A stretch of 64,000 nucleotides of DNA from Candidatus Caldarchaeales archaeon (lineage in GTDB: Archaea; Thermoproteota; Nitrososphaeria_A; Caldarchaeales; Wolframiiraptoraceae). The stretch is from positions 32,001-96,000 of the forward strand of contig JBCNVN010000001.1 in the NCBI GenBank assembly GCA_039630055.1, written 5' to 3'. Both the position numbers and the translations under genes were made by a program. Under the pieces are notes generated by a model that did no database searches, was not told the origin of the DNA, and saw only the letters and a list, made by a program, of their open reading frames with translations. Shown here piece after piece: positions 1-64,000 of this stretch. The number at the start of each line of letters is the position of its first letter. Position 1 is the stretch's first letter.

Positions 1-1
1 G

Positions 2-718
2 AATGATAATCTATTAGATGAAGAAGTTAGAGCAGAATTCAGAGGCCGATTAGAGAATTTTCTCAGTATACTTAACTCTCAGATAGAACGGCTTAGAATT
101 AGATATGTAGAGATGGAGTCGAGAGGTAGAGAATACTTTGAGAAAGTTATTGAGTGCTTGGTGAATATGGATGAAGAGAGAGCTAGAATATATGCTGAAG
201 AGATTGCTGAGATAAGAAAGCTTGCCGAGATGGTTAAGAAGAGTCAGCTTCTCCTACTACAGGTAAAGATCAGGGTAGAAACTATCGTAGAGATAACTGA
301 GGTAATAGGATTGATATTTCCTATAACATCTCTACTGGCTGAAGTAGAAGATGAGCTTAGGCCTATCGCACCTGAAGTAGTTCAGAACCTCCATGAACTA
401 TCAGTCTGTATAGAAGAATTTACATCTACCACGATCCATAATAGGTTGGAGCCTGTGAGATATGAAGAACTGAGTAGAGAGGCGGAGAAGATCTTAATAG
501 AGGCTCAGAAGCATGCTGTAGAGATCGTTAAGGATAAGTTTCCAGATATTCCTACGCTGGATGAAAACGAGAGGAAAGTCTATGCCTATCTATCTAAAAA
601 TAGTAATGAGATAGATCTAGAGAGGTGTTCTAAAGAATTAAAGTTGGATGTTAAAGAAGTAAGGAATATTTTAGCATCTTTAGAAGAGAAGGGGTTGATA
701 GAAGTAGAAGGCGAGTAG
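2..718 (+). CDS. cdvB: ESCRT-III/CdvB-family cell division protein with C-terminal winged helix (5' end runs off the window)
   Basis: Frame is open from base 2 (NDNLLDEEVRAEFRGRLE...). Snf7-like core 'D.ERARIYAEEIAEIRKLA...RVET', MIM2-like FPDIP, C-terminal wHTH 'LDENERKVYAYL...LEEKGLI'. Confidence 0.75.
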   Translation, partial: NDNLLDEEVRAEFRGRLENFLSILNSQIERLRIRYVEMESRGREYFEKVIECLVNMDEERARIYAEEIAEIRKLAEMVKKSQLLLLQVKIRVETIVEITEVIGLIFPITSLLAEVEDELRPIAPEVVQNLHELSVCIEEFTSTTIHNRLEPVRYEELSREAEKILIEAQKHAVEIVKDKFPDIPTLDENERKVYAYLSKNSNEIDLERCSKELKLDVKEVRNILASLEEKGLIEVEGE

Positions 719-918
719 GAGAAGTATCACCGGGAACTTAATAACTACAATACTGGGTCTCTCTTTCCAAAGAATTATAGATATAAAAATTAGTTTGGCA
801 TAATCTAATGAAGATCATACAATATCAACTTCTTTGATGAGCCTCCTACTCTAGAATATATTCAAGATTGTTACGAAAACCGCCACATACCAAAGGGTAA
901 TAATTATTGTTTTGAGGG

Positions 919-937
919 GTAAAATTAAAAATTTTAC
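919..937. promoter_or_regulatory. Inverted repeat GTAAAATT-AAA-AATTTTAC, possible operator upstream of the HisB-like gene
   Basis: Perfect 8-bp arms with 3-bp spacer, but in an AT-rich intergenic region. Confidence 0.3.
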
Positions 938-1039
938 AATAAATTTATCATTTTATGGAAAATATGTTATAATCTAGAGTGTGTGGGTTGGAAAACCTAA
1001 TAATAGAGTACATTAAAGAACAATATAGATCAGTAGTGT

Positions 1040-1711
1040 ATGTCAAAGACTGTCGATCTATCTTTTAGTAGGATAGGTACCAGTGTAAGGGCAGCCCAAA
1101 AAAAGAGTATTATAAAGATTATTGAAGCTGGTCCTGAGCTTGTAAAGTTAGTTGAAGATGCTGATGATACTGTCATCGATTGTAAGATCTCTAAGGGGCC
1201 AAGAGAATTTTGGAAGATCGATACTGGGATAAAGCTACTCGACAAGCTTATCCATATTATCTCATATTATTCTAGATTTAATATAGAGCTCATAGTAAAT
1301 TATAAATCTGGTAAACCTAGCTACAAGATCGTTGAGGCTTCTGGCAGAGTTTTAGGAAGAACATTCAGAGTTATCGCAGATGAGAGGTCAAGAAGATATG
1401 GGATTTATGGTTATGGGTATGGGCAAGGAATCTTTAAAGAAGCGGTTTCAGAATCAAGGATATCTCTTGAGTCTGGAGCTGGATGCTGGATAAGCAGAAG
1501 CGGAGCTATAAAGGTTTTTGGAAGAGTAGAAGAATTACCAGAAGAATCTATAAAATTATTCTTTGAAGAGTTTTCAAAAGAACTCAATGGTACTATTCAT
1601 TTAGATCTAGTCCGGGCTGAGAGCCCACATAATCTATGGATCTCTGCTTTTATGGCTTTTGGTGAAGCTCTTAGACAAGTATTCCGAGAAGATGAATGGA
1701 GTAAGAAATAG
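1040..1711 (+). CDS. Imidazoleglycerol-phosphate dehydratase (HisB)-fold protein lacking the catalytic His motifs
   Basis: IDTGI..LD, G..LG, FF..F......LH and SAF.AFGEALR match IGPD; the DxHHxxE and NxHHxxE motifs are replaced. Confidence 0.7.
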   Translation: MSKTVDLSFSRIGTSVRAAQKKSIIKIIEAGPELVKLVEDADDTVIDCKISKGPREFWKIDTGIKLLDKLIHIISYYSRFNIELIVNYKSGKPSYKIVEASGRVLGRTFRVIADERSRRYGIYGYGYGQGIFKEAVSESRISLESGAGCWISRSGAIKVFGRVEELPEESIKLFFEEFSKELNGTIHLDLVRAESPHNLWISAFMAFGEALRQVFREDEWSKK

Positions 1712-1760
1712 AGATGGTAGAGATCATGAAAGCTCCCTATTGAACCATATAATATTTCGA

Positions 1761-3890
1761 CTACTTTCTATAGATAAACCCTCTTACATCGACGGCGACG
1801 AATCTGTCACCATTAGCTATCAGCGGATTTATCTCAAACTGTTTTATTGAAGGATTCTCAAAGATTATAGATGAGAAATCTGAGATCTTTTCTGCCAGAA
1901 TCTTTAGGTTAACACTTGGTAAACCTCTATATCCTTCTAGTAACTTCTTCATCTTTAACTCGCTTATCATTTCTTCAGCTTCATGAGTTTCTACGGGTGC
2001 AACTCTAACAGAGATATCTTTCATGATCTCTGTGAAGACTCCTCCAAGGCCGATGCTAACTATAGGTCCGAAGATAGGGTCCCAGTCTGAGCCGAGTATT
2101 AATTCTAAGCCATTAACCATCTCCTGTATAATCGCACCCTCCCACTCTACTCCAATCTCAGCTACTCTATCCCTAAGATGTCTATATGCTTCTAACAGCT
2201 CTTCTGGTTTTTTTAATCCTAATATAACTCCACCTACATCGGTTTTATGAGCGATCTTTCTAGAAAAGATCTTCATGACATATGGTGGTGAGAGATCTTC
2301 AATAACTTTTTCTAGTTCTTTTTCCTCTGTAACTTTAATAGTTTTAGGAGCCTCTATACCGTACTGATTTATTATCTCTATAGTATGCTCTAATGATAGT
2401 GGGCCATTAGATAGATCTCCTATCCAGCTTAGTTTATCATTTCTATAAGGATAGTTGAAGGTTCTAGGCATAGGTCTCTTATAAGATGTAAGTGCTGATA
2501 GTGCTTTTATAGCTCTTCTAATATCTGGATATGAAGGTATTCTCAGCTTGTCAAACTTCTCCCTAATCAGCTTGGACCATTCAGACTCTCCATACTCACA
2601 TACAACGGTTGGAGCATTATACTTTCTAATAACATTGAATAACCTATCGGTGATCGTTTCATCTATCGCTGGAGGTTGATGGCTTGGCAGTATCAGATAG
2701 AGATCATAATAACCTTCTGAGCATACTGTTCTGAATACTTGTTCAAATGATTCAGAGGTTCCTTGAGCGGTTAGATCTAGAGGATTCTGGACTATGGCTA
2801 TTTGAGGTATAACTCCATGCTTCTTTAATTCTTCAAGATTTTCCTTCAGCTTTACGGTTAGATCTGGTAATGTTAATCCATGAAGTAAGGCTAGATCCGA
2901 AGAAAGTACAGCGAGCCCACCAGCATTAGTTAAGACGAATAGCTTATTTCCATCTACTGGTCTAAGCATGCTGAAGACCTTGACTACGTCGACCATCTCT
3001 TCTAAATCTTCAACCTCTATCACCCCAGCTTGCTTGAATACACCTCTATAGACCTGCATTCTACCGACCATACTCGCCGTATGAGTGTATGCAGCTTTGC
3101 TAGCTGCCTCCGTCTTGCCAGCCTTCATTATTACCACCGGCTTCATCGTGGAGGCCTCGATAAGAGCATTTAGGAATCTTCTACCATCTCTCACACCCTC
3201 TAGATATATGACGATAACCTTGGTTGCCTCATCATATGCAAAATATTTTAAGAAATCCTCGGTGCTTAGATCGATCTGGTTACCCACGCTAACCACTGCT
3301 CTTACTCCTACTCCCCCTGCTTTAAGACAGTCCATCAATATCTCGCTTATCGCACCACTCTGAGAGATTACAGTGACATTCCCTAATACTGCTTCTGGAA
3401 GACTCTCGGCAAGCCTTCCATCGGATAGGGGTTTCTGAAATGGTAGAAAGAAGGTATCTATACCTGAAAGCATATCGAGTATTCCGATAGTGTTAGGTCC
3501 AAGAACACGGATTCCTGTTTCTACGATCACCTTCCTCAACTTTTCATCTAGATCTCTTCTACCGATCTCTCCGAATCCTCCACTGATAACTATGGCGGCT
3601 TTTACTCCGTTCTCTCCAGCTTCTCTTAAAACATCTATAACAGATTCAGCCGGTATAGCGATTACCACGAGATCAACTCTTTCCCCTATCTCAGAGATCT
3701 TAGAATAAACTTTTACATTGTTTAGAGTACTTATTTTTGGGTTAACTGGATAGATCTCTGCTTTTAGTCTTCCAGAAATCTTGTTCCTCATAAGTTTTTG
3801 ATATATTATGCTACCAAGTTTTGACGGGTCACTAGAAACCCCTATGACGGCAATAGATCTTGGATTAAAGAATGAGTTCAAGTCTTCCAT
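1761..3890 (-). CDS. ADP-forming acetate/acyl-CoA ligase, fused alpha-beta
   Basis: FFNPRSIAVIG CoA-binding domain, GPNTIG, SQSGA, active-site HTASM, TNAGG, NPLDL, ATP-grasp HKTDVGGV and EINPL. Confidence 0.9.
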   Translation of the reverse strand: MEDLNSFFNPRSIAVIGVSSDPSKLGSIIYQKLMRNKISGRLKAEIYPVNPKISTLNNVKVYSKISEIGERVDLVVIAIPAESVIDVLREAGENGVKAAIVISGGFGEIGRRDLDEKLRKVIVETGIRVLGPNTIGILDMLSGIDTFFLPFQKPLSDGRLAESLPEAVLGNVTVISQSGAISEILMDCLKAGGVGVRAVVSVGNQIDLSTEDFLKYFAYDEATKVIVIYLEGVRDGRRFLNALIEASTMKPVVIMKAGKTEAASKAAYTHTASMVGRMQVYRGVFKQAGVIEVEDLEEMVDVVKVFSMLRPVDGNKLFVLTNAGGLAVLSSDLALLHGLTLPDLTVKLKENLEELKKHGVIPQIAIVQNPLDLTAQGTSESFEQVFRTVCSEGYYDLYLILPSHQPPAIDETITDRLFNVIRKYNAPTVVCEYGESEWSKLIREKFDKLRIPSYPDIRRAIKALSALTSYKRPMPRTFNYPYRNDKLSWIGDLSNGPLSLEHTIEIINQYGIEAPKTIKVTEEKELEKVIEDLSPPYVMKIFSRKIAHKTDVGGVILGLKKPEELLEAYRHLRDRVAEIGVEWEGAIIQEMVNGLELILGSDWDPIFGPIVSIGLGGVFTEIMKDISVRVAPVETHEAEEMISELKMKKLLEGYRGLPSVNLKILAEKISDFSSIIFENPSIKQFEINPLIANGDRFVAVDVRGFIYRK

Positions 3891-4002
3891 ATTTTCTCCA
3901 TCCTCAATTATATCTATATGGAGTAAGTAATCAACCTTAATACTAGATAGAGGTTTTACTTATCGGAGAAATATTAATTCGATCTTTAGGCTCTTCTTAT
4001 CC

Positions 4003-5349
4003 CTAACTTTCATTCGGCCTGATGAATGTTCCGAGTGCTTTATCTGTAATAACCTCGCCTTCTTCAGCTATCTTAACCCCTCTAAGTATAGTGTACCTTA
4101 TCTTTCCTCTTAGACTCCATCCATCATAGGGTGTTATCTTATGTTTACTATGAAGTTTATTAGATTGAATTATGTTAACTCTCTCTGGATCAACGATTAC
4201 CAGGTCTCCGTCTGCACCAATCTTTAAAGAACCTTTTCTAGGATATATTCCGAAGATCCTTGCCGGGTTTTCTGATAGGGTGAGAGGTATCGTCTCTATC
4301 GGGATCCTACCTTTTAATGCAGCATCAAGCATTAGTGGGAACAATGTCTCGACCCCTATGAATCCAGAGGCGGCTTCCCAGATATCTTTTGTCTTCTCTT
4401 CTAATGTATGTGGAGCATGATCAGATGCTATGCAATCTATTATCTTTCTATTTAAACCATTCAATAAGCTTATCTGATCTTTCTTACTTCTTAGAGGTGG
4501 ATTGATCTTTACGAGTGGACCATATTTTAGCTGGTCTTCATAAGTCATCAACAAGTATTGGGGGCAGGTCTCTCCATAAGCATTAACCCTCATCATCTTA
4601 GCTCTAGCTAGAAGGTTTACAGACTCACCGGTACTCATATGGACTATCAGAACCTTCCCACCTGTTTTCTTTGCATAGATGAGGATTCTAGATACAGCTT
4701 CTTCTTCACATATGTTTGGTCTAGAGTCTGGATGTACAAGCGGATCTCTCCTACCACTACTTTTCACTTTCTCAGTATAATATTTTATAAGCTCGTAATT
4801 TTCTGCATGGAATGCTAGTGTAAAACCGTATTTATGGCTCTTCTCCATGGCCTCGATGATAAGCTTATCAGGTGGAGGAGGGATATCTCCCGTGGTAGGA
4901 CCCATGAAAACTTTGAAGCCGATAGCTCCATCAAACCACATATCTTCTAGTTCATCTATATTTGAGTCATGGAGAACACCGTACAATCCATAATCTACAT
5001 ATGCTTTATTCTTCAAGATCTCTCTCTTCTCCCTCAATCTCTCAGCGGAGTCTACAGGTGGAAGAGTATTAGGCATCTCTAATATTGTCGTCACACCTCC
5101 AGCGGCCGCCGCAAGAGTCCCCGTCATGAAATCTTCTTTATACGTTAGTCCGGGTTCTCTCATATGTACATGCTCGTCTACTACTCCTGGAAAGACTAGT
5201 AGGCCTCTAGCATCTAAGACTTCTACACTATTGCTTTTGAGATCTTTACCTATGGCCTCGATGACTCCGTCCACTATGAGTAGGTCGAGCTCTTCTACCC
5301 CGCTAGGTAGTACTAGCCTTCCCCCCTTTACGAGTATGCTACCGTTCAT
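4003..5349 (-). CDS. pyrC: Dihydroorotase (amidohydrolase superfamily)
   Basis: DEHVHMREPG with the DHOase Arg, AAAAGGVTT..EMPNT, KINPPLR, SDHAPH; pyrB nearby. Allantoinase not fully excluded. Confidence 0.78.
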   Translation of the reverse strand: MNGSILVKGGRLVLPSGVEELDLLIVDGVIEAIGKDLKSNSVEVLDARGLLVFPGVVDEHVHMREPGLTYKEDFMTGTLAAAAGGVTTILEMPNTLPPVDSAERLREKREILKNKAYVDYGLYGVLHDSNIDELEDMWFDGAIGFKVFMGPTTGDIPPPPDKLIIEAMEKSHKYGFTLAFHAENYELIKYYTEKVKSSGRRDPLVHPDSRPNICEEEAVSRILIYAKKTGGKVLIVHMSTGESVNLLARAKMMRVNAYGETCPQYLLMTYEDQLKYGPLVKINPPLRSKKDQISLLNGLNRKIIDCIASDHAPHTLEEKTKDIWEAASGFIGVETLFPLMLDAALKGRIPIETIPLTLSENPARIFGIYPRKGSLKIGADGDLVIVDPERVNIIQSNKLHSKHKITPYDGWSLRGKIRYTILRGVKIAEEGEVITDKALGTFIRPNES

Positions 5350-5532
5350 CTTATTCCTCCATTCTACGACTCAACTAATCGTTTACTCTATATATCTATT
5401 TTATTTTAAAAATTATCTAGGTTCTTGGTTTCATCCATAGATTCAATCAATAAACTTTAACATATAAAATCGTCAAGATAAGATGTATACAGAATATTTA
5501 TTATTTAAGTCTGGAGAAGTTATCATCAAGAG

Positions 5533-6288
5533 ATGGGCTCGGACATTGTAGCTTTAATTTTAGCTGGTGGAGAAGGTAGCAGACTTAGACCATTATCCTA
5601 CTATTTTCAGAAATGTATGATCCCGATAGGCTCTAGACAGAAACCATTACTCGAATACATTATACGGAATCTTAAAAAACATTCTTTGAGAGATATCTTG
5701 ATCGCGGTCGGCTATAAAGCTGAACAGATAATCAACTATTTCAGAGACGGTAACGAATATAGTTTAAACATAAGATATGTACATGACAGCCCGGATCTGA
5801 AGGGTACCGGTGGATCACTACTAAATATATTCAGAGGAGGATATCTTCAAGAATATAATACGATACTAATCCACTATGGAGACATACTTTCAAATATTGA
5901 TCTATCCCATATGCTTAAGAATTATAGGGAGAGTGGAGCAGACGTAATGGTTGCATTATCTTCAAAATATCAACTGCCTGTAGGAGTTGCACGGGTAGAT
6001 GAAGAAAACACGATAGTATCTTTTGAGGAGAAGCCTTCAATAAACATATATGTCAGCATAGGTATAGTAATCTTGAACTCAAAGGTTTTGGCTGATCTTA
6101 ATAGACTTGCTACAGATATGAGAAGTCTAGATATTATGTCAGACTTTATCCCTTATCTCATCAAGTCTAAGAGAATGGTTAAAGCGTATATTACAGATTC
6201 ATTCTGGTACGATGTTGGATCGATAGAGAAATATGAAAAGCTTACAAATGAACTAGTTGAGAGATATCTGGCTGATCTAGAGAAATAA
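5533..6288 (+). CDS. Sugar-phosphate nucleotidyltransferase (NDP-sugar pyrophosphorylase family)
   Basis: LILAGGEGSRLRPL..K, GTGG, YGD, FEEKP, WYDVG. Confidence 0.88.
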   Translation: MGSDIVALILAGGEGSRLRPLSYYFQKCMIPIGSRQKPLLEYIIRNLKKHSLRDILIAVGYKAEQIINYFRDGNEYSLNIRYVHDSPDLKGTGGSLLNIFRGGYLQEYNTILIHYGDILSNIDLSHMLKNYRESGADVMVALSSKYQLPVGVARVDEENTIVSFEEKPSINIYVSIGIVILNSKVLADLNRLATDMRSLDIMSDFIPYLIKSKRMVKAYITDSFWYDVGSIEKYEKLTNELVERYLADLEK

Positions 6289-6397
6289 CCGAGATCATTA
6301 TACTGAGTATGCTAGAAGCCTATATCGTTACATATAGTCGTGTAAGCATATTTTTATCGGCTAAAGATTAAGAATAGGCAAGCTCATCTCTTAAAAA

Positions 6398-7348
6398 GTG
6401 AATAGGAGTGAATGGAGATTGAGCCAACTATATTGTAGAGATATAATATCTGCTCTTGAATTCAGTAGGGATATAATGGACTCTATATTCGAAGAAGCGG
6501 ATAGTATTAGAAGAGAGCTGGGAGGCAAGAAGATTCTAGACTATTGTAAAGATAAAATCATGGTCACACTGTTTCTCGAGCCGAGTACACGTACAAGGTT
6601 AAGCTTCCAGTTTGCAATGATAAGGCTCGGAGGCATAGTAATAGACTTCGGGTTAGAGCAAGCTGCAAGCATAGTTAAGGGAGAGAGTTTTGAAGATACG
6701 GTTAAGATGGTCGATGGATATAATCCAGACATAATCGTGATTAGACATAGAGAGCCTGGCTCAGCGGCGAGAGCAGCAGAGATAGCCTCTGCACCTATCA
6801 TAAATGCAGGGGATGGATGGAATGAGCATCCAACTCAAGCATTGCTAGACCTTTACACGATAAGGAGAGAGCTGGGAAGAATAGATAACATAACAGTTGG
6901 AATTATGGGAGATTTAAGATATGGCAGGACTCCAAGTAGTTTAAGCTACGCTTTATCAAGATATAGAGGTGTTAGGATAGTGTATATTGCTCCCAAAGAA
7001 CTACAGATCCGTCGAGAAGTTTTAGATAAGATAGATGGTTTAGTCGAGTTTAGAATGGTTGAGAAAGTAGAAGAAGTTATAGAAGAGCTTGATATCCTAT
7101 ATGTGACGAGGCTCCAACGGGAACGATTCTCTGACCTGGCTGAATATGAGAGGCTAAAGGGAAGCTACATTGTAACAAGCGACTTATTGAAGAAATTTAA
7201 GAGGATACCCTTAATAATGCATCCATTGCCTAGAGTCGATGAGCTCTCGAGAGATGTCGACCTTCTCCCTGAAGCGAAATACTTTGCACAAGCAGAGAAT
7301 GGAGTATATGTTAGAGCTGCTCTAATAAAACATATCCTAACTATTTGA
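6398..7348 (+). CDS. pyrB: Aspartate carbamoyltransferase catalytic subunit (true start may be TTG 6419)
   Basis: FLEPSTRTRLSF, KGES, HPTQALLD, GDLRYGRT, RLQRER, MHPLPRVDE. Confidence 0.95.
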   Translation: MNRSEWRLSQLYCRDIISALEFSRDIMDSIFEEADSIRRELGGKKILDYCKDKIMVTLFLEPSTRTRLSFQFAMIRLGGIVIDFGLEQAASIVKGESFEDTVKMVDGYNPDIIVIRHREPGSAARAAEIASAPIINAGDGWNEHPTQALLDLYTIRRELGRIDNITVGIMGDLRYGRTPSSLSYALSRYRGVRIVYIAPKELQIRREVLDKIDGLVEFRMVEKVEEVIEELDILYVTRLQRERFSDLAEYERLKGSYIVTSDLLKKFKRIPLIMHPLPRVDELSRDVDLLPEAKYFAQAENGVYVRAALIKHILTI

Positions 7349-7430
7349 GGAATTCATCTCAACGAATAGAACGATTAATATTAATAGAAGTAGAGACAAG
7401 TTAATCAACTAGGACCTTCACATTTAGTTC

Positions 7431-8108
7431 ATGGATCTAAGCTTTAGGTCTCTCTTCTATAGAAGAGAGAAGAAGATCATGGACTTTATTGAAGAATATA
7501 TTGAGAAGGTTGTAGACACGGTTAGATATCTTAGAGTGGTCAGTGAATTGGTTAAGAGTGAAAAGATGGGGGATGCAGCACGCCTCTATAACTTTATAGA
7601 TCTCTTAGAGAGTGAGGCAGATAATATGAGGAGGAAGATCTCTGAAGAACTATGTAAGGGGGCCTTCTTCGCCCATCTTAGAGAAGACTTACTAAACCTT
7701 GTAGAAGAGATAGATGATATTGCAGATTCTGCTAAATACTTTGTGAAACAGTTTGTAGAGACTACTCCAAGCTGGGATCTATTGTATTTCGTATTCAATA
7801 TCCCCGAGATGGATAGGTACATCCAATCATGTATCGAGGCCTCAGAGAAGCTACTCCATTCTTTCAGGGTTTTTAGAGAAGATGTGGAGCAGGCTAAACC
7901 AATACTACGAGAGATAGAAGATATTGAGGAAGAGGCTGATGAGCTCAAGACATCATTGATAAAGAATATTCTTAGAGAAGCTGATAGATTTAGGATAATA
8001 GATGTAATACTTGTCAAAGAAATGATTAGTATGATGGATAATATATGTGATTCTGCTGAAGATGCTTCAGACATACTCTTCCAGATAATCGCAGAGGGAT
8101 ATGGGTAA
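7431..8108 (+). CDS. DUF47/PhoU-like phosphate transport regulator
   Basis: Repeated ESEAD/EEEAD and DDIAD/DNICDSAED motifs; directly upstream of a PiT transporter. Confidence 0.88.
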   Translation: MDLSFRSLFYRREKKIMDFIEEYIEKVVDTVRYLRVVSELVKSEKMGDAARLYNFIDLLESEADNMRRKISEELCKGAFFAHLREDLLNLVEEIDDIADSAKYFVKQFVETTPSWDLLYFVFNIPEMDRYIQSCIEASEKLLHSFRVFREDVEQAKPILREIEDIEEEADELKTSLIKNILREADRFRIIDVILVKEMISMMDNICDSAEDASDILFQIIAEGYG

Positions 8109-8143
8109 ACACTTTAATAAATGTATACCTCTTTAAGAATTTC

Positions 8144-9049
8144 GTGGAAGAAGCCGAAGCCTTTACGATAGCTATCTTCATATCTTTCTTGTTCAGCTGG
8201 AATAATAGCTCGCTTTTCATAGGCGGTTTAACTAGTTCTGGTATTGTTAAGCTTAGGATTGCAGCTCTCTTTACAGCTCTATCCATGATTATAGGATTTT
8301 CAGCGGAGAGTCAGAAGATGGATCCTGAGAATATACTCCTTTACGACGGATATCACTCTCCGCTTATCACCATCTTGATTATGCTGGCTATCTCAAACCT
8401 CTTAAGCATCCCGATAAGCATATCAAGTATCTCTATAGCATCTTTAATAGGATCATCGATAGCATCGGGCTCCAGACTAAACATTGTTTTTCTCTCTATT
8501 ACAGTATTGGCCTGGCTATTAGCACCCTTATCATCAATGCTCTTAACATCTATCATATATAATATCTTGAGAAAGAGGTTCTCTTCTATCAAGATTGACT
8601 CCCTTCCTCTACTAAATAAGGTTATAATCTATTCTACTACCTTCTATGCTGCTTATGTAATCTCAGCGAACAACCTCGGATTCCTTATATCTATGCTCGA
8701 TAATGATTCCACGATTACTTATGTAACTACTTTTCTTGGGATAGTTTTAGGATCTTATTTCTTCTCAGAACGTATATCCTACATTATGGGCGAGAGGCTT
8801 GCGATACTAAGCCCAGTTAAGCTCTCATCAAGCCTTTTATCATCATCTATAATACTCTGGATACTAACTCAGTTCAGTATACCTTCAGCATTAACTCATA
8901 TAATTCTTGGAGGGTTTATCGGAGCAGCATCAGCCTCTCCTTCATCCATTATCAACATGAGACTCTTCAAGAATCTTACAAGATCGTGGATAATTACTAC
9001 TCTAATATCTATTCCATTATCCTACATCTTAAGAAGTATTATGAGATAG
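8144..9049 (+). CDS. PiT (PHO4) family inorganic phosphate/anion transporter, divergent
   Basis: Multi-TM protein; IPISIS, WLLAP, ANN, IPSALTH motifs; paired with DUF47. Confidence 0.7.
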   Translation: MEEAEAFTIAIFISFLFSWNNSSLFIGGLTSSGIVKLRIAALFTALSMIIGFSAESQKMDPENILLYDGYHSPLITILIMLAISNLLSIPISISSISIASLIGSSIASGSRLNIVFLSITVLAWLLAPLSSMLLTSIIYNILRKRFSSIKIDSLPLLNKVIIYSTTFYAAYVISANNLGFLISMLDNDSTITYVTTFLGIVLGSYFFSERISYIMGERLAILSPVKLSSSLLSSSIILWILTQFSIPSALTHIILGGFIGAASASPSSIINMRLFKNLTRSWIITTLISIPLSYILRSIMR

Positions 9050-9160
9050 ATGTTACGATCTTGAGACTCTACTAATCTTTTAAAACTATGGGGAGCCACT
9101 AGTATCTCTGATATAACGAAGATCTTAAAGATTAGATTAGCGAGGTTAGGAGTGGATTAA

Positions 9161-10246
9161 ATGAGTAGAGACAAGGAGACAAAGATCTTCGAGGTTGATA
9201 CATTAAATATTAACATGGATTATATTAGTGAGGCTGCTGAAGTGATTAGGGATGGAGGCTTGGTTGTCTTCCCCACCGAGACTGTCTATGGGCTTGGAGC
9301 AGATGCGTTGAATCGAGAAGCTGTAAGAAAAGTATACGAGGTTAAGAAGAGACCATTAGATAATCCATTGATAGTACATATATCAAATATGGGTCAACTA
9401 GATAATGTCATATCTAGGATCCATGTAGGAGAAGAAGTCTACAAAATTATGGAGAGGTTCTGGCCTGGTCCTTTAACCCTTATACTTCCAAAATCAAGAG
9501 AATTACCTTATGAGGTGACGGCCGGCCATCAAGTAGTTGCGGTTAGAATGCCTGCCCATCCAGTAGCTTTGAACCTAATAGAATTGAGCAGGACCCCGAT
9601 AGTAGGTCCCAGCGCTAATCCAGCCGGTAGACCATCCCCTACTAGTGGAGAACACGTTAAGAAAGATATGATGGGAAAAGTGGATGTGATAATAGATGCG
9701 GGAGAGACACTATATGGTGTTGAGTCAACGATAATAGACTTGACAAGGGATCCTCCGATGCTTCTTAGACCTGGAGCGATCCCAGTAGAAGAGGTTGAGA
9801 AATATATTCAGAAGAGGGTGGATGTGCCGGATTTTGCTAGAGGACTGGTAAAAGTATCTGAGGCAATATCTCCTGGGATGAAGTATAGACATTATGCACC
9901 TATTACACCTTTAATTGTTATTGAGGCTGGAGATTATTCTAATCTGGAGACCTATTGTAGGAAGATTCAGGAGTATGTTAGAGATTTGAAGAGCTCTGGA
10001 AAGAAGATTGTAATATTGGCCTCGAGAGAGACTAGAGAACTCTATGAAAATATTGATGTACTGGTTTTAGGTTCTAGAAGTAATCTTTTTGAAGTTGCTA
10101 AGAACCTCTTCTCAACCCTGAGGATTATCGATGAGCTTAAAGTAGATTTGGCCGTATCTGAAGGATTTGAAGAGAGAGGGTTAGGATTGACTATAATGAA
10201 TAGGTTACGGAAAGCAAGCGGATACAATATCATAAAGATACCGTGA
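9161..10246 (+). CDS. sua5: L-threonylcarbamoyladenylate synthase Sua5
   Basis: FPTETVYGLGA, KKRPLDNPLIVH, FWPGPLT, PSAN, PGMKYRHYAP, MNRLRKA. Confidence 0.96.
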   Translation: MSRDKETKIFEVDTLNINMDYISEAAEVIRDGGLVVFPTETVYGLGADALNREAVRKVYEVKKRPLDNPLIVHISNMGQLDNVISRIHVGEEVYKIMERFWPGPLTLILPKSRELPYEVTAGHQVVAVRMPAHPVALNLIELSRTPIVGPSANPAGRPSPTSGEHVKKDMMGKVDVIIDAGETLYGVESTIIDLTRDPPMLLRPGAIPVEEVEKYIQKRVDVPDFARGLVKVSEAISPGMKYRHYAPITPLIVIEAGDYSNLETYCRKIQEYVRDLKSSGKKIVILASRETRELYENIDVLVLGSRSNLFEVAKNLFSTLRIIDELKVDLAVSEGFEERGLGLTIMNRLRKASGYNIIKIP

Positions 10247-10477
10247 CTTTCTGAATTATCCATCGTATAGAGTTTAGGGAGTTATCATGGATCATCTTCA
10301 TAAAGTTCTAAGAGGAGATCAGCATCACGTCGTTCTTTGAACACACATACTACATAAACGATTATCAATTATCATGTAGATATGTAAGAGTATGAAGATG
10401 TCAAAGGTTGGAGGAAGCATATATAAATGCTAGGAAATTGAATATAGGAAGATGAAGTTCTTCTACTCTTCTCATTG

Positions 10478-10588
10478 ATGTATGTTATCGCTGTCGCTCC
10501 CAGTAATCCTTTAGTGCCAGTATTCTCAATGATGCTCTTGATTGTAATATTACTGCTGCTCTACTCTATCTACACCATTAGAAGGTGA
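10478..10588 (+). CDS. Putative 36-aa hydrophobic peptide (or tail of a decayed membrane-protein gene)
   Basis: Hand translation MYVIAVAPSNPLVPVFSMMLLIVILLLLYSIYTIRR*; stop overlaps the AGGTGA SD of the next gene. Confidence 0.3.
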   Translation: MYVIAVAPSNPLVPVFSMMLLIVILLLLYSIYTIRR

Positions 10589-10592
10589 TATA

Positions 10593-11696
10593 TTGAATAG
10601 TGAAAACAAATTGTTCTCGAGATCTTCTTTAGAAGATCAACTGAGAGTTTATAGATACGTCATGGAAAAAAAGACTGAGAGTGCTAAAAACCTCGCCCAA
10701 CAGATTCGAGAAAAATTCCATGTGAGTATACACCCTGACACCATAAAGCGTTGGAAAAAGAGGGGTTCTCGTTTTGACTTCTTGATCGATTACCTAGAAA
10801 CTCCAATATTAGAAATATCGTACTTCACCCTCAGAGACGAGGCAATCAAATTACATAACGTATTCGGCTACGTATTGATAAGCAAGATACTTCATATGAA
10901 GTATGGCATTAGAATCAGTCCCCCAACAATAAATGGGTGGTTGCGGGGTAAAAAGCCCAGAACAACTAATCTCTCACCATCTCCCGAACTCGCTGTAGTA
11001 GCTGCTGCCGTTGTAGGAGACGGTTGTATAACTACTAGTAAACATTTGCGTCCCAAACCTTATGTACAAAAAAAGATAGAATTGTCCATGAAAGACATTG
11101 AACCAGTATTGATGGTAAGAGACTGTCTACTTAAAATTTGCAAATATAATTATATAATTAGTGAAAAACAGGGAAGGTATTGGATTGCTTGTCATAGAAA
11201 GGATCTCGTAGATTATCTAAGTAATAGAGACAACATTCTCAATCTATTGCGATCTTTTCCTATAGAATTTATGAGAATGTTATTTGAGTGTGATGGTCAT
11301 GTTTCTGCTAGTATTTCCACAGTAAACGATAAAGGAAAAATTAAAAAAGTCTTTGATGTAAAAATATGTCTAACGAACTCGGACAAAGAACTTTTAGAGG
11401 AGGTTCAAAAACAACTAGAAAAGTTAGGGATTCGTTCAAAGATATATTTATCCACAAAAGCTGGAACCCCACTAATAATGCCCAACAACTCTAGGATTTA
11501 TATAAGGAAGAAAGATATATACAGATTGTCCATACAGGAGAAATTGTCAATAATGAAATTCTCTACAATAAACTTTATTACTAGAAGAAAAAGACAGAAA
11601 CTGGAAAATATAATCAACATTCTCCAGAAATGCTCAGAGACAGAGGCTGTAGATGAATGGATTAAACTTGTAGCTGAATATATGAAGGGCGAATAG
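10593..11696 (+). mobile_element. Free-standing double-motif LAGLIDADG endonuclease with N-terminal HTH repeats
   Basis: ELAVVAAAVVGDG and FMRMLFECDG motifs; TNSDKELL..VQKQLEKLGI; two HTH-like segments (TIKRWKK, TINGWLRG); no intein splicing motifs. Confidence 0.8.
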
Positions 11697-11725
11697 CCCC
11701 CTCCCCTCTCTTTATTTTTATTCTT
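11697..11725 (+). terminator. Pyrimidine/oligo-T tract after the LAGLIDADG gene
   Basis: CCCCCTCCCCTCTCTTTATTTTTATT immediately after the stop, typical of archaeal terminators. Confidence 0.35.
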
Positions 11726-11727
11726 CT

Positions 11728-11784
11728 CTAGGCTAATATAAAATTTTCAAGTCTTGTAATTGGATCTATTACTACTTCTCTCAA
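11728..11784 (-). pseudogene. mvhA: 5' remnant of the [NiFe]-hydrogenase large subunit MvhA
   Basis: TTG 5 nt after the mvhG stop, with GAGGGGTGA SD; translates MREVVIDPITRLE-NFILA*. IDPITRLE is the conserved large-subunit start (normally followed by GH). Confidence 0.85.
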
Positions 11785-11789
11785 TTATC

Positions 11790-12770
11790 TCACCCCTCAA
11801 CCATCTTTATCTTTCCACGTAGCCGTGAGGCGGCTAACGTATATCTATAGAATGTACCCATGAAGTCTGAAAAGTTGTTTAGAGCCTTCTCAATTTCTTC
11901 TTCATTATAGTGGTCTAGGATGCTTGCAAAGTATGATGCTGCCTTACCACCATAGTCTATTACTTCGTCAAGTGGGCCGAAGCATCCTGTACAAGGCATG
12001 GCAGCCTTGACACATAGTGCTCCACATCCTCCACGAGTAACTGGGCCTAAACATGCTAATCCTTGGACTAGAAGACATTTCTCAGGGTCGACGACTATTT
12101 CATGGGGTCTCTTGACCTCCTTTATTAAAACCTTCTCAGGCTTTGTCTCATTTAGAGGACAGTCATAGCATAGGGATCTTTCAGATGCTCCTAGAACAGA
12201 ACCTTTAGCTGGAAGGTTTCCTGATAGAAGAGCCTCGATAGCCTTCCATGTAACTTCGGGGGTTGGAGGGCATCCTGGAATATAGTAATCCACATCTATT
12301 ACTAGGTCTAATGGTAAGAGTCTTGGAAAGAACTCGGGTAGCTTAAGATTTATTCCCTCCTCTAATCTTACATTTGTCATAGGTGTTCTCTTTTCAGAGT
12401 TGCTAATGGTTGGAGCCTCATGATATACATAATTAAATATGTCTTCTTTACTGTATAGGTTGGCTAGACCTGGAACGCCTCCCCAAGATGAACATGCACC
12501 ATAAGCTACAACTATCTTGGACTTTTTCCTTAATAGTTTTACAACTTCTTCATGTTCCTCTAATCTTATCCCACCATTTATGAAGCTGACAGTTATAGAT
12601 TTATCTGGAAGGTTCTCAACATCCTTAACCTTAAAGTCTAGTGCCACCGGCCAGAATACTATATCTACCAAGCTTACTAAGTCTAGGATCTTCTCTGCCA
12701 AGTCTACTACAGATTCTTCACATCCACCACAGCTAGCACACCAGTAGAGAGCAACCTTAGGCTTCTCCAA
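11790..12770 (-). CDS. mvhG: F420-non-reducing (group 3c) hydrogenase small subunit
   Basis: CASCGGC, YGAC...GG, PGCPP, CYDC, CL..QG..CLGP.TRGGC...C......CTGCFG. Confidence 0.92.
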   Translation of the reverse strand: MEKPKVALYWCASCGGCEESVVDLAEKILDLVSLVDIVFWPVALDFKVKDVENLPDKSITVSFINGGIRLEEHEEVVKLLRKKSKIVVAYGACSSWGGVPGLANLYSKEDIFNYVYHEAPTISNSEKRTPMTNVRLEEGINLKLPEFFPRLLPLDLVIDVDYYIPGCPPTPEVTWKAIEALLSGNLPAKGSVLGASERSLCYDCPLNETKPEKVLIKEVKRPHEIVVDPEKCLLVQGLACLGPVTRGGCGALCVKAAMPCTGCFGPLDEVIDYGGKAASYFASILDHYNEEEIEKALNNFSDFMGTFYRYTLAASRLRGKIKMVEG

Positions 12771-13188
12771 CTCTCACCTCACCTTCAACCCTCAAAGGTC
12801 CCAAAGCTTTTATCTCCCTATACATTTCTTGAGCTACTCTAACAAATTTCTCTGCTTCTGAAGCAGATATCCATTCAAGCCTAAACCTCTCCTTCTCTAT
12901 CCCAAAACTCTCAAGCATCTTCTTCAGCAAAGTCATTCTCCTCAATGCTTTATAATTTCCTTCTATATAATGGCAGTCTCCTGGATGGCATCCAGCAACT
13001 AGTACTCCATCAGCACCCCGACTGAAAGCCTCCAAGATAAACTGAGGGTCGACTCTACCTGAACACATAACTTTTATAACTAAAAAGTTTGGAGGATACT
13101 TCATCCTACTCGTTCCAGCTAGGTCAAGCGCAGCATATGAGCACCAGTTACATGCAAAAACGATTATCCTAGGTTCAAAATTCTCCAA
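12757..13188 (-). CDS. mvhD: Hydrogenase delta subunit, [2Fe-2S]
   Basis: FACNWCSY, CSGRVD, GCHPGDCHY, WISASE. Confidence 0.95.
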   Translation of the reverse strand: MENFEPRIIVFACNWCSYAALDLAGTSRMKYPPNFLVIKVMCSGRVDPQFILEAFSRGADGVLVAGCHPGDCHYIEGNYKALRRMTLLKKMLESFGIEKERFRLEWISASEAEKFVRVAQEMYREIKALGPLRVEGEVRVGEA

Positions 13189-13194
13189 AACTGA

Positions 13195-15144
13195 TCACCT
13201 CGCTAAGGCTGCTAAGAGCTGAGCCTTAAGCTGGGTATCTTTAAAGCTGAATTGCTGCATAGCACCACTTGGGCATGCGGCTACACAAACTCCACATCCC
13301 TTACATAGAGAAGCATCAACCTTCGCCGACCTCACCCGGTCTATAACCTCTAAACTTATAGCGGTATATGGGCACACACCTATACATATAGAGCATCCGC
13401 TACAAATACTTTTATTGACTACTGCTATCGTAGGCTCTACTATAACTTCTTCCTTGGATAGGAGTGTTACAGCCTTAGAAGCAGCCGCACTACCTGAAGC
13501 AATACTTTCAATAATGTTTTTAGGTCCTGTAACTGCTCCAGCTAAGTAGACTCCATCTGTAGTTGCCTCAACAGGTCTAAGCTTTAGATGTGCTTCTTTA
13601 AGGAAGCCTTCTGGTCCACATCCAACTTTAAGGATTGTTCTGACCTTATCTATACCTTCTGGAGGCTTCATCCCTACAACTAATACTACCAAGTCTGCAG
13701 GTATAGTCACTTCTTCATTTATCGTTTCTTCAAAGAAGCTTACATATATCTCACCATCAGGTTTAACCGTCACCCTTGGAGATTCTTTAAATCTTGCGAA
13801 TCTTATAAAGTGCTCACCGGCTTTTAAGTATAATTGTTCATCTCCTCTACCATACGTTCTAATATCTTTATGGAGTATGTAGATATCCGTATCCGGATAT
13901 GCTTCTCTGATCATTAATGCATTCTTTATAGTTGAGGAGCAACACATCCTCGAGCAGTGTGAGTAAGCATTAGGGGTTGTGTTTAGTGAGCCTACACACA
14001 TTATGAAGACTATCTTCTTAGGCTTAAACCCATCTACTACCAGTTCTCCATTTGTGGGACCATCTCGGACGAGCAATCTCTCAAGCTGGAACAATGTTGT
14101 GATCCTATTGGATAGCTTATACCCATACTCACCTATAGGAGGTTCATAAGGGTCGTAGCCTGCTGCCACGACTACTGCTCCAACATCTAGGTCTATCTCT
14201 TCAAATCTTTCCTCTAAGTTTATTGCGGCTGTGGGACATACCTCTACGCATTTACCACATCTAGTACAGTTCTGCATATCTATAACGTATAGCTTTGGAT
14301 ACGCATCTTTAAACGGTAGGTATATTGCTTTTCTTCTAGATATTCCAAACTCGTATTCATTCGGAACTTCTACAGGGCATATCTTACTGCACTCATCACA
14401 TAGAATACATCTCTCATTAACATACCTAGGCTTCTTCGCTAGCTTTACCTTGAAGTTTCCAACGGATCCATCTACTCCTATCAACTCTGTATTTACGTAT
14501 ATGTTGATGTTCGGGTCTCCAGCAACCTTCTGGATAAGCTCTCTAGCTATATCAGAGCCTTTCAGTTCTGTATAAGGTAATCTTCCAAGCCTAGCCACTC
14601 TTCCACCAAGAATAGGTGCTCTCTCGACCAAGTGAACTTTGAAACCTTTCCCAGCTAGGTCTTGAGCAGCAGCTAATCCTGAAACACCTCCACCGATGAC
14701 TAGCACGCTTCTATCTACCTTAAACTTTATATCTTCTAAAGGTTCTAGCAGAGATGCTTTAGCTACAGCCATTCTAATAAGGATCTTAACTTTCTCCGTA
14801 GCCCTCTCTTTAGTATCTGAATGTGGCCATGAACATAGTTCCCTTATATTCGCCATCTCTAGAACGTATGGATTTAGCCCAGCTTCAGCTAAGGTCGACC
14901 TAAAAGTATGTTCATGCATTGTTGGAGAACATGCAGCTACGACAACCCTGTTTAAACCATGCTTCTTAACGCTTTCCTTGATCAATTCTTGTCCAGGAGC
15001 TGAGCACATGAATAGGTAATCTCTTACCTCTACAACATTTGGTAGATTCTTAACATAATCAACTACTTCTTTAATGTTTACTACGCCTGCAATATTTGCT
15101 CCGCAGTGGCATACGTATACTCCGATTCTAGGCTCTTCACCCAT
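13195..15144 (-). CDS. hdrA: HdrA-family flavoprotein (QmoB-like, followed by separate MvhD)
   Basis: RIGVYVCHCG, AACSP, NIRELCSW, VIGGGVSG, CSRMCC, internal and C-terminal ferredoxin motifs; lacks the DCxxC segment. Confidence 0.9.
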   Translation of the reverse strand: MGEEPRIGVYVCHCGANIAGVVNIKEVVDYVKNLPNVVEVRDYLFMCSAPGQELIKESVKKHGLNRVVVAACSPTMHEHTFRSTLAEAGLNPYVLEMANIRELCSWPHSDTKERATEKVKILIRMAVAKASLLEPLEDIKFKVDRSVLVIGGGVSGLAAAQDLAGKGFKVHLVERAPILGGRVARLGRLPYTELKGSDIARELIQKVAGDPNINIYVNTELIGVDGSVGNFKVKLAKKPRYVNERCILCDECSKICPVEVPNEYEFGISRRKAIYLPFKDAYPKLYVIDMQNCTRCGKCVEVCPTAAINLEERFEEIDLDVGAVVVAAGYDPYEPPIGEYGYKLSNRITTLFQLERLLVRDGPTNGELVVDGFKPKKIVFIMCVGSLNTTPNAYSHCSRMCCSSTIKNALMIREAYPDTDIYILHKDIRTYGRGDEQLYLKAGEHFIRFARFKESPRVTVKPDGEIYVSFFEETINEEVTIPADLVVLVVGMKPPEGIDKVRTILKVGCGPEGFLKEAHLKLRPVEATTDGVYLAGAVTGPKNIIESIASGSAAASKAVTLLSKEEVIVEPTIAVVNKSICSGCSICIGVCPYTAISLEVIDRVRSAKVDASLCKGCGVCVAACPSGAMQQFSFKDTQLKAQLLAALAR

Positions 15145-15145
15145 G

Positions 15146-16435
15146 CTATACACCTCCAGCAATTATAGATGCTTTGATAGCTGCAGAGTCGGCTTGGACC
15201 ACTGAGTCGGGTATATCTTTAGCTCCAGCAGCTACTCCTACAACATATATCCCTTTTATATTTGTTGAGGTTGGGTCTAGGTAAGGATTCTCTAAACGTA
15301 TGTATCCATCTTCGCTCAATGTTATAGGTAGAGCGGTTGGATAGTTCGGCTTAACCCCTAAAGCTAATACAACCATTTCAGCTCTCATAGTCTTCTTAAT
15401 CCCAGTGAAAGTATCTTCATAAGTAATCATAAGGTCTTTAGTCTTAGGGTCTTCCTCGATCTTCGCAGGCTTACTCCTAACGAAGTTTATCTTAAATTCC
15501 TCTCTAGCTCTGTTGTAGAATTCTTGGTATCCTTTTCCGAACGCTCTCATATCCATGTAGAATATTGTGCACTCAACATCCGGCAAGTGTTCTTTCGCAA
15601 GTATTGCATGTTTAATGGAGGCAGTACAGCAGAAGGCTGAGCAGTTTGGATTTATCTTAACATCTCTGGAACATATGCATTGTATAAATGCAATACTCTT
15701 CGGATGCTTTTTATCCGACCTCCTCACGACCTCTCCACCTGTTGGACCTGTTGCAGACACCAGTCTTTCAAATTCTAAAGATGTGTAAACGTTTGCATAT
15801 TTTCCATAACCGTAGAGTGGCTGTAGCTTGGGATCCATGAGTTCATATCCAGTAGCAATAATAATGGATGCAACGTTAAGCTCTATCGTTTGAGGCTGTT
15901 GCTCAAAGTCTACTGCTCTCGTTGGGCAGACCCTCTCACATACTCTACAAATCCCTTTAGTAAAGTAGAAGCAATAGTCTCTATCTATTGTTGCTTTTAG
16001 AGGGACTGCTTGAGGGAAGAGGAAATATATCGCTCTTCTATTGCTCATCCCTAGATTAAACTCGTCTGGAACTTTAGATGGACACTTAGACATACAAACT
16101 CCGCATCCAATACATTTATCTTCGATAACGTATCTAGGCTTCTTCAGGATCCTTACATTAAAGTCTCCTACTCCTCCTTTAACATCTAATACTTCTGAAT
16201 ACGTTAAGAGCTTTATCATTGGATGTCTTGCAACGGAGACCATCTTAGGCGTAAGTATGCATGAAGAGCAGTCTAATGTTGGAAATGTTTTATCGAGTTG
16301 AGCCATTTTACCACCAATACTCGGAGCCTTCTCGACCAGATACACTGGGATTCCGTGATCACCGAGATCCAAAGCTGCTTGGATACCAGCGATCCCTCCA
16401 CCAATAACCAATACAGGCTTAGGCAAGCGCGCCAC
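15146..16435 (-). CDS. hdrA: Short HdrA-family flavoprotein (QmoA-like core plus inserted ferredoxin)
   Basis: VIGGGIAG, QLDKTFPTLDCSSCILTP, GPTGG, CSAFCC, KDIPDSV; lacks the N-terminal CHCG domain and the C-terminal ferredoxin. Confidence 0.88.
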   Translation of the reverse strand: MARLPKPVLVIGGGIAGIQAALDLGDHGIPVYLVEKAPSIGGKMAQLDKTFPTLDCSSCILTPKMVSVARHPMIKLLTYSEVLDVKGGVGDFNVRILKKPRYVIEDKCIGCGVCMSKCPSKVPDEFNLGMSNRRAIYFLFPQAVPLKATIDRDYCFYFTKGICRVCERVCPTRAVDFEQQPQTIELNVASIIIATGYELMDPKLQPLYGYGKYANVYTSLEFERLVSATGPTGGEVVRRSDKKHPKSIAFIQCICSRDVKINPNCSAFCCTASIKHAILAKEHLPDVECTIFYMDMRAFGKGYQEFYNRAREEFKINFVRSKPAKIEEDPKTKDLMITYEDTFTGIKKTMRAEMVVLALGVKPNYPTALPITLSEDGYIRLENPYLDPTSTNIKGIYVVGVAAGAKDIPDSVVQADSAAIKASIIAGGV

Positions 16436-17549
16436 CTCCTGAAGCTAAGAATCTCTCTTTCAAATTCGAGAAATAGATTGCGAAGGGTCTGTAAGCTAAG
16501 TGGGACCACTTGGTGAAAGGCACTTCAAGTATCAAGAATGGTGCAACCACCATTAAGTGTATCGAGTAGGTTATGTACGTTGCCAGAGGTAGCTCGATGA
16601 GTCTAAAGATTCCGACGAGAATGCCTGTTACCGTTGTGATGAAGAGTAGGATTATAAACATCCAGTCTGTTGGATGAGAGTAGCTCCACATAGGTTGAGA
16701 TCTCTTAATCCTCCCATAGATAGCTACTGAGGAACCGTAGAGCAATGCTATTGTAGAGAATATGCCGAGGATACTTAGAGGATTGACTAGTAGGAACGGC
16801 TCATTCGTTTGAGTAAATCTAAGCAATGGGACGAATAGTATGAAAGCTGCAGCATATCCGTAGACTATGATCAAATGGTTTATCCAGTTGGATGCTCTAC
16901 ATAACCTAAACTTTATCTGTGTAAATAAGTGTACTGGAATAGTCTTAATGAAGTCTTTAATCATGAACCTTAAAGGTATCTTTATCCTTCTCTCATGATC
17001 ATCCCTCATAATATATCTATACATTCTGTAGAGATTTGTTAAAAGCAATGTTGCAAGTATGAATAAGACTGCTAATCCAGCTGTATCAACTATATGTATT
17101 GGTGCAAAAGTTTCAAGCTCGACACTATCTAATACTATTGGTCCATGTAAGAAATAGATTAATAAGCCCACTATCGCTGCTATAGCTGCCGTCGCTAATA
17201 TTTCTACTTTCTTTGAGTAGTATAGTAGTTTCGAGAGTCCAGTCCAGTCATACTTAGTTGTAAGATACCTTCTAAGAGCCATCATAAAGCCTCCCGGATC
17301 AGCATCTCTAGGGCAATATTCACTACACTCTCCACAGTAGTAGCATAGCCATGGTTCTGGGCTTGATAGAAGCCTGTCTTGGACACCCATCAATGCATAA
17401 CGGATTAGTTTTCTCGGATAATTTGCACGTCCTTCACCAGTGACAGGGCATATAGCAGTACACTGACCACAGTTAAAACATTTAGAGAGACCTTTTGCTC
17501 CCAGTCTAATTATTTCTCTTGTTGTTTGAGGCACAACTAGACTTATCAT
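16419..17549 (-). CDS. qmoC: QmoC-like membrane protein: HdrC-type 2x[4Fe-4S] domain fused to a cytochrome b-like TM domain
   Basis: CFNCGQCTAICP and CYYCGECSEYCP, about six TM helices with His residues, C-terminal TKWSHLAYRP. Confidence 0.75.
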   Translation of the reverse strand: MISLVVPQTTREIIRLGAKGLSKCFNCGQCTAICPVTGEGRANYPRKLIRYALMGVQDRLLSSPEPWLCYYCGECSEYCPRDADPGGFMMALRRYLTTKYDWTGLSKLLYYSKKVEILATAAIAAIVGLLIYFLHGPIVLDSVELETFAPIHIVDTAGLAVLFILATLLLTNLYRMYRYIMRDDHERRIKIPLRFMIKDFIKTIPVHLFTQIKFRLCRASNWINHLIIVYGYAAAFILFVPLLRFTQTNEPFLLVNPLSILGIFSTIALLYGSSVAIYGRIKRSQPMWSYSHPTDWMFIILLFITTVTGILVGIFRLIELPLATYITYSIHLMVVAPFLILEVPFTKWSHLAYRPFAIYFSNLKERFLASGGGALA

Positions 17550-17640
17550 ATTTCCGATAGAAGGAAAAAGAAAAAGTTTATTAAGTTTTCTTAAGAAAAA
17601 ATATACTATTACTACTATATATACCTCCTAATCGGTTAAG

Positions 17641-17671
17641 GAATATATTCTAAACTAATGAAGTATATACT
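17641..17671. promoter_or_regulatory. Palindromes GAATATATTC (17641) and AGTATATACT (17662) upstream of the qmoC-like operon
   Basis: Two perfect 10-bp palindromes 21 bp apart; the second is identical to boxes at 24157 and 24181. Confidence 0.45.
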
Positions 17672-18701
17672 AACAGATTCTTGGAACTATCTCACCTATT
17701 GGTGGTTCAAGGATCCTATATCCACCTACACTCGTCCTGACCACTACTAGACTCATATCCTCTCTAGGTCTCACATCGCCTATTATCTGTGCCTCGACAT
17801 ATCCTACAGAATGTATTTGTTCAAGTACCTCTTCAGCTATTTCTCCTTCTACACCTATGACAGCTACTCCTTCAGATGCTAGTGTAAGAGGGTCTAATCC
17901 AAGCATCCCACAATAATTCTTAACAGACTCTCTTATTGGAATCTTCTCTTCATCGATAACTATAGTGGTATTAGAGGCTGAAGCCCAGTTGTTTAGAGTC
18001 ATTGCTAACCCTCCCCTAGTGGGATCACTAGCGGCATGGATGTTTTCACGGTGTCTTCTAGTAATAGGGATCATCAAGTCTGTTAGAGGTTTAACATCAC
18101 TTACAAGCTGAGATTCTTCAAGCATAACCTTCTCTCTAGCAGCATATATCGCTACACCATGCTCAGCTATAGGTCCTGAAACTATTATCTTATCTCCAGG
18201 TCTTAGATTCTTATCGATTATTAATTGTTCTGCAATACCTATACCAGCCATTGTAATGATTATCTTATCCAGCTGCCCTCTAGGCATGACTTTAAAATCT
18301 CCACCTATCAACTTAACATCCATACTCTTAAGTACAGTGAACATCGAATCTAAGATCTTCTGTAAAACTTCTTCTTCAAACCCTTCCTCAACTATTATAG
18401 AATCTAGGACAGCTATCGGCATCCCTCCAAGCATTAGTAGATCGTTTATTGTTCCAGTGGCTGAGAGTTTTCCAATATCTCCCCCTGGAAAGAATATTGG
18501 GCTAACCGTATAGGCATCCGCTGTTATTATAAGATATCTTCCTCCACCCATAGGTATTGCTGCAGCATCATCTGGAAAATCTATCCCTATCCCGCCTTCT
18601 ACAAACTTCATCCAAGATGGCACCCTTCCGAAGATCAAATCTTCAAGTAGCCGGCTCATCTCTCTACCACCAGAGCCATGTGCAAGAGTTATCTTACCCA
18701 T
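17670..18701 (-). CDS. hypE: Hydrogenase maturation carbamoyl dehydratase
   Basis: ITLAHGSGG, FFPGGDIG, DPTRGG, C-terminal PRIC. Confidence 0.95.
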   Translation of the reverse strand: MGKITLAHGSGGREMSRLLEDLIFGRVPSWMKFVEGGIGIDFPDDAAAIPMGGGRYLIITADAYTVSPIFFPGGDIGKLSATGTINDLLMLGGMPIAVLDSIIVEEGFEEEVLQKILDSMFTVLKSMDVKLIGGDFKVMPRGQLDKIIITMAGIGIAEQLIIDKNLRPGDKIIVSGPIAEHGVAIYAAREKVMLEESQLVSDVKPLTDLMIPITRRHRENIHAASDPTRGGLAMTLNNWASASNTTIVIDEEKIPIRESVKNYCGMLGLDPLTLASEGVAVIGVEGEIAEEVLEQIHSVGYVEAQIIGDVRPREDMSLVVVRTSVGGYRILEPPIGEIVPRIC

Positions 18702-18711
18702 CTCCACACAC

Positions 18712-19005
18712 CTATCTCTCCAAACCTCTCCAATACTTAACAATTTTATCCATCTCTTTTAATTCTTCTATGGAGAGTTCACCTTCTTCAACAAGCTTCT
18801 CAGAAATCTCCTTGATATATTTGAAGCTTTCAAGAAAGTCTTCTTCACTAAGCTTTGAGATAACTATTCCTGCATGGACGATTACGTAATCTCCGGGAGA
18901 TAACTCATCTACCGCTGAGAATACTTCTCTCGTAACCCCTCCAAAATCTACTTTAACATTCTTTTCAGATACTTCTACCACCTTCCCATATACTCCCCAA
19001 CACAT
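18712..19005 (-). CDS. hypC: Hydrogenase assembly chaperone
   Basis: N-terminal MC, VDFGGV, GDYVIVHAG; TAATG overlap with the hypD stop. Confidence 0.93.
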   Translation of the reverse strand: MCWGVYGKVVEVSEKNVKVDFGGVTREVFSAVDELSPGDYVIVHAGIVISKLSEEDFLESFKYIKEISEKLVEEGELSIEELKEMDKIVKYWRGLER

Positions 19006-20174
19006 TACCTAACCACCTTTAATCCACGGTATCTAGCCCATATAGAGCATGTTCCCTCTAAGCTCACCATGCATGGTCCATAAGGAGTATCTAGGGTACA
19101 CTTAGTCAAGAAGAGAGGACAGTCTACAGGTTTTATCCTTCCCAAGATTACCTCCCCACATCTACATCCTGCCGATAGGTCGTGGGTCCACTCACTCTCC
19201 GAAGGTTCTTTGAAACCGTAGAGGCTTAATCCATCTAGTTCAAGATACTCTTTTCTCAGCTTATATCCACTTGATGGGATGAACCCTATACCTCTCCAAG
19301 CTGCATCACATACGTCAAAGACTTGACCGATCATCTTTTTCGCAAAAGTATTACCCTCCCAACTTACAGCTCTAGTATACTCGATCACTACCTCCGACCT
19401 ACCCTCATCTATCTGTCTAAGTATCTCCGCTATCGATATGAGGACATCTATCGGCTCGAATCCTGAGACCACTGTCGGAATACCATGCTCTTCAGATAGC
19501 TTCTTCCAAGCTTCTCCCCCTATAATTGTTGATACATGTCCAGGAGCGATGATCCCATCTACTCCACCCACTTTCTTTATAGCATAATCGGCTGCAGGTG
19601 GAGTTAACCTACCTGCAACTATAAAACTGAACCCTTTAGGTATAGAGTTCTTTATGATCATTGAGGCGTAGACTGGATATGTAGTCTCAAAACCTATTGC
19701 TAGAAATACTGATTCTCTCCCATCGCTTCTAGCATCTTTAACAGCATCGAGAAGGCTGTAAACTATCGAGACGTCTCCACCAGCTGACCTAGCCTCCGCA
19801 AGACTCTTAACTCCTTCAGTAATCCTGACTGTGGGAAGCCTATAGGCATCACCGTATGTATAAACTCTTATCCCTTCGAGGGCGAGCTTGATCGCTGCCT
19901 CGATATAGAATGATGGAGTTATGCAGACTGGACAGCCTGGGCCTGCTACCAACTCTATACCTTCAGGTAGAATGCTCCTCAGTCCATAGTGAGTCGTGGC
20001 CCACTCATGGGTTCCACAGAAGTTCATTATCTTTACCCTATCAATCCCATTACGTTTAATATTATTCCATAATGTATCTATAATTTTGACTATCTTTGAG
20101 GATAATTCCCGATTACTTCTAAAGATTTTATCGGTAGCCGTTCTTAGGTCTGACCACTCCAACATTATCAACAT
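19005..20174 (-). CDS. hypD: Hydrogenase formation protein
   Basis: CGTHE, GPGCPVC, GFETT, PGHVS, GPCMVS.EGTC. Confidence 0.95.
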   Translation of the reverse strand: MLIMLEWSDLRTATDKIFRSNRELSSKIVKIIDTLWNNIKRNGIDRVKIMNFCGTHEWATTHYGLRSILPEGIELVAGPGCPVCITPSFYIEAAIKLALEGIRVYTYGDAYRLPTVRITEGVKSLAEARSAGGDVSIVYSLLDAVKDARSDGRESVFLAIGFETTYPVYASMIIKNSIPKGFSFIVAGRLTPPAADYAIKKVGGVDGIIAPGHVSTIIGGEAWKKLSEEHGIPTVVSGFEPIDVLISIAEILRQIDEGRSEVVIEYTRAVSWEGNTFAKKMIGQVFDVCDAAWRGIGFIPSSGYKLRKEYLELDGLSLYGFKEPSESEWTHDLSAGCRCGEVILGRIKPVDCPLFLTKCTLDTPYGPCMVSLEGTCSIWARYRGLKVVR

Positions 20175-20315
20175 GTTTATACAGACTTAAAAACCTAGCA
20201 CTCTTCTAACATTTTTAGTAAGAAGATCGCTTCCGCTAGTCTAGGGATTCAACGTTATCAATCTTCATGATTCGATGTAGGATGTCTTGTATCTGAGGAT
20301 CTTCTGAATTTATCT

Positions 20316-22304
20316 CTATGCGATTGCCTCTACCTTTACTACACGTCTTGGAATTATAGATTCTATCTCACTAAGTATCTGTTTGTCTGTAAACCCTCTC
20401 TGCCTCAGCGTTCTCGCTCCAGATGGACATGATGCTACACAGGTTCCACACCCTTGGCATAATGCTTCTTGAATGAGTGTGGTCTTACTCTGAACATCAT
20501 ATACGGCTGCTCCATATGGGCAAACCGATACACACATCCTACAACCTGAACATGTATTCCTATTAACCTCAGCTATTATCGGCTCTACTTCTATCACACC
20601 CGAGCTTAGTAGCGCTAACGCTTCAGATGCGGCCGCAGCTCCCTGGGCCACAGAATCAGGTATATCTTTAGGCCCTTGACATGCTCCTGCTACGAATACT
20701 CCTGTTGTCACAGTTGAGACGGGGGCTAGCTTTGGATGCTTCTCTAGGAAGAACCCATCTTTATCGAGTGGTACTCTGAATAACTTGGCAAGCTCTCTCG
20801 CATCCTTTCTAGGCTCTATAGCTGTAGCGAGAACCACCATATCTGCCTCAATGTTTTGGACTCTACCGAGTAGAGTATCTTCAAATGTTACTGTCAGCTT
20901 TCCATCTCCATTATCTACAACTTCAGCAGCCTTACCTCTAATGAAGATCACACCTTCTTCTTGAACCTTCCTATAAAATTCTTCATACCCTTTCCCATGT
21001 GCTCTGATATCTATGTATAGATTGTATACGGTAGAGTTTGGTAGTCTTTCTTTAATTAAGTGGGCGAGCTTGATAGCGTACATACAGCAGATTCTTGAGC
21101 AATATATGTGATAATTCTCATCTCTAGATCCAACACAATGTAAGATTACTATCGTTGAAGGAGTTCTACCATCTCTCATAACAATCTTTCCACCTGTTGG
21201 ACCTGATGCACTTGTGAGTCTCTCAACTTCTAGACCTGTATAGACATTTGTGTACCGCCCATATCCATATCTTTTTATTATCGTTGGGTCAAAGAGATCA
21301 TATCCAGTAGCAAGAATAATTGCTCCAACCTCCAGAATTACTTCTTCAGGTTTCTGTTCAAAGTTTATCGCCTTAGTAGGACAGAATCTCTCACAGACTC
21401 TACATATTCCCTTAGTGAAATATAAACAATGCTTTCTATCGATAGTATATTTTCTCGGTACTGCCTGAGGGAATTTTATGTATATTGCTTTCCTAAAGTT
21501 TAATCCCATATTAAATTCATCTGGAACTTTGGATGGGCATTTAGTAGCGCAAACTCCGCATCCTACACACTTGCTCTCATCAACGTATCTAGGCTTCTTG
21601 ACAACCTTGACCTTATAGTTTCCAACATGTCCTGATACTTCTTTTACTTCAGAGTAGGTAAATAAAACGATGTTCGGGTTGGATGCTAAATCAACCATCT
21701 TCGGGGTCAAGATGCATGCTGCACAATCCAATGTTGGGAATGTCTTTTCTAACTGTGCCATCCTACCTCCTATCGATGGTTCTTTCTCCACTAAGTAGAC
21801 TTTCTTACCAGCTTTAGCTATCTTTAAGGCTGTCTCTATACCTGTTATTCCCCCTCCGACGATTAATACAGATTGTTTTACTGGGAGATAGATCTTATTG
21901 AGCGGTTCATGGAATTTAACCCTGTTTACTGCTGCAGAGACTAGAAGCTTAGCTTTTTCTGTAGCTTTATCTACATTGTCTGTAACCCAAGATACTTGCT
22001 CACGGATATTCACCATCTGGAACATGTAAGGATTTAAGCCACCCTCTTCACAGACTCTCTGAAACGTCGCTCCATGCATAGTGGGAGAACAAGAAGCTAC
22101 GACAACATTCGTAAGATTGTAATCCTTGATGTCTTTCTTTATTAGCTCCTGGCCTGGATCAGAACACATATATGGATAGTTTCGTGCTATGACTACTCCA
22201 TCCAGATCTTTAACATACTCTCTTAGTTTCTCAACATCTACCATTGAGGCTATATTAAGACCACAATGGCATATGTATACCCCAATCCTCCTAACCATTA
22301 ACAT
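20316..22304 (-). CDS. hdrA: Heterodisulfide reductase subunit A, full length
   Basis: IGVYICHCG, NIREQVSW, QLEKTFPTLDCAACILTP, CSRICC, GACQGPKDIPD, C-terminal ferredoxin motifs. Confidence 0.93.
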   Translation of the reverse strand: MLMVRRIGVYICHCGLNIASMVDVEKLREYVKDLDGVVIARNYPYMCSDPGQELIKKDIKDYNLTNVVVASCSPTMHGATFQRVCEEGGLNPYMFQMVNIREQVSWVTDNVDKATEKAKLLVSAAVNRVKFHEPLNKIYLPVKQSVLIVGGGITGIETALKIAKAGKKVYLVEKEPSIGGRMAQLEKTFPTLDCAACILTPKMVDLASNPNIVLFTYSEVKEVSGHVGNYKVKVVKKPRYVDESKCVGCGVCATKCPSKVPDEFNMGLNFRKAIYIKFPQAVPRKYTIDRKHCLYFTKGICRVCERFCPTKAINFEQKPEEVILEVGAIILATGYDLFDPTIIKRYGYGRYTNVYTGLEVERLTSASGPTGGKIVMRDGRTPSTIVILHCVGSRDENYHIYCSRICCMYAIKLAHLIKERLPNSTVYNLYIDIRAHGKGYEEFYRKVQEEGVIFIRGKAAEVVDNGDGKLTVTFEDTLLGRVQNIEADMVVLATAIEPRKDARELAKLFRVPLDKDGFFLEKHPKLAPVSTVTTGVFVAGACQGPKDIPDSVAQGAAAASEALALLSSGVIEVEPIIAEVNRNTCSGCRMCVSVCPYGAAVYDVQSKTTLIQEALCQGCGTCVASCPSGARTLRQRGFTDKQILSEIESIIPRRVVKVEAIA

Positions 22305-23217
22305 CACCTTTTATAGTAGTGGTTAAAACTATCTTCTTGCCGAGATTCTCTAACATATCCTTGCTGACTCCGAGCTCATGGAACGGAAGATTAAAAGACA
22401 ATCCAATTAGTTGAGTGAAATAGACTATCTGAATATTAGAGATATCTTTAACTTCTCTCTTCATCTTGATCTTAGCTATCTCTAAGTTTAAATGACATAG
22501 TGGGCATGCTGTAACGATACATTCTGTACCGAGCCGGATATATGATTCAAATATTTTCTTGATCATTGGTAATACTTTCTCTTCATTTGTCATCATCAGC
22601 ATTCCTCCACAGCACTTTGTTTTTAAAGGAGAATCGATAGGTTTACCACCTATCCATGAGATCATCCGTTCTATAGAGTTGGGAAATTCTGGGTCATCGA
22701 AGTATCCGTATGGTCTAGTTATCTGACATCCATAATACGGTGCGACTTTCAATCCATCCAACCCTTTAACAATACTCATCTTAAAGAGTTCTTCTCCTAC
22801 ATCATTTACTAGAAAATCTATTATGTGACGTACTTTAAGCTTTGATGATTCTGAATTGTTGAAGACATTATACTTTTTCTTAATCTCATTTAAGAGTTCC
22901 ATGTTTTCTGATATTTCGGTTAAAGTTCTTTTTAGTGATAGAAAGCATGCTGGACAGAGAACAAGGATTTCGGGGACACCCATCTCTAATGCTTTTGCCA
23001 GATTTCTAGCTCCTAGAAAGTATGCTCTCTTCTCATTTAATATTCTATAAAGATTTGATCCACAACAGTTCCAATCTTTTATCTCTGATACCTGTACACC
23101 TATCTTCTTGAGTAATGCGAGGGTAGACTTCCCATAATATCTTGCTATTCCATTTTTAGAACATGAGCAGCCCGGATAATAACTGACGTTTTTAGTTAGC
23201 TTACTATTCATAACCAC
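22291..23217 (-). CDS. hdrB: Heterodisulfide reductase subunit B (CCG domains)
   Basis: YYPGC, WNCCG, CPAC, YYGC..TRP, CCGG, CPLCHLNLE. Confidence 0.92.
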   Translation of the reverse strand: MVMNSKLTKNVSYYPGCSCSKNGIARYYGKSTLALLKKIGVQVSEIKDWNCCGSNLYRILNEKRAYFLGARNLAKALEMGVPEILVLCPACFLSLKRTLTEISENMELLNEIKKKYNVFNNSESSKLKVRHIIDFLVNDVGEELFKMSIVKGLDGLKVAPYYGCQITRPYGYFDDPEFPNSIERMISWIGGKPIDSPLKTKCCGGMLMMTNEEKVLPMIKKIFESYIRLGTECIVTACPLCHLNLEIAKIKMKREVKDISNIQIVYFTQLIGLSFNLPFHELGVSKDMLENLGKKIVLTTTIKGDVNG

Positions 23218-23224
23218 ACCTCAG

Positions 23225-23737
23225 CTATGCTCTAATCTCTTCAAGATTTTCTAATTTTTCAGGAGATAGAGAGAGGACCCCTTCACGTAGTAATCTGGCT
23301 GATAGAGGTAACATCTTTAAAAGCTTCAGAGGGTTTGTTCTTAGTGAGAAAGTTATCATAAGCCTAGTCTCAGATATCCTACCATACTTATCCACCAAGT
23401 CTACGTATGTCTTCATAAGCTTCGGATAGGTCAATCCATCAGAATATCCATTCTCCAATGCATATCTTTTCAGTGACGTCATAAACTCTCCAATATTTAT
23501 CTTGGCTGGACAGCGTACAGCGCAGAGATAGCATGTTGAACATAACCATAACGTATTGCTTTTTAAAGCTTCTTCGACCAACCCCTCTCTAATCAATACG
23601 ATCAATTGTCTAGGAGTATAATTCATATATTGGTTAAGTGGGCATGAGGCAGAACAGGTCCCACATTGTATACATTTCTCAATTACTGTCCGAATATACT
23701 TACTATCTTTTATAAGATGAATAGTTTGAGAGTTCAA
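23225..23737 (-). CDS. hdrC: Heterodisulfide reductase subunit C
   Basis: CIQCGTCSASCP and WLCSTCYLCAVRCP. Confidence 0.92.
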   Translation of the reverse strand: MNSQTIHLIKDSKYIRTVIEKCIQCGTCSASCPLNQYMNYTPRQLIVLIREGLVEEALKSNTLWLCSTCYLCAVRCPAKINIGEFMTSLKRYALENGYSDGLTYPKLMKTYVDLVDKYGRISETRLMITFSLRTNPLKLLKMLPLSARLLREGVLSLSPEKLENLEEIRA

Positions 23738-23741
23738 GTTC

Positions 23742-24095
23742 TCACCTAATATTATCTTCTAATTCTGACGATTTTCCACTTAGCTTCATGGTCCATTCTA
23801 ATGCATAATCTTCTCCCATTTTGTTTGCTGCAATTATTATCAAACTACTCTCAATTTCTAAAATATCTTTGGATAATTGGGATAGTGTTTTATAGTACTC
23901 AACGAGATTATCTTCTCCATCTAGATGATATTTACAATGATTTATCAGAGATTTGCAACATGTAAAAGCTGTCACTATTCTTTCTGGTACATATACATCT
24001 CTTTTCTTTAAATCGATGATAAGTTCTGCTAAAGACTTCCATTTATCTTCAATCTTGACGAGAGCCATTCTTCCATCTATGTTTTTACCTATCAT
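23742..24095 (-). CDS. DUF2096-like protein, first gene of the hdr operon
   Basis: W..L.ELI.DL.K..V.VP...K.LIN and ES.LI..A...GEDYA.EW pattern. Confidence 0.6.
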   Translation of the reverse strand: MIGKNIDGRMALVKIEDKWKSLAELIIDLKKRDVYVPERIVTAFTCCKSLINHCKYHLDGEDNLVEYYKTLSQLSKDILEIESSLIIIAANKMGEDYALEWTMKLSGKSSELEDNIR

Positions 24096-24125
24096 CCCCT
24101 CTCAGTAATAATTTATAATTCTAAA

Positions 24126-24216
24126 TGTATATAGTTTATGTATAAAATGTTAATTCAGTATATACTTTATTTGTAATGTAAGTATATACTAAATTCGAGC
24201 TCTGCAAGTATATCCG
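24126..24216. promoter_or_regulatory. Array of AGTATATACT-type palindromic boxes in the divergent promoter region
   Basis: Perfect copies at 24157-24166 and 24181-24190; degenerate copies at 24126 (TGTATATAGT) and 24207 (AGTATATCCG). Confidence 0.55.
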
Positions 24217-24252
24217 TTTATAATTGTAATAACAATAATTCTTAAATATTAA

Positions 24253-25362
24253 ATGGTATATATTCTATCTGTGATAGTAAGGAGATTGCAGAAAGTTGGA
24301 CATAATACGCTATCTGTTACATTGCCGAATCAATGGATTAAGGAGATGGGGTTAAAAAAGGGTGATGCAATAGTCTTTACTTTTGAGAATGATGGTTCTA
24401 TAAGACTTAAACCGAGCTCGCTAACTGAGAGAGAGAAACAGAAGAAGGAAACAATAATATACTCAGACCAGTGTAAAGACCCCTCCTTACTTGAGAGGTT
24501 AATCGTTAGTAATTATATTCTTGGACAAGATATTATAAGGATAGTCTCTTCGACCTCTCTTAGGGCGAGCTATCTTGAAACCATAAAGGGAACTGTAGGC
24601 AAGCTGATCGGTGTTGCAATAATAGAAGAGACTCCTCTCCAAGTATTACTTCAATGTGTTATCAATCCATCATCCTTTCCATTACAGGTTCTTATTAGAA
24701 GACTTTACATTATAGTATCAACTATGCATAAAGAGCTGTCTGATGCCTTAAAAGAACTCAATTTAGACCTATCTAGACAGATAATCTTGAGAGAGCCTGA
24801 AGCTGATAAGATTCACTTACTGATTTCGCGTCTCCTAACCGTAGCACAAGAGAATAAAGAAATATCTTCAGTTATAGGTATCGAAGATGTTAAAGATATA
24901 ATTCAGTATAGAATTGTATCGATGAATCTAGAGAGGATTGCCGACTGGATAGAGAGCATGTCTAGGTATATTGAGTATCTTGAGCCTAATAGAAAACTCA
25001 TAGGTGAAGAAGCATTAAATTATCTATTTGATATGAGTAACCTATCACATACACTATGTTTCAATGCGATAAGCTCATTATTCTCAGGAGATCTAGAAGA
25101 AGCAAATAATGCTATTCAAAGTTATAAAGAAACTTTTCAAGATAGAGACTCGAAGATTATGCATAAATTGGCTGAGTATATTCAATGTATGCCGTGTGGA
25201 CCATTGATAGGTGTAATAGCTTTTGGCCTAATAAGGGTGGCTGAACTCGGGTCAGAGATAGCTGAACTTGCAATAAACAAGGGAATAAGAAAACCTTCTA
25301 AATATTCAGAAATCCTAGTAGAAGATGAGGTGCTGAAAAAACTCTACTCAATAGAATCTTAA
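24253..25362 (+). CDS. AbrB/MazE-domain plus tandem PhoU-domain transcriptional regulator
   Basis: RRLQKVG...LSVTLP..W....GLKKGD N-terminus; [23 protein letters not shown] PhoU repeats. Confidence 0.88.
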
Positions 25363-25378
25363 TACCCTAAGATAACAA

Positions 25379-27685
25379 TCATATTTCTTCTCTTACCATG
25401 TATCCGGCGATAGCTAATTGTCCTAATGCTATACCCCCATCATTTGCAGGATACTTCTCCGGTAATAACAGCCTCAGCCCAGACTCTTTAATAGCCTCCT
25501 CAACTCCCTCAATAATAAATTCATTTACTGCAGCTCCTCCAGATAGTACCAAGTATCTATGTCTCCTCTTTGCAGATTTAGAAGCTATCAAACCTAAACC
25601 ATATCCGAGAGATTTCTGAACCATGTAACCTATCCTACCCTTATTCACACCATTTTCCAGTAGCTCTACAGCCTGCATGATGATAGAAGTAGTATCTATG
25701 ATCTGATCCTCCATATCAAGTATCTTTACGTTAAGCATCTCCTCACATTTCTCAGATGATGCTTCCAGTCTTATTGCAGGCTCACCCTCATAGGTTCTTT
25801 CAAAGCATAAGCCGAGCAAGGTTGAAGTAGCGTCGAGAACTCTCCCTATGCTAGATGTTTTAGGAGAATTGTTAATATGCGTCAACATCATCTCCAATTC
25901 CATCTCACCTTTTTGAAATCCTTTCTCTACTATCCCAAGTTTTCTAAACAGGTTTATCAGTTCTTTCCCATTCAACACTTTACTCAGTATCCCTCCAAGC
26001 ATTCTAGCTGGATATCTTACTGCTAGGTCTCCTCCCGGCATAGGCTGTAACTCTAGATGACCTACCCTTTTAAAATCTGAATAATCTGCGATTAGGACCT
26101 CACCACCCCACAATGTTCCATCCAATCCATAACCTAATCCATCAACAGCAATTCCAACAACCTCTTCATCAATGTGATGCTCAGCCATCACAGACGTTAT
26201 ATGAGCCCAGTGATGCTGAACCTTGAAGAGTTTTACATCTTTCTCTCTAGCCCAAGCCTCAGCCAGTAGTGTTGATGGATATCTAGGATGTAGGTCTGCG
26301 GTGATGATCGAAGACTTAACATCTATTCTATAGCTTTTTACTAGAAAGCTAATATAACGTTCCAGGTCTCTGAAGCAATTATACTCATCGATATCTCCGA
26401 TGTACTGTGTTAAGATTGCCCGATCATCGAATCCAATAGCACCAGTGCTCTGAAGCATGGCCCCGAAAGCTATTATCGGTCTCTTCAACCTGAAGGGTAG
26501 CTTACTCCATGCAGGTGTATAGCCTCTTCCCCTCCTTAAAAGCATGGGTCTTCCACGGCTAAATCTTACGACACTATCATCCACTCTATTAATTATTCTT
26601 CTATTATGTATGAGAAAATAGTCTACATATTCAGAGAGCTTTCTCCTTGCACAGTCTTCATCGGTACACATGGGTTCATCTTTAGGGTTACCGCTAGTCA
26701 TAATAGCAAATTTATCTAAAGTGTTTTTTAGAAGTAGATAGTGAAGCGCAGTATATGGGAGGAAGATTCCAAGCTGTCTAAGTCCAGGAGCAACTAAACC
26801 TGACACCTTCGAATCTTTTATAATATCTAGTAAGACTATAGGCTTCTCCTTAGACAGGAGAAGGCTTATCGCATCATCCGTTAAGTGAACTATCTTAGAA
26901 GCTGTCTCTATGTCTAGAACCATGACTGCGAATGGCTTGCTCGGTCTCTTCTTCCTAATTCTAAGACGTGTTACAACATCCTCCAAAGTAGCTGACGCAG
27001 CTATATGATATCCACCCAAGCCCTTGACAGCTATGATGTATCCTTCATCTATAAGTTTCGCTGAAGATTTTATCGCATCATATCCTTCATCAATATATTC
27101 ATAGTTTCTCGTGTAGAGTTTTACGAGTGGGCCACATTCTGGACAACTAATACCTTGAGCATGAAATCTACGTCGATCATCTGGATCTGTATACTCAGAA
27201 TAGCATCGAGAGCATAGTGGGAAGTCTTTCATGCTTGTATTCTTTCTATCATAGGGTATGTTTTCTATCATCGAGTATCTTGGACCACAGTATGCACATG
27301 AGTGGAATGGATATAGGTAGAATCTGCTAGATGGATCTAATACTTCTCTTAGACAATCTTCACATATAGACGTATCAGGGGGAATCATCGAACTTCTATG
27401 AACTTGTGGATCGCTCTCAAAGATCTTGAAACCACTATATCCTAGAGGTGTAACTTCAACTAGTTGAAAGCTTTCTACATAAGCTGCAGAGGGTCTATCT
27501 TCATCAAATGCTTTCAAGAATTTTCTAATATCCTCCTCTTCACCTTCAACATGTATCTCCACCGCACTACCACCAATATTCTTTACATATCCATTAACCC
27601 TAGACTTTGAAGCTATCCTATAGATGAATGGTCTAAAACCAACTCCTTGAACTATCCCAACAACCAGTATTCTTACTGCCCTCAA
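25379..27685 (-). CDS. hypF: Carbamoyltransferase HypF
   Basis: GIVQGVGFRPF, Zn fingers (C..C, CGPRY), KGLGGYH, QHH.AH, DG.GYG.DG, NDGGIALGQ. Confidence 0.96.
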   Translation of the reverse strand: MRAVRILVVGIVQGVGFRPFIYRIASKSRVNGYVKNIGGSAVEIHVEGEEEDIRKFLKAFDEDRPSAAYVESFQLVEVTPLGYSGFKIFESDPQVHRSSMIPPDTSICEDCLREVLDPSSRFYLYPFHSCAYCGPRYSMIENIPYDRKNTSMKDFPLCSRCYSEYTDPDDRRRFHAQGISCPECGPLVKLYTRNYEYIDEGYDAIKSSAKLIDEGYIIAVKGLGGYHIAASATLEDVVTRLRIRKKRPSKPFAVMVLDIETASKIVHLTDDAISLLLSKEKPIVLLDIIKDSKVSGLVAPGLRQLGIFLPYTALHYLLLKNTLDKFAIMTSGNPKDEPMCTDEDCARRKLSEYVDYFLIHNRRIINRVDDSVVRFSRGRPMLLRRGRGYTPAWSKLPFRLKRPIIAFGAMLQSTGAIGFDDRAILTQYIGDIDEYNCFRDLERYISFLVKSYRIDVKSSIITADLHPRYPSTLLAEAWAREKDVKLFKVQHHWAHITSVMAEHHIDEEVVGIAVDGLGYGLDGTLWGGEVLIADYSDFKRVGHLELQPMPGGDLAVRYPARMLGGILSKVLNGKELINLFRKLGIVEKGFQKGEMELEMMLTHINNSPKTSSIGRVLDATSTLLGLCFERTYEGEPAIRLEASSEKCEEMLNVKILDMEDQIIDTTSIIMQAVELLENGVNKGRIGYMVQKSLGYGLGLIASKSAKRRHRYLVLSGGAAVNEFIIEGVEEAIKESGLRLLLPEKYPANDGGIALGQLAIAGYMVREEI

Positions 27686-27821
27686 CGTATAATAATCTTT
27701 AATTCGAGAAGATTAATTTATTCTATCAACGCTAGATGACGTATTTCCCCTATGGGCCATACTTGATCATTATCATAGACCGGGAATATAGCTAAATTCT
27801 AGAGTCATGTGATATATTGAG

Positions 27822-28271
27822 ATGCATGAGTGGAGTATCGCTGAGAGCATAATCACAACTATAGTAGAGTCGGTTAAATATGAGAAAATCTTGGAAGTCG
27901 ATATAAGAATAGGTGAGTTGAGGGACCTAAATATCGAGGCCCTTAGAGAATCATTGAGAATACTCTCAGAGGAAACAAAATTAAAGAATACTAAGTTTAA
28001 CATCACTGTATCTAGAGCAGTTTTCAAATGTTTAAGCTGTGGAGAAGAATGGGGCATGAGTGAAGCTCTCAAGATAATGGAAGGATTGATGACCAGGGAA
28101 GGATATATTCTTGAAGAAGATGAGCTAGAGCCTCCAACCCACTTTATTCCAAGCTTGATAGTTGGATTTCAGAAGTGTCCTAGCTGTGGAAGGATGGATA
28201 TAGATGTAAGATCTGGAAGAGAAATTGAGATCTATAGTGTTAAGGTGGAAGAATGCTCGACCCAAGGGTAA
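27822..28271 (+). CDS. hypA: Hydrogenase nickel incorporation protein
   Basis: MHEWSIA, CLSCG...CPSCG, GRE. Confidence 0.92.
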   Translation: MHEWSIAESIITTIVESVKYEKILEVDIRIGELRDLNIEALRESLRILSEETKLKNTKFNITVSRAVFKCLSCGEEWGMSEALKIMEGLMTREGYILEEDELEPPTHFIPSLIVGFQKCPSCGRMDIDVRSGREIEIYSVKVEECSTQG

Positions 28272-29005
28272 AATTGGTAGAGAGAAATTTTGAGAAAGTT
28301 GAAAGAATCGTGGCCTTTGCAAGTGGGAAGGGTGGGGTTGGAAAGAGCTTAATCTCATCAGCCACATCGTATATCTTATCCCTTAAAGGATATAGAGTAG
28401 CCTATCTCGATCTAGATTTCTACGGATATGCTGGACCCCTACTCTTTTCAATAGATGGACAGATAAAAGCATGTAAAGAAGGTATCGAATTACCTATCTC
28501 AGCCGGCGTTAAAGTCATGTCTACAGGATATTTTCTAGCTGATAATCCCTTCCCATTGATGGGGAAGGATAAGATAGATTATCTACTAGATCTCTTCTCA
28601 GCCGTAAAATTTGGAGAGATTGACTTAATGGTAATAGATCTTCCCCCCGGATTAGGGGATGAACTAACATATACTCAGAGAATTTTTAGAGATAAGATTA
28701 ACATTGTCCCTGTAACTTTAAGCTCAGAGATGAGTTTAAACGTGGTCGAGAAGCTTGTTAAATATTTGAAGACTGAAGAAATAAGCATTATAGGAGTCAT
28801 AGTAAATATGTTTAACATATTTAGAGAGTATGAGATCGATGAGATAAGAGCGAGGCTCGAATTGAAGATACTTTCTACGTTGTCCTATCATCCCGAGGTG
28901 GAGAATTTTAGAACTATAAAAGAGAAGCTAGAGAACGCACCAAGATTCAAGAAAGAGATAGAAGAAACCGTGGAGAATCTTCTGAAAGAGTTAAGATTAG
29001 ATTAA
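28253..29005 (+). CDS. Mrp/MinD-family ATPase, probable ATPase-type HypB
   Basis: DPR...SGKGGVGKS, DLDF.G, DLPPG.GDE; no Fe-S CxxC; overlaps hypA as in Thermococcales. Confidence 0.75.
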   Translation: MLDPRVKLVERNFEKVERIVAFASGKGGVGKSLISSATSYILSLKGYRVAYLDLDFYGYAGPLLFSIDGQIKACKEGIELPISAGVKVMSTGYFLADNPFPLMGKDKIDYLLDLFSAVKFGEIDLMVIDLPPGLGDELTYTQRIFRDKINIVPVTLSSEMSLNVVEKLVKYLKTEEISIIGVIVNMFNIFREYEIDEIRARLELKILSTLSYHPEVENFRTIKEKLENAPRFKKEIEETVENLLKELRLD

Positions 29006-29196
29006 AGAGTTATCCTTTAAGAATCGTTCTACTCCGACCACTATAGTTCACCTATCTATTTTTTACAGATACTCTAGACCATGAGTTCAAGATATCTATA
29101 ATGTTCAAGTATGTATCTAAAAATATTGAGGTATTGGATCCGAGTATTTGCTATGCTTAGAAGTTTTAATATGGTGTTCGATTTAGATTTTAGACT

Positions 29197-30303
29197 ATGA
29201 GAGAACTGGAGAGATTGGCTGCAGAACGTGCACGTGAAGCTGTAAAATATGATAAGCTAGGTATGAAGGAAGATGCGCTGGTTAATTATAGAGAGGCAGT
29301 TCAACTCTTGTTGAAGCTTATAAAGTTCGTGGATGACCCCGTGATGAAGAAAGTGTATGAAGAGAAGATTAAACAGTATAGTGAGAGATTGGAGGTTCTA
29401 TTAGAGAAGAGTACCGAATCATCATCAGCATCTTCAAAAACTAGAGATCGGGAGAACTATCTAATAGTTGATCCTCCACCGATTAAATGGGAAGACATAA
29501 TAGGTTTAGAAGAAGCTAAGAAGGCTCTTAGAGAGAGCATAGTATATCCATCTCTAAGACCTGAGTTGTTTCCTTTGGGATGGCCCCGAGGGATACTCTT
29601 CTTCGGTCCTCCGGGATGCGGAAAGACTATGCTGGCGGCCGCTGCCGCTAACGAGATAGACGCAGTCTTCATGCAGGTTGATGCTTCTATGATTATGTCT
29701 AAGTGGCTTGGAGAATCAGAGAAGAATATTGCATCCATCTTTGAGGATGCTAGAAGATATGAGAGGGAGGGGAAACCTGTAATAATCTTGGTAGATGAAG
29801 TAGATTCATTGACAACTTATAGGGAGAATGAGGTAGGTGGAGAGGCTAGAGCTAGGAACCAGCTTCTAAAAGAGATGGATGGTCTACAAGATAAGGGTAG
29901 GATACCTAGAATATATGTGATAGCTGCAACGAATAAGCCCTGGCTACTTGATGAGCCATTCATCCGTAGATTCCAGAAGAGGATCTATATCTCTCTACCA
30001 AGCTATGAGTCAAGGCTCAACATGTTTAAACACTATACAAAGAGGCTTGAACTTGAAGATGATGTAGATTTTGAAGAATTGGCAAGGATTACAGAAGGAT
30101 ATAGTGGAGCAGACATATATAATATCTCTATGGAGGCGCAGTTAAAGGTTGTAAGCGAGTTCTTTGAGAAAGGTAGAGGAGATAGACCGAGAAAGATTAG
30201 TATGAATGATTTTTATGAGATTATAAAGAAGAACAAGCCAAGTATCGAGGCAGAATCATTAAAGAAGATCTTGGAATGGGCTAGAAGATTTGCATCAGGA
30301 TAA
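29197..30303 (+). CDS. cdvC: Vps4/CdvC AAA+ ATPase with MIT domain
   Basis: MIT helix 'AREAVKYD..G....A...Y', [48 protein letters not shown]. Confidence 0.9.
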   Translation: MRELERLAAERAREAVKYDKLGMKEDALVNYREAVQLLLKLIKFVDDPVMKKVYEEKIKQYSERLEVLLEKSTESSSASSKTRDRENYLIVDPPPIKWEDIIGLEEAKKALRESIVYPSLRPELFPLGWPRGILFFGPPGCGKTMLAAAAANEIDAVFMQVDASMIMSKWLGESEKNIASIFEDARRYEREGKPVIILVDEVDSLTTYRENEVGGEARARNQLLKEMDGLQDKGRIPRIYVIAATNKPWLLDEPFIRRFQKRIYISLPSYESRLNMFKHYTKRLELEDDVDFEELARITEGYSGADIYNISMEAQLKVVSEFFEKGRGDRPRKISMNDFYEIIKKNKPSIEAESLKKILEWARRFASG

Positions 30304-30345
30304 AATCATGCTTCCATTATATCTCTCTATAGAATTATCTTTACA

Positions 30346-30495
30346 TTATCTTAGAACCTCATATATGAATAAGGTTATAATTCCTGCTAAAGCTATCGTT
30401 AGATAATCTGATATAAGCGGCCATCCCGTAGATAACCCTACTATTATCAACATCAACCCTATATAGGTCTTTACAAACTTCAAAGGTCTTCTCAT
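30346..30495 (-). CDS. Small two-TM membrane protein (49 aa), absent from the ORF track
   Basis: MRRPLKFVKTYIGLMLIIVGLSTGWPLISDYLTIALAGIITLFIYEVLR*; BRE/TATA-like GAAAAGTTAATTTATATA about 25 nt upstream. Confidence 0.55.
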   Translation of the reverse strand: MRRPLKFVKTYIGLMLIIVGLSTGWPLISDYLTIALAGIITLFIYEVLR

Positions 30496-30587
30496 CTATC
30501 CATTCAGCATCTGATTATTATATAAATTAACTTTTCTACTCTGATAACTCGTTAAATTCGATCTGAACCCAGCCATGGAAACCAAGC

Positions 30588-31241
30588 TTATATATCTTCT
30601 CTGTATAGTCCACGAGCTCCTATGAATGGATTGTAGAGCTTCTCAACCCCTATAGTTGTGGATGGACCATGACCTGGATAGACGCTATAATCATCTGGTA
30701 ATGTAAGAATCTTCTCTCTCAAGGACTTCAATAAGATCTCTAGACTTCCACCTGGAAGATCATGTCTACCTATCCCTCCAGCAAATAATGTATCTCCTGT
30801 AAATACTGCTTCGTCTAGAACATAGGATACGCTTCCAGCAGTGTGTCCAGGTGTGTGCAGTGTCTTGATCTTATTAGAACCAATATTTATCATATATCCA
30901 TCCTCCACATATCCATCTGGTCTAGGAGGCTCATCGACCTCTCCTCCAACTATCTCCTTATAGTCGATTACACTTCTATTAAGTATAGGTACATCATCTC
31001 TATGGATATAGAATTTACATCCTAAATATTCTTTGAGCTCTCTTACAGCCATAACGTGATCGAAATGTCCATGTGTAGCGTATATAGCTTTAACCTCTAT
31101 ACGGTTCCTATCAATACTCTTCAAAATCTTCTCAGCCTCGTCTCCAGCATCCACCAAAACACCCTCTCTATATACTGGGTCAAAGACTAGGTAAGAATTA
31201 CTCATTAAAGGTCCGACCAAGATCCTTTCAACAATCAGCAT
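30588..31241 (-). CDS. MBL-fold metallo-hydrolase (glyoxalase II-like)
   Basis: THGHFDH, HTPGHT, FTGDTLF, YPGHGP; start placed at MLIVERILVGP. Confidence 0.9.
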   Translation of the reverse strand: MLIVERILVGPLMSNSYLVFDPVYREGVLVDAGDEAEKILKSIDRNRIEVKAIYATHGHFDHVMAVRELKEYLGCKFYIHRDDVPILNRSVIDYKEIVGGEVDEPPRPDGYVEDGYMINIGSNKIKTLHTPGHTAGSVSYVLDEAVFTGDTLFAGGIGRHDLPGGSLEILLKSLREKILTLPDDYSVYPGHGPSTTIGVEKLYNPFIGARGLYREDI

Positions 31242-31502
31242 CGAAGACCCTCCCAAGACTGTATGCATCGATGATATATTAATTCTATCAGACCTCCTAT
31301 TATATTGTAGCAAATTATTCTACAGTATCTGTAAATGGTTCTAGGTAGTTTGACAACATTTAAATTTTAATCCGGCTACAGACCATCAGGACCTCACATA
31401 CCCATATCGGTGTCTATATGTTATTCGGAAGAAGTTATACAATCTTTAACATAGTTAGAGATGGAGAAACTTAATAATCAGCGTATATAGAGTACTCTGA
31501 GA

Positions 31503-31781
31503 ATGAAGATCCCTGAGAACATCAATACATATTGTCCGAGATGTCGAAGGTATACCGAGCATAAGGTAGCTCTTTATAAGAAGGGTAAAGAAAGGTCTCT
31601 CGCTGCAGGAGCTAGAAGACATGAGAGAGAGCTACATGGTTATGGAGGTCAGAAGTATCCTTTACAACGTAAGAAGTCGAAGACAACCCAGAAGCAGACT
31701 CTAAAACTAATCTGTAAAGAATGCAGTTATACTATCCACAGAGAGGGTATAAGATTAAAGAAGCTAGAGATTAGCCGTTAA
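31503..31781 (+). CDS. rpl44e: 50S ribosomal protein L44e
   Basis: MKIP...TYCP.C..YTEH, GYGGQK, K.T.K..L...C..C. Confidence 0.95.
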   Translation: MKIPENINTYCPRCRRYTEHKVALYKKGKERSLAAGARRHERELHGYGGQKYPLQRKKSKTTQKQTLKLICKECSYTIHREGIRLKKLEISR

Positions 31782-31842
31782 AAATCTCTAAACACTGTCA
31801 TAAAGTTAGGTTCAAGAAAGATCATCTCTGAAAAGAATATGG

Positions 31843-32115
31843 TTAGTGAATCGTGATGAGGATCTCGATAAAGCTTACGTACCTCTTCCTACCCCCATCC
31901 AGCTCTGCCTCATCATATCCTAGCTCAATATTCTTTATCTTGAGATTTGAGTAGAAGCTCTTCTTGAGAAGTAGGGCCACATCTATACAGTTACTGATAC
32001 TCCTTCCCCGAGCTCTAAGCAAAACTTCTCTCTCCCCCTTGTTAAATAAGGTTATACATGCTGTAACATACCTCATCTTAGATTTCTTCCCTACTATTAC
32101 CATCGCCTTCCTCAA
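31843..32115 (-). CDS. alba: DNA/RNA-binding protein Alba
   Basis: VGKK...RYV, LRARGRSIS..IDV, VSFIEI. Confidence 0.88.
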   Translation of the reverse strand: MRKAMVIVGKKSKMRYVTACITLFNKGEREVLLRARGRSISNCIDVALLLKKSFYSNLKIKNIELGYDEAELDGGRKRYVSFIEILITIH

Positions 32116-32162
32116 ATCTCTTCTTACCCTATAGATGGTTCACGAGGAATATATCTTTGTTT

Positions 32163-33923
32163 CTAGAATAGTAAGTATAATATTGTGAAGGTTAATAAGC
32201 CTGAGATGACAATCGTCGAGAAAATTGTTAAGAAGAGTAGTCTTAGGGATTTCTGCGTCTTGTCTGCAGCCTCTTCAAGGAAGTCGTTAGACATTACCTT
32301 TATATTGTTGAAAATGAATGAGATCCTCGCCGCCTCCATCTTCTTGATATTGTTCTTAGCCTTTCTCACAGTTCTCAAAACAGACTCGACTATCTCTTCT
32401 ATGGGAATCACCTCTCCCAGTGGATGGTATCCTCTACCTCCAAGCTTGACCCCATTAACAATATGGGTATCTGTTGTTAATACTTCGCAATAATCTATTC
32501 CGATCCTTTTGACTTCTTCTAAGATCTTATCTCTAACCTGTGGAACCGCATTATTACTATCGATAACTGTGAGAGCTGAAAACTTATCGTTATTCTTTAA
32601 TAAAATTGTTCTGATGCCTAGTGGCCCTATACCATCTTCTAAGCCATAACCATCGATGTCTGTCTCACCATATCCAAGAAATATTTCAGAACATCTATCA
32701 ACCGATACTCTAGATGCATTCTTTAGAGCTCGCTTAACATCTTCCAGTCTATCATTTAGCTCTCTAACATCTTCAGAGAAACTATTATGAGCATCAACAA
32801 CCACTAGTTCATCATTCCTTATATCATCCATAACCTCAAGAGGTATGTCTTCCATCCCTTCTGGATGTAGAGTTACTAGAGTAAGGATTGTTTTTCCTAT
32901 GGGTATAAGAGTTGTAGTTACAGAACCAGAGTTTAATATCTTCGTAGAACCCAGTAGACTAGAGTAATCCGAGTCATGGTTTAATATCTTTCTCTCAATC
33001 TCATCAGATATAAACTCGCAATCTATTCTCGAGATGATGTTCTTAGAATGGTCTGATAATCCTTTAACGATAACTGATCTGATGTTATGTCTAGAAAGCT
33101 TCTCATCGATTAGATACGGTAGTATGGTGCTTCCAAAATCTTTGAATGGACCGGGATGAAAACCTGGGACTATTAGAGCTATGTCAACCTTACGGGATGA
33201 AACCTCTCTGAACGCTATCAACTCTATCTTTATATCCGATTTACTTTCAAGTTTTTCAGCCAGTCTCTCTAGATTCTCTCTCACACCATCAAGGAATATT
33301 GCCAACATCGCTGATAAGAGTTCTAACGGCTTCAACCCCCTAATCTTCAATAAGACATCGATCGTTGAAGAATAACCTATGTATGCTATACTTCCAACGA
33401 GTTGACCGATAATCATAGTAATCTTAACATCTTCTAGATTAGAAAGTAGGAAAGGAAGAACTTGAAGTAGGGAGACTGTGGTTGAATACTTGAGTGTATA
33501 GGTTAAGCTGTCTCCACTTAGAACTCTAATTATTAATCCTCTAAGCATGGTTGCTAAAGCTACAAGTGATGAGAGGATGGATAAAGCTAAGATTATCGGA
33601 AATCTTAAGATATGTGCTAAATAGATGGTTGCTAATCCAATACTGGCCATGGACAATTCTATCAATGTAATTCCGTTTAGCCTTCTAAAATTAACTAGTT
33701 CTCTCCGATTCCTGGAGAAGATGTAGTTGACTAAGATTATAGAGTAGAAGGATACTGCTGATAATAATATGATTGGATAAGCGATCAGAGAGACTAGAAA
33801 TACCGTTATAGTAGCGGACGTTATCGTTATGGTTACCAGGCTACCTTTACCTGGAAGCCCCTTAATGTATGGATAGAGAGAGGCCAATCTCGTTGTATGG
33901 TTTCTCAACTTCAAATTTTTCAT
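32163..33923 (-). CDS. DUF2070-family membrane protein
   Basis: N-terminal TM helices; HPGPF..GS, DAHN, DSNN, TTDTH motifs. Confidence 0.8.
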   Translation of the reverse strand: MKNLKLRNHTTRLASLYPYIKGLPGKGSLVTITITSATITVFLVSLIAYPIILLSAVSFYSIILVNYIFSRNRRELVNFRRLNGITLIELSMASIGLATIYLAHILRFPIILALSILSSLVALATMLRGLIIRVLSGDSLTYTLKYSTTVSLLQVLPFLLSNLEDVKITMIIGQLVGSIAYIGYSSTIDVLLKIRGLKPLELLSAMLAIFLDGVRENLERLAEKLESKSDIKIELIAFREVSSRKVDIALIVPGFHPGPFKDFGSTILPYLIDEKLSRHNIRSVIVKGLSDHSKNIISRIDCEFISDEIERKILNHDSDYSSLLGSTKILNSGSVTTTLIPIGKTILTLVTLHPEGMEDIPLEVMDDIRNDELVVVDAHNSFSEDVRELNDRLEDVKRALKNASRVSVDRCSEIFLGYGETDIDGYGLEDGIGPLGIRTILLKNNDKFSALTVIDSNNAVPQVRDKILEEVKRIGIDYCEVLTTDTHIVNGVKLGGRGYHPLGEVIPIEEIVESVLRTVRKAKNNIKKMEAARISFIFNNIKVMSNDFLEEAADKTQKSLRLLFLTIFSTIVISGLLTFTILYLLF

Positions 33924-34031
33924 GGAGATTCTCTACCACGAATTATATTAACCAATCGTTACAGCACTAGATATAGATATTTTTTATGTTGAGAAAGCGT
34001 TAAGAATATCTAATATGTTGAGATTTGTAGA

Positions 34032-35012
34032 TTGAGTAGGGTTAAGGTTCTTAGAGGTTATGGACCAGCTATAGATGTTAGAGGTGTTAAGCTTGTATTC
34101 GATAGTAGTCCTCACGGAAAGAGTATTCAACTTATCTCACACGCTCACCTTGACCATGTTCAAACTCTTTCTCCAGTAAATGTTATAATGACCAGAGAGA
34201 CCCACTCGATACTTGAATCTATAGGTAGGAGAGGTGAATGGACTAAGATAGAATATGGAAGAGGATTAACAATATTGGATGATGTAAAGATATCTGCAGA
34301 GCCTTCAGGCCACGTTTTAGGATCAGCTCAGTTTATAATAGATCTAGATGGAAATAGATTGGTGTATACAGGCGACTTAAACATCTACGATAGCCTAGTA
34401 CATAGAGGAGCGAACCCCATAGAGTCGGACATACTAATAATAGAGTCTACTTATGGTGAACCATCATACAGATTTCCTAGTAGAGAGAAGATATACGCAA
34501 ACATAATTAGATGGATACTGGAAACTACGAACTCAGGCGGGATACCTGCATTCAAAGTATACTCTCTAGGTAAGAGCCAGGAGATAATACAGTTAATCAA
34601 TACTTATCTAGATCTTCCCGTCGTGGTAAGTTGGCCAGTTGCAAGAATATCTGAAAGATATAGAGAATATGGAATCCCTCTAGAGTACATCATCATCAAT
34701 AGCCTTGAAGGATTAGAATTATTAAAGCATGGTGATTGCGTCTATGTCTCTAGCTCAAGAGAGGATCTTCCAACCAAAAGGAATATTCGATGGGCCGTTG
34801 CCACAGGATGGGCCTTAAGATATAGATATAATAGCTATGATATGGCTTTTCCACTTAGTGGTCATTCAGACTATGATGGATTAATAAAATATGTTGAGGA
34901 GAGCTGTCCGAAACAGGTTTACACATTCCATGGATACGCCAAGACATTCTCACAGCATCTTACACGTAAAGGTATAAGCTCTAAACCTCTCACTGAGATT
35001 AGTGAAGTATAG
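34032..35012 (+). CDS. MBL-fold/beta-CASP nuclease
   Basis: SHAHLDH, GHVLGS, YTGD, ESTYG.P, YSLGKSQE, LSGHSD, HG. Confidence 0.85.
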   Translation: MSRVKVLRGYGPAIDVRGVKLVFDSSPHGKSIQLISHAHLDHVQTLSPVNVIMTRETHSILESIGRRGEWTKIEYGRGLTILDDVKISAEPSGHVLGSAQFIIDLDGNRLVYTGDLNIYDSLVHRGANPIESDILIIESTYGEPSYRFPSREKIYANIIRWILETTNSGGIPAFKVYSLGKSQEIIQLINTYLDLPVVVSWPVARISERYREYGIPLEYIIINSLEGLELLKHGDCVYVSSSREDLPTKRNIRWAVATGWALRYRYNSYDMAFPLSGHSDYDGLIKYVEESCPKQVYTFHGYAKTFSQHLTRKGISSKPLTEISEV

Positions 35013-35118
35013 ATTAAGAGGATTTAAGTGGGTAATATAGTGAGTTTCTTAAGATCTTTGAAGTAGAAGTATGAGATCTTTATTAGTAACCAGGATGAGC
35101 ATCATGGTAGTGTAGCTT

Positions 35119-35286
35119 ATGAGTGCTAGGAGAAGACGGAGAGAGGCCCCGATGCCCCAGTCTGCTGCAGGTCTATTAAGATTCTTTGAAGAGGAGATAA
35201 AAGGTATTAAGATTAGAGCTGAGCTCATCCTCATACTTGCAGCGGTCATGATCGCCACGGTCATCATCGCAAATCTATTCTTCTAA
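35119..35286 (+). CDS. secG: Preprotein translocase Sec61beta, absent from the ORF track
   Basis: MSARRRRREAPMPQSAAGLLRFFEEEIKGIKIRAELILILAAVMIATVIIANLFF*; AGL.RFF.E motif plus C-terminal TM. Confidence 0.9.
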   Translation: MSARRRRREAPMPQSAAGLLRFFEEEIKGIKIRAELILILAAVMIATVIIANLFF

Positions 35287-35447
35287 ATGTTCCTCTTGTA
35301 AAATTCTGAAATGAACTAAACTATCTATTTATGATTCAATTCTTCCCCTAGATACTTATATTAACAAACAAAACTATCAAGAAGCTTCATAGTCAAACAA
35401 CATGCTTTATCATCTCTTTCACATACGATCAAACTTCTACAACTTTA

Positions 35448-35717
35448 TTAAAACAAGTCTAGTTCTGTCTGACCCATACCAGTCTGCGTCCAAATTACTC
35501 TCCTTTTATACTTATAAGACTTAACTATCCCTTCTGCCTCCATATTCTTTAGATGTCTCCTAACTGAAGAATTACTTCTCTTGACTTCTTCTGCTATATT
35601 CTTTAGAGTTGAGGGTTTAGAAGATATAATCTCGAGGATTCTAGACCTGGTATCTATCCCCCTCTTAACATTCTTGATCCTAGATAAGTATGCTCTAGGG
35701 TTGACCTTAGACATCAA
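35448..35717 (-). CDS. Winged-helix (ArsR-like) DNA-binding protein
   Basis: TRSRILEII...TLKNIAEEV.RS.SSVRRHLKNMEAEGIV. Confidence 0.75.
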   Translation of the reverse strand: MMSKVNPRAYLSRIKNVKRGIDTRSRILEIISSKPSTLKNIAEEVKRSNSSVRRHLKNMEAEGIVKSYKYKRRVIWTQTGMGQTELDLF

Positions 35718-35764
35718 TTATAGGATCTTTACATCTTCTAGATATCTATTTACCCTTTATGGAG

Positions 35765-38700
35765 CTAGCTGGAGAAACTTTCTAGAGAGGCTTGCCTGCC
35801 AACTTTCCCCCCGACCATTCTCTGTCTTGACAACATTCTTTCAATATTCTCTATAGACATATAACCGTACTCTTTAAGATATGGTGTTTTTACATATCTT
35901 GATAAAAGTTTTCTTGCGAGCTCGACATATTTCTCCACCGCCCCTCTGAACACGGTCTGCATAAGCTCTCCACCGCATCTAGAGCACTTGGTGGTGATCG
36001 GTAGCCTCCTATACTTTAAACCACATCTCTTACATCTAAATTCTTGTGTAAAGAATGCTCTAGCATTTCCAACTATATCCGGTAAAATGTGGGTCTGCAT
36101 TATCTTCTCAACTACTAGGGTAACGTCGATTCCTGCTAACTTATTAGCAATATCCAGCTGTCCAACTATCTTATCTAGCATTGAAGAGTGTTTTTTGTAT
36201 GCTGACTCTTTAACAGGCGTGGTTAGAGAAGTTTGTGGATGTGTGAACCTTGTAGACGTGTAAGATCCAGCTTCTCCAAGGAAATTCTTTACAGTTAATA
36301 TAATTCCAGATACTTTAGATATGTGTTCTCTATCCTCTGCCCTCCTATAAAATTCTAAAGGATATCTATCTGCAACATCGAGATTATGTGCTTGTTCATC
36401 TACCTCTTCTGGATAAACTATAGAGGTTATCAAGAGAGGTGTATCCATTCTTCCACCAATTCTATCTGGGAGATATAGTTTAGAGAAGTTTATTAGAGGG
36501 TCTAATAGAAGCATTATGCTATCCTCATCTCCATCACAGTCTCTTCTCTTTGCTGCATGAAGGACCGGGTGAGCGAAACATACAAGAGCATCCACTATGC
36601 CGATCACTCTCGATACGGAGGCTGCATATGTGTGAGGTGATAAGACTACTACGAGTTCTCCTATAACATCTTCAGGACTATTGAAATTATAGTATGGATT
36701 CATTCCTGCAAGCTTCACTAACTCATCATCAATCACTTTTGAGACCTTGAATAAGTGTTCAGCAGCTTCTCTCGGGATGATTATGTCTTGTATTCTCAGC
36801 TCAAGATACTGGTCTGGAGATGTCAATAGATTACCATAGATATCATGTGTATATCCAAGCTCTCTAAGCTTCTCTACCTTCGTCCCTATCTGTCTTGGAG
36901 TAAAGTGGGTTAGAGGAGCATTCGTTACATCAAATCTCATCGTGCCATCCTTGTATATGAAAAGTCCATGTTTTGCTCTCATTATACCTTTAGAGAGCTC
37001 TTCAGGGGTTCTGGTTAGACTAGTCAATCTTTTAACACCTTTAATCTTTGATGGGGGTGCTTCACCAATCCTTCTCAAAGCCTCATAAACTTCTTCCGCT
37101 ACATTCACCACGAACTTCTCAAAATAGTGAACGGTACCTCCACACTTCACGCAAGTGCTCTCCCCATCATACTTCTTCTCTGATCCACATGATTCACATA
37201 ATCCTATAATATCTGTTATAATTCCACATTTAGGACATCTATGCTTCCACGTCTTCATTCTGCAATTCGGACAAATTCTCCTAACCAATTCAACGGCCAC
37301 TCTCTCGTTATTGTTTGAAGCTTGTACGATGTCTCTTGAAGGCCCTCCACTCAACCCTATCGGGAAGAGGATGTTTACGGGAGGGGTCGTCTCTCTCTGG
37401 GCAGCTTTTTCAGGCCTACCCATTCTAGCGCTTATAAAAGTTCCAGTCTTATCCTTAATCTTCAACCCTGATAATCTGGATAAATGCTCAAGTATGGGGC
37501 CATCAACTAACCGTTCTTCTCTAAATGGTTGAAGCGTTGCGATGAGAGCTTTGAACCATGATTTGGGGATAACTATCCTATCAGACTCAACTCTATGCTC
37601 TACAAGTATCCTAATTAGAAGCTCTCTAATATCATCAGATCTAGGTAGATGTATTTCTTCATCTTTATGAATGAGCGGCCTTATACCATTTCTAATCCAT
37701 CTTCTAATCATCTCTGACTCCTCTACCGTTATGTTTGTCCAGAAAGCAGTGTATCGAGGGTGGAGAGGAGCACCGGTCCTAAAACTTATAATGATAGCCT
37801 CATCTACGGAAGGAATCTCATGGAAGGGGTCAGTGATTAGAGAATCGATCCTCTCTAAAAGTTTTCTATCAACTTTATCGAGAGAATTGACCAAGGCCAT
37901 CCTAAGCTCTTCCGCCCACCACTCTTCACAAAATCCCGGTGGATAAAGTATAACATTGTTCTCTATCAGGTCTCCTACCGATATCAGTATATCTCCAAGA
38001 AACAGTATTTTAGCAATCTTCTCTTTTATCCTCATATACTTTGAATGATCATCTAGTCTTAGGAGCTCACCATCCTCCGTCAATACATGTGGTGGCTCGA
38101 TAGTATCTACTACGGCCACGACCCCTCCTTTCCCTGGATAGTCCAACTTTAGCTGAGTTCCAGAGACAATATACCAATTCAAGACTTCCAAGGTTAATGG
38201 GTGGAGACCTATAGATGCTAAGCCTGTTGATGGAGCCCTTCCATATCTAATCCTCAAACCACCGAACCTATCTGGGAGAGAGAGTATGGGTCTTCCACCA
38301 ACAACTTCATCAAAGTATCTCTCATCTTCATTCTTCACTTGCTCCATCATCTTGATTACTTCTTTTATCCAATCCCAGCCATCTAATCCTACCTTTTCAA
38401 CGAGTTTTAGAACTTTCTTGGCTCTACCCGCTATACCATCGTTTACAACTCTGAGAGCTCCTCCTCTAAGATAGTTTGTCTCAATCCTCGGCAGGTTCCG
38501 GAATGAAGATACAAGTATCCTATCTGTCGGGATACCTGTTACTTCTACTGGAAGATTCTTCAAAACATACTCAATTATGTTATCTGGAACATTGTATTGG
38601 AATCTCGAGACCATCTTCTTATAGACTCTCAGTTCCTCTATGAACCTTACTATCTCCTCATAAGTGGGAATATACTTATCTAATCCCATTAGCCTTCTAA

Positions 38701-39193
38701 CGTAATCTGCTAAGACTACGACTGCAGCTAGTTCTGTTCCTCCTGCAGACCTGATGGGTCCTGCAAAATATACGGCGAGATATCTCGTACCATCTAGATT
38801 CTTCTTAATCTTCACTTTAACTATGCCTTCTGTAGGGGCAGCGGTTATACATGGAGGGGTCATCACTGCTAAAGATGTCCTTATAGCTTGAAGTATGATC
38901 TTTTCATCATCTCCTCCTGTACCATGTTCTAAGATGATGTCCTCCGCCAATCTTAGTGCCAGCTTCTCTATAGTAGTCTTGCTAAACAGTTTTCTAATCT
39001 TCTCTGCAATACCTTTCGGTCCAACTAGAAGCTCAACCCTCTCTGCTAAGTCTCGTGCAAACATTACCTCGATGTATGGTGTTGGAGATGATATCCTCTT
39101 CCTAGCTTCAACAGCTATCTTCTTAGCATGATTTATCTTTTCAATTAGTGAACCATAGTATCCTTGTAACTCTTTGGGGGTCTCACCAATCAT
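35765..39193 (-). CDS. polC: DNA polymerase D large subunit (DP2), no intein
   Basis: YFAGPIRSAGGT, RGGAL, RMGRPEKA, HAAKRRDCDGDEDS, GGRMD.PL, C-terminal Zn finger. Confidence 0.97.
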   Translation of the reverse strand: MIGETPKELQGYYGSLIEKINHAKKIAVEARKRISSPTPYIEVMFARDLAERVELLVGPKGIAEKIRKLFSKTTIEKLALRLAEDIILEHGTGGDDEKIILQAIRTSLAVMTPPCITAAPTEGIVKVKIKKNLDGTRYLAVYFAGPIRSAGGTELAAVVVLADYVRRLMGLDKYIPTYEEIVRFIEELRVYKKMVSRFQYNVPDNIIEYVLKNLPVEVTGIPTDRILVSSFRNLPRIETNYLRGGALRVVNDGIAGRAKKVLKLVEKVGLDGWDWIKEVIKMMEQVKNEDERYFDEVVGGRPILSLPDRFGGLRIRYGRAPSTGLASIGLHPLTLEVLNWYIVSGTQLKLDYPGKGGVVAVVDTIEPPHVLTEDGELLRLDDHSKYMRIKEKIAKILFLGDILISVGDLIENNVILYPPGFCEEWWAEELRMALVNSLDKVDRKLLERIDSLITDPFHEIPSVDEAIIISFRTGAPLHPRYTAFWTNITVEESEMIRRWIRNGIRPLIHKDEEIHLPRSDDIRELLIRILVEHRVESDRIVIPKSWFKALIATLQPFREERLVDGPILEHLSRLSGLKIKDKTGTFISARMGRPEKAAQRETTPPVNILFPIGLSGGPSRDIVQASNNNERVAVELVRRICPNCRMKTWKHRCPKCGIITDIIGLCESCGSEKKYDGESTCVKCGGTVHYFEKFVVNVAEEVYEALRRIGEAPPSKIKGVKRLTSLTRTPEELSKGIMRAKHGLFIYKDGTMRFDVTNAPLTHFTPRQIGTKVEKLRELGYTHDIYGNLLTSPDQYLELRIQDIIIPREAAEHLFKVSKVIDDELVKLAGMNPYYNFNSPEDVIGELVVVLSPHTYAASVSRVIGIVDALVCFAHPVLHAAKRRDCDGDEDSIMLLLDPLINFSKLYLPDRIGGRMDTPLLITSIVYPEEVDEQAHNLDVADRYPLEFYRRAEDREHISKVSGIILTVKNFLGEAGSYTSTRFTHPQTSLTTPVKESAYKKHSSMLDKIVGQLDIANKLAGIDVTLVVEKIMQTHILPDIVGNARAFFTQEFRCKRCGLKYRRLPITTKCSRCGGELMQTVFRGAVEKYVELARKLLSRYVKTPYLKEYGYMSIENIERMLSRQRMVGGKVGRQASLESFSS

Positions 39194-39477
39194 CTAGTAG
39201 AAGAATATCTCTGGATGTTATTATGTATAGTTTTATCTTATATTTTTATTGTGATGATGTTCTAGAAGAAGATTGGGAAAGAATTAGCTTTGGCCATGTC
39301 TTTAACATGGTCCGAATAGTTCTACATCGTGAGGGAAGGATTAATCTATATTTATCGGACACTCAATCATCTATTATCTTATGATTGTATATAGATGGTA
39401 GATGGATCCAAAGCTGTAAGAATGTTTAGCTATAACTTAGTATAAGGTCTATTAAGATGTGAGAGAAGACGACTGTC

Positions 39478-39855
39478 TTAACCCTTATACTTCATCCACT
39501 CTTCTACAAGATCGTATCCTAACAGCTTCTTTAAAGCTTCTCGTCCTTCAGGTGTAACTTTCAGCGGTGTCCATGGAGGCTCAAAAACTAGATTTACATT
39601 GACCTCTTTAGCTTCTGGAATCTTCTCTCTTATAGAATTTTCTGCTGTCATTAATATCATGGTGGCTATCGGGCATCCTGGAGCGGTTAACGTCATATCT
39701 ACATTTACTCTCCCCTCATCATCGATATCTATTTTATAGACTAGCCCTAGGTCGTAAACGTTTACAGGGATCTCAGGGTCATAAACGTTCTTCAAAGCCT
39801 CAACCACTTTTGAATTCATTATCTCCTTCTCTATAGCTGAGAGCTTCCCACCCAT
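39478..39855 (-). CDS. DUF59/SufT (MIP18) Fe-S assembly factor
   Basis: VYDPEIPVNVYDLGLVY, MTLTAPGCP, FEPPW. Confidence 0.9.
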   Translation of the reverse strand: MGGKLSAIEKEIMNSKVVEALKNVYDPEIPVNVYDLGLVYKIDIDDEGRVNVDMTLTAPGCPIATMILMTAENSIREKIPEAKEVNVNLVFEPPWTPLKVTPEGREALKKLLGYDLVEEWMKYKG

Positions 39856-39899
39856 CTCATTTATAAACTCATTAAAGCTAGGATTTATCTGTATGTTAC

Positions 39900-40667
39900 C
39901 TACAATTCTTCAAGAGCGACCTTGTCCAGACGCTCAGATAGTGGTTCTTTAATGACTATCCCCTCTCCAGGCTCTATCTCAAATATGTATACAGATGAAT
40001 CAGTTATAGACCAACGCATCTTTCTCACATAGATCGTCTTCAGAAGCTTACCTTTAAAACGTGAGACTCCGAGAACGATCACCCCAGAAGAAAGAAACTC
40101 TTCAAAACCAAATCTACTAAGCTTTTTCGAGGCCGATGGTATATCACATGTTAGAAGAGTTGTAGCCCTCATCCTCTCCTCGAGCATGTTTATAACCTCT
40201 CGAAGATATTCTCTCACAATGAATTCTTCTCCCGCACCTAGAGCTAATGCAGATATTGGATCTAGGACTATTCTACTTATAGGCCGGCCACGTGCCACCT
40301 TCTCTATGGCCTCAACGAATGCTCTACTCTCTTTTCCAAACCTCTTTAGGTCAGAGGTAAATAATCTAAACTCGAAAGGATAGAATGTTCCCTGATGGAT
40401 ATACTCCCAGAAGTTCCATCCGAGTGATAATGCACCATTAAGAACCCCATCTATTCTTTCATCTAGCGATACATATATTCCATTCTCATTCCTCTTTAAA
40501 CCCTCCAAGAGAAATTGTAAGCTTAGGATAGTCTTTCCTACCCCTGTCTCGCCTGTTACAAGGTAGGTCCTACCCTTTAGCAGCCCGCCTCCAAGCATCT
40601 GGTCAAGCTTAGGTATGCCGGTAGATACTCTATCATATACTTCTGCCAACTCTTTTCGAATATTCAT
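39900..40667 (-). CDS. KaiC-like/RecA-superfamily ATPase, single domain
   Basis: STGIPKLDQMLGGG, GETGVGKT, VRKMR. Confidence 0.85.
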   Translation of the reverse strand: MNIRKELAEVYDRVSTGIPKLDQMLGGGLLKGRTYLVTGETGVGKTILSLQFLLEGLKRNENGIYVSLDERIDGVLNGALSLGWNFWEYIHQGTFYPFEFRLFTSDLKRFGKESRAFVEAIEKVARGRPISRIVLDPISALALGAGEEFIVREYLREVINMLEERMRATTLLTCDIPSASKKLSRFGFEEFLSSGVIVLGVSRFKGKLLKTIYVRKMRWSITDSSVYIFEIEPGEGIVIKEPLSERLDKVALEEL

Positions 40668-40748
40668 AGTTAGCTCCTACAATATAAACGGTTGCTAATT
40701 ATAATGAGCGCTCTAGATATCTAGATGGAGGTTTACAAGTGTTTAGAG

Positions 40749-41543
40749 TTAGTCTGTTCTATAGCTATTGATAGTATTTATGAGCTTCCTCAGCCTGTCT
40801 ACATCTTCTTCTGCAAGTGTTCCAGTAACTATTATATCCACACCGGAATCTAGTATCGCGACAACCTGCTCAACAGTCCTTATACCTCCACCAACTATCA
40901 ATGGTATATCTATCGATGATTTTATAGTCTTCAAGATATTTGATGATATGGGATGAGACGCTCCTGAACCCGCCTCTAAATATACGAACCTAAACCCTAG
41001 GTACTGGGCTGCAAGAGCGTAAGCTACTACAACCTCTGGATGATTTTCAGGTATTGGTAAGACTCTTCCAATAGCGGATACAGCTGTATCTGCTCTAAAG
41101 ACGATGTAAGCTAGTGGGATGGTCTCGATGTTGTGCTTTTTGATGAATGGTGCAGCCTGCATCTGTGCTCCAACTATATAATACCAATCTAGAGAATTTA
41201 GTAGAGACATGTACCAGACTGCATCAGCATACTTTGATAATGCTTGAACATTGTTTGGGAATATTATAATAGGTATCTTGACATTCTTCTTTAGACTTAT
41301 AATAAATTCATCCATCTCACTCTGCGATGAAACTGTAGATCCTCCAACCATTATAGCTGCGCAGCCCTCAGATTCAACGATCTTTGCAATCTGAATTGCC
41401 CGATCTATAGATATATTCTCAGGATCTAATAAAGTCATATGTATAGGACCATTCTCCAGCTTACTTAGTAAGTAGCTTTCAGTTGATCTGATTTTTAATG
41501 ATCTTAAAAACTTGTCCAAACATCGCCCCCTCTTCATCAACAA
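40749..41543 (-). CDS. Geranylgeranylglyceryl phosphate synthase (start may be slightly downstream)
   Basis: LLDP, MVGGST, MSLLNS, YLEAGSGA, VGGGIR. Confidence 0.92.
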   Translation of the reverse strand: MLMKRGRCLDKFLRSLKIRSTESYLLSKLENGPIHMTLLDPENISIDRAIQIAKIVESEGCAAIMVGGSTVSSQSEMDEFIISLKKNVKIPIIIFPNNVQALSKYADAVWYMSLLNSLDWYYIVGAQMQAAPFIKKHNIETIPLAYIVFRADTAVSAIGRVLPIPENHPEVVVAYALAAQYLGFRFVYLEAGSGASHPISSNILKTIKSSIDIPLIVGGGIRTVEQVVAILDSGVDIIVTGTLAEEDVDRLRKLINTINSYRTD

Positions 41544-41569
41544 ATTATCAATCTCATATCTAACTATTT

Positions 41570-41932
41570 CTACATCGCATTACTTATTTCATCATTGCTC
41601 TTCTCAGTTACCCTACCCTCCTCAAAGGTTCCAATATCGCCGCTTAAAGTATCTAGTACTTTTTCATCTTCACTGCTCTCAGCAACTACTTCAACTTTCT
41701 TAGCTCCAGTAACGATATCATAGAATTCTGTATAGGCATCTACTTCAGAATATGATGGATGCCATCTGACCCTTACCCTGGTTTTACAGTTAGAGCATGC
41801 TACATCCGCATATTCTTCATCTTTCAGACGGTGAACGGTCACCGCCTCAACATTACATAATGGACATACAAATATCTTTGGAAGAGGTCTTACCGGCCTC
41901 TTCTTAATGATCTTTCTTCTTCTACGCCCCAC
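41570..41932 (-). CDS. elf1: Transcription elongation factor Elf1
   Basis: GRRRRK start, LPK.F.CP.C...C..C, VDAY..F.D, acidic tail. Confidence 0.85.
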   Translation of the reverse strand: MGRRRRKIIKKRPVRPLPKIFVCPLCNVEAVTVHRLKDEEYADVACSNCKTRVRVRWHPSYSEVDAYTEFYDIVTGAKKVEVVAESSEDEKVLDTLSGDIGTFEEGRVTEKSNDEISNAM

Positions 41933-42143
41933 CTCAACCACTGGTAGTCAATAGAAGACACTACAAGATAAATTTTGCAGACTTATGGTTCATCTAGAAT
42001 TATTCTATCATCTTGTTAAATAGTTGTGGATAGAAAGTTTCGAGAAAAAGAATTTTAAGATTATACGTAGATACTGGTCTATCATCTCAGAGTAAGAGAA
42101 AGTGAATATTATTAAAGAGTAATCTTAGGTATGATCGGGAGAT

Positions 42144-42803
42144 ATGAAGGGTGGTGTAGGATTAGTTACACTAGAAATGAAGTTTGCAAGCATGTTTAAA
42201 GAAGCTGCCTCCAATCTAGGATTAAAAGTGATCCATGTCCTCGAAATAGATGAACTTCCACTCTCTATAAGAATAGTAGTTACAACAGAAAAGAATATCA
42301 CAAAGAATAGTGGTGATAGGACTATAATCTATGCTGGAGACTATGGAAGTATCGAAGAGATCTTGGAGAAAGTGTTGGAGACGCTGCTTGGAATAGAAGC
42401 TTATAGAAATGTCCTGGTAGCTATAGATCCTGGAAAGACTATTGGGGTCGCTTATCTGGTAAATGATAAGATAATAAAAACTTCTAGATATGTTTATGAG
42501 GAGAAGATGATGGAGGATCTAAAGAACTTCTTAGAGAGACATAAAACAGCAGGTGAAAAGACTATAGTAATCGGTTCTACTACAGATGTAGAATCGTCCT
42601 TGAAGCTTGTAGAGAGTATTAGAAAGAATCTTGAAAGATTCAATGATTTAAGAATTGAGATTATAGATGAATCGAGAACTAGGAAGGGGTTAGTCCCTAA
42701 AGAGAAGAGTGTGAGCAGAGATGAATACTCCGCTATACTCTTATCTCTGAGAAATAGGTTGAAGGTGAAGAGGGCGGGGTCTAATGTCTATCCATACTCT
42801 TAA
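42144..42803 (+). CDS. Hypothetical protein with C-terminal YqgF/RuvC-like RNase H-fold domain
   Basis: VAIDPGKTIGVA...IVIG...IDESRT...D..SA pattern. Confidence 0.6.
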   Translation: MKGGVGLVTLEMKFASMFKEAASNLGLKVIHVLEIDELPLSIRIVVTTEKNITKNSGDRTIIYAGDYGSIEEILEKVLETLLGIEAYRNVLVAIDPGKTIGVAYLVNDKIIKTSRYVYEEKMMEDLKNFLERHKTAGEKTIVIGSTTDVESSLKLVESIRKNLERFNDLRIEIIDESRTRKGLVPKEKSVSRDEYSAILLSLRNRLKVKRAGSNVYPYS

Positions 42804-43986
42804 AGCGGGTAAGACGCTAATAGTTAATGGTCCTGCATCTATAAGACTCTTGGAGGGGAGAGCATCAATCTTAGCTTGCCCCCTCATCCATAAGAAGCAG
42901 ATAGTGATTAAGAGCTGGAGATCTAGACCGGTATACGCACATGAGGACTCAAAGATAGAGTATACTTTTGGAGAATCTGGCACTATAGAGGAGGTTGAGG
43001 GGAACACAATCCCAAGAGAGTGGACTGAGACCATCGAAGACCTCTTAGATGAAGAAAAGCTAACCTTGATGGTTATCGGATCTCCGGACTCGGGTAAAAC
43101 CTCTCTAGCAACCTTCTCAGCCAATATGATCCTGAATACGGGTAGGGAATGCATACTTCTAGACTTAGACATAGGTCAATCCAATATCTGTCCTCCAACC
43201 ACCGTTGGATACACATGTTTGAAGAACCCTGTTCCAGACATATCCCATCTTAGAGCTGAAAGTATTGAAGTAGCAGGATATTCCTCTCCATCATACGTGA
43301 TAGACAAACATATTGAATCTATCCGTAAACTTTACAGTATGATAAAGAGTAAGTACGCAGACCGGCCGATAGTAATAGATGTAGATGGATGGATAAGCGG
43401 TGAAGGTGCAGCTCAACATAAGAGAGAATTGATGAAGATTCTAAATGTCTCCCACCTGCTCATCATTGGCGAACTATCTCGAGAAATGGAAGATATCTGT
43501 AGTGAGAGCTCAATAGTGGTGAGAAGACTGCCCCCACCAACCTTCGTAAGAAAGAGAAGCCCTGAAGCACGGAAGAAGTTGAGAGAGATGATGTATGAAA
43601 AGTTCTTGAGAAAGTCTCTACTCAGGACAATCCCACTTTCCTGGATAGATGTAAGATATATATCAGGAGAAGGCGGAGTCCAGAAGATAACGTCGATCAT
43701 CAATAGACTTATTATGTTATTCTCTGAAGATAGGAAAATCATAATAGAGAATGGTCTAGATGAACTGGGTAAGGTGTATAAATCTGGGATACTTTCATAC
43801 GTATACGACTTGGATTATAGATTTTCTGGAATAGGATTGGTAACCGCATTCGATCCTAGAAGAAATCTGATAAAAGTATACACTCCTTTCCGTTCTCAGA
43901 TTAAAAAGATAGTTTTAACAAGTCTCATAGTCTCAGTAGATGGTTCCGAGCTCTATTCTACTCGCCCTCAATCTCTGGAGTCATGA
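42784..43986 (+). CDS. Clp1/Grc3-family polynucleotide 5'-hydroxyl kinase
   Basis: GSPDSGKTS, DLDIGQ..I.PP, ID.DGW, RS...RK..RE...Y. Confidence 0.88.
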   Translation: MSIHTLKAGKTLIVNGPASIRLLEGRASILACPLIHKKQIVIKSWRSRPVYAHEDSKIEYTFGESGTIEEVEGNTIPREWTETIEDLLDEEKLTLMVIGSPDSGKTSLATFSANMILNTGRECILLDLDIGQSNICPPTTVGYTCLKNPVPDISHLRAESIEVAGYSSPSYVIDKHIESIRKLYSMIKSKYADRPIVIDVDGWISGEGAAQHKRELMKILNVSHLLIIGELSREMEDICSESSIVVRRLPPPTFVRKRSPEARKKLREMMYEKFLRKSLLRTIPLSWIDVRYISGEGGVQKITSIINRLIMLFSEDRKIIIENGLDELGKVYKSGILSYVYDLDYRFSGIGLVTAFDPRRNLIKVYTPFRSQIKKIVLTSLIVSVDGSELYSTRPQSLES

Positions 43987-44539
43987 TAATCAACTTGTAT
44001 GCTATGCCTTTGACGATGAGAGTCTGAGCATTGGACTTGGGTAAGACAGCTATATCTCCCATTTTGAAGGGTCCATAAGTTCTCAAGTCTTCTCCAACTA
44101 TCTGGGGAAAATCCTGCTGGAAACAAACAACATCATAGTTCGACTCAATTATCTTCCACCTGTTGTATGCGGCGGCCATCATGATCGATTCTACATGTTT
44201 TTTATGGTCATTTAAGATTCTATGTAGAGATATATACGTGTTTTTCTCAAATCCGTACATGTTCTCAGGATAGGTTCCAGATTCAAGAGCTCTAAGGATC
44301 TTCCCTAATCTAATCTCAAATAAAGATTGGATTATCTTAGCGATAGAATCTATCTCAGCCTCTTTCAAGCTAGTGGATAGCATCTTCTTATCGGCAACTC
44401 TAAGATAACCTCTAGTTTTAGAGAAATATTCTCTAAGCTTATCTTCGAATCCTTCCGGCAACTTGGCCAACTCTCTTGTAGAATTCTCTATCTTCCAATA
44501 CTCGTAGACGAGTTCATATAAAGATACCTCACTCGACAT
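43958..44539 (-). CDS. GINS complex subunit Gins15
   Basis: E....L..LP..F, R..KI, C-terminal P..VG.D...YGPF..GD...LP..NA..L; follows priS. Confidence 0.82.
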   Translation of the reverse strand: MSSEVSLYELVYEYWKIENSTRELAKLPEGFEDKLREYFSKTRGYLRVADKKMLSTSLKEAEIDSIAKIIQSLFEIRLGKILRALESGTYPENMYGFEKNTYISLHRILNDHKKHVESIMMAAAYNRWKIIESNYDVVCFQQDFPQIVGEDLRTYGPFKMGDIAVLPKSNAQTLIVKGIAYKLIIMTPEIEGE

Positions 44540-44588
44540 CTACAATAAGCTATGTAGAAGGCAGATAATAAAATTGATGTAAAAAGAT

Positions 44589-45839
44589 CTAGGAAGAATA
44601 GTCCGAAGATCTTGAAATTGTCGCGGCACTCTTCGCCACTAGCAGTACGGCCGCTGGGAGGGGAAGAACCACTCTCGAGTTCTCGTATGGTCCAAATTCT
44701 CTACCATCTAAAGTAAACTTAGGAGCTTTTAAAACTAGTACTTCAACTTCTTCATCTCCATGAAATGGTACAGCATGAGAGAATGGGTCGAAGTTGTCAA
44801 GATCTTCTAAGTTGATCGTTTTTGCAAGTAGACCCGATTTACCATTAAGAGTATTCCCAAGTCTAATCAGTCTATGGATATCAGATGTAACTACAACGTC
44901 TATTTTTGCCGAGGCATGTGCGACAGCCGCCTTTCCCAAGATCTTAGCAAGACCACTTGGTAGAATATTCCATGAAGGAATCTCTCCCTCTTCTGAATAC
45001 TTTTTCAACAGTTCAGAATGCTTTCTAACTAGCCGAGGCTCACCCGATAGCTCACATAATTCTTCCAAATCAGCTCTCAATGCTAGAAAAATTGCTGATC
45101 TTGCTATTCTCTTCCTCCAACCTTTCTCTGTAACCTCAGGTCCACTTTCTCTCACCATCCTATCTCTTCTAAGATCTTCAACGAGATTAATCGAACTAAG
45201 AGATATTCCAGTTCCAGTTATGTAGTCTACTATCTCTTTCCTCTCCTGTTGGTCTAACTCGATTACATTTTCATCCATAACAATAGCATGGTAGCCTCTA
45301 TTTCCCGAGAAAGACAGTCTAATCTTCTTGAATCCTAGGTCTTCCTCCAGGAAGTTCAAGAGCTTCTCCACTTCTAGTTTAGCTTCTTCTAGACAGATGT
45401 TGCAGATCCACTCTACATCTATTAGTGGCCCATGGCATACATTGCATTCACCCATATTCTTGGGATAGGCTAAGAAGCATCTTGAACATACCTTGAAGTC
45501 ATGGGTTTTTCCACATGACGTCCTGAGATGATCTGCATCGATATCGAATATTAGCTCTGCACCTATCCACCCCTTCTCCTCCATAGGTGCACTAGGATAC
45601 TTATAGAAAGCGGCTGAATGATATATATGTAAAGGAACATTCTTTTTTAAGAATTCTCTAAGGTTTTTCGCAGACTCTACATGGATATGCCTTATCATCG
45701 TCTTTTCTTCGAAGGAGAAGTAGCCAAATTCTCTCTCATTAATCCTTTCTGGAATGAAGACGTCTTCAACATTCTCACGGTAATATCTTCTAAACACTGA
45801 TTCTACGAATCTTGAATCAGCTGAAGTAAGAAAGACCAT
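44589..45839 (-). CDS. priS: DNA primase small subunit
   Basis: REFG, ELIFDIDAD, FSGNRGYH, IDVVVT.DIHRLIR...L.GK.G. Confidence 0.95.
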   Translation of the reverse strand: MVFLTSADSRFVESVFRRYYRENVEDVFIPERINEREFGYFSFEEKTMIRHIHVESAKNLREFLKKNVPLHIYHSAAFYKYPSAPMEEKGWIGAELIFDIDADHLRTSCGKTHDFKVCSRCFLAYPKNMGECNVCHGPLIDVEWICNICLEEAKLEVEKLLNFLEEDLGFKKIRLSFSGNRGYHAIVMDENVIELDQQERKEIVDYITGTGISLSSINLVEDLRRDRMVRESGPEVTEKGWRKRIARSAIFLALRADLEELCELSGEPRLVRKHSELLKKYSEEGEIPSWNILPSGLAKILGKAAVAHASAKIDVVVTSDIHRLIRLGNTLNGKSGLLAKTINLEDLDNFDPFSHAVPFHGDEEVEVLVLKAPKFTLDGREFGPYENSRVVLPLPAAVLLVAKSAATISRSSDYSS

Positions 45840-46340
45840 CTCTACACTATGAAGATATCGATATCAAGTAAAACTTATTCTTTTGTAAGTTCCTTATACA
45901 TGATATACCCTATTATTAGGAGAAGGGTAAGTAGGGATAGCCAGAATAGAGAGTTATAAAGTAAATCTATGAAGCTTTCCACCGTCATCTATACTTCAAG
46001 CCTCAACACTTAAATGAACAGGTTTATTTTTAAGTTTATTCTCTTGAGCTCTTTGAAGATGGTGTTTGGCCAGACTCCGAATACGATATAGTTATTGAAG
46101 ATGCTGCTGAGGCAATGTTTTTCTAATTAAGATTTCAAATCCTATTATGGGCGGTAGAAGATATATTCACTCTCTAGAAATGCTCTGAGCCCTTCTATAT
46201 CGATACATCCGATCTTGTCACTTATTTATAATCTTACCACATTTCCAACCAACTAGCCAAATAGATTGAATTCTGCTATAAAGTGACCTGATCTACCAGT
46301 AGAAAGAATTTTATGAAGGTCTGATAAGAATAATCTTGAG

Positions 46341-47792
46341 ATGCCTATACCTATCGGTATTATAGGTAGTGGTGCAACTGAATCTAATGCAGTAGTCATA
46401 CTTTATGAAGAGATGGAGAAGAAGGTTGAGAATGAGAGCCTAGTCATAATAAAGAACAAGAATGGTGGAAGGGTTTTAGCGGTTTGTAGAGGTGGTAAGG
46501 GGATGAATGATAGTTTAAGGGCAGGAGCATTTACTCCAGGATTAGCATATGCAAAAAGTAGGAGGGTACCTAGCAGCGTGAAAGAATACTTTTTATTCAA
46601 CCTTCAAGTCATCGGAGAGATCACCGATGAAGGAACAATCTCTCAGAACAGGATGATAATTGCTCCAACATCTCAAGTTGAGATGTTTGATGAAGATGAT
46701 AACCCTATGCGATATCTTGGAAAGAGCGAGTTGACGATAGGACATTATTGGGGGAAGCCCGGCTGGAAAGTTCCCGCCCTAAAGGAATACGTAAACTATC
46801 ATATAGGGGTCTTCGGCGTAACAGGCTCAGGCAAAAGCTATCTAACAAGATATGAGATAATACCGCTACTTAGAAGAGCTGGATATGATGTAATAATAAT
46901 GGATTGGAAGGGTAGCGATTACTCACCATACTTTGAGTCAACCATAACCCTTGACAAGATAAAAATAGACAATCAGACTGTCGTAAAATATTTCGGATCT
47001 ATAACGAGAAATTTTGGATACTATGAGAGAGAAGAGAACCCTGTAGCCGCTGCGGTCGAGACAGCTTTAAGACAAGTAGATTGGAGAGGGAAGGATCCGT
47101 ATACGAGTCGAAACCAAGTATATCAGAGAGCTAGAGCGATACTTATGTCGACTCCCGGTGTGAGAGAAGATACTAGAAACTTACAGTTAAACAGGCTTGA
47201 TGCATCGTTTGAGCAGATAACAGAAGAAGAGTTTGAGAGATTTCTAGGGATTGTTGAGCCTTGGGAGATAGTTGGTATGGTGAGAGAGAAGGGTATAATA
47301 GTAATAGATATGAGTAGAGGGATGAAAGAACAGAAGCTTGCAGTTTTTACAGCTGTATCAAAACATTTGAAGAAGCTTATGGAGAGAAAACAAGTACTGA
47401 ATATTGCTTTAGTGATAGATGAGGGTCCTCAATATGCTCCATGGCAGCCTAGAGGCATGGAGAGAGATACAACCGACATCATCATAGATTTATGCGCACT
47501 TGGAAGAAGCTATGGACTATCTATAGTTATACTATCTCAAGGAATGGCTGGAGAGATAGGTTTAAACTCTGCAGTAAGAAGGAATCTGAATACACAGTTC
47601 ATAGGAAGGATACATCCATTGGATATTGAAGAAGCACAGAAGCTTGCAGCCTCATATTACATCTCACCTGAAACCCTTTTAACATTACCTGAAGGACACT
47701 TCTACTTCTTAGGAAGGATGAATCCATCTCCAATACCAATACTGATCAGCTTCCAGATAAGTTCCAAAGAAAAGAATCCAGCTGAAATATGA
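46341..47792 (+). CDS. herA: HerA/FtsK-family ATPase (HAS-barrel-like N-terminus)
   Basis: HIGVFGVTGSGKS, DWKG.DY, LVIDE, GRSYG, SQ; adjacent to nurA. Confidence 0.78.
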   Translation: MPIPIGIIGSGATESNAVVILYEEMEKKVENESLVIIKNKNGGRVLAVCRGGKGMNDSLRAGAFTPGLAYAKSRRVPSSVKEYFLFNLQVIGEITDEGTISQNRMIIAPTSQVEMFDEDDNPMRYLGKSELTIGHYWGKPGWKVPALKEYVNYHIGVFGVTGSGKSYLTRYEIIPLLRRAGYDVIIMDWKGSDYSPYFESTITLDKIKIDNQTVVKYFGSITRNFGYYEREENPVAAAVETALRQVDWRGKDPYTSRNQVYQRARAILMSTPGVREDTRNLQLNRLDASFEQITEEEFERFLGIVEPWEIVGMVREKGIIVIDMSRGMKEQKLAVFTAVSKHLKKLMERKQVLNIALVIDEGPQYAPWQPRGMERDTTDIIIDLCALGRSYGLSIVILSQGMAGEIGLNSAVRRNLNTQFIGRIHPLDIEEAQKLAASYYISPETLLTLPEGHFYFLGRMNPSPIPILISFQISSKEKNPAEI

Positions 47793-47800
47793 ATCATCAT

Positions 47801-47828
47801 CCTAATCTATAAAATTTTATAGATTAGG
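47801..47828. repeat. Perfect 28-bp palindrome CCTAATCTATAAAATTTTATAGATTAGG
   Basis: Two exact 14-bp inverted arms with no spacer, 8 nt after the herA stop. Confidence 0.95.
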
Positions 47829-47969
47829 TATCTTGGTCGAATATGGAGAGATTTGAATAAGATATATGAAACATTTATTGATAAGAAGATATTTTCAAGA
47901 TGGAAAGCGTGAATCTGATTTTGATTGACATGCATACTTAAATGAGGGCATATCCACGATATCTTCGGG

Positions 47970-49262
47970 TTGGTAGAGATATTCGAGGAGGAGAAACGTT
48001 CATCACTTAGCAGGCTTCCACCTAAACTTCAAGAAGACTTCTTCGAGTATGCCGCAGAAGCAGCTAATAAGACTATCAGAGAGGTTATCTTAGAGAGAGA
48101 TAGAATACTTAAGATTAAGAGCATGTTTAAGTTTAGAGATATCGCCGAGATCTTGGGGAAAGACCTTAGGGTAGCAGCTGTAGACGGCTCATCATCACCC
48201 GCATTTAGTGACAGGCTAGGCTATAGGATAGGAGTGTACGCTGCATGTTACATGGTTTTCGATGGTGGAGAGATAATCTCGGATAAAGATGGTGAGAACA
48301 TGGAGTGTGGATACATAATGGTCAACCAGGTGGGCAGCATCTTACAGACTAAGAAGATCTTATCACTTTTAATGACGGCCAAGGAGAGGGAGATGGCATT
48401 GAGATGTCTGGAAAAGTATAATGTAGATCTACTGCTAGTAGATGGATCTTTCTATGGTTTTAGAACGAGATGTAGTGAGGTTAAGAAGATTAGTCTTACG
48501 GATATGGGGTTGAAAGGCTACAGGACAGGATGGGACCTGATAAGACATGTATTAGAGCTTACAAGAGAACTCATCAAGACCGGTAAGGCTGTCGGGGTAA
48601 TAAAGAGGCTGAGAACTTGTGCTATAGATGGATGGCTATTATCTAGAAGATGGAGGTTGGAGGATATGTTAAATAGGAATGATAGGTCTGTTCTATGCAC
48701 GCTTCTACCTTATAGGAAATACTTTGACTATAGAGACTTAATAGGAGATAAATGGAGTTATCTACATTATAATAGTCTAGTTACATGGTATAGTGAAATG
48801 ATAAGTAGAAGAAAGATAAAAGTAGACAGTGGTTTAAAAGATAATCTCTCAGAGGCAATGGAGTATGTTGAAAAGAAGCTGAAGACACAGATTAGGACAG
48901 ACCTATCTCCACCCGATCTAGATAGTAATACATCCGATAGGCTCGGTAAAGAACTGCTTGAAGAGATAACTAGTCGACCTAGACTATATGCTAGGTTATC
49001 TCAGTATGCTGCACCCATCTGTCTAGAATTAGGGGAAGGATTAGATGTTGATACTGTTTTAGCCTATGCTCTTACCTCTGCTAACAAGGTGACTGGAATA
49101 CCCTTCCCTATAGATCTAGTCGATGAAATGATATCTATCGAGAAGGATACAGCGAGAGAGTTTGCAGAAGAGATTGAAGCAAGATTACTGCTAGATCCAA
49201 GAATATCTTCAGAAGAAGTTGAAGCTAGACTGGAGCCTTTGAACCCTCAGAAGGAAGGTTAG
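47970..49262 (+). CDS. nurA: NurA-family nuclease
   Basis: VAAVDGS, E, LLLVDGS, GVIKR, G.PFP...VD. Confidence 0.82.
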   Translation: MVEIFEEEKRSSLSRLPPKLQEDFFEYAAEAANKTIREVILERDRILKIKSMFKFRDIAEILGKDLRVAAVDGSSSPAFSDRLGYRIGVYAACYMVFDGGEIISDKDGENMECGYIMVNQVGSILQTKKILSLLMTAKEREMALRCLEKYNVDLLLVDGSFYGFRTRCSEVKKISLTDMGLKGYRTGWDLIRHVLELTRELIKTGKAVGVIKRLRTCAIDGWLLSRRWRLEDMLNRNDRSVLCTLLPYRKYFDYRDLIGDKWSYLHYNSLVTWYSEMISRRKIKVDSGLKDNLSEAMEYVEKKLKTQIRTDLSPPDLDSNTSDRLGKELLEEITSRPRLYARLSQYAAPICLELGEGLDVDTVLAYALTSANKVTGIPFPIDLVDEMISIEKDTAREFAEEIEARLLLDPRISSEEVEARLEPLNPQKEG

Positions 49263-49417
49263 ATTACTCCAATAGAATTCCATATTTTGAAACTAGTTAG
49301 ATCTCCTCTAAGAGGGATTAGAATCATCATAAAGAGTAGTATGAATGTTTTACCACACATCCATCGAGACGTAAAAAGATATATCATGCTACTAGCTATC
49401 TTCTAGCTAGAGTTAAT

Positions 49418-50257
49418 ATGCTATTAGGAGCACACGTCTCCATATCTGGAACGATCGATAAGGCTGTAGAAAGAGCCCACGAGTTAAAATGTACTACATT
49501 CCAGATATTTACTAGAAATCCTAGAGGATGGAAAGCGAAGAAGTTACAAGATGAAGAGATTGAAGAATTTAAGAGAAAGATGAAAGAATATAACTACTCT
49601 ATGGCGGTCTCACATATGCCATATCTTCCAAACATCTCATCACCTCTCCAACAGACATACAAGAAATCTCTATCTTCTCTCATAGAAGAATTGGAGAGAA
49701 CAGGTGAACTTGGGCTCAAGTATCTGGTCGTTCATATCGGCAGCCATCTGGGGAAAGGTCTCGATTCAGGTATTAGGAAGGCGGCTGAATCCGTCAATAT
49801 AGCTCTGGGTAAAGTAGATAATGATGTGATGGTACTATTAGAGAATATGGCTGGACAGAAGAATAGTGTAGGATCCAGATTTGAAGATATAAAGAGAATA
49901 CTCAACTTGATAGAATATCCAGACAGGGTTGGAGTATGCATCGATACATGTCACGCATATGCTGCTGGATACGATTTAAGGACTAGAGAAGCTATAGAGA
50001 ATACTCTGAGAGATTTCGATGAGATAATAGGTTTAGAACTATTGAAGGTATTGCATATAAATGATTCTAAAGGAGATCTTGGAAGCCATCTAGATAGACA
50101 TGAACATATAGGTTTGGGAAAGATTGGAGAACAAGGTTTTAGAGAACTCTTCCACAACAAGCATATTAGAGAACTTCCACTGATCCTTGAGACACCCGTA
50201 GACTCTAGAGGAAATTTTGCATCAAACCTTGCTAAATGTAGAGAACTCTATCTATAA
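49418..50257 (+). CDS. nfo: Endonuclease IV (AP endonuclease)
   Basis: LGAHVSI, QIFTRNPR.W, H.PYL.N, LENMAG, DTCH, H.NDSK, DRHEHIG.G, ILETP. Confidence 0.95.
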   Translation: MLLGAHVSISGTIDKAVERAHELKCTTFQIFTRNPRGWKAKKLQDEEIEEFKRKMKEYNYSMAVSHMPYLPNISSPLQQTYKKSLSSLIEELERTGELGLKYLVVHIGSHLGKGLDSGIRKAAESVNIALGKVDNDVMVLLENMAGQKNSVGSRFEDIKRILNLIEYPDRVGVCIDTCHAYAAGYDLRTREAIENTLRDFDEIIGLELLKVLHINDSKGDLGSHLDRHEHIGLGKIGEQGFRELFHNKHIRELPLILETPVDSRGNFASNLAKCRELYL

Positions 50258-50271
50258 TCGATGTGTAAGAG

Positions 50272-50706
50272 ATGAAGAATCCTAACAAATTATTTATCAA
50301 GATATGGAAGAAGCTTTTCTCACCAGAGTTCTTAAAGTTTAATATAGTTGGAGGGGTCGGGATAGCTGTAAATATGTTCTCATATGTACTGCTGAACGAT
50401 CTTCTACACATACACTACATGCTCTCTGGAGCCTTATCGACAGAGATCGCAATAATCAATAATTTTGTATTGAATGATTTATGGACTTTCAGAAATAGGA
50501 ATAAAAGGATGAATCTTTGGGTTAGAGCCGGGTTATTCCATGCTTCACGTCTTATCGGTATGTTTGCAACCCTCAGCATATTCTTCATATTAGTAGATAT
50601 ATTTAAAATGAATGATGTCTTAGCATACTTTTTCGCTATAGGAGTAGGAGTATTGGTAAATTTTTACACTAGTGATGTTTATGTATGGTCAGAGCGGAAA
50701 CTTTAG
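50272..50706 (+). CDS. GtrA-family membrane protein
   Basis: KFNIVG..G..VN, NNF.LND.WTF, four TM helices. Confidence 0.85.
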   Translation: MKNPNKLFIKIWKKLFSPEFLKFNIVGGVGIAVNMFSYVLLNDLLHIHYMLSGALSTEIAIINNFVLNDLWTFRNRNKRMNLWVRAGLFHASRLIGMFATLSIFFILVDIFKMNDVLAYFFAIGVGVLVNFYTSDVYVWSERKL

Positions 50707-51274
50707 AAGGTAGATGTACCTTCTCGATAGAAACGCTCAAAGTAGCCATTACTCCAAGCTTATCTAACGTTAACGCTATGATATAGCCTATTACCGAGCC
50801 TGGTATTGAGCTAGCAGCCCAACCAGCCCAGAAGACTGGTAGAAGATTTAGGACGCCCTCCCTCTCCATCAATCCAAGAAGTCTTACATCTCCTATCAAT
50901 GGAGCTAAGATTAGTAATGAGAAGGTTCCACCTATCAAGACCGTTCCAACAGGTTCTAAGAATGCTGCAGAATATTTTACAAATCTATTTCTCGACTTTC
51001 TCGTAAAGAGATATCCAAGTCCCACGAGTATTCCACCCGGTATCCCTCCTGGAAAAGCGTATAGCGTTCCTATCCCTAGCATATTTCTTATAGAGCCGAT
51101 GAATATTGCTGCCATGGCAGCCCACCATGGCCCGATAGTTATACCGCTCATCACATTTATAAAATGCTGTGTTGGATAAGCTTTAGTCGTAATAAATTGG
51201 AACCAGAAGAATGGTGCTAATGAGACGCCGAGAGCTGTGAAGACAGCTAATAAAGCAATCTTCTTAGTCTGCAC
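50669..51274 (-). CDS. thiW: ECF transporter S-component ThiW (thiazole)
   Basis: KAYPTQHFINV..G...GPW, RN.LG.GT..AFPG, EP.GT..IG. Confidence 0.88.
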   Translation of the reverse strand: MQTKKIALLAVFTALGVSLAPFFWFQFITTKAYPTQHFINVMSGITIGPWWAAMAAIFIGSIRNMLGIGTLYAFPGGIPGGILVGLGYLFTRKSRNRFVKYSAAFLEPVGTVLIGGTFSLLILAPLIGDVRLLGLMEREGVLNLLPVFWAGWAASSIPGSVIGYIIALTLDKLGVMATLSVSIEKVHLPSKVSALTIHKHH

Positions 51275-51487
51275 TTAAACCACTAATTCTATTCTAACTC
51301 TTAAAGATCTTTATAAATGATAGTATAAGCATCTTATATTTCTATTAAAAGTATGTTAAGAAAATGGGAGACTATAGTTCGTGATAATTGAAGATTCTAA
51401 GATACATCATCCATGCTAGAGTACCGATGAAATCTTCGATACACATCGCAATATTCTTACATTGGTGAAAGAATTATTATTGATGGT

Positions 51488-52813
51488 ATGGCTAAGAAGA
51501 AAGTAATAATCATGGGTGCAGCTGGGAGAGATTTCCATAACTTCAACATGTATTTTAAGGATAATCAAGATTATGAGGTCATCGCATTCACATTCTCCCA
51601 GATACCTGGGCTGAGTTATAGATCTTATCCACCTGAGCTGGCTGGTCCAAACTATCCTGAAGGCATACCCATATACCCTGAAGAAATGTTGGTAGAATTG
51701 ATCAAAAAATACAATATTGATCTAGTGGTCTTATCATATAGCGATCTAACCCATGAAGATGTTATGCATAAAGCTTCTCAAGTAATAGCTGCAGGAGCAG
51801 ATTTCATGCTTCTAGGTCCGAAGAATACTATGCTAGAGCCCACCCTACCAACCATCGCGGTTACGGCCGTCCGAACTGGTGCTGGAAAAAGCACGGTTGT
51901 AAGAAAGATCGCCTCTATATTGAAGAAGTGGAATATTAGATTTAACATAGTTAGACATCCGATGCCTTATAGTAGGATACTCAGACATCGTGTACAGAGA
52001 TTTAGCTCGTTTGAAGACTTAGATAGATACGAGTGTACAATAGAAGAGAGAGAAGAGTATGAACCTCACCTAGAGATGGGAAATACAGTTTATGCAGGGG
52101 TAGATTATAGAGAAGTTTTAAGAGAAGCCTCGATAGGTGTAGACGTCCTGGTCTGGGATGGTGGAAATAACGACTTCCCATTCTTTAGACCTTCTTTAAT
52201 GATATCGGTTGCAGATGCTCTTAGACCAGGTCAGGAAGTCTCAGCATATCCAGGAGAAGTAAATATTAGAATGGCCGACGTAGTAGTAATAAATAAAGTG
52301 AATGCAGCAGATCCAGACAGCGTTAAGACTATAGAAGAAAATATAATGAGATTGAATGAGAGAGCGATAATCATAAAAGCATCCTCGAGGCTCTATGTTC
52401 CAGATCCTAAAATTATTGAAGGGAGAAGGGTTCTTGTAGTAGAAGATGGTCCAACCGTTACCCATGGGGGGATGAGCTATTCTATCGGAATGCTCGCCGC
52501 CAAAATGTATGGTGCTAGAGAAATAATAGATCCGAGAGATTATGCGGTCGGATCAATTAAGGAGGTTTATAGTATATACACTCATATCGGCCCCGTCCTT
52601 CCAGCTCTAGGATATAGTAGAGAACAGATAGAAGAACTCCGAGAGACTATTAGAAGAATCGATTGTGATCTTATCATCCTTGGAACACCGATAAATCTGG
52701 GAAGATTAATGAATCTTGATAAACCATGTTTGAAAGTAAGATATGAGCTTGAAGAGATATCTAAGCCAGACCTTGAAGATGTATTAAAGAATTCTGGAAT
52801 ATTGAGGGGTTGA
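51488..52813 (+). CDS. COG2403 cyclic-2,3-diphosphoglycerate-synthetase-like P-loop protein; probable arginine synthetase
   Basis: IMGAAGRDFHNFN, AVRTGAGKS, RHPMPY, TIEEREEYE, WDGGNND, EDGPT.THGGM. Confidence 0.8.
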   Translation: MAKKKVIIMGAAGRDFHNFNMYFKDNQDYEVIAFTFSQIPGLSYRSYPPELAGPNYPEGIPIYPEEMLVELIKKYNIDLVVLSYSDLTHEDVMHKASQVIAAGADFMLLGPKNTMLEPTLPTIAVTAVRTGAGKSTVVRKIASILKKWNIRFNIVRHPMPYSRILRHRVQRFSSFEDLDRYECTIEEREEYEPHLEMGNTVYAGVDYREVLREASIGVDVLVWDGGNNDFPFFRPSLMISVADALRPGQEVSAYPGEVNIRMADVVVINKVNAADPDSVKTIEENIMRLNERAIIIKASSRLYVPDPKIIEGRRVLVVEDGPTVTHGGMSYSIGMLAAKMYGAREIIDPRDYAVGSIKEVYSIYTHIGPVLPALGYSREQIEELRETIRRIDCDLIILGTPINLGRLMNLDKPCLKVRYELEEISKPDLEDVLKNSGILRG

Positions 52814-52820
52814 AGGATGG

Positions 52821-53360
52821 TTGAGAGAATTCCTAGATAAGAAGACGCTTTTATCTGGAGAAGCTGGGTCAGGAAAGACAAAATTTATAGTAAACTTTCT
52901 CAAATTCCTAGTAGATAATGGTTATGGAAAGGATACTACTGTTATCGATATGGCCCCCTCAAAGATCTATGGGATTGGAGGTTCTATGAGAGAATATACG
53001 GACATAGTCTCGAATACAAGATATCTTAAACCAGAGAATATATGGCCCCCTAGACTACTGGGTAAAGATAGGCTAGAAGTCTTAAAATACTCTGAAGAGA
53101 ATATGAAAAGCCTCACCCCTCTTATAGATGAATATCTATCTAATCCAACCAGTATACTTCTTGTAAACGATTTAACCATCTACCTCCATGCAGGAGATAT
53201 CGAGAAGATCTTAAAACTAATAGATGTTCCAAAAACTTTTATGGCTACTGCATACGAGGGGGTTAGATTAGAAGATGATAAAGGTTCAGGGATAACAGAG
53301 AGGGAGAGAAGACTCCTCAACATATTAAAGAAGAAAATGGATAATGTTTTAAAATTCTAA
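52821..53360 (+). CDS. Small uncharacterised P-loop NTPase
   Basis: Walker [26 protein letters not shown]. Confidence 0.65.
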
Positions 53361-53422
53361 ACCAGCAATATAAGATATTAATGTCTAAATTTATTAAACC
53401 GTCTGAGAATAAGGTCTTGAGT

Positions 53423-54775
53423 ATGAAGGTTCCAAGAGCATTAACGATCGCCGGCTCCGATTCAGGTGGTGGAGCTGGGATACAGGCCGACCTGAAGACC
53501 TTTGCTGCTCTAGGAGTCCATGGCATGTCAGCGATTACATCTATCACCGCTCAGAATACTAAAACTGTAACAAAGGTACATGACGTACCTGTAGAGATTA
53601 TCAAGGAGCAGATAAGAGTGGTGGTTGAAGATATCGGGGTAGATGCGGTAAAAACGGGAATGCTCCACACATCGGAGATAATCTCTGCGGTCGCTGAGGA
53701 GCTTGAGAATATCGATGCTCCTATCGTAGTTGATCCTGTCATGATTGCGAAGAGTGGTGCGAGGCTACTGAGAGAAGATGCTGTAGAGAATCTGATCAAG
53801 AAAATCTTGCCTATCGCTACCGTAACTACTCCGAATGCTAGAGAAGCTGAAGTGTTGAGCGGTCTCAAGATAAATAGTATTGAAGATCAGAGGATGGCGG
53901 CTGAGAGGATATCGAGGCTAGGTCCAAAAGCAGTAGTTGTAAAGGGAGGACATATAGATGGTGAAGAAGTAATTGATATTCTATATTATCAGGGAGAGTT
54001 TAGAGAGTATAGTAGAACTAGGGTCGATACTAGGAACACTCATGGGACAGGATGTACATTTGCATCAGCGATAGCAGGGTATCTAGCGAAAGGCTACGAG
54101 ATCGTGGAAGCCGTAAAGGCTGCAAAAGAATTTGTAACAAATGCAATCCTATATGGGTTGGATATTGGAGGCGGTCACGGCCCTGTGAACCCGACTGGAA
54201 AACTAGTGAGAGACTCGGAAAGATACAGGGTACTAGAGAAGATTAGAGAAGCCTTGAAAACTATTGAGGAGTCTAGCTGGATGGCGGATCTTATCCCAGA
54301 ATCTCAGAGCAATCTAGTAATGGCTGTAGAGGATGCGGAGACATTAGATGATGTAGTAGGTGTACCCGGTAGGATTGTTAGAGTTGGTGAGAGGGTAAAG
54401 ATCTCTTCTTGCCCATGGTTCCAATCTTCTAGACACGTGGCCAGTGCTGTACTCACCATCATGAAGTATTTTCCTCAGATTAGATCTGCCATAAATATCA
54501 AGTATAGTGAAGAATTGGTGAAGGCTGCCGGCGAGCTCGGATTCTCGATAAGTAGTTATGATAGGAGAGAGGAGCCCATAGAGGTAAAGAGGACTGAGGG
54601 TGGTACGATTCCCTGGGGTATAAAGACCGCTCTAGAGAAAACGGGATGGAGACCTGTAGACTTAATCTATCATCTAGGAGACTGGGGTAAGGAGCCCATG
54701 ATCCTCATATTCGGTGTGGATGCTCTAGATGTTGTAAGTAAGCTGGAGAAGATTGCTTTTAAATTGAGAAGATAG
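53423..54775 (+). CDS. thiDN: Bifunctional HMP/HMP-P kinase and thiamine-phosphate synthase (ThiD-ThiN fusion)
   Basis: [30 protein letters not shown]; ThiN part PE..SN, PGRI, SRH.A, DRREEP, GKEPM. Confidence 0.94.
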
Positions 54776-54783
54776 AATCCTAT

Positions 54784-54805
54784 GAAGAGTTTCTCAAACC
54801 TCTTC
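54784..54805. terminator. Hairpin between convergent thiDN and PINA genes
   Basis: GAAGAG-TTT-CTC-AAA-C-CTCTTC imperfect stem-loop. Confidence 0.3.
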
Positions 54806-54868
54806 TAACCTTAAGATCGACCCCATACCTCTTCAAAAACGATGAAATTCCCCTATCAGTATGCTGTC

Positions 54869-56404
54869 TTATCTTGGATATGCTTCTAATCTTACTTCAA
54901 GTTTTCTAGCCATCTTCAAGAGCTTGTTCTGACATTTCTTAAGATAGATCCTATAAAATCTATCAGGTATATAGATTCTGATCGTGTCTTCATGTTCCTC
55001 TACCTCGTACTCTGGTATATATTTACCGAGTAAACTACTAATCTGTTTGACAGGGTGACTTGAGTCTTCTCTACTTCCACCTACAGGGACTACGAAGTTT
55101 CTCTCACCAAATACGTAAAGCTCATATTTTGGCTCACCAGTTAGAAAGTCTTTTACTATGACGGTCGGCCTTGCTAGATCTGCTTTTTTAAGACCGGTTG
55201 GAACCTTTACAACCATCTCTAAAGTATAGATCTCTGTAATCATACCTTTATCCATGAATATTACTGTATCTATTATCGATGGAAGAGTTCCTACATCTAC
55301 TTTATTCGCTATACGCTGGATTGCATCTATAGGAGAGGTCGCATGTATCACTCCAACCATACCTATACCTGCATACCTCAAATCGATGAATAGGCTGAAA
55401 TCTTCCGATCCCCTAATCTCATCGAATATGGTATAGTCTGGTCTGCTAAGTAGAAGGACATCATGAAGCTCGTTATCTTTAGATGTAGATTTAGAGTATT
55501 GGGTTATCTCAGGTGAGACATGCAGATCTCTCGGACTCTCAATAGTTTTAACGATCTTGTTCATCTGTCTATAGTGTTCTGCTAAAGCCTGGGCAAAGGT
55601 TGATTTACCCATTCCTGGAGGACCAGCTATAAGAATTCCCTCAGCATGGCCTTCAAGCCTATCGACTACCTCTCTCGGCAGATTGTAATCTCGTAAGCTT
55701 TTCTTTAGGATCGGTCTAACAACCGTTACCTCGAACCCATCTGAGAATGGAGGTCTAGTAACAACTATCCTATAATCTCTTAACTGGAATATCTTAACAT
55801 CTGACCTATCCACCTCTAGAAAAGAATCGACACCAAAAGAAGAATATGCTTCTCTCATTAAATGAGCTATAAGCAGCTCTAACCCTTCACGATTAACAGG
55901 CTTATCTGAGACCTCTTCTAACTTCCACTTGCCTGGAATACCTCTTTTAACTCTAGGTGGAAGTCCCTCTTTTAGATGTAGGCTCATAACATCTTCAGTG
56001 AATAATGTTTCCATGTTGAACGGTGGTGGAGGTAGATCATATAGTACCTCGACACCTACTGCTTGAGCTAATTTAGCGGTTATAGGATCACATGTGATTA
56101 ATGTTGCTTTTAGTTTTCTAGCTTCTTCTATGAGTTTGAGCCTATTATTTTCAGATCCCTCATCCACCTCTCCAATATAGCTTATTTCTACATTTTTCAT
56201 CTTACATATTCTTTCAAGCTCTTCTAATCCATCCATGGCTAGAGTATCCCCACCGACGGCGTACTTCTCTATCTCTGATAGTAGTAGCCGGTGAATTATC
56301 AGTCTACCCTTGAGTAATCCTTTCCCTACTAGATGGGATACCAACTTGAGCTGTATTGCAGATAGGTCTACTAACGCTAGCTCCACCATGAGCGTTTCTA
56401 CCAA
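54869..56404 (-). CDS. PINA ATPase (PIN domain, PilT/VirB11-like ATPase, KH-like tail)
   Basis: MSLHLKEG, RPPFSD..E.T.VRP, GPPGMGKSTF, ESPRDL, RPDYTIFDE, GVIHA. Confidence 0.88.
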   Translation of the reverse strand: MVETLMVELALVDLSAIQLKLVSHLVGKGLLKGRLIIHRLLLSEIEKYAVGGDTLAMDGLEELERICKMKNVEISYIGEVDEGSENNRLKLIEEARKLKATLITCDPITAKLAQAVGVEVLYDLPPPPFNMETLFTEDVMSLHLKEGLPPRVKRGIPGKWKLEEVSDKPVNREGLELLIAHLMREAYSSFGVDSFLEVDRSDVKIFQLRDYRIVVTRPPFSDGFEVTVVRPILKKSLRDYNLPREVVDRLEGHAEGILIAGPPGMGKSTFAQALAEHYRQMNKIVKTIESPRDLHVSPEITQYSKSTSKDNELHDVLLLSRPDYTIFDEIRGSEDFSLFIDLRYAGIGMVGVIHATSPIDAIQRIANKVDVGTLPSIIDTVIFMDKGMITEIYTLEMVVKVPTGLKKADLARPTVIVKDFLTGEPKYELYVFGERNFVVPVGGSREDSSHPVKQISSLLGKYIPEYEVEEHEDTIRIYIPDRFYRIYLKKCQNKLLKMARKLEVRLEAYPR

Positions 56405-56500
56405 CTATACCTACACTAGAATTCTATGAGCCACCTAATAAGTTAGTATATCTAAATCTAGATTGTAATAGTTATGCTAAATTTACTTGTTTAGTATAAC

Positions 56501-56791
56501 TTACTTCCGTTCAACCTTCTTCTCCTCAACTCTGTACTTTACCAAGAATTCATCATCTCCCAAGACTTGATAACCTGTTAAATTAACTCTATAATCATCT
56601 GTCAATCTCTCCATCTCGTAAATGAAGTCTTCCAGATAATCTATGAAGCCACATGTATGGCATAGAGATCCAGAGATCTTCAATACAACTTCATCATCCT
56701 TTATCTCTATCAACTCAGCCTCTGCTACAGATCTTCTATACTTGTTAAATTCTTGGATTGTCTTTACTATGACATCTCTTAGATTCGACAT
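56501..56791 (-). CDS. Small acidic CxxC protein with NifU-C-like motif
   Basis: EFNKYR...EA, VVLKISGSLCHTCG..DYLEDF; start at ATG 56791 avoids overlap with trm5. Confidence 0.65.
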   Translation of the reverse strand: MSNLRDVIVKTIQEFNKYRRSVAEAELIEIKDDEVVLKISGSLCHTCGFIDYLEDFIYEMERLTDDYRVNLTGYQVLGDDEFLVKYRVEEKKVERK

Positions 56792-56852
56792 CTTTGGGGA
56801 ACATAGAATGATGGATACTTTTAAGTTTTCCTCCAGTATGTTTAAAAATGGT

Positions 56853-57902
56853 TTGGAGGATAAGATAGCCGTCAAGATTGAAAAGTCCAAGGCTGAAGTT
56901 CTGAGGAGAAGATTGAAGGCTCTTAATATAATAGATGAAGATTTCAAACCGAGGTTTATAGATGGATATGTCTATTTCCCAATAAAATCTAGAGAGTTTT
57001 TAGACCTCATCTCAGATGAATATGTATTCGAAGTCGTTAGAGAGAGGTTTGAGAGACGTGGGAAGAAACCTAGAAGCTTGAGGGAGGCATTGGAGAAGAC
57101 TCTGCCCAGAGACCTCCACCATTACATCCCCTCATCTATAGACTTGATAGGACATATTGCATTGATAGATATCCCTGATCCACTAAAGGATTATAGTGGA
57201 GAAGTGGGTAGGGCAGTAATGATGGTCTATCCACATGTAAAGACAGTCTTATCAAAGGAAGGAGGAACTATCGGAGATTATAGGATAAGATCGTTTAATA
57301 TGATTGCAGGTTCACCGATAACTGAGACGATCTACAGAGAACATGGATGTATCTATAAGCTAGACTTAGGTAAAGTCTTCTTCAATCCTAGAATGAGTGG
57401 AGAGAGGCTTAGAATAGCATTAGAGGTCAAAGATGGAGAATACGTCCTGGATATGTTTGCCGGGATCGGTCCATTCTCAATCTTGATCGCTAAGAAGAAT
57501 CCTTCAGCAAGAGTTGTCGCGGTTGAGCTGAACCCTGAAGCATACAGATACCTAGTAGAGAATATCTATCTGAATAAGGTCTCTGAGAGGGTAGAGGCTG
57601 TTAGAGGAGATGTAAGAGAAGTTTTGAGAGCTCATGGCGGAGTCTTTGATAGAGTTATAATGGATCTTCCATTTAGAGCCTTAGAGTTCTTAGACTTAGC
57701 GTTAAATAATGTTAAGAAGTATGGGATAATCCACCTATACCATGTTGAGGAGGGAGAGAATGCTATAGATAAAGCATCTGTAAAGACTGTTAGGATAGCG
57801 GAAAAGATGAATATACGATTAGAGGTGGCTTATTCTCGTCGAGTACTTGAGGTAGCTCCGAGAAGATTCATCATAGCTCTAGACCTTCTTAGAAGAGAGT
57901 GA
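56853..57902 (+). CDS. trm5: Trm5/Taw2-family tRNA G37 methyltransferase
   Basis: D.IG.IA, T.Y.E.G..Y..D..KVFF.PR...ER, DMFAGIGPF, ELNP.A, MDLP; start reassigned to TTG 56853 (ATG 56838 possible). Confidence 0.85.
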   Translation: MEDKIAVKIEKSKAEVLRRRLKALNIIDEDFKPRFIDGYVYFPIKSREFLDLISDEYVFEVVRERFERRGKKPRSLREALEKTLPRDLHHYIPSSIDLIGHIALIDIPDPLKDYSGEVGRAVMMVYPHVKTVLSKEGGTIGDYRIRSFNMIAGSPITETIYREHGCIYKLDLGKVFFNPRMSGERLRIALEVKDGEYVLDMFAGIGPFSILIAKKNPSARVVAVELNPEAYRYLVENIYLNKVSERVEAVRGDVREVLRAHGGVFDRVIMDLPFRALEFLDLALNNVKKYGIIHLYHVEEGENAIDKASVKTVRIAEKMNIRLEVAYSRRVLEVAPRRFIIALDLLRRE

Positions 57903-57950
57903 ACCCTTATACGTCTCTTGATATAATATATCATCTGGAGATAATGGTCT

Positions 57951-58985
57951 ATGGGTGTAAAACTTGGAGATATAATCCCTGAAAATGTAGTCCAGAAGGT
58001 CTCTCTAGAAGATCTTAGAGGAAAACCTATCGCCTTTGATGCATACAATATGCTCTACCAATTCATAACGATAATAAGAGGTCTAGATGGTAGACCCCTA
58101 ATGGATAGACAGAATAGGATAACAAGCCATCTAAGCGGTTTATTCTTTAGAACTATAAATTTTCTGAAAATAGGAGTTAAACCAATATTCGTATATGATG
58201 GAAGACCACCGGAACTTAAGCAGCAAACCCTTGAGAAGAGGATGGAGAGGAAGGCTGAGGCCGCCCGACTATATCGTCAAGCTTTAGAAGAAGGAAGAGT
58301 TGAAGAAGCTAGAAAGTATGCACAACAGTCAGCGGTACTAGATGAGTATATAGTTGAGAGTTCTAAGAAGCTGATAAGATTGTTGGGGTTACCTATCATC
58401 CAAGCTTTAAGCGAGGGAGAGGCTCAAGCAGCCTACCTAGCTAGAAGGGGAGATGCATATGCCTCAGCCTCACAAGATATGGATTCACTCCTATTCGGCT
58501 CACCACGTCTAGTAAGGAATCTTTCAATAGTTGGGAGGAGAAAGCTTCCAGGAAGAAAAGAGTATGTAGAAGTCGAGCCAGAGATAATATGTCTAGATAC
58601 GCTACTCGATTCATTGAAGATCTCTAGAGAGCAACTAATCGATGTGGCCATACTTGTTGGGACAGACTATTTCGAAGGGGTTAAAGGTATAGGTCCAAAG
58701 AAAGCTCTTAAACTTATTAGAGAGTATGGATCGATAGAGGGTTCTTTAAGATACTTGAATATAGAACTCGAGGTAGACATTGATAGGATTAGAGAAATAT
58801 TCTTGAAGCCGAAGGTTTTAGAATCATATTCATTAGAATGGAAAGATCCAGACTATGAAGGTATTGAGGAGATGTTACATGGAGAACATGATTTTTCTCT
58901 ATCGAGGATTAGGAAAGCATTGGATGAGCTTAGAATTACTGTTGAAGAAGAAAGGAGAAAGACAAGTCTAGATACATGGCTTTAG
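57951..58985 (+). CDS. fen1: Flap endonuclease 1
   Basis: MGV, DAYN.LYQF, TSHLSGLF.RT, EGEAQAA, SQD.DSLLFG, GTDY, PIP box TSLDTWL. Confidence 0.97.
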   Translation: MGVKLGDIIPENVVQKVSLEDLRGKPIAFDAYNMLYQFITIIRGLDGRPLMDRQNRITSHLSGLFFRTINFLKIGVKPIFVYDGRPPELKQQTLEKRMERKAEAARLYRQALEEGRVEEARKYAQQSAVLDEYIVESSKKLIRLLGLPIIQALSEGEAQAAYLARRGDAYASASQDMDSLLFGSPRLVRNLSIVGRRKLPGRKEYVEVEPEIICLDTLLDSLKISREQLIDVAILVGTDYFEGVKGIGPKKALKLIREYGSIEGSLRYLNIELEVDIDRIREIFLKPKVLESYSLEWKDPDYEGIEEMLHGEHDFSLSRIRKALDELRITVEEERRKTSLDTWL

Positions 58986-59157
58986 AATCATTTACCTATA
59001 ATAAACGGTCATCAGCCTCTCAAATCATCTTTACTAGACCTGCTAGGTCTCTCCCTGCTTTTCTAGTATAGTTTTGATAAAAGCTTACGATAATTTCCTA
59101 ATCCTTAATTTTAGAGAATAGAGAAGTAATCTTTTGATCTAGATAGAAGTTATACGC

Positions 59158-59409
59158 TCATGATTCTCTCTGTTCTTTCTGGATCAGCTCGATCAGCTTC
59201 CTCTCTTCATCTAGACTGAAAACTCTTATCTTATCATGTATCTCCAACTTCATCAATATGCTTCTCAAATTTGTCAGAGTAATATCAATCCCTTTCTTCC
59301 TTAACTCTTCTAGAAGGTTCTCTTCTAACGCTTTTCCACCCATTTTTTGAAGTATCTCCATAACCCTTGCATATATCTCGCTCCTAAGAACTATGTGTCT
59401 CCGACTCAA
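59158..59409 (-). CDS. Small winged-helix-like hypothetical protein downstream of cdc48
   Basis: Helix pattern 'LRSILMKLEI...IRV'; co-oriented and closely spaced with cdc48. Confidence 0.6.
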   Translation of the reverse strand: MSRRHIVLRSEIYARVMEILQKMGGKALEENLLEELRKKGIDITLTNLRSILMKLEIHDKIRVFSLDEERKLIELIQKEQRES

Positions 59410-59422
59410 ACGTCTCCAACTC

Positions 59423-61597
59423 TCAACCTATCATTGTCAACTGTTTCTCCGTATACTTTAATACTTCTCTCATCCGTTCATACTCTCTTATCATCTGTGG
59501 AGATAAACTAGGCTTAACAGTTCTCAATGCTTCTTCAAAATCTTCTTTAGAAACATACTCAGCCTCAATATTCTTTCTGAGAGCGCTTAGAGCTGCTTCT
59601 CTACATACGGATTCAAGGTCTGCACCTGAGTATCCTTCTGTTCTAGCAGCCAGCTCTCTCAAGTTTACATCATTGGCCAAGGGCATCCTTCTAGTATATA
59701 TCTTGAATATAGAGAATCTGGCCTTTTCATCTGGTGGCGGGACGTATATTAGCCTATCTAGTCTTCCAGGTCTAAGAACTGCTGGATCTATCAGGTTAGG
59801 CCTGTTTGTCGCTCCTATAACTATTACATCTGCTAGTTCTTCTACTCCATCCATCTCTGATAGAAGCTGGCTTGAGACCCTGTTCGTTACACCTGAAGAA
59901 TCATCTAACAGATCTTTCCTAGGTATAATTGATTCGATCTCATCGAAGAATATTATACATGGAGATGCTTGCTTGGCTTTTCTAAATATCTCTCTCACAG
60001 CTTTCTCAGATTCTCCTACCCATTTACTGAATATCTCTGGACCTTTAACAGAGATGAAGTTAGCTTCAGACTCTGTGGCCACAGCCTTAGCCAGTAGAGT
60101 CTTACCACATCCTGGAGGGCCATAGAGTAGTATGCCTCTAGGAGGCTTTATATCAAACTTCTCAAATTTTTCAGGATATTTTAACGGCCACTCAACCGTC
60201 TCGACGAGCCTCTGCTTCAATTCTTCTAATCCACCTATATCCTCCCATCTAACATTTGGAACCTCTATCTCTACCTCCCTCAACGCCGTCGGCGTTATCT
60301 CTTTGAATGCATCTAAGAAATCTCTCATAGTAACCATCAAGCTGTCAAGGATTTCAGGAGATATCCTTTCTTCATTAAAATCTATGCTGGGAAGTATCCT
60401 TCTAATAGCTTTCATAGCAGCTTCTCTACATAGAGCCGCTAGGTCGGCTCCCGTATATCCTCTAGTCATCTCTGCCAGCTTATCTATCCTCACATCCTCA
60501 GATAGAGGCATACCACGAGTATGTATCTGGAGTATCTCTCTCCTACTATTCTTATCAGGTATACCTATCTCTATCTCTCTATCAAATCTTCCAGGCCTCC
60601 TTAATGCCGGGTCTAGTGCATTAGGCCTATTCGTTGCACCTATAACTATTACTTGTCCTCTAGTCTCGAGCCCGTCCATTAATGTTAGAAGCTGAGAGAC
60701 AACCCTCTTCTCAACCTCTCCTGTAACCTCACTCCTCTTAGGAGCGATAGCATCGATCTCATCGATGAAGATGATGCTTGGAGCTTCTTCCTCAGCTTTT
60801 CTAAATATCTCTCTCAGCCTCGCCTCGGTCTCCCCATAATACTTATTCATGATCTCTGGACCATTTATCAAGATGAAGTTTGCCTCCGCCTCTGTTGCAA
60901 CAGCCTTTGCTAATAGTGTTTTACCACATCCTGGAGGACCATATAATAGTACCCCTTTAGGTGGCTCGATACCGAGCTTCTGGAATAGTTCAGGATATCT
61001 GAGTGGTAGCTCTATCATTTCTCTTATCCTCTGTATCTGTTCTTGTAGACCACCTATATCCTCATAAGTTACACTCGTTCTGAAGGTCTTCTCTTGGATT
61101 ACCTTACTATGTATTACAAGCTTTGTCTTAGGGGTTATTTTTACAACCCCAGCAGGTCTTGTCTGGATCACGGCGAAGGTGAATAGGTTCCCGAAGAATA
61201 GTACTGGAACCACATTTTTCTGTACTAGTGGATATTCTATAAGGCGACTCTTGATAAGCCTGGTAAAATTCTCATCGGATTTAATAGTAGTATTTACAGG
61301 TGCAAGCACTACTAATTGAGCTTCTTTTACATCTGCTTTACGGATAGTGACCCAGTCATTTAATGCTACTCCCGCATTACTCCGAATATATCCATCGATC
61401 CTGATAACATCTTTCTCATCTTCGAGATAGCCTAGCCAAAGAGTTGCAGCCGCAAGCTTCTTACCTCTAATCTCCACCATATCCCCTGTCTGGAAGCCGG
61501 CATTCGAACCTACTTCTCTATCTATTCTAGCTATACCATAGCCTACATCTCTCTGTCTAGCTTCAGCGACTCTTAGCCTAAGTTCCCTAGGGCTCAT
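59423..61597 (-). CDS. cdc48: CDC48/VAT AAA+ ATPase
   Basis: N-domain L.VAEA..RDVG.GIAR; two AAA modules with GPPGCGKT and RPGR.DR. Confidence 0.97.
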
Positions 61598-61688
61598 CCA
61601 AGATCTAGAACATTAAATCCTCTATTTAAACGAGTGTCTTAAACAAATATGAAGTTTCAATACTCTTTACGGGGATCGTAATTCTATA

Positions 61689-61955
61689 TCATAGTCTGCT
61701 AATTCCTGATATATCTATCTCTCCCACTTCTTCAAACTTCTTTAGATATTCTTCTAACTTTGAAGGGTATCCTTCTTCATCAGGCATGGTAAACATGGCG
61801 TTTATTATTTTGAGCCCGTAGACGAAAGGCTCCACCCTCACCGATACCATTTCTATCCTCTCAGGAAGGTCTGTTCTTATCCTTGAGATTAAGTCGTCTG
61901 TATCTACCTTCTCATCCACCGGCATTATCTTGACTATTACTGCTACCTTGCCCAT
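61689..61955 (-). CDS. ef1b: Translation elongation factor 1-beta
   Basis: MGKV...KIMP, EP..YGLK, C-terminal SRL. Confidence 0.9.
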   Translation of the reverse strand: MGKVAVIVKIMPVDEKVDTDDLISRIRTDLPERIEMVSVRVEPFVYGLKIINAMFTMPDEEGYPSKLEEYLKKFEEVGEIDISGISRL

Positions 61956-61958
61956 ACC

Positions 61959-62132
61959 TCATGGCCCCTCGAAGCCACATGATGGACATGAATAAGGTCT
62001 AGAAAGCTCTCTACACAGTCTACATCTCCATATCCGGACTCTGCCACAGTTAGGACATGGAAAATTTACTGCAGGCTCACCAGGTGCAACAGGCTTATTA
62101 CATGAACTGCAGACTACCGTCTTCTTACTCAT
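61959..62132 (-). CDS. Zn-ribbon protein (DUF1610) typically linked to EF-1beta
   Basis: CSSC...F.CPNCG...I.RC..CR.....Y.CP.CGFEGP. Confidence 0.9.
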
Positions 62133-62222
62133 AAAGTCTTCTAAATGTTTCCTCAATATAAAGCCATCCTAATGAGAGAAGTTATTAAGAAGAATCTTAA
62201 GATTTTCTTGTGAGGATCGTCT

Positions 62223-62393
62223 TTGGGCATAAGAGAATTTATTAAGGATTCGCTAACACTCTTTAAACTAGCTAGAAAGCCTGCGAGGAATGAATTTCTC
62301 CTCGCCTTAAGGATAACCCTACTCGGAGTAGGCATCATTGGGGTCATAGCATTTATTATAAGGTTTGTAGCTCTTGCTATCCAAGGAGTTTAG
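62223..62393 (+). CDS. secE: Protein translocase SecE/Sec61gamma, absent from the ORF track
   Basis: MGIREFIKDSLTLFKLARKPARNEFLLALRITLLGVGIIGVIAFIIRFVALAIQGV*; LARKP..EF motif; upstream of spt5. Confidence 0.92.
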   Translation: MGIREFIKDSLTLFKLARKPARNEFLLALRITLLGVGIIGVIAFIIRFVALAIQGV

Positions 62394-62403
62394 GGGGATC
62401 GAG

Positions 62404-62907
62404 ATGTCTTCGGGTACTCCAAGATATTTTGCCGTAAAAGTAACGGTAGGGCAAGAAAGAAACGTGGCAAAGATCGTTGAAAGCAAAGTTATCAGAGAGG
62501 TTGTGGAGGATGGTAAAACCGTCAAGGTTGAGAGGATAGTTGAAGGCATATACTCTATTATTGCATTGCCAAACATTAAAGGCTACATATTCATAGAAGC
62601 TGATAGTAGAGAGAAGGTCTCACTAATAACTCAAGGGATAAGACATGTAAAATCTAGACCCGCTATATTGGTAAAGAAAGAAGAGATAATGCAACATCTT
62701 ATAGAGAAGCCGATGATCGAGATGATCTCTATTGGAGATATGGTAGAGATCGTTTCAGGGCCTCTAAGAGGAATATACGGCAAAGTCTTAAGGATCGATA
62801 AACCAAAGAATGAGGTAACGATAGAGCCTACAGATGCTGCCTTCCCCCTACCTATCTCTATCCCTGCAGACCAAGTAAGGATAGCTCAACAATCGGAAAG
62901 GAGGTGA
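62404..62907 (+). CDS. spt5: Transcription elongation factor Spt5 (NusG)
   Basis: FAVKVT.GQE, KGYIFIEA, KOW motif GD.VEI.SGP..G..G.V. Confidence 0.95.
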   Translation: MSSGTPRYFAVKVTVGQERNVAKIVESKVIREVVEDGKTVKVERIVEGIYSIIALPNIKGYIFIEADSREKVSLITQGIRHVKSRPAILVKKEEIMQHLIEKPMIEMISIGDMVEIVSGPLRGIYGKVLRIDKPKNEVTIEPTDAAFPLPISIPADQVRIAQQSERR

Positions 62908-62911
62908 CCTA

Positions 62912-63391
62912 ATGCCTCAGAAGACTGTTAGATTCATAGTTCAAGGAGGTGAAGCAACAGCAGGCCCACCGATCGGGCCTTCACTCGGTCCACTAGGTGT
63001 AAATGTTCTCCAGATCGTTGAAGAAATAAACCGGGTTACTTCAGAGTTTAAAGGGATGAGGGTTCCAGTAGAGGTAACAGTGGATACAGGTACAAAAGAT
63101 TTCAAAGTTACTGTGGGTATACCTACAACTACAGCCTTGATAGTGAAAGATGCAAAGATAGAGAAAGGTGCTAAGATGCCTGGAAGAGAGACTGTAGGTC
63201 AAGTCAGTCTCGAGCAGGTTATAAAAATAGCTAGGATGAAGATGGATGATATGCGTGCTAAGAGCTTGAAGACTGCTGTAAAGCAAGTTCTAGGAACATG
63301 TTTAAGTATGGGGATATTGGTAGATGGTAAAAGTCCGAAAGAAGTCTTGAGAGAGATCGACTCCGGTCTTCACGATGAAAGATTGAAGTAG
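62912..63391 (+). CDS. rpl11: 50S ribosomal protein L11
   Basis: GG.AT.GPPIGP.LGP.GVN, F.GM.VPV, GTCLSMG. Confidence 0.97.
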   Translation: MPQKTVRFIVQGGEATAGPPIGPSLGPLGVNVLQIVEEINRVTSEFKGMRVPVEVTVDTGTKDFKVTVGIPTTTALIVKDAKIEKGAKMPGRETVGQVSLEQVIKIARMKMDDMRAKSLKTAVKQVLGTCLSMGILVDGKSPKEVLREIDSGLHDERLK

Positions 63392-63493
63392 CTTATGCGA
63401 AATTGAACCATGAGGGATAGATCCGGAATATAGGTTGGAATACTTCAAGGTATGTTTAAATTAATCCTCTAGCCCTCAACCTTTAGAGAGGTT

Positions 63494-64000
63494 ATGCTTA
63501 AGAGTTTAGAAGCAGACTTGGCAACAGCTATCGAAGAAGCTAAGAAGAATGGAAAGCCTAGAAAATTTGAGCAGAGTATAGAGTTGATTATAAATATAAA
63601 AGGGTTAGATTTGAAGAAGGCTGAGAATAGGTTCGTGGAAGATATAGAGCTTCCGAACAGTCCAATAGGTGGAAGAAAGATCTGTGTAATAGCTGGAGGT
63701 GCGCTAGCCTCTGAATCTAGGAAGATAGGAGAGGTTAGTAGAGTTATAGAGAGAGATGAGCTGGAATCGCTTATCGGTAACAAGAGGATAGCGAAGAAGG
63801 TCGCCTCACAGTATGATTACTTTCTAGTTGATCCACCTCTGATGGGTTTAACGGCTAAGGCTCTTGGAGCTGCTCTAGGAGGAAGAGGTAAGAAGCCTGT
63901 CCCTATACCTCCAGGATCAAGTATAAGCGAACTCGTTAAGAAGTATAGTCGGATGGTTACGGTAAGTGTTAGGAAGAATCCTCAAGCTATGTGCGCGATA
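63494..64000 (+). CDS. rpl1: 50S ribosomal protein L1 (runs off the window end)
   Basis: Hand translation MLKSLEADLATAIEEAKKNGKPRKFEQSIELIINIKGLDLKK...ELP...GNKR.AKK.A..YDYF...LGGRGK.P. Confidence 0.93.
   Translation, partial: MLKSLEADLATAIEEAKKNGKPRKFEQSIELIINIKGLDLKKAENRFVEDIELPNSPIGGRKICVIAGGALASESRKIGEVSRVIERDELESLIGNKRIAKKVASQYDYFLVDPPLMGLTAKALGAALGGRGKKPVPIPPGSSISELVKKYSRMVTVSVRKNPQAMCAI

Follow-up and report, generated by a model that had tools for sequence, protein, structure and literature searches.

Does this locus record the loss of a hydrogenase, or does the contig on which it lies depart from the genome of the organism? The window, by which we mean the whole 64,000-nt stretch analysed here (C1:32001-96000, in an assembly of 80 contigs and 1.54 Mb), contains an Mvh-type operon in which the gene for the large subunit, mvhA, is reduced to a stub. 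The stub ORF (11728..11784, minus strand) starts with TTG at 11784-11782, five bases after the mvhG stop codon TGA at 11792-11790, and its translation reads MREVVIDPITRLE, followed by NFILA and a TAG stop at 11730-11728. These details match the original prediction, which had described a 13-codon mvhA remnant after the mvhG stop, divergence where GH is due and termination five codons later; the break in mvhA falls between 11746 and 11745. With only 18 codons, the stub is too short for scoring with PF00374, and it contains neither RxCGxC nor DPCxxC. Taken at face value, C1 would describe an archaeon that keeps the MvhDG, Hdr and Hyp machinery without the catalytic subunit; either its H2 metabolism would have been lost very recently or a new donor of electrons would be needed.

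The genes surrounding the stub are also as they had been listed: mvhD, mvhG, three HdrA-like genes, HdrB-like and HdrC-like genes, HypD, a HypE-like gene and HypF. On the minus strand, mvhG (11790..12770) encodes a hydrogenase small subunit of 326 aa (Pfam Oxidored_q6) with 77% identity to the mvhG beside mvhA in the nearest relatives. It is preceded by mvhD (12757..13188, minus strand; FlpD, 196.6 bits) and by the gene of an hdrA-like flavoprotein (13195..15162, minus strand). Further upstream of hdrA lie a shorter HdrA-like gene, a gene for a membrane Fe-S protein, the HypE-like gene and HypD, and beyond HypD the third HdrA-like gene is accompanied by the HdrB-like (CCG) and HdrC-like (Fer4) genes, followed by HypF. 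In G005, which among the same-genus genomes has the highest identity, the HypE-like gene comes immediately after mvhD (C18 of that genome, L118-L119); the HdrA gene, the second HdrA-like gene and the gene for the membrane Fe-S protein, which are found in the window (13195-17549) and in genomes G002 and G003, do not lie between the two.

The decisive result came from a search of the whole assembly for MvhA, a check that the original prediction had itself suggested. When all contigs were searched with the PF00374 profile (E<=1), three matches were obtained, of which two fall in a single frame on contig C21 and cover its N- and C-terminal parts (profile positions 1-79 and 333-508) and the third is on C67. 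On C1, the contig of the window, the same search gave no match, in keeping with the claim that the window holds no remainder of mvhA. The frame on C21 is an intact mvhA (C21:17453-18916, minus strand) of 487 aa that starts with LREVVIDPITRLEGHGK and scores 123.7 bits on NiFeSe_Hases (PF00374; cut-off 25.8). The metal-binding cysteine pairs of [NiFe] large subunits, RxCGxC near the N-terminus and DPCxxC near the C-terminus, are represented in this sequence by RICGVC (residues 59-64) and DPCHAC (452-457), with a C-terminal extension after DPCHAC. Downstream of the gene is a 163-aa ORF that matches the protease-like gene found after mvhA in 14/19 related loci. The placement of this Mvh-type large subunit in group 3c, which we regard as putative, rests on gene context.

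The hydrogenase is therefore not lost by the organism, as a complete mvhA is present in the same assembly, and the earlier reading of an operon that had recently lost its catalytic subunit, and with it the use of H2, does not hold. Neither does the expectation of a headless ORF beginning near GH, since the gene on C21 is instead complete and carries the same 13 codons as the stub together with the last 11 codons of mvhG. Given that mvhA is present in its usual place, no loss of H2 metabolism can be read from C1 for this genome.

How the two contigs relate to each other is seen at their shared end. C21 terminates 38 nt upstream of the mvhA start, and its last 77 nt (C21:18878-18954) are identical to window positions 11746..11822, a stretch made up of the last 11 mvhG codons, the 5-nt spacer and the first 13 mvhA codons. 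This identity is exact and not one base longer, the longest common stretch being exactly 77 nt. The likeness of the stub to mvhA is thus not a matter of chance, as the same 13 codons continue on C21 as GHGK... into a full-length [NiFe] large subunit. De Bruijn assemblers produce contigs that share exactly k bases at a fork, and k=77 is a common setting. Among the 80 contigs of this assembly we find 27 contig-end overlaps, all of which (27/27) are exactly 77 nt long. A second fork vertex of the same kind lies at 10470..10546, which is identical to the first 77 nt of C77, a 512-nt contig that ends in C20:804-880. The two forks enclose a side branch of 1199 nt (10547..11745), and both ends of this bridge sit where another continuation exists.

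Our best explanation, in which we place high confidence, is that the stub marks the point where C1 turns out of the mvh operon into a side branch of low depth, in a de Bruijn graph built with k=77, the complete mvhA being on C21. In the dominant haplotype, mvhG would be followed by the complete mvhA and a maturation protease on C21, which ends at the fork, and the operon hdrA-mvhD-mvhG-mvhA-protease would thereby be divided between C1 and C21. C1 itself would be a chimeric path in which the Sua5 locus to the left is joined to the mvh locus: the path would enter the side branch through a multi-copy small-ORF repeat and exit at mvhA codon 13/14, with the native continuations probably running from the Sua5 locus to C77 and C20, and from the mvh locus to C21. 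We infer that C1 is wrong as a path through the genome and conclude that it joins two unlinked loci via a 1.2-kb LAGLIDADG segment. De Bruijn contigs are made from k-mers seen in reads, and it counts against this explanation that the 78-mers of such a contig normally derive from reads, by which some DNA molecules may truly carry the endonuclease flank joined to mvhA codon 13 and C1 may be the true path of a minority strain.

We compared the window with the contigs, not the reads, of two public runs from one hot-spring study (X1 and X2), which hold 0.72 and 0.65 of the stretch, respectively; in X3, next to none of it is present. A contig of 5544 nt in X1 (depth 10.2) is identical to window positions 11746-14000 (0 differences over 2255 nt) and runs on for 62 nt past the fork, its last 30 nt corresponding to C21:18848-18877, which is mvhA after codon 13. 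Likewise, a 247-nt contig in X2 (depth 14.2) goes from mvhG into the C21 mvhA and extends 26 nt past the fork. The contigs of both runs thus also counter the reading of a lost gene, although the runs come from one study, possibly of the sample from which the genome was assembled, and do not constitute independent support. X2 also holds a second mvhG haplotype, for which seven differences are listed (12036, 12045, 12569, 12582, 12609, 12639 and 12675) and whose depth within 12036-12675 is about 9.5-14.8. This second haplotype indicates that the X2 sample contains at least two strains.

Depth in these runs is available as one figure per contig and gives a direction only, not a strain ratio. In this sense, the endonuclease segment is at about one third of the depth of its flanks (3.1-4.35 against 10-12 in X1; 5.34 against 13-23 in X2), so that the side branch lies below both flanks. 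At the other fork, the bin 10336-10502 has a depth of 53-57, compared to 12-23 beside it, which places the left fork in a repeat with several copies in the sample. At the junction between endonuclease and stub, the cover of run contigs has a gap (about 11540-11745 in X1 and about 11581-11745 in X2) that counts neither way: words of low depth are dropped from such contigs, and the gap at 11745 hence carries no weight. The loose ends behind 10469/10470 in the run contigs have no match anywhere in the assembly.

Gene order in relatives bears on both forks. A search with the C21 MvhA returned 80 loci, of which we examined 19, namely the best 17 together with L051 and L093. The synteny check that had been proposed for relatives bore out the position of mvhA: mvhG is directly upstream of mvhA in 18/19 loci, the 19th starting at mvhA without upstream DNA, and mvhD, mvhG and mvhA occur together in 17/19. 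Within the genus, mvhA is present in all four of the genomes searched (84-90% identity), and in 3/3 same-genus contigs fetched the genes of C21 are collinear into mvhA, mvhG and mvhD. The nearest named loci are those of Ca. Geocrenenecus huangii (84%) and Ca. Terraquivivens yellowstonensis (82%), which belong to genera of the Wolframiiraptoraceae, Caldarchaeales, according to passages of PMC9246946. Neither a homologue of the 367-aa endonuclease-like protein nor one of Sua5 was found in the ~4-kb flanks of the 19 mvh loci.

On the left side, the last gene of the locus encodes a Sua5/TsaC-like protein (9161..10246, plus strand). In G005, the genes of the left part of C1 extend up to Sua5; next come tRNA-Asp and, in the same order as on C20, the genes that this contig carries from position 1939 on, with no mvhG there. 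This order of Sua5 and C20 genes is seen in only one of four same-genus genomes, which counts against our best explanation; G002 carries different genes at that position, and the contigs of G001 and G003 run out 0.3-2.3 kb past Sua5. Neither a tRNA nor any homologue of the cassette genes described below occurs downstream of Sua5 in G002, G003, G001, G020 or G022. Both alternative branches thus rebuild the conserved gene order, whereas the C1 path does not. Mis-assembly, the last of the options listed in the original prediction, is accordingly the one favoured by the 77-nt overlaps, the run contigs and synteny.

The same evidence bears on whether C1 could be the true genome, with mvhA lost by deletion or rearrangement and C21 contributed by a co-binned sister strain. 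In its favour, this is what the deposited contig shows when read as it stands, both runs contain the endonuclease segment, and strain heterogeneity exists. Against this, the X1 contig, which follows the mvhG-hdrA haplotype of the window letter for letter over its 2255 nt, goes on into mvhA, and the gene order of relatives matches the alternative branches rather than C1. We also considered an inversion and rejected it: the left and right parts of C1 are oriented as in their native loci, and only a deletion or a circle junction would give that. Since both halves are in native orientation, a true C1 would entail the loss of everything between C77/C20 and C21, an interval whose ORFs, named from their translations only, we take to include those of ribosomal protein S2, an enolase-like protein, an RNA polymerase subunit N-like protein and a tRNA synthetase-like protein. 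Several of these genes are apparently essential, and the direct join would remove them. Overall, we consider a genuine loss of mvhA very improbable.

With the stub explained as a departure from the dominant path, we turn to the side branch itself, most of which is occupied by a gene for a LAGLIDADG-type protein of 367 aa (10593..11696, plus strand) that is antisense to the mvh operon. The protein matches LAGLIDADG_3 (PF14528) at residues 223-311 with 55 bits (cut-off 22.5), two LAGLIDADG-like motifs (VVGDGCI and FECDGHV) can be recognized in its translation, and its N-terminal region is helix-turn-helix-like, with HTH_33 below the cut-off. Between the stop codon of the gene and the break at 11745/11746 lies a 49-nt spacer (11697..11745). 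This spacer, which occurs in the side branch only, is T-rich after the endonuclease stop and then contains a TATA-like run; a short-word BLAST of the unique flanks of the branch found no second copy of it anywhere in the assembly, and the same type of search found no other copy of the spacer downstream of Sua5. On the far side of the endonuclease gene are a 37-aa small ORF and the Sua5-like gene, with no remainder of a hydrogenase.

We also asked whether the endonuclease gene resides in an intein or intron of mvhA, and put this reading aside: the gene and mvhA are antisense to each other, the stub leads into NFILA and a stop rather than into the Cys or Ser with which an intein would start, and on the far side the contig holds no mvhA remainder.

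The small ORF (10475..10588, plus strand) encodes a hydrophobic peptide of 37 aa and ends in a Shine-Dalgarno-like AAGGTGAT. It belongs to a repeated unit of about 135-220 nt that precedes different downstream genes, with copies at C77:3-119, C19:1400-1534 and the end of C8, and in the run contigs it is about five times as deep as its flanks. The second fork, at 10546/10547, falls inside this multi-copy repeat. A related cassette of about 1.4 kb is found between Sua5 and tRNA-Asp in the present assembly (C77 and C20:804-1760), where it consists of the small ORF, a 94-aa ORF and a gene for a 326-aa LAGLIDADG-like protein. At the same spot in G005 (L108:7852-8216), the cassette is absent and only 125 nt separate Sua5 from the tRNA. 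Such cassettes thus come and go between closely related genomes.

The family of the 367-aa protein is likewise multi-copy and divergent, with matches in 33/61 genomes searched (up to 16 per genome) and about 30% identity among its members. The best homologue, in G016, is 38% identical. At its locus (L124, G016:C30, 1184-5193), the gene is flanked on one side by a full HD-domain gene of 270 aa and on the other by a truncated copy of the 5' part of that gene, and runs antisense to them; the truncated copy comprises 154 codons and shows 74.6% DNA identity over 374 nt. This arrangement of a stub and a full copy is not a rule of the family, as flanking duplicates occur in only one of five testable loci (L005); four more loci had <220 nt on one side. 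Four of the nine family loci fetched are no more than about 220 nt away from where their contig ends. The 367-aa protein had no match in metagenome_contigs or viral_contigs, and a 30-nt stretch at the fork had none in metagenome_contigs.

Within our best explanation, the origin of the side branch is evenly balanced between a strain-variable cassette that, in a minority of genomes, truly lies next to mvhA codon 13 and a technical join. For the former, to which we give not quite an even chance, a minority haplotype would carry a mobile cassette of about 1.4 kb, consisting of the small ORF and the LAGLIDADG gene in antisense, between mvhA codons 13 and 14. The insertion would split the conserved R-x-E-G-H motif, mvhA would resume on the other side of the cassette, and the gene would be interrupted in a subpopulation; no remainder would be seen on C1 if the assembler had changed to the Sua5 locus within the shared small-ORF repeat. 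This refinement needs only one insertion polymorphism and one path switch at a proven multi-copy repeat, and it draws on the polymorphic cassette between Sua5 and tRNA-Asp, on the multi-copy, divergent character of the LAGLIDADG family with its frequent proximity to contig ends, on the HD-domain locus of G016, whose layout is like that of the mvhA locus, and on the second mvhG haplotype with SNPs in X2. Several observations run counter to it. No contig end in the assembly falls within C21, and hence no second junction is seen at mvhA codon 14, and none of the 19 related mvh loci has the endonuclease homologue nearby. Flanking duplicates are confined to the single testable family locus mentioned above, and, with k=31, a simple insertion would not explain why the run contigs stop inside mvhA 62 and 26 nt beyond the fork.

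In the other refinement, which we rate somewhat below an even chance, the junction is present in no cell and the join is purely technical, arising from chimeric reads or from the closing of a gap at a low-coverage tip. The low depth of the endonuclease segment would be expected from such a join, and many forks were left in the assembly, as seen from the number of its contig-end overlaps; moreover, C20 seems to cross a shared 185-nt stretch with two entries and two exits. A chimera would nonetheless have to be frequent enough to outlast error removal, and the segment is attached at both ends.

The reading with a minority cassette can be extended to the population. In a minority of a hot-spring population, the cassette may have homed into mvhA at R-L-E|G-H, such that hydrogenase-proficient and hydrogenase-interrupted cells would coexist as a standing polymorphism; we regard this as rather unlikely. 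In its boldest form, the cassette would bring or leave a duplicate 5' end, by analogy with the G016 homologue beside the HD-domain gene, and mvhA would stay usable. The lead that remains from this locus is that a LAGLIDADG cassette, possibly variable between strains, may sit at a conserved motif of the hydrogenase, and it is a minor one, as is the notion that such cassettes break this and related assemblies. A lesson of wider use is that, in a metagenome-assembled genome, a gene loss internal to a contig should be tested against the ends of the other contigs.

Returning to the preferred reading of a fork between C1 and C21, we can place the reassembled operon and its neighbours among known systems. 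The MvhADG-HdrABC complex of methanogens couples an Mvh-type, group 3c [NiFe] hydrogenase to heterodisulfide reductase. Once C21 is joined, the order hdrA-mvhD-mvhG-mvhA-protease resembles that system and is shared by 17/19 related loci, and the C21 large subunit likewise carries RxCGxC and DPCxxC. Unlike that system, the operon here belongs to a probable member of the Caldarchaeales, has upstream of it another HdrA-like gene and one for a membrane Fe-S protein, and is spread over two contigs with the split at mvhA codon 13. The locus also resembles de Bruijn fork artefacts in its exact k-length overlaps, its branch of lower depth and the restoration of gene order by the alternatives; the misjoin here is deduced from contigs. 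The 367-aa protein is similar to the products of free-standing LAGLIDADG homing endonuclease genes (PF14528) in its domain match and in a distribution that is patchy, multi-copy and variable in presence between close genomes. It differs from them in its N-terminal helix-turn-helix-like extension, and its role as a homing endonuclease is putative; no intron or intein context is seen for the gene.

The third match to PF00374, on C67, is a second [NiFe] large subunit of 398 aa, which is accompanied by a small-subunit-like ORF and many membrane ORFs (C67:11844-14948 and 15967-21220). Passages of PMC9246946 describe a group-4 Mbh-Mrp hydrogenase together with Hyp proteins in the Wolframiiraptoraceae, and the C67 cluster, with its large subunit beside Mrp-like membrane ORFs, looks like the type described there for the family. 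An Mvh-type hydrogenase is not mentioned in those passages, and the word "heterodisulfide" has 0 occurrences in that paper's main text.

Finally, the shared stretch on C20 (C20:804-988) lies in the 326-aa LAGLIDADG-like gene. Its two entries are C20:1-803, which comes from C9, and C77, and its two exits are C20:989 onward and C31; contig C20 may thus itself be a mixed path. On C31, right after a LAGLIDADG-like gene, ARAGORN calls an 88-nt tRNA (C31:763-850) with the anticodon ACA that is labelled as Cys, an odd call that may reflect an intron-bearing or damaged tRNA.
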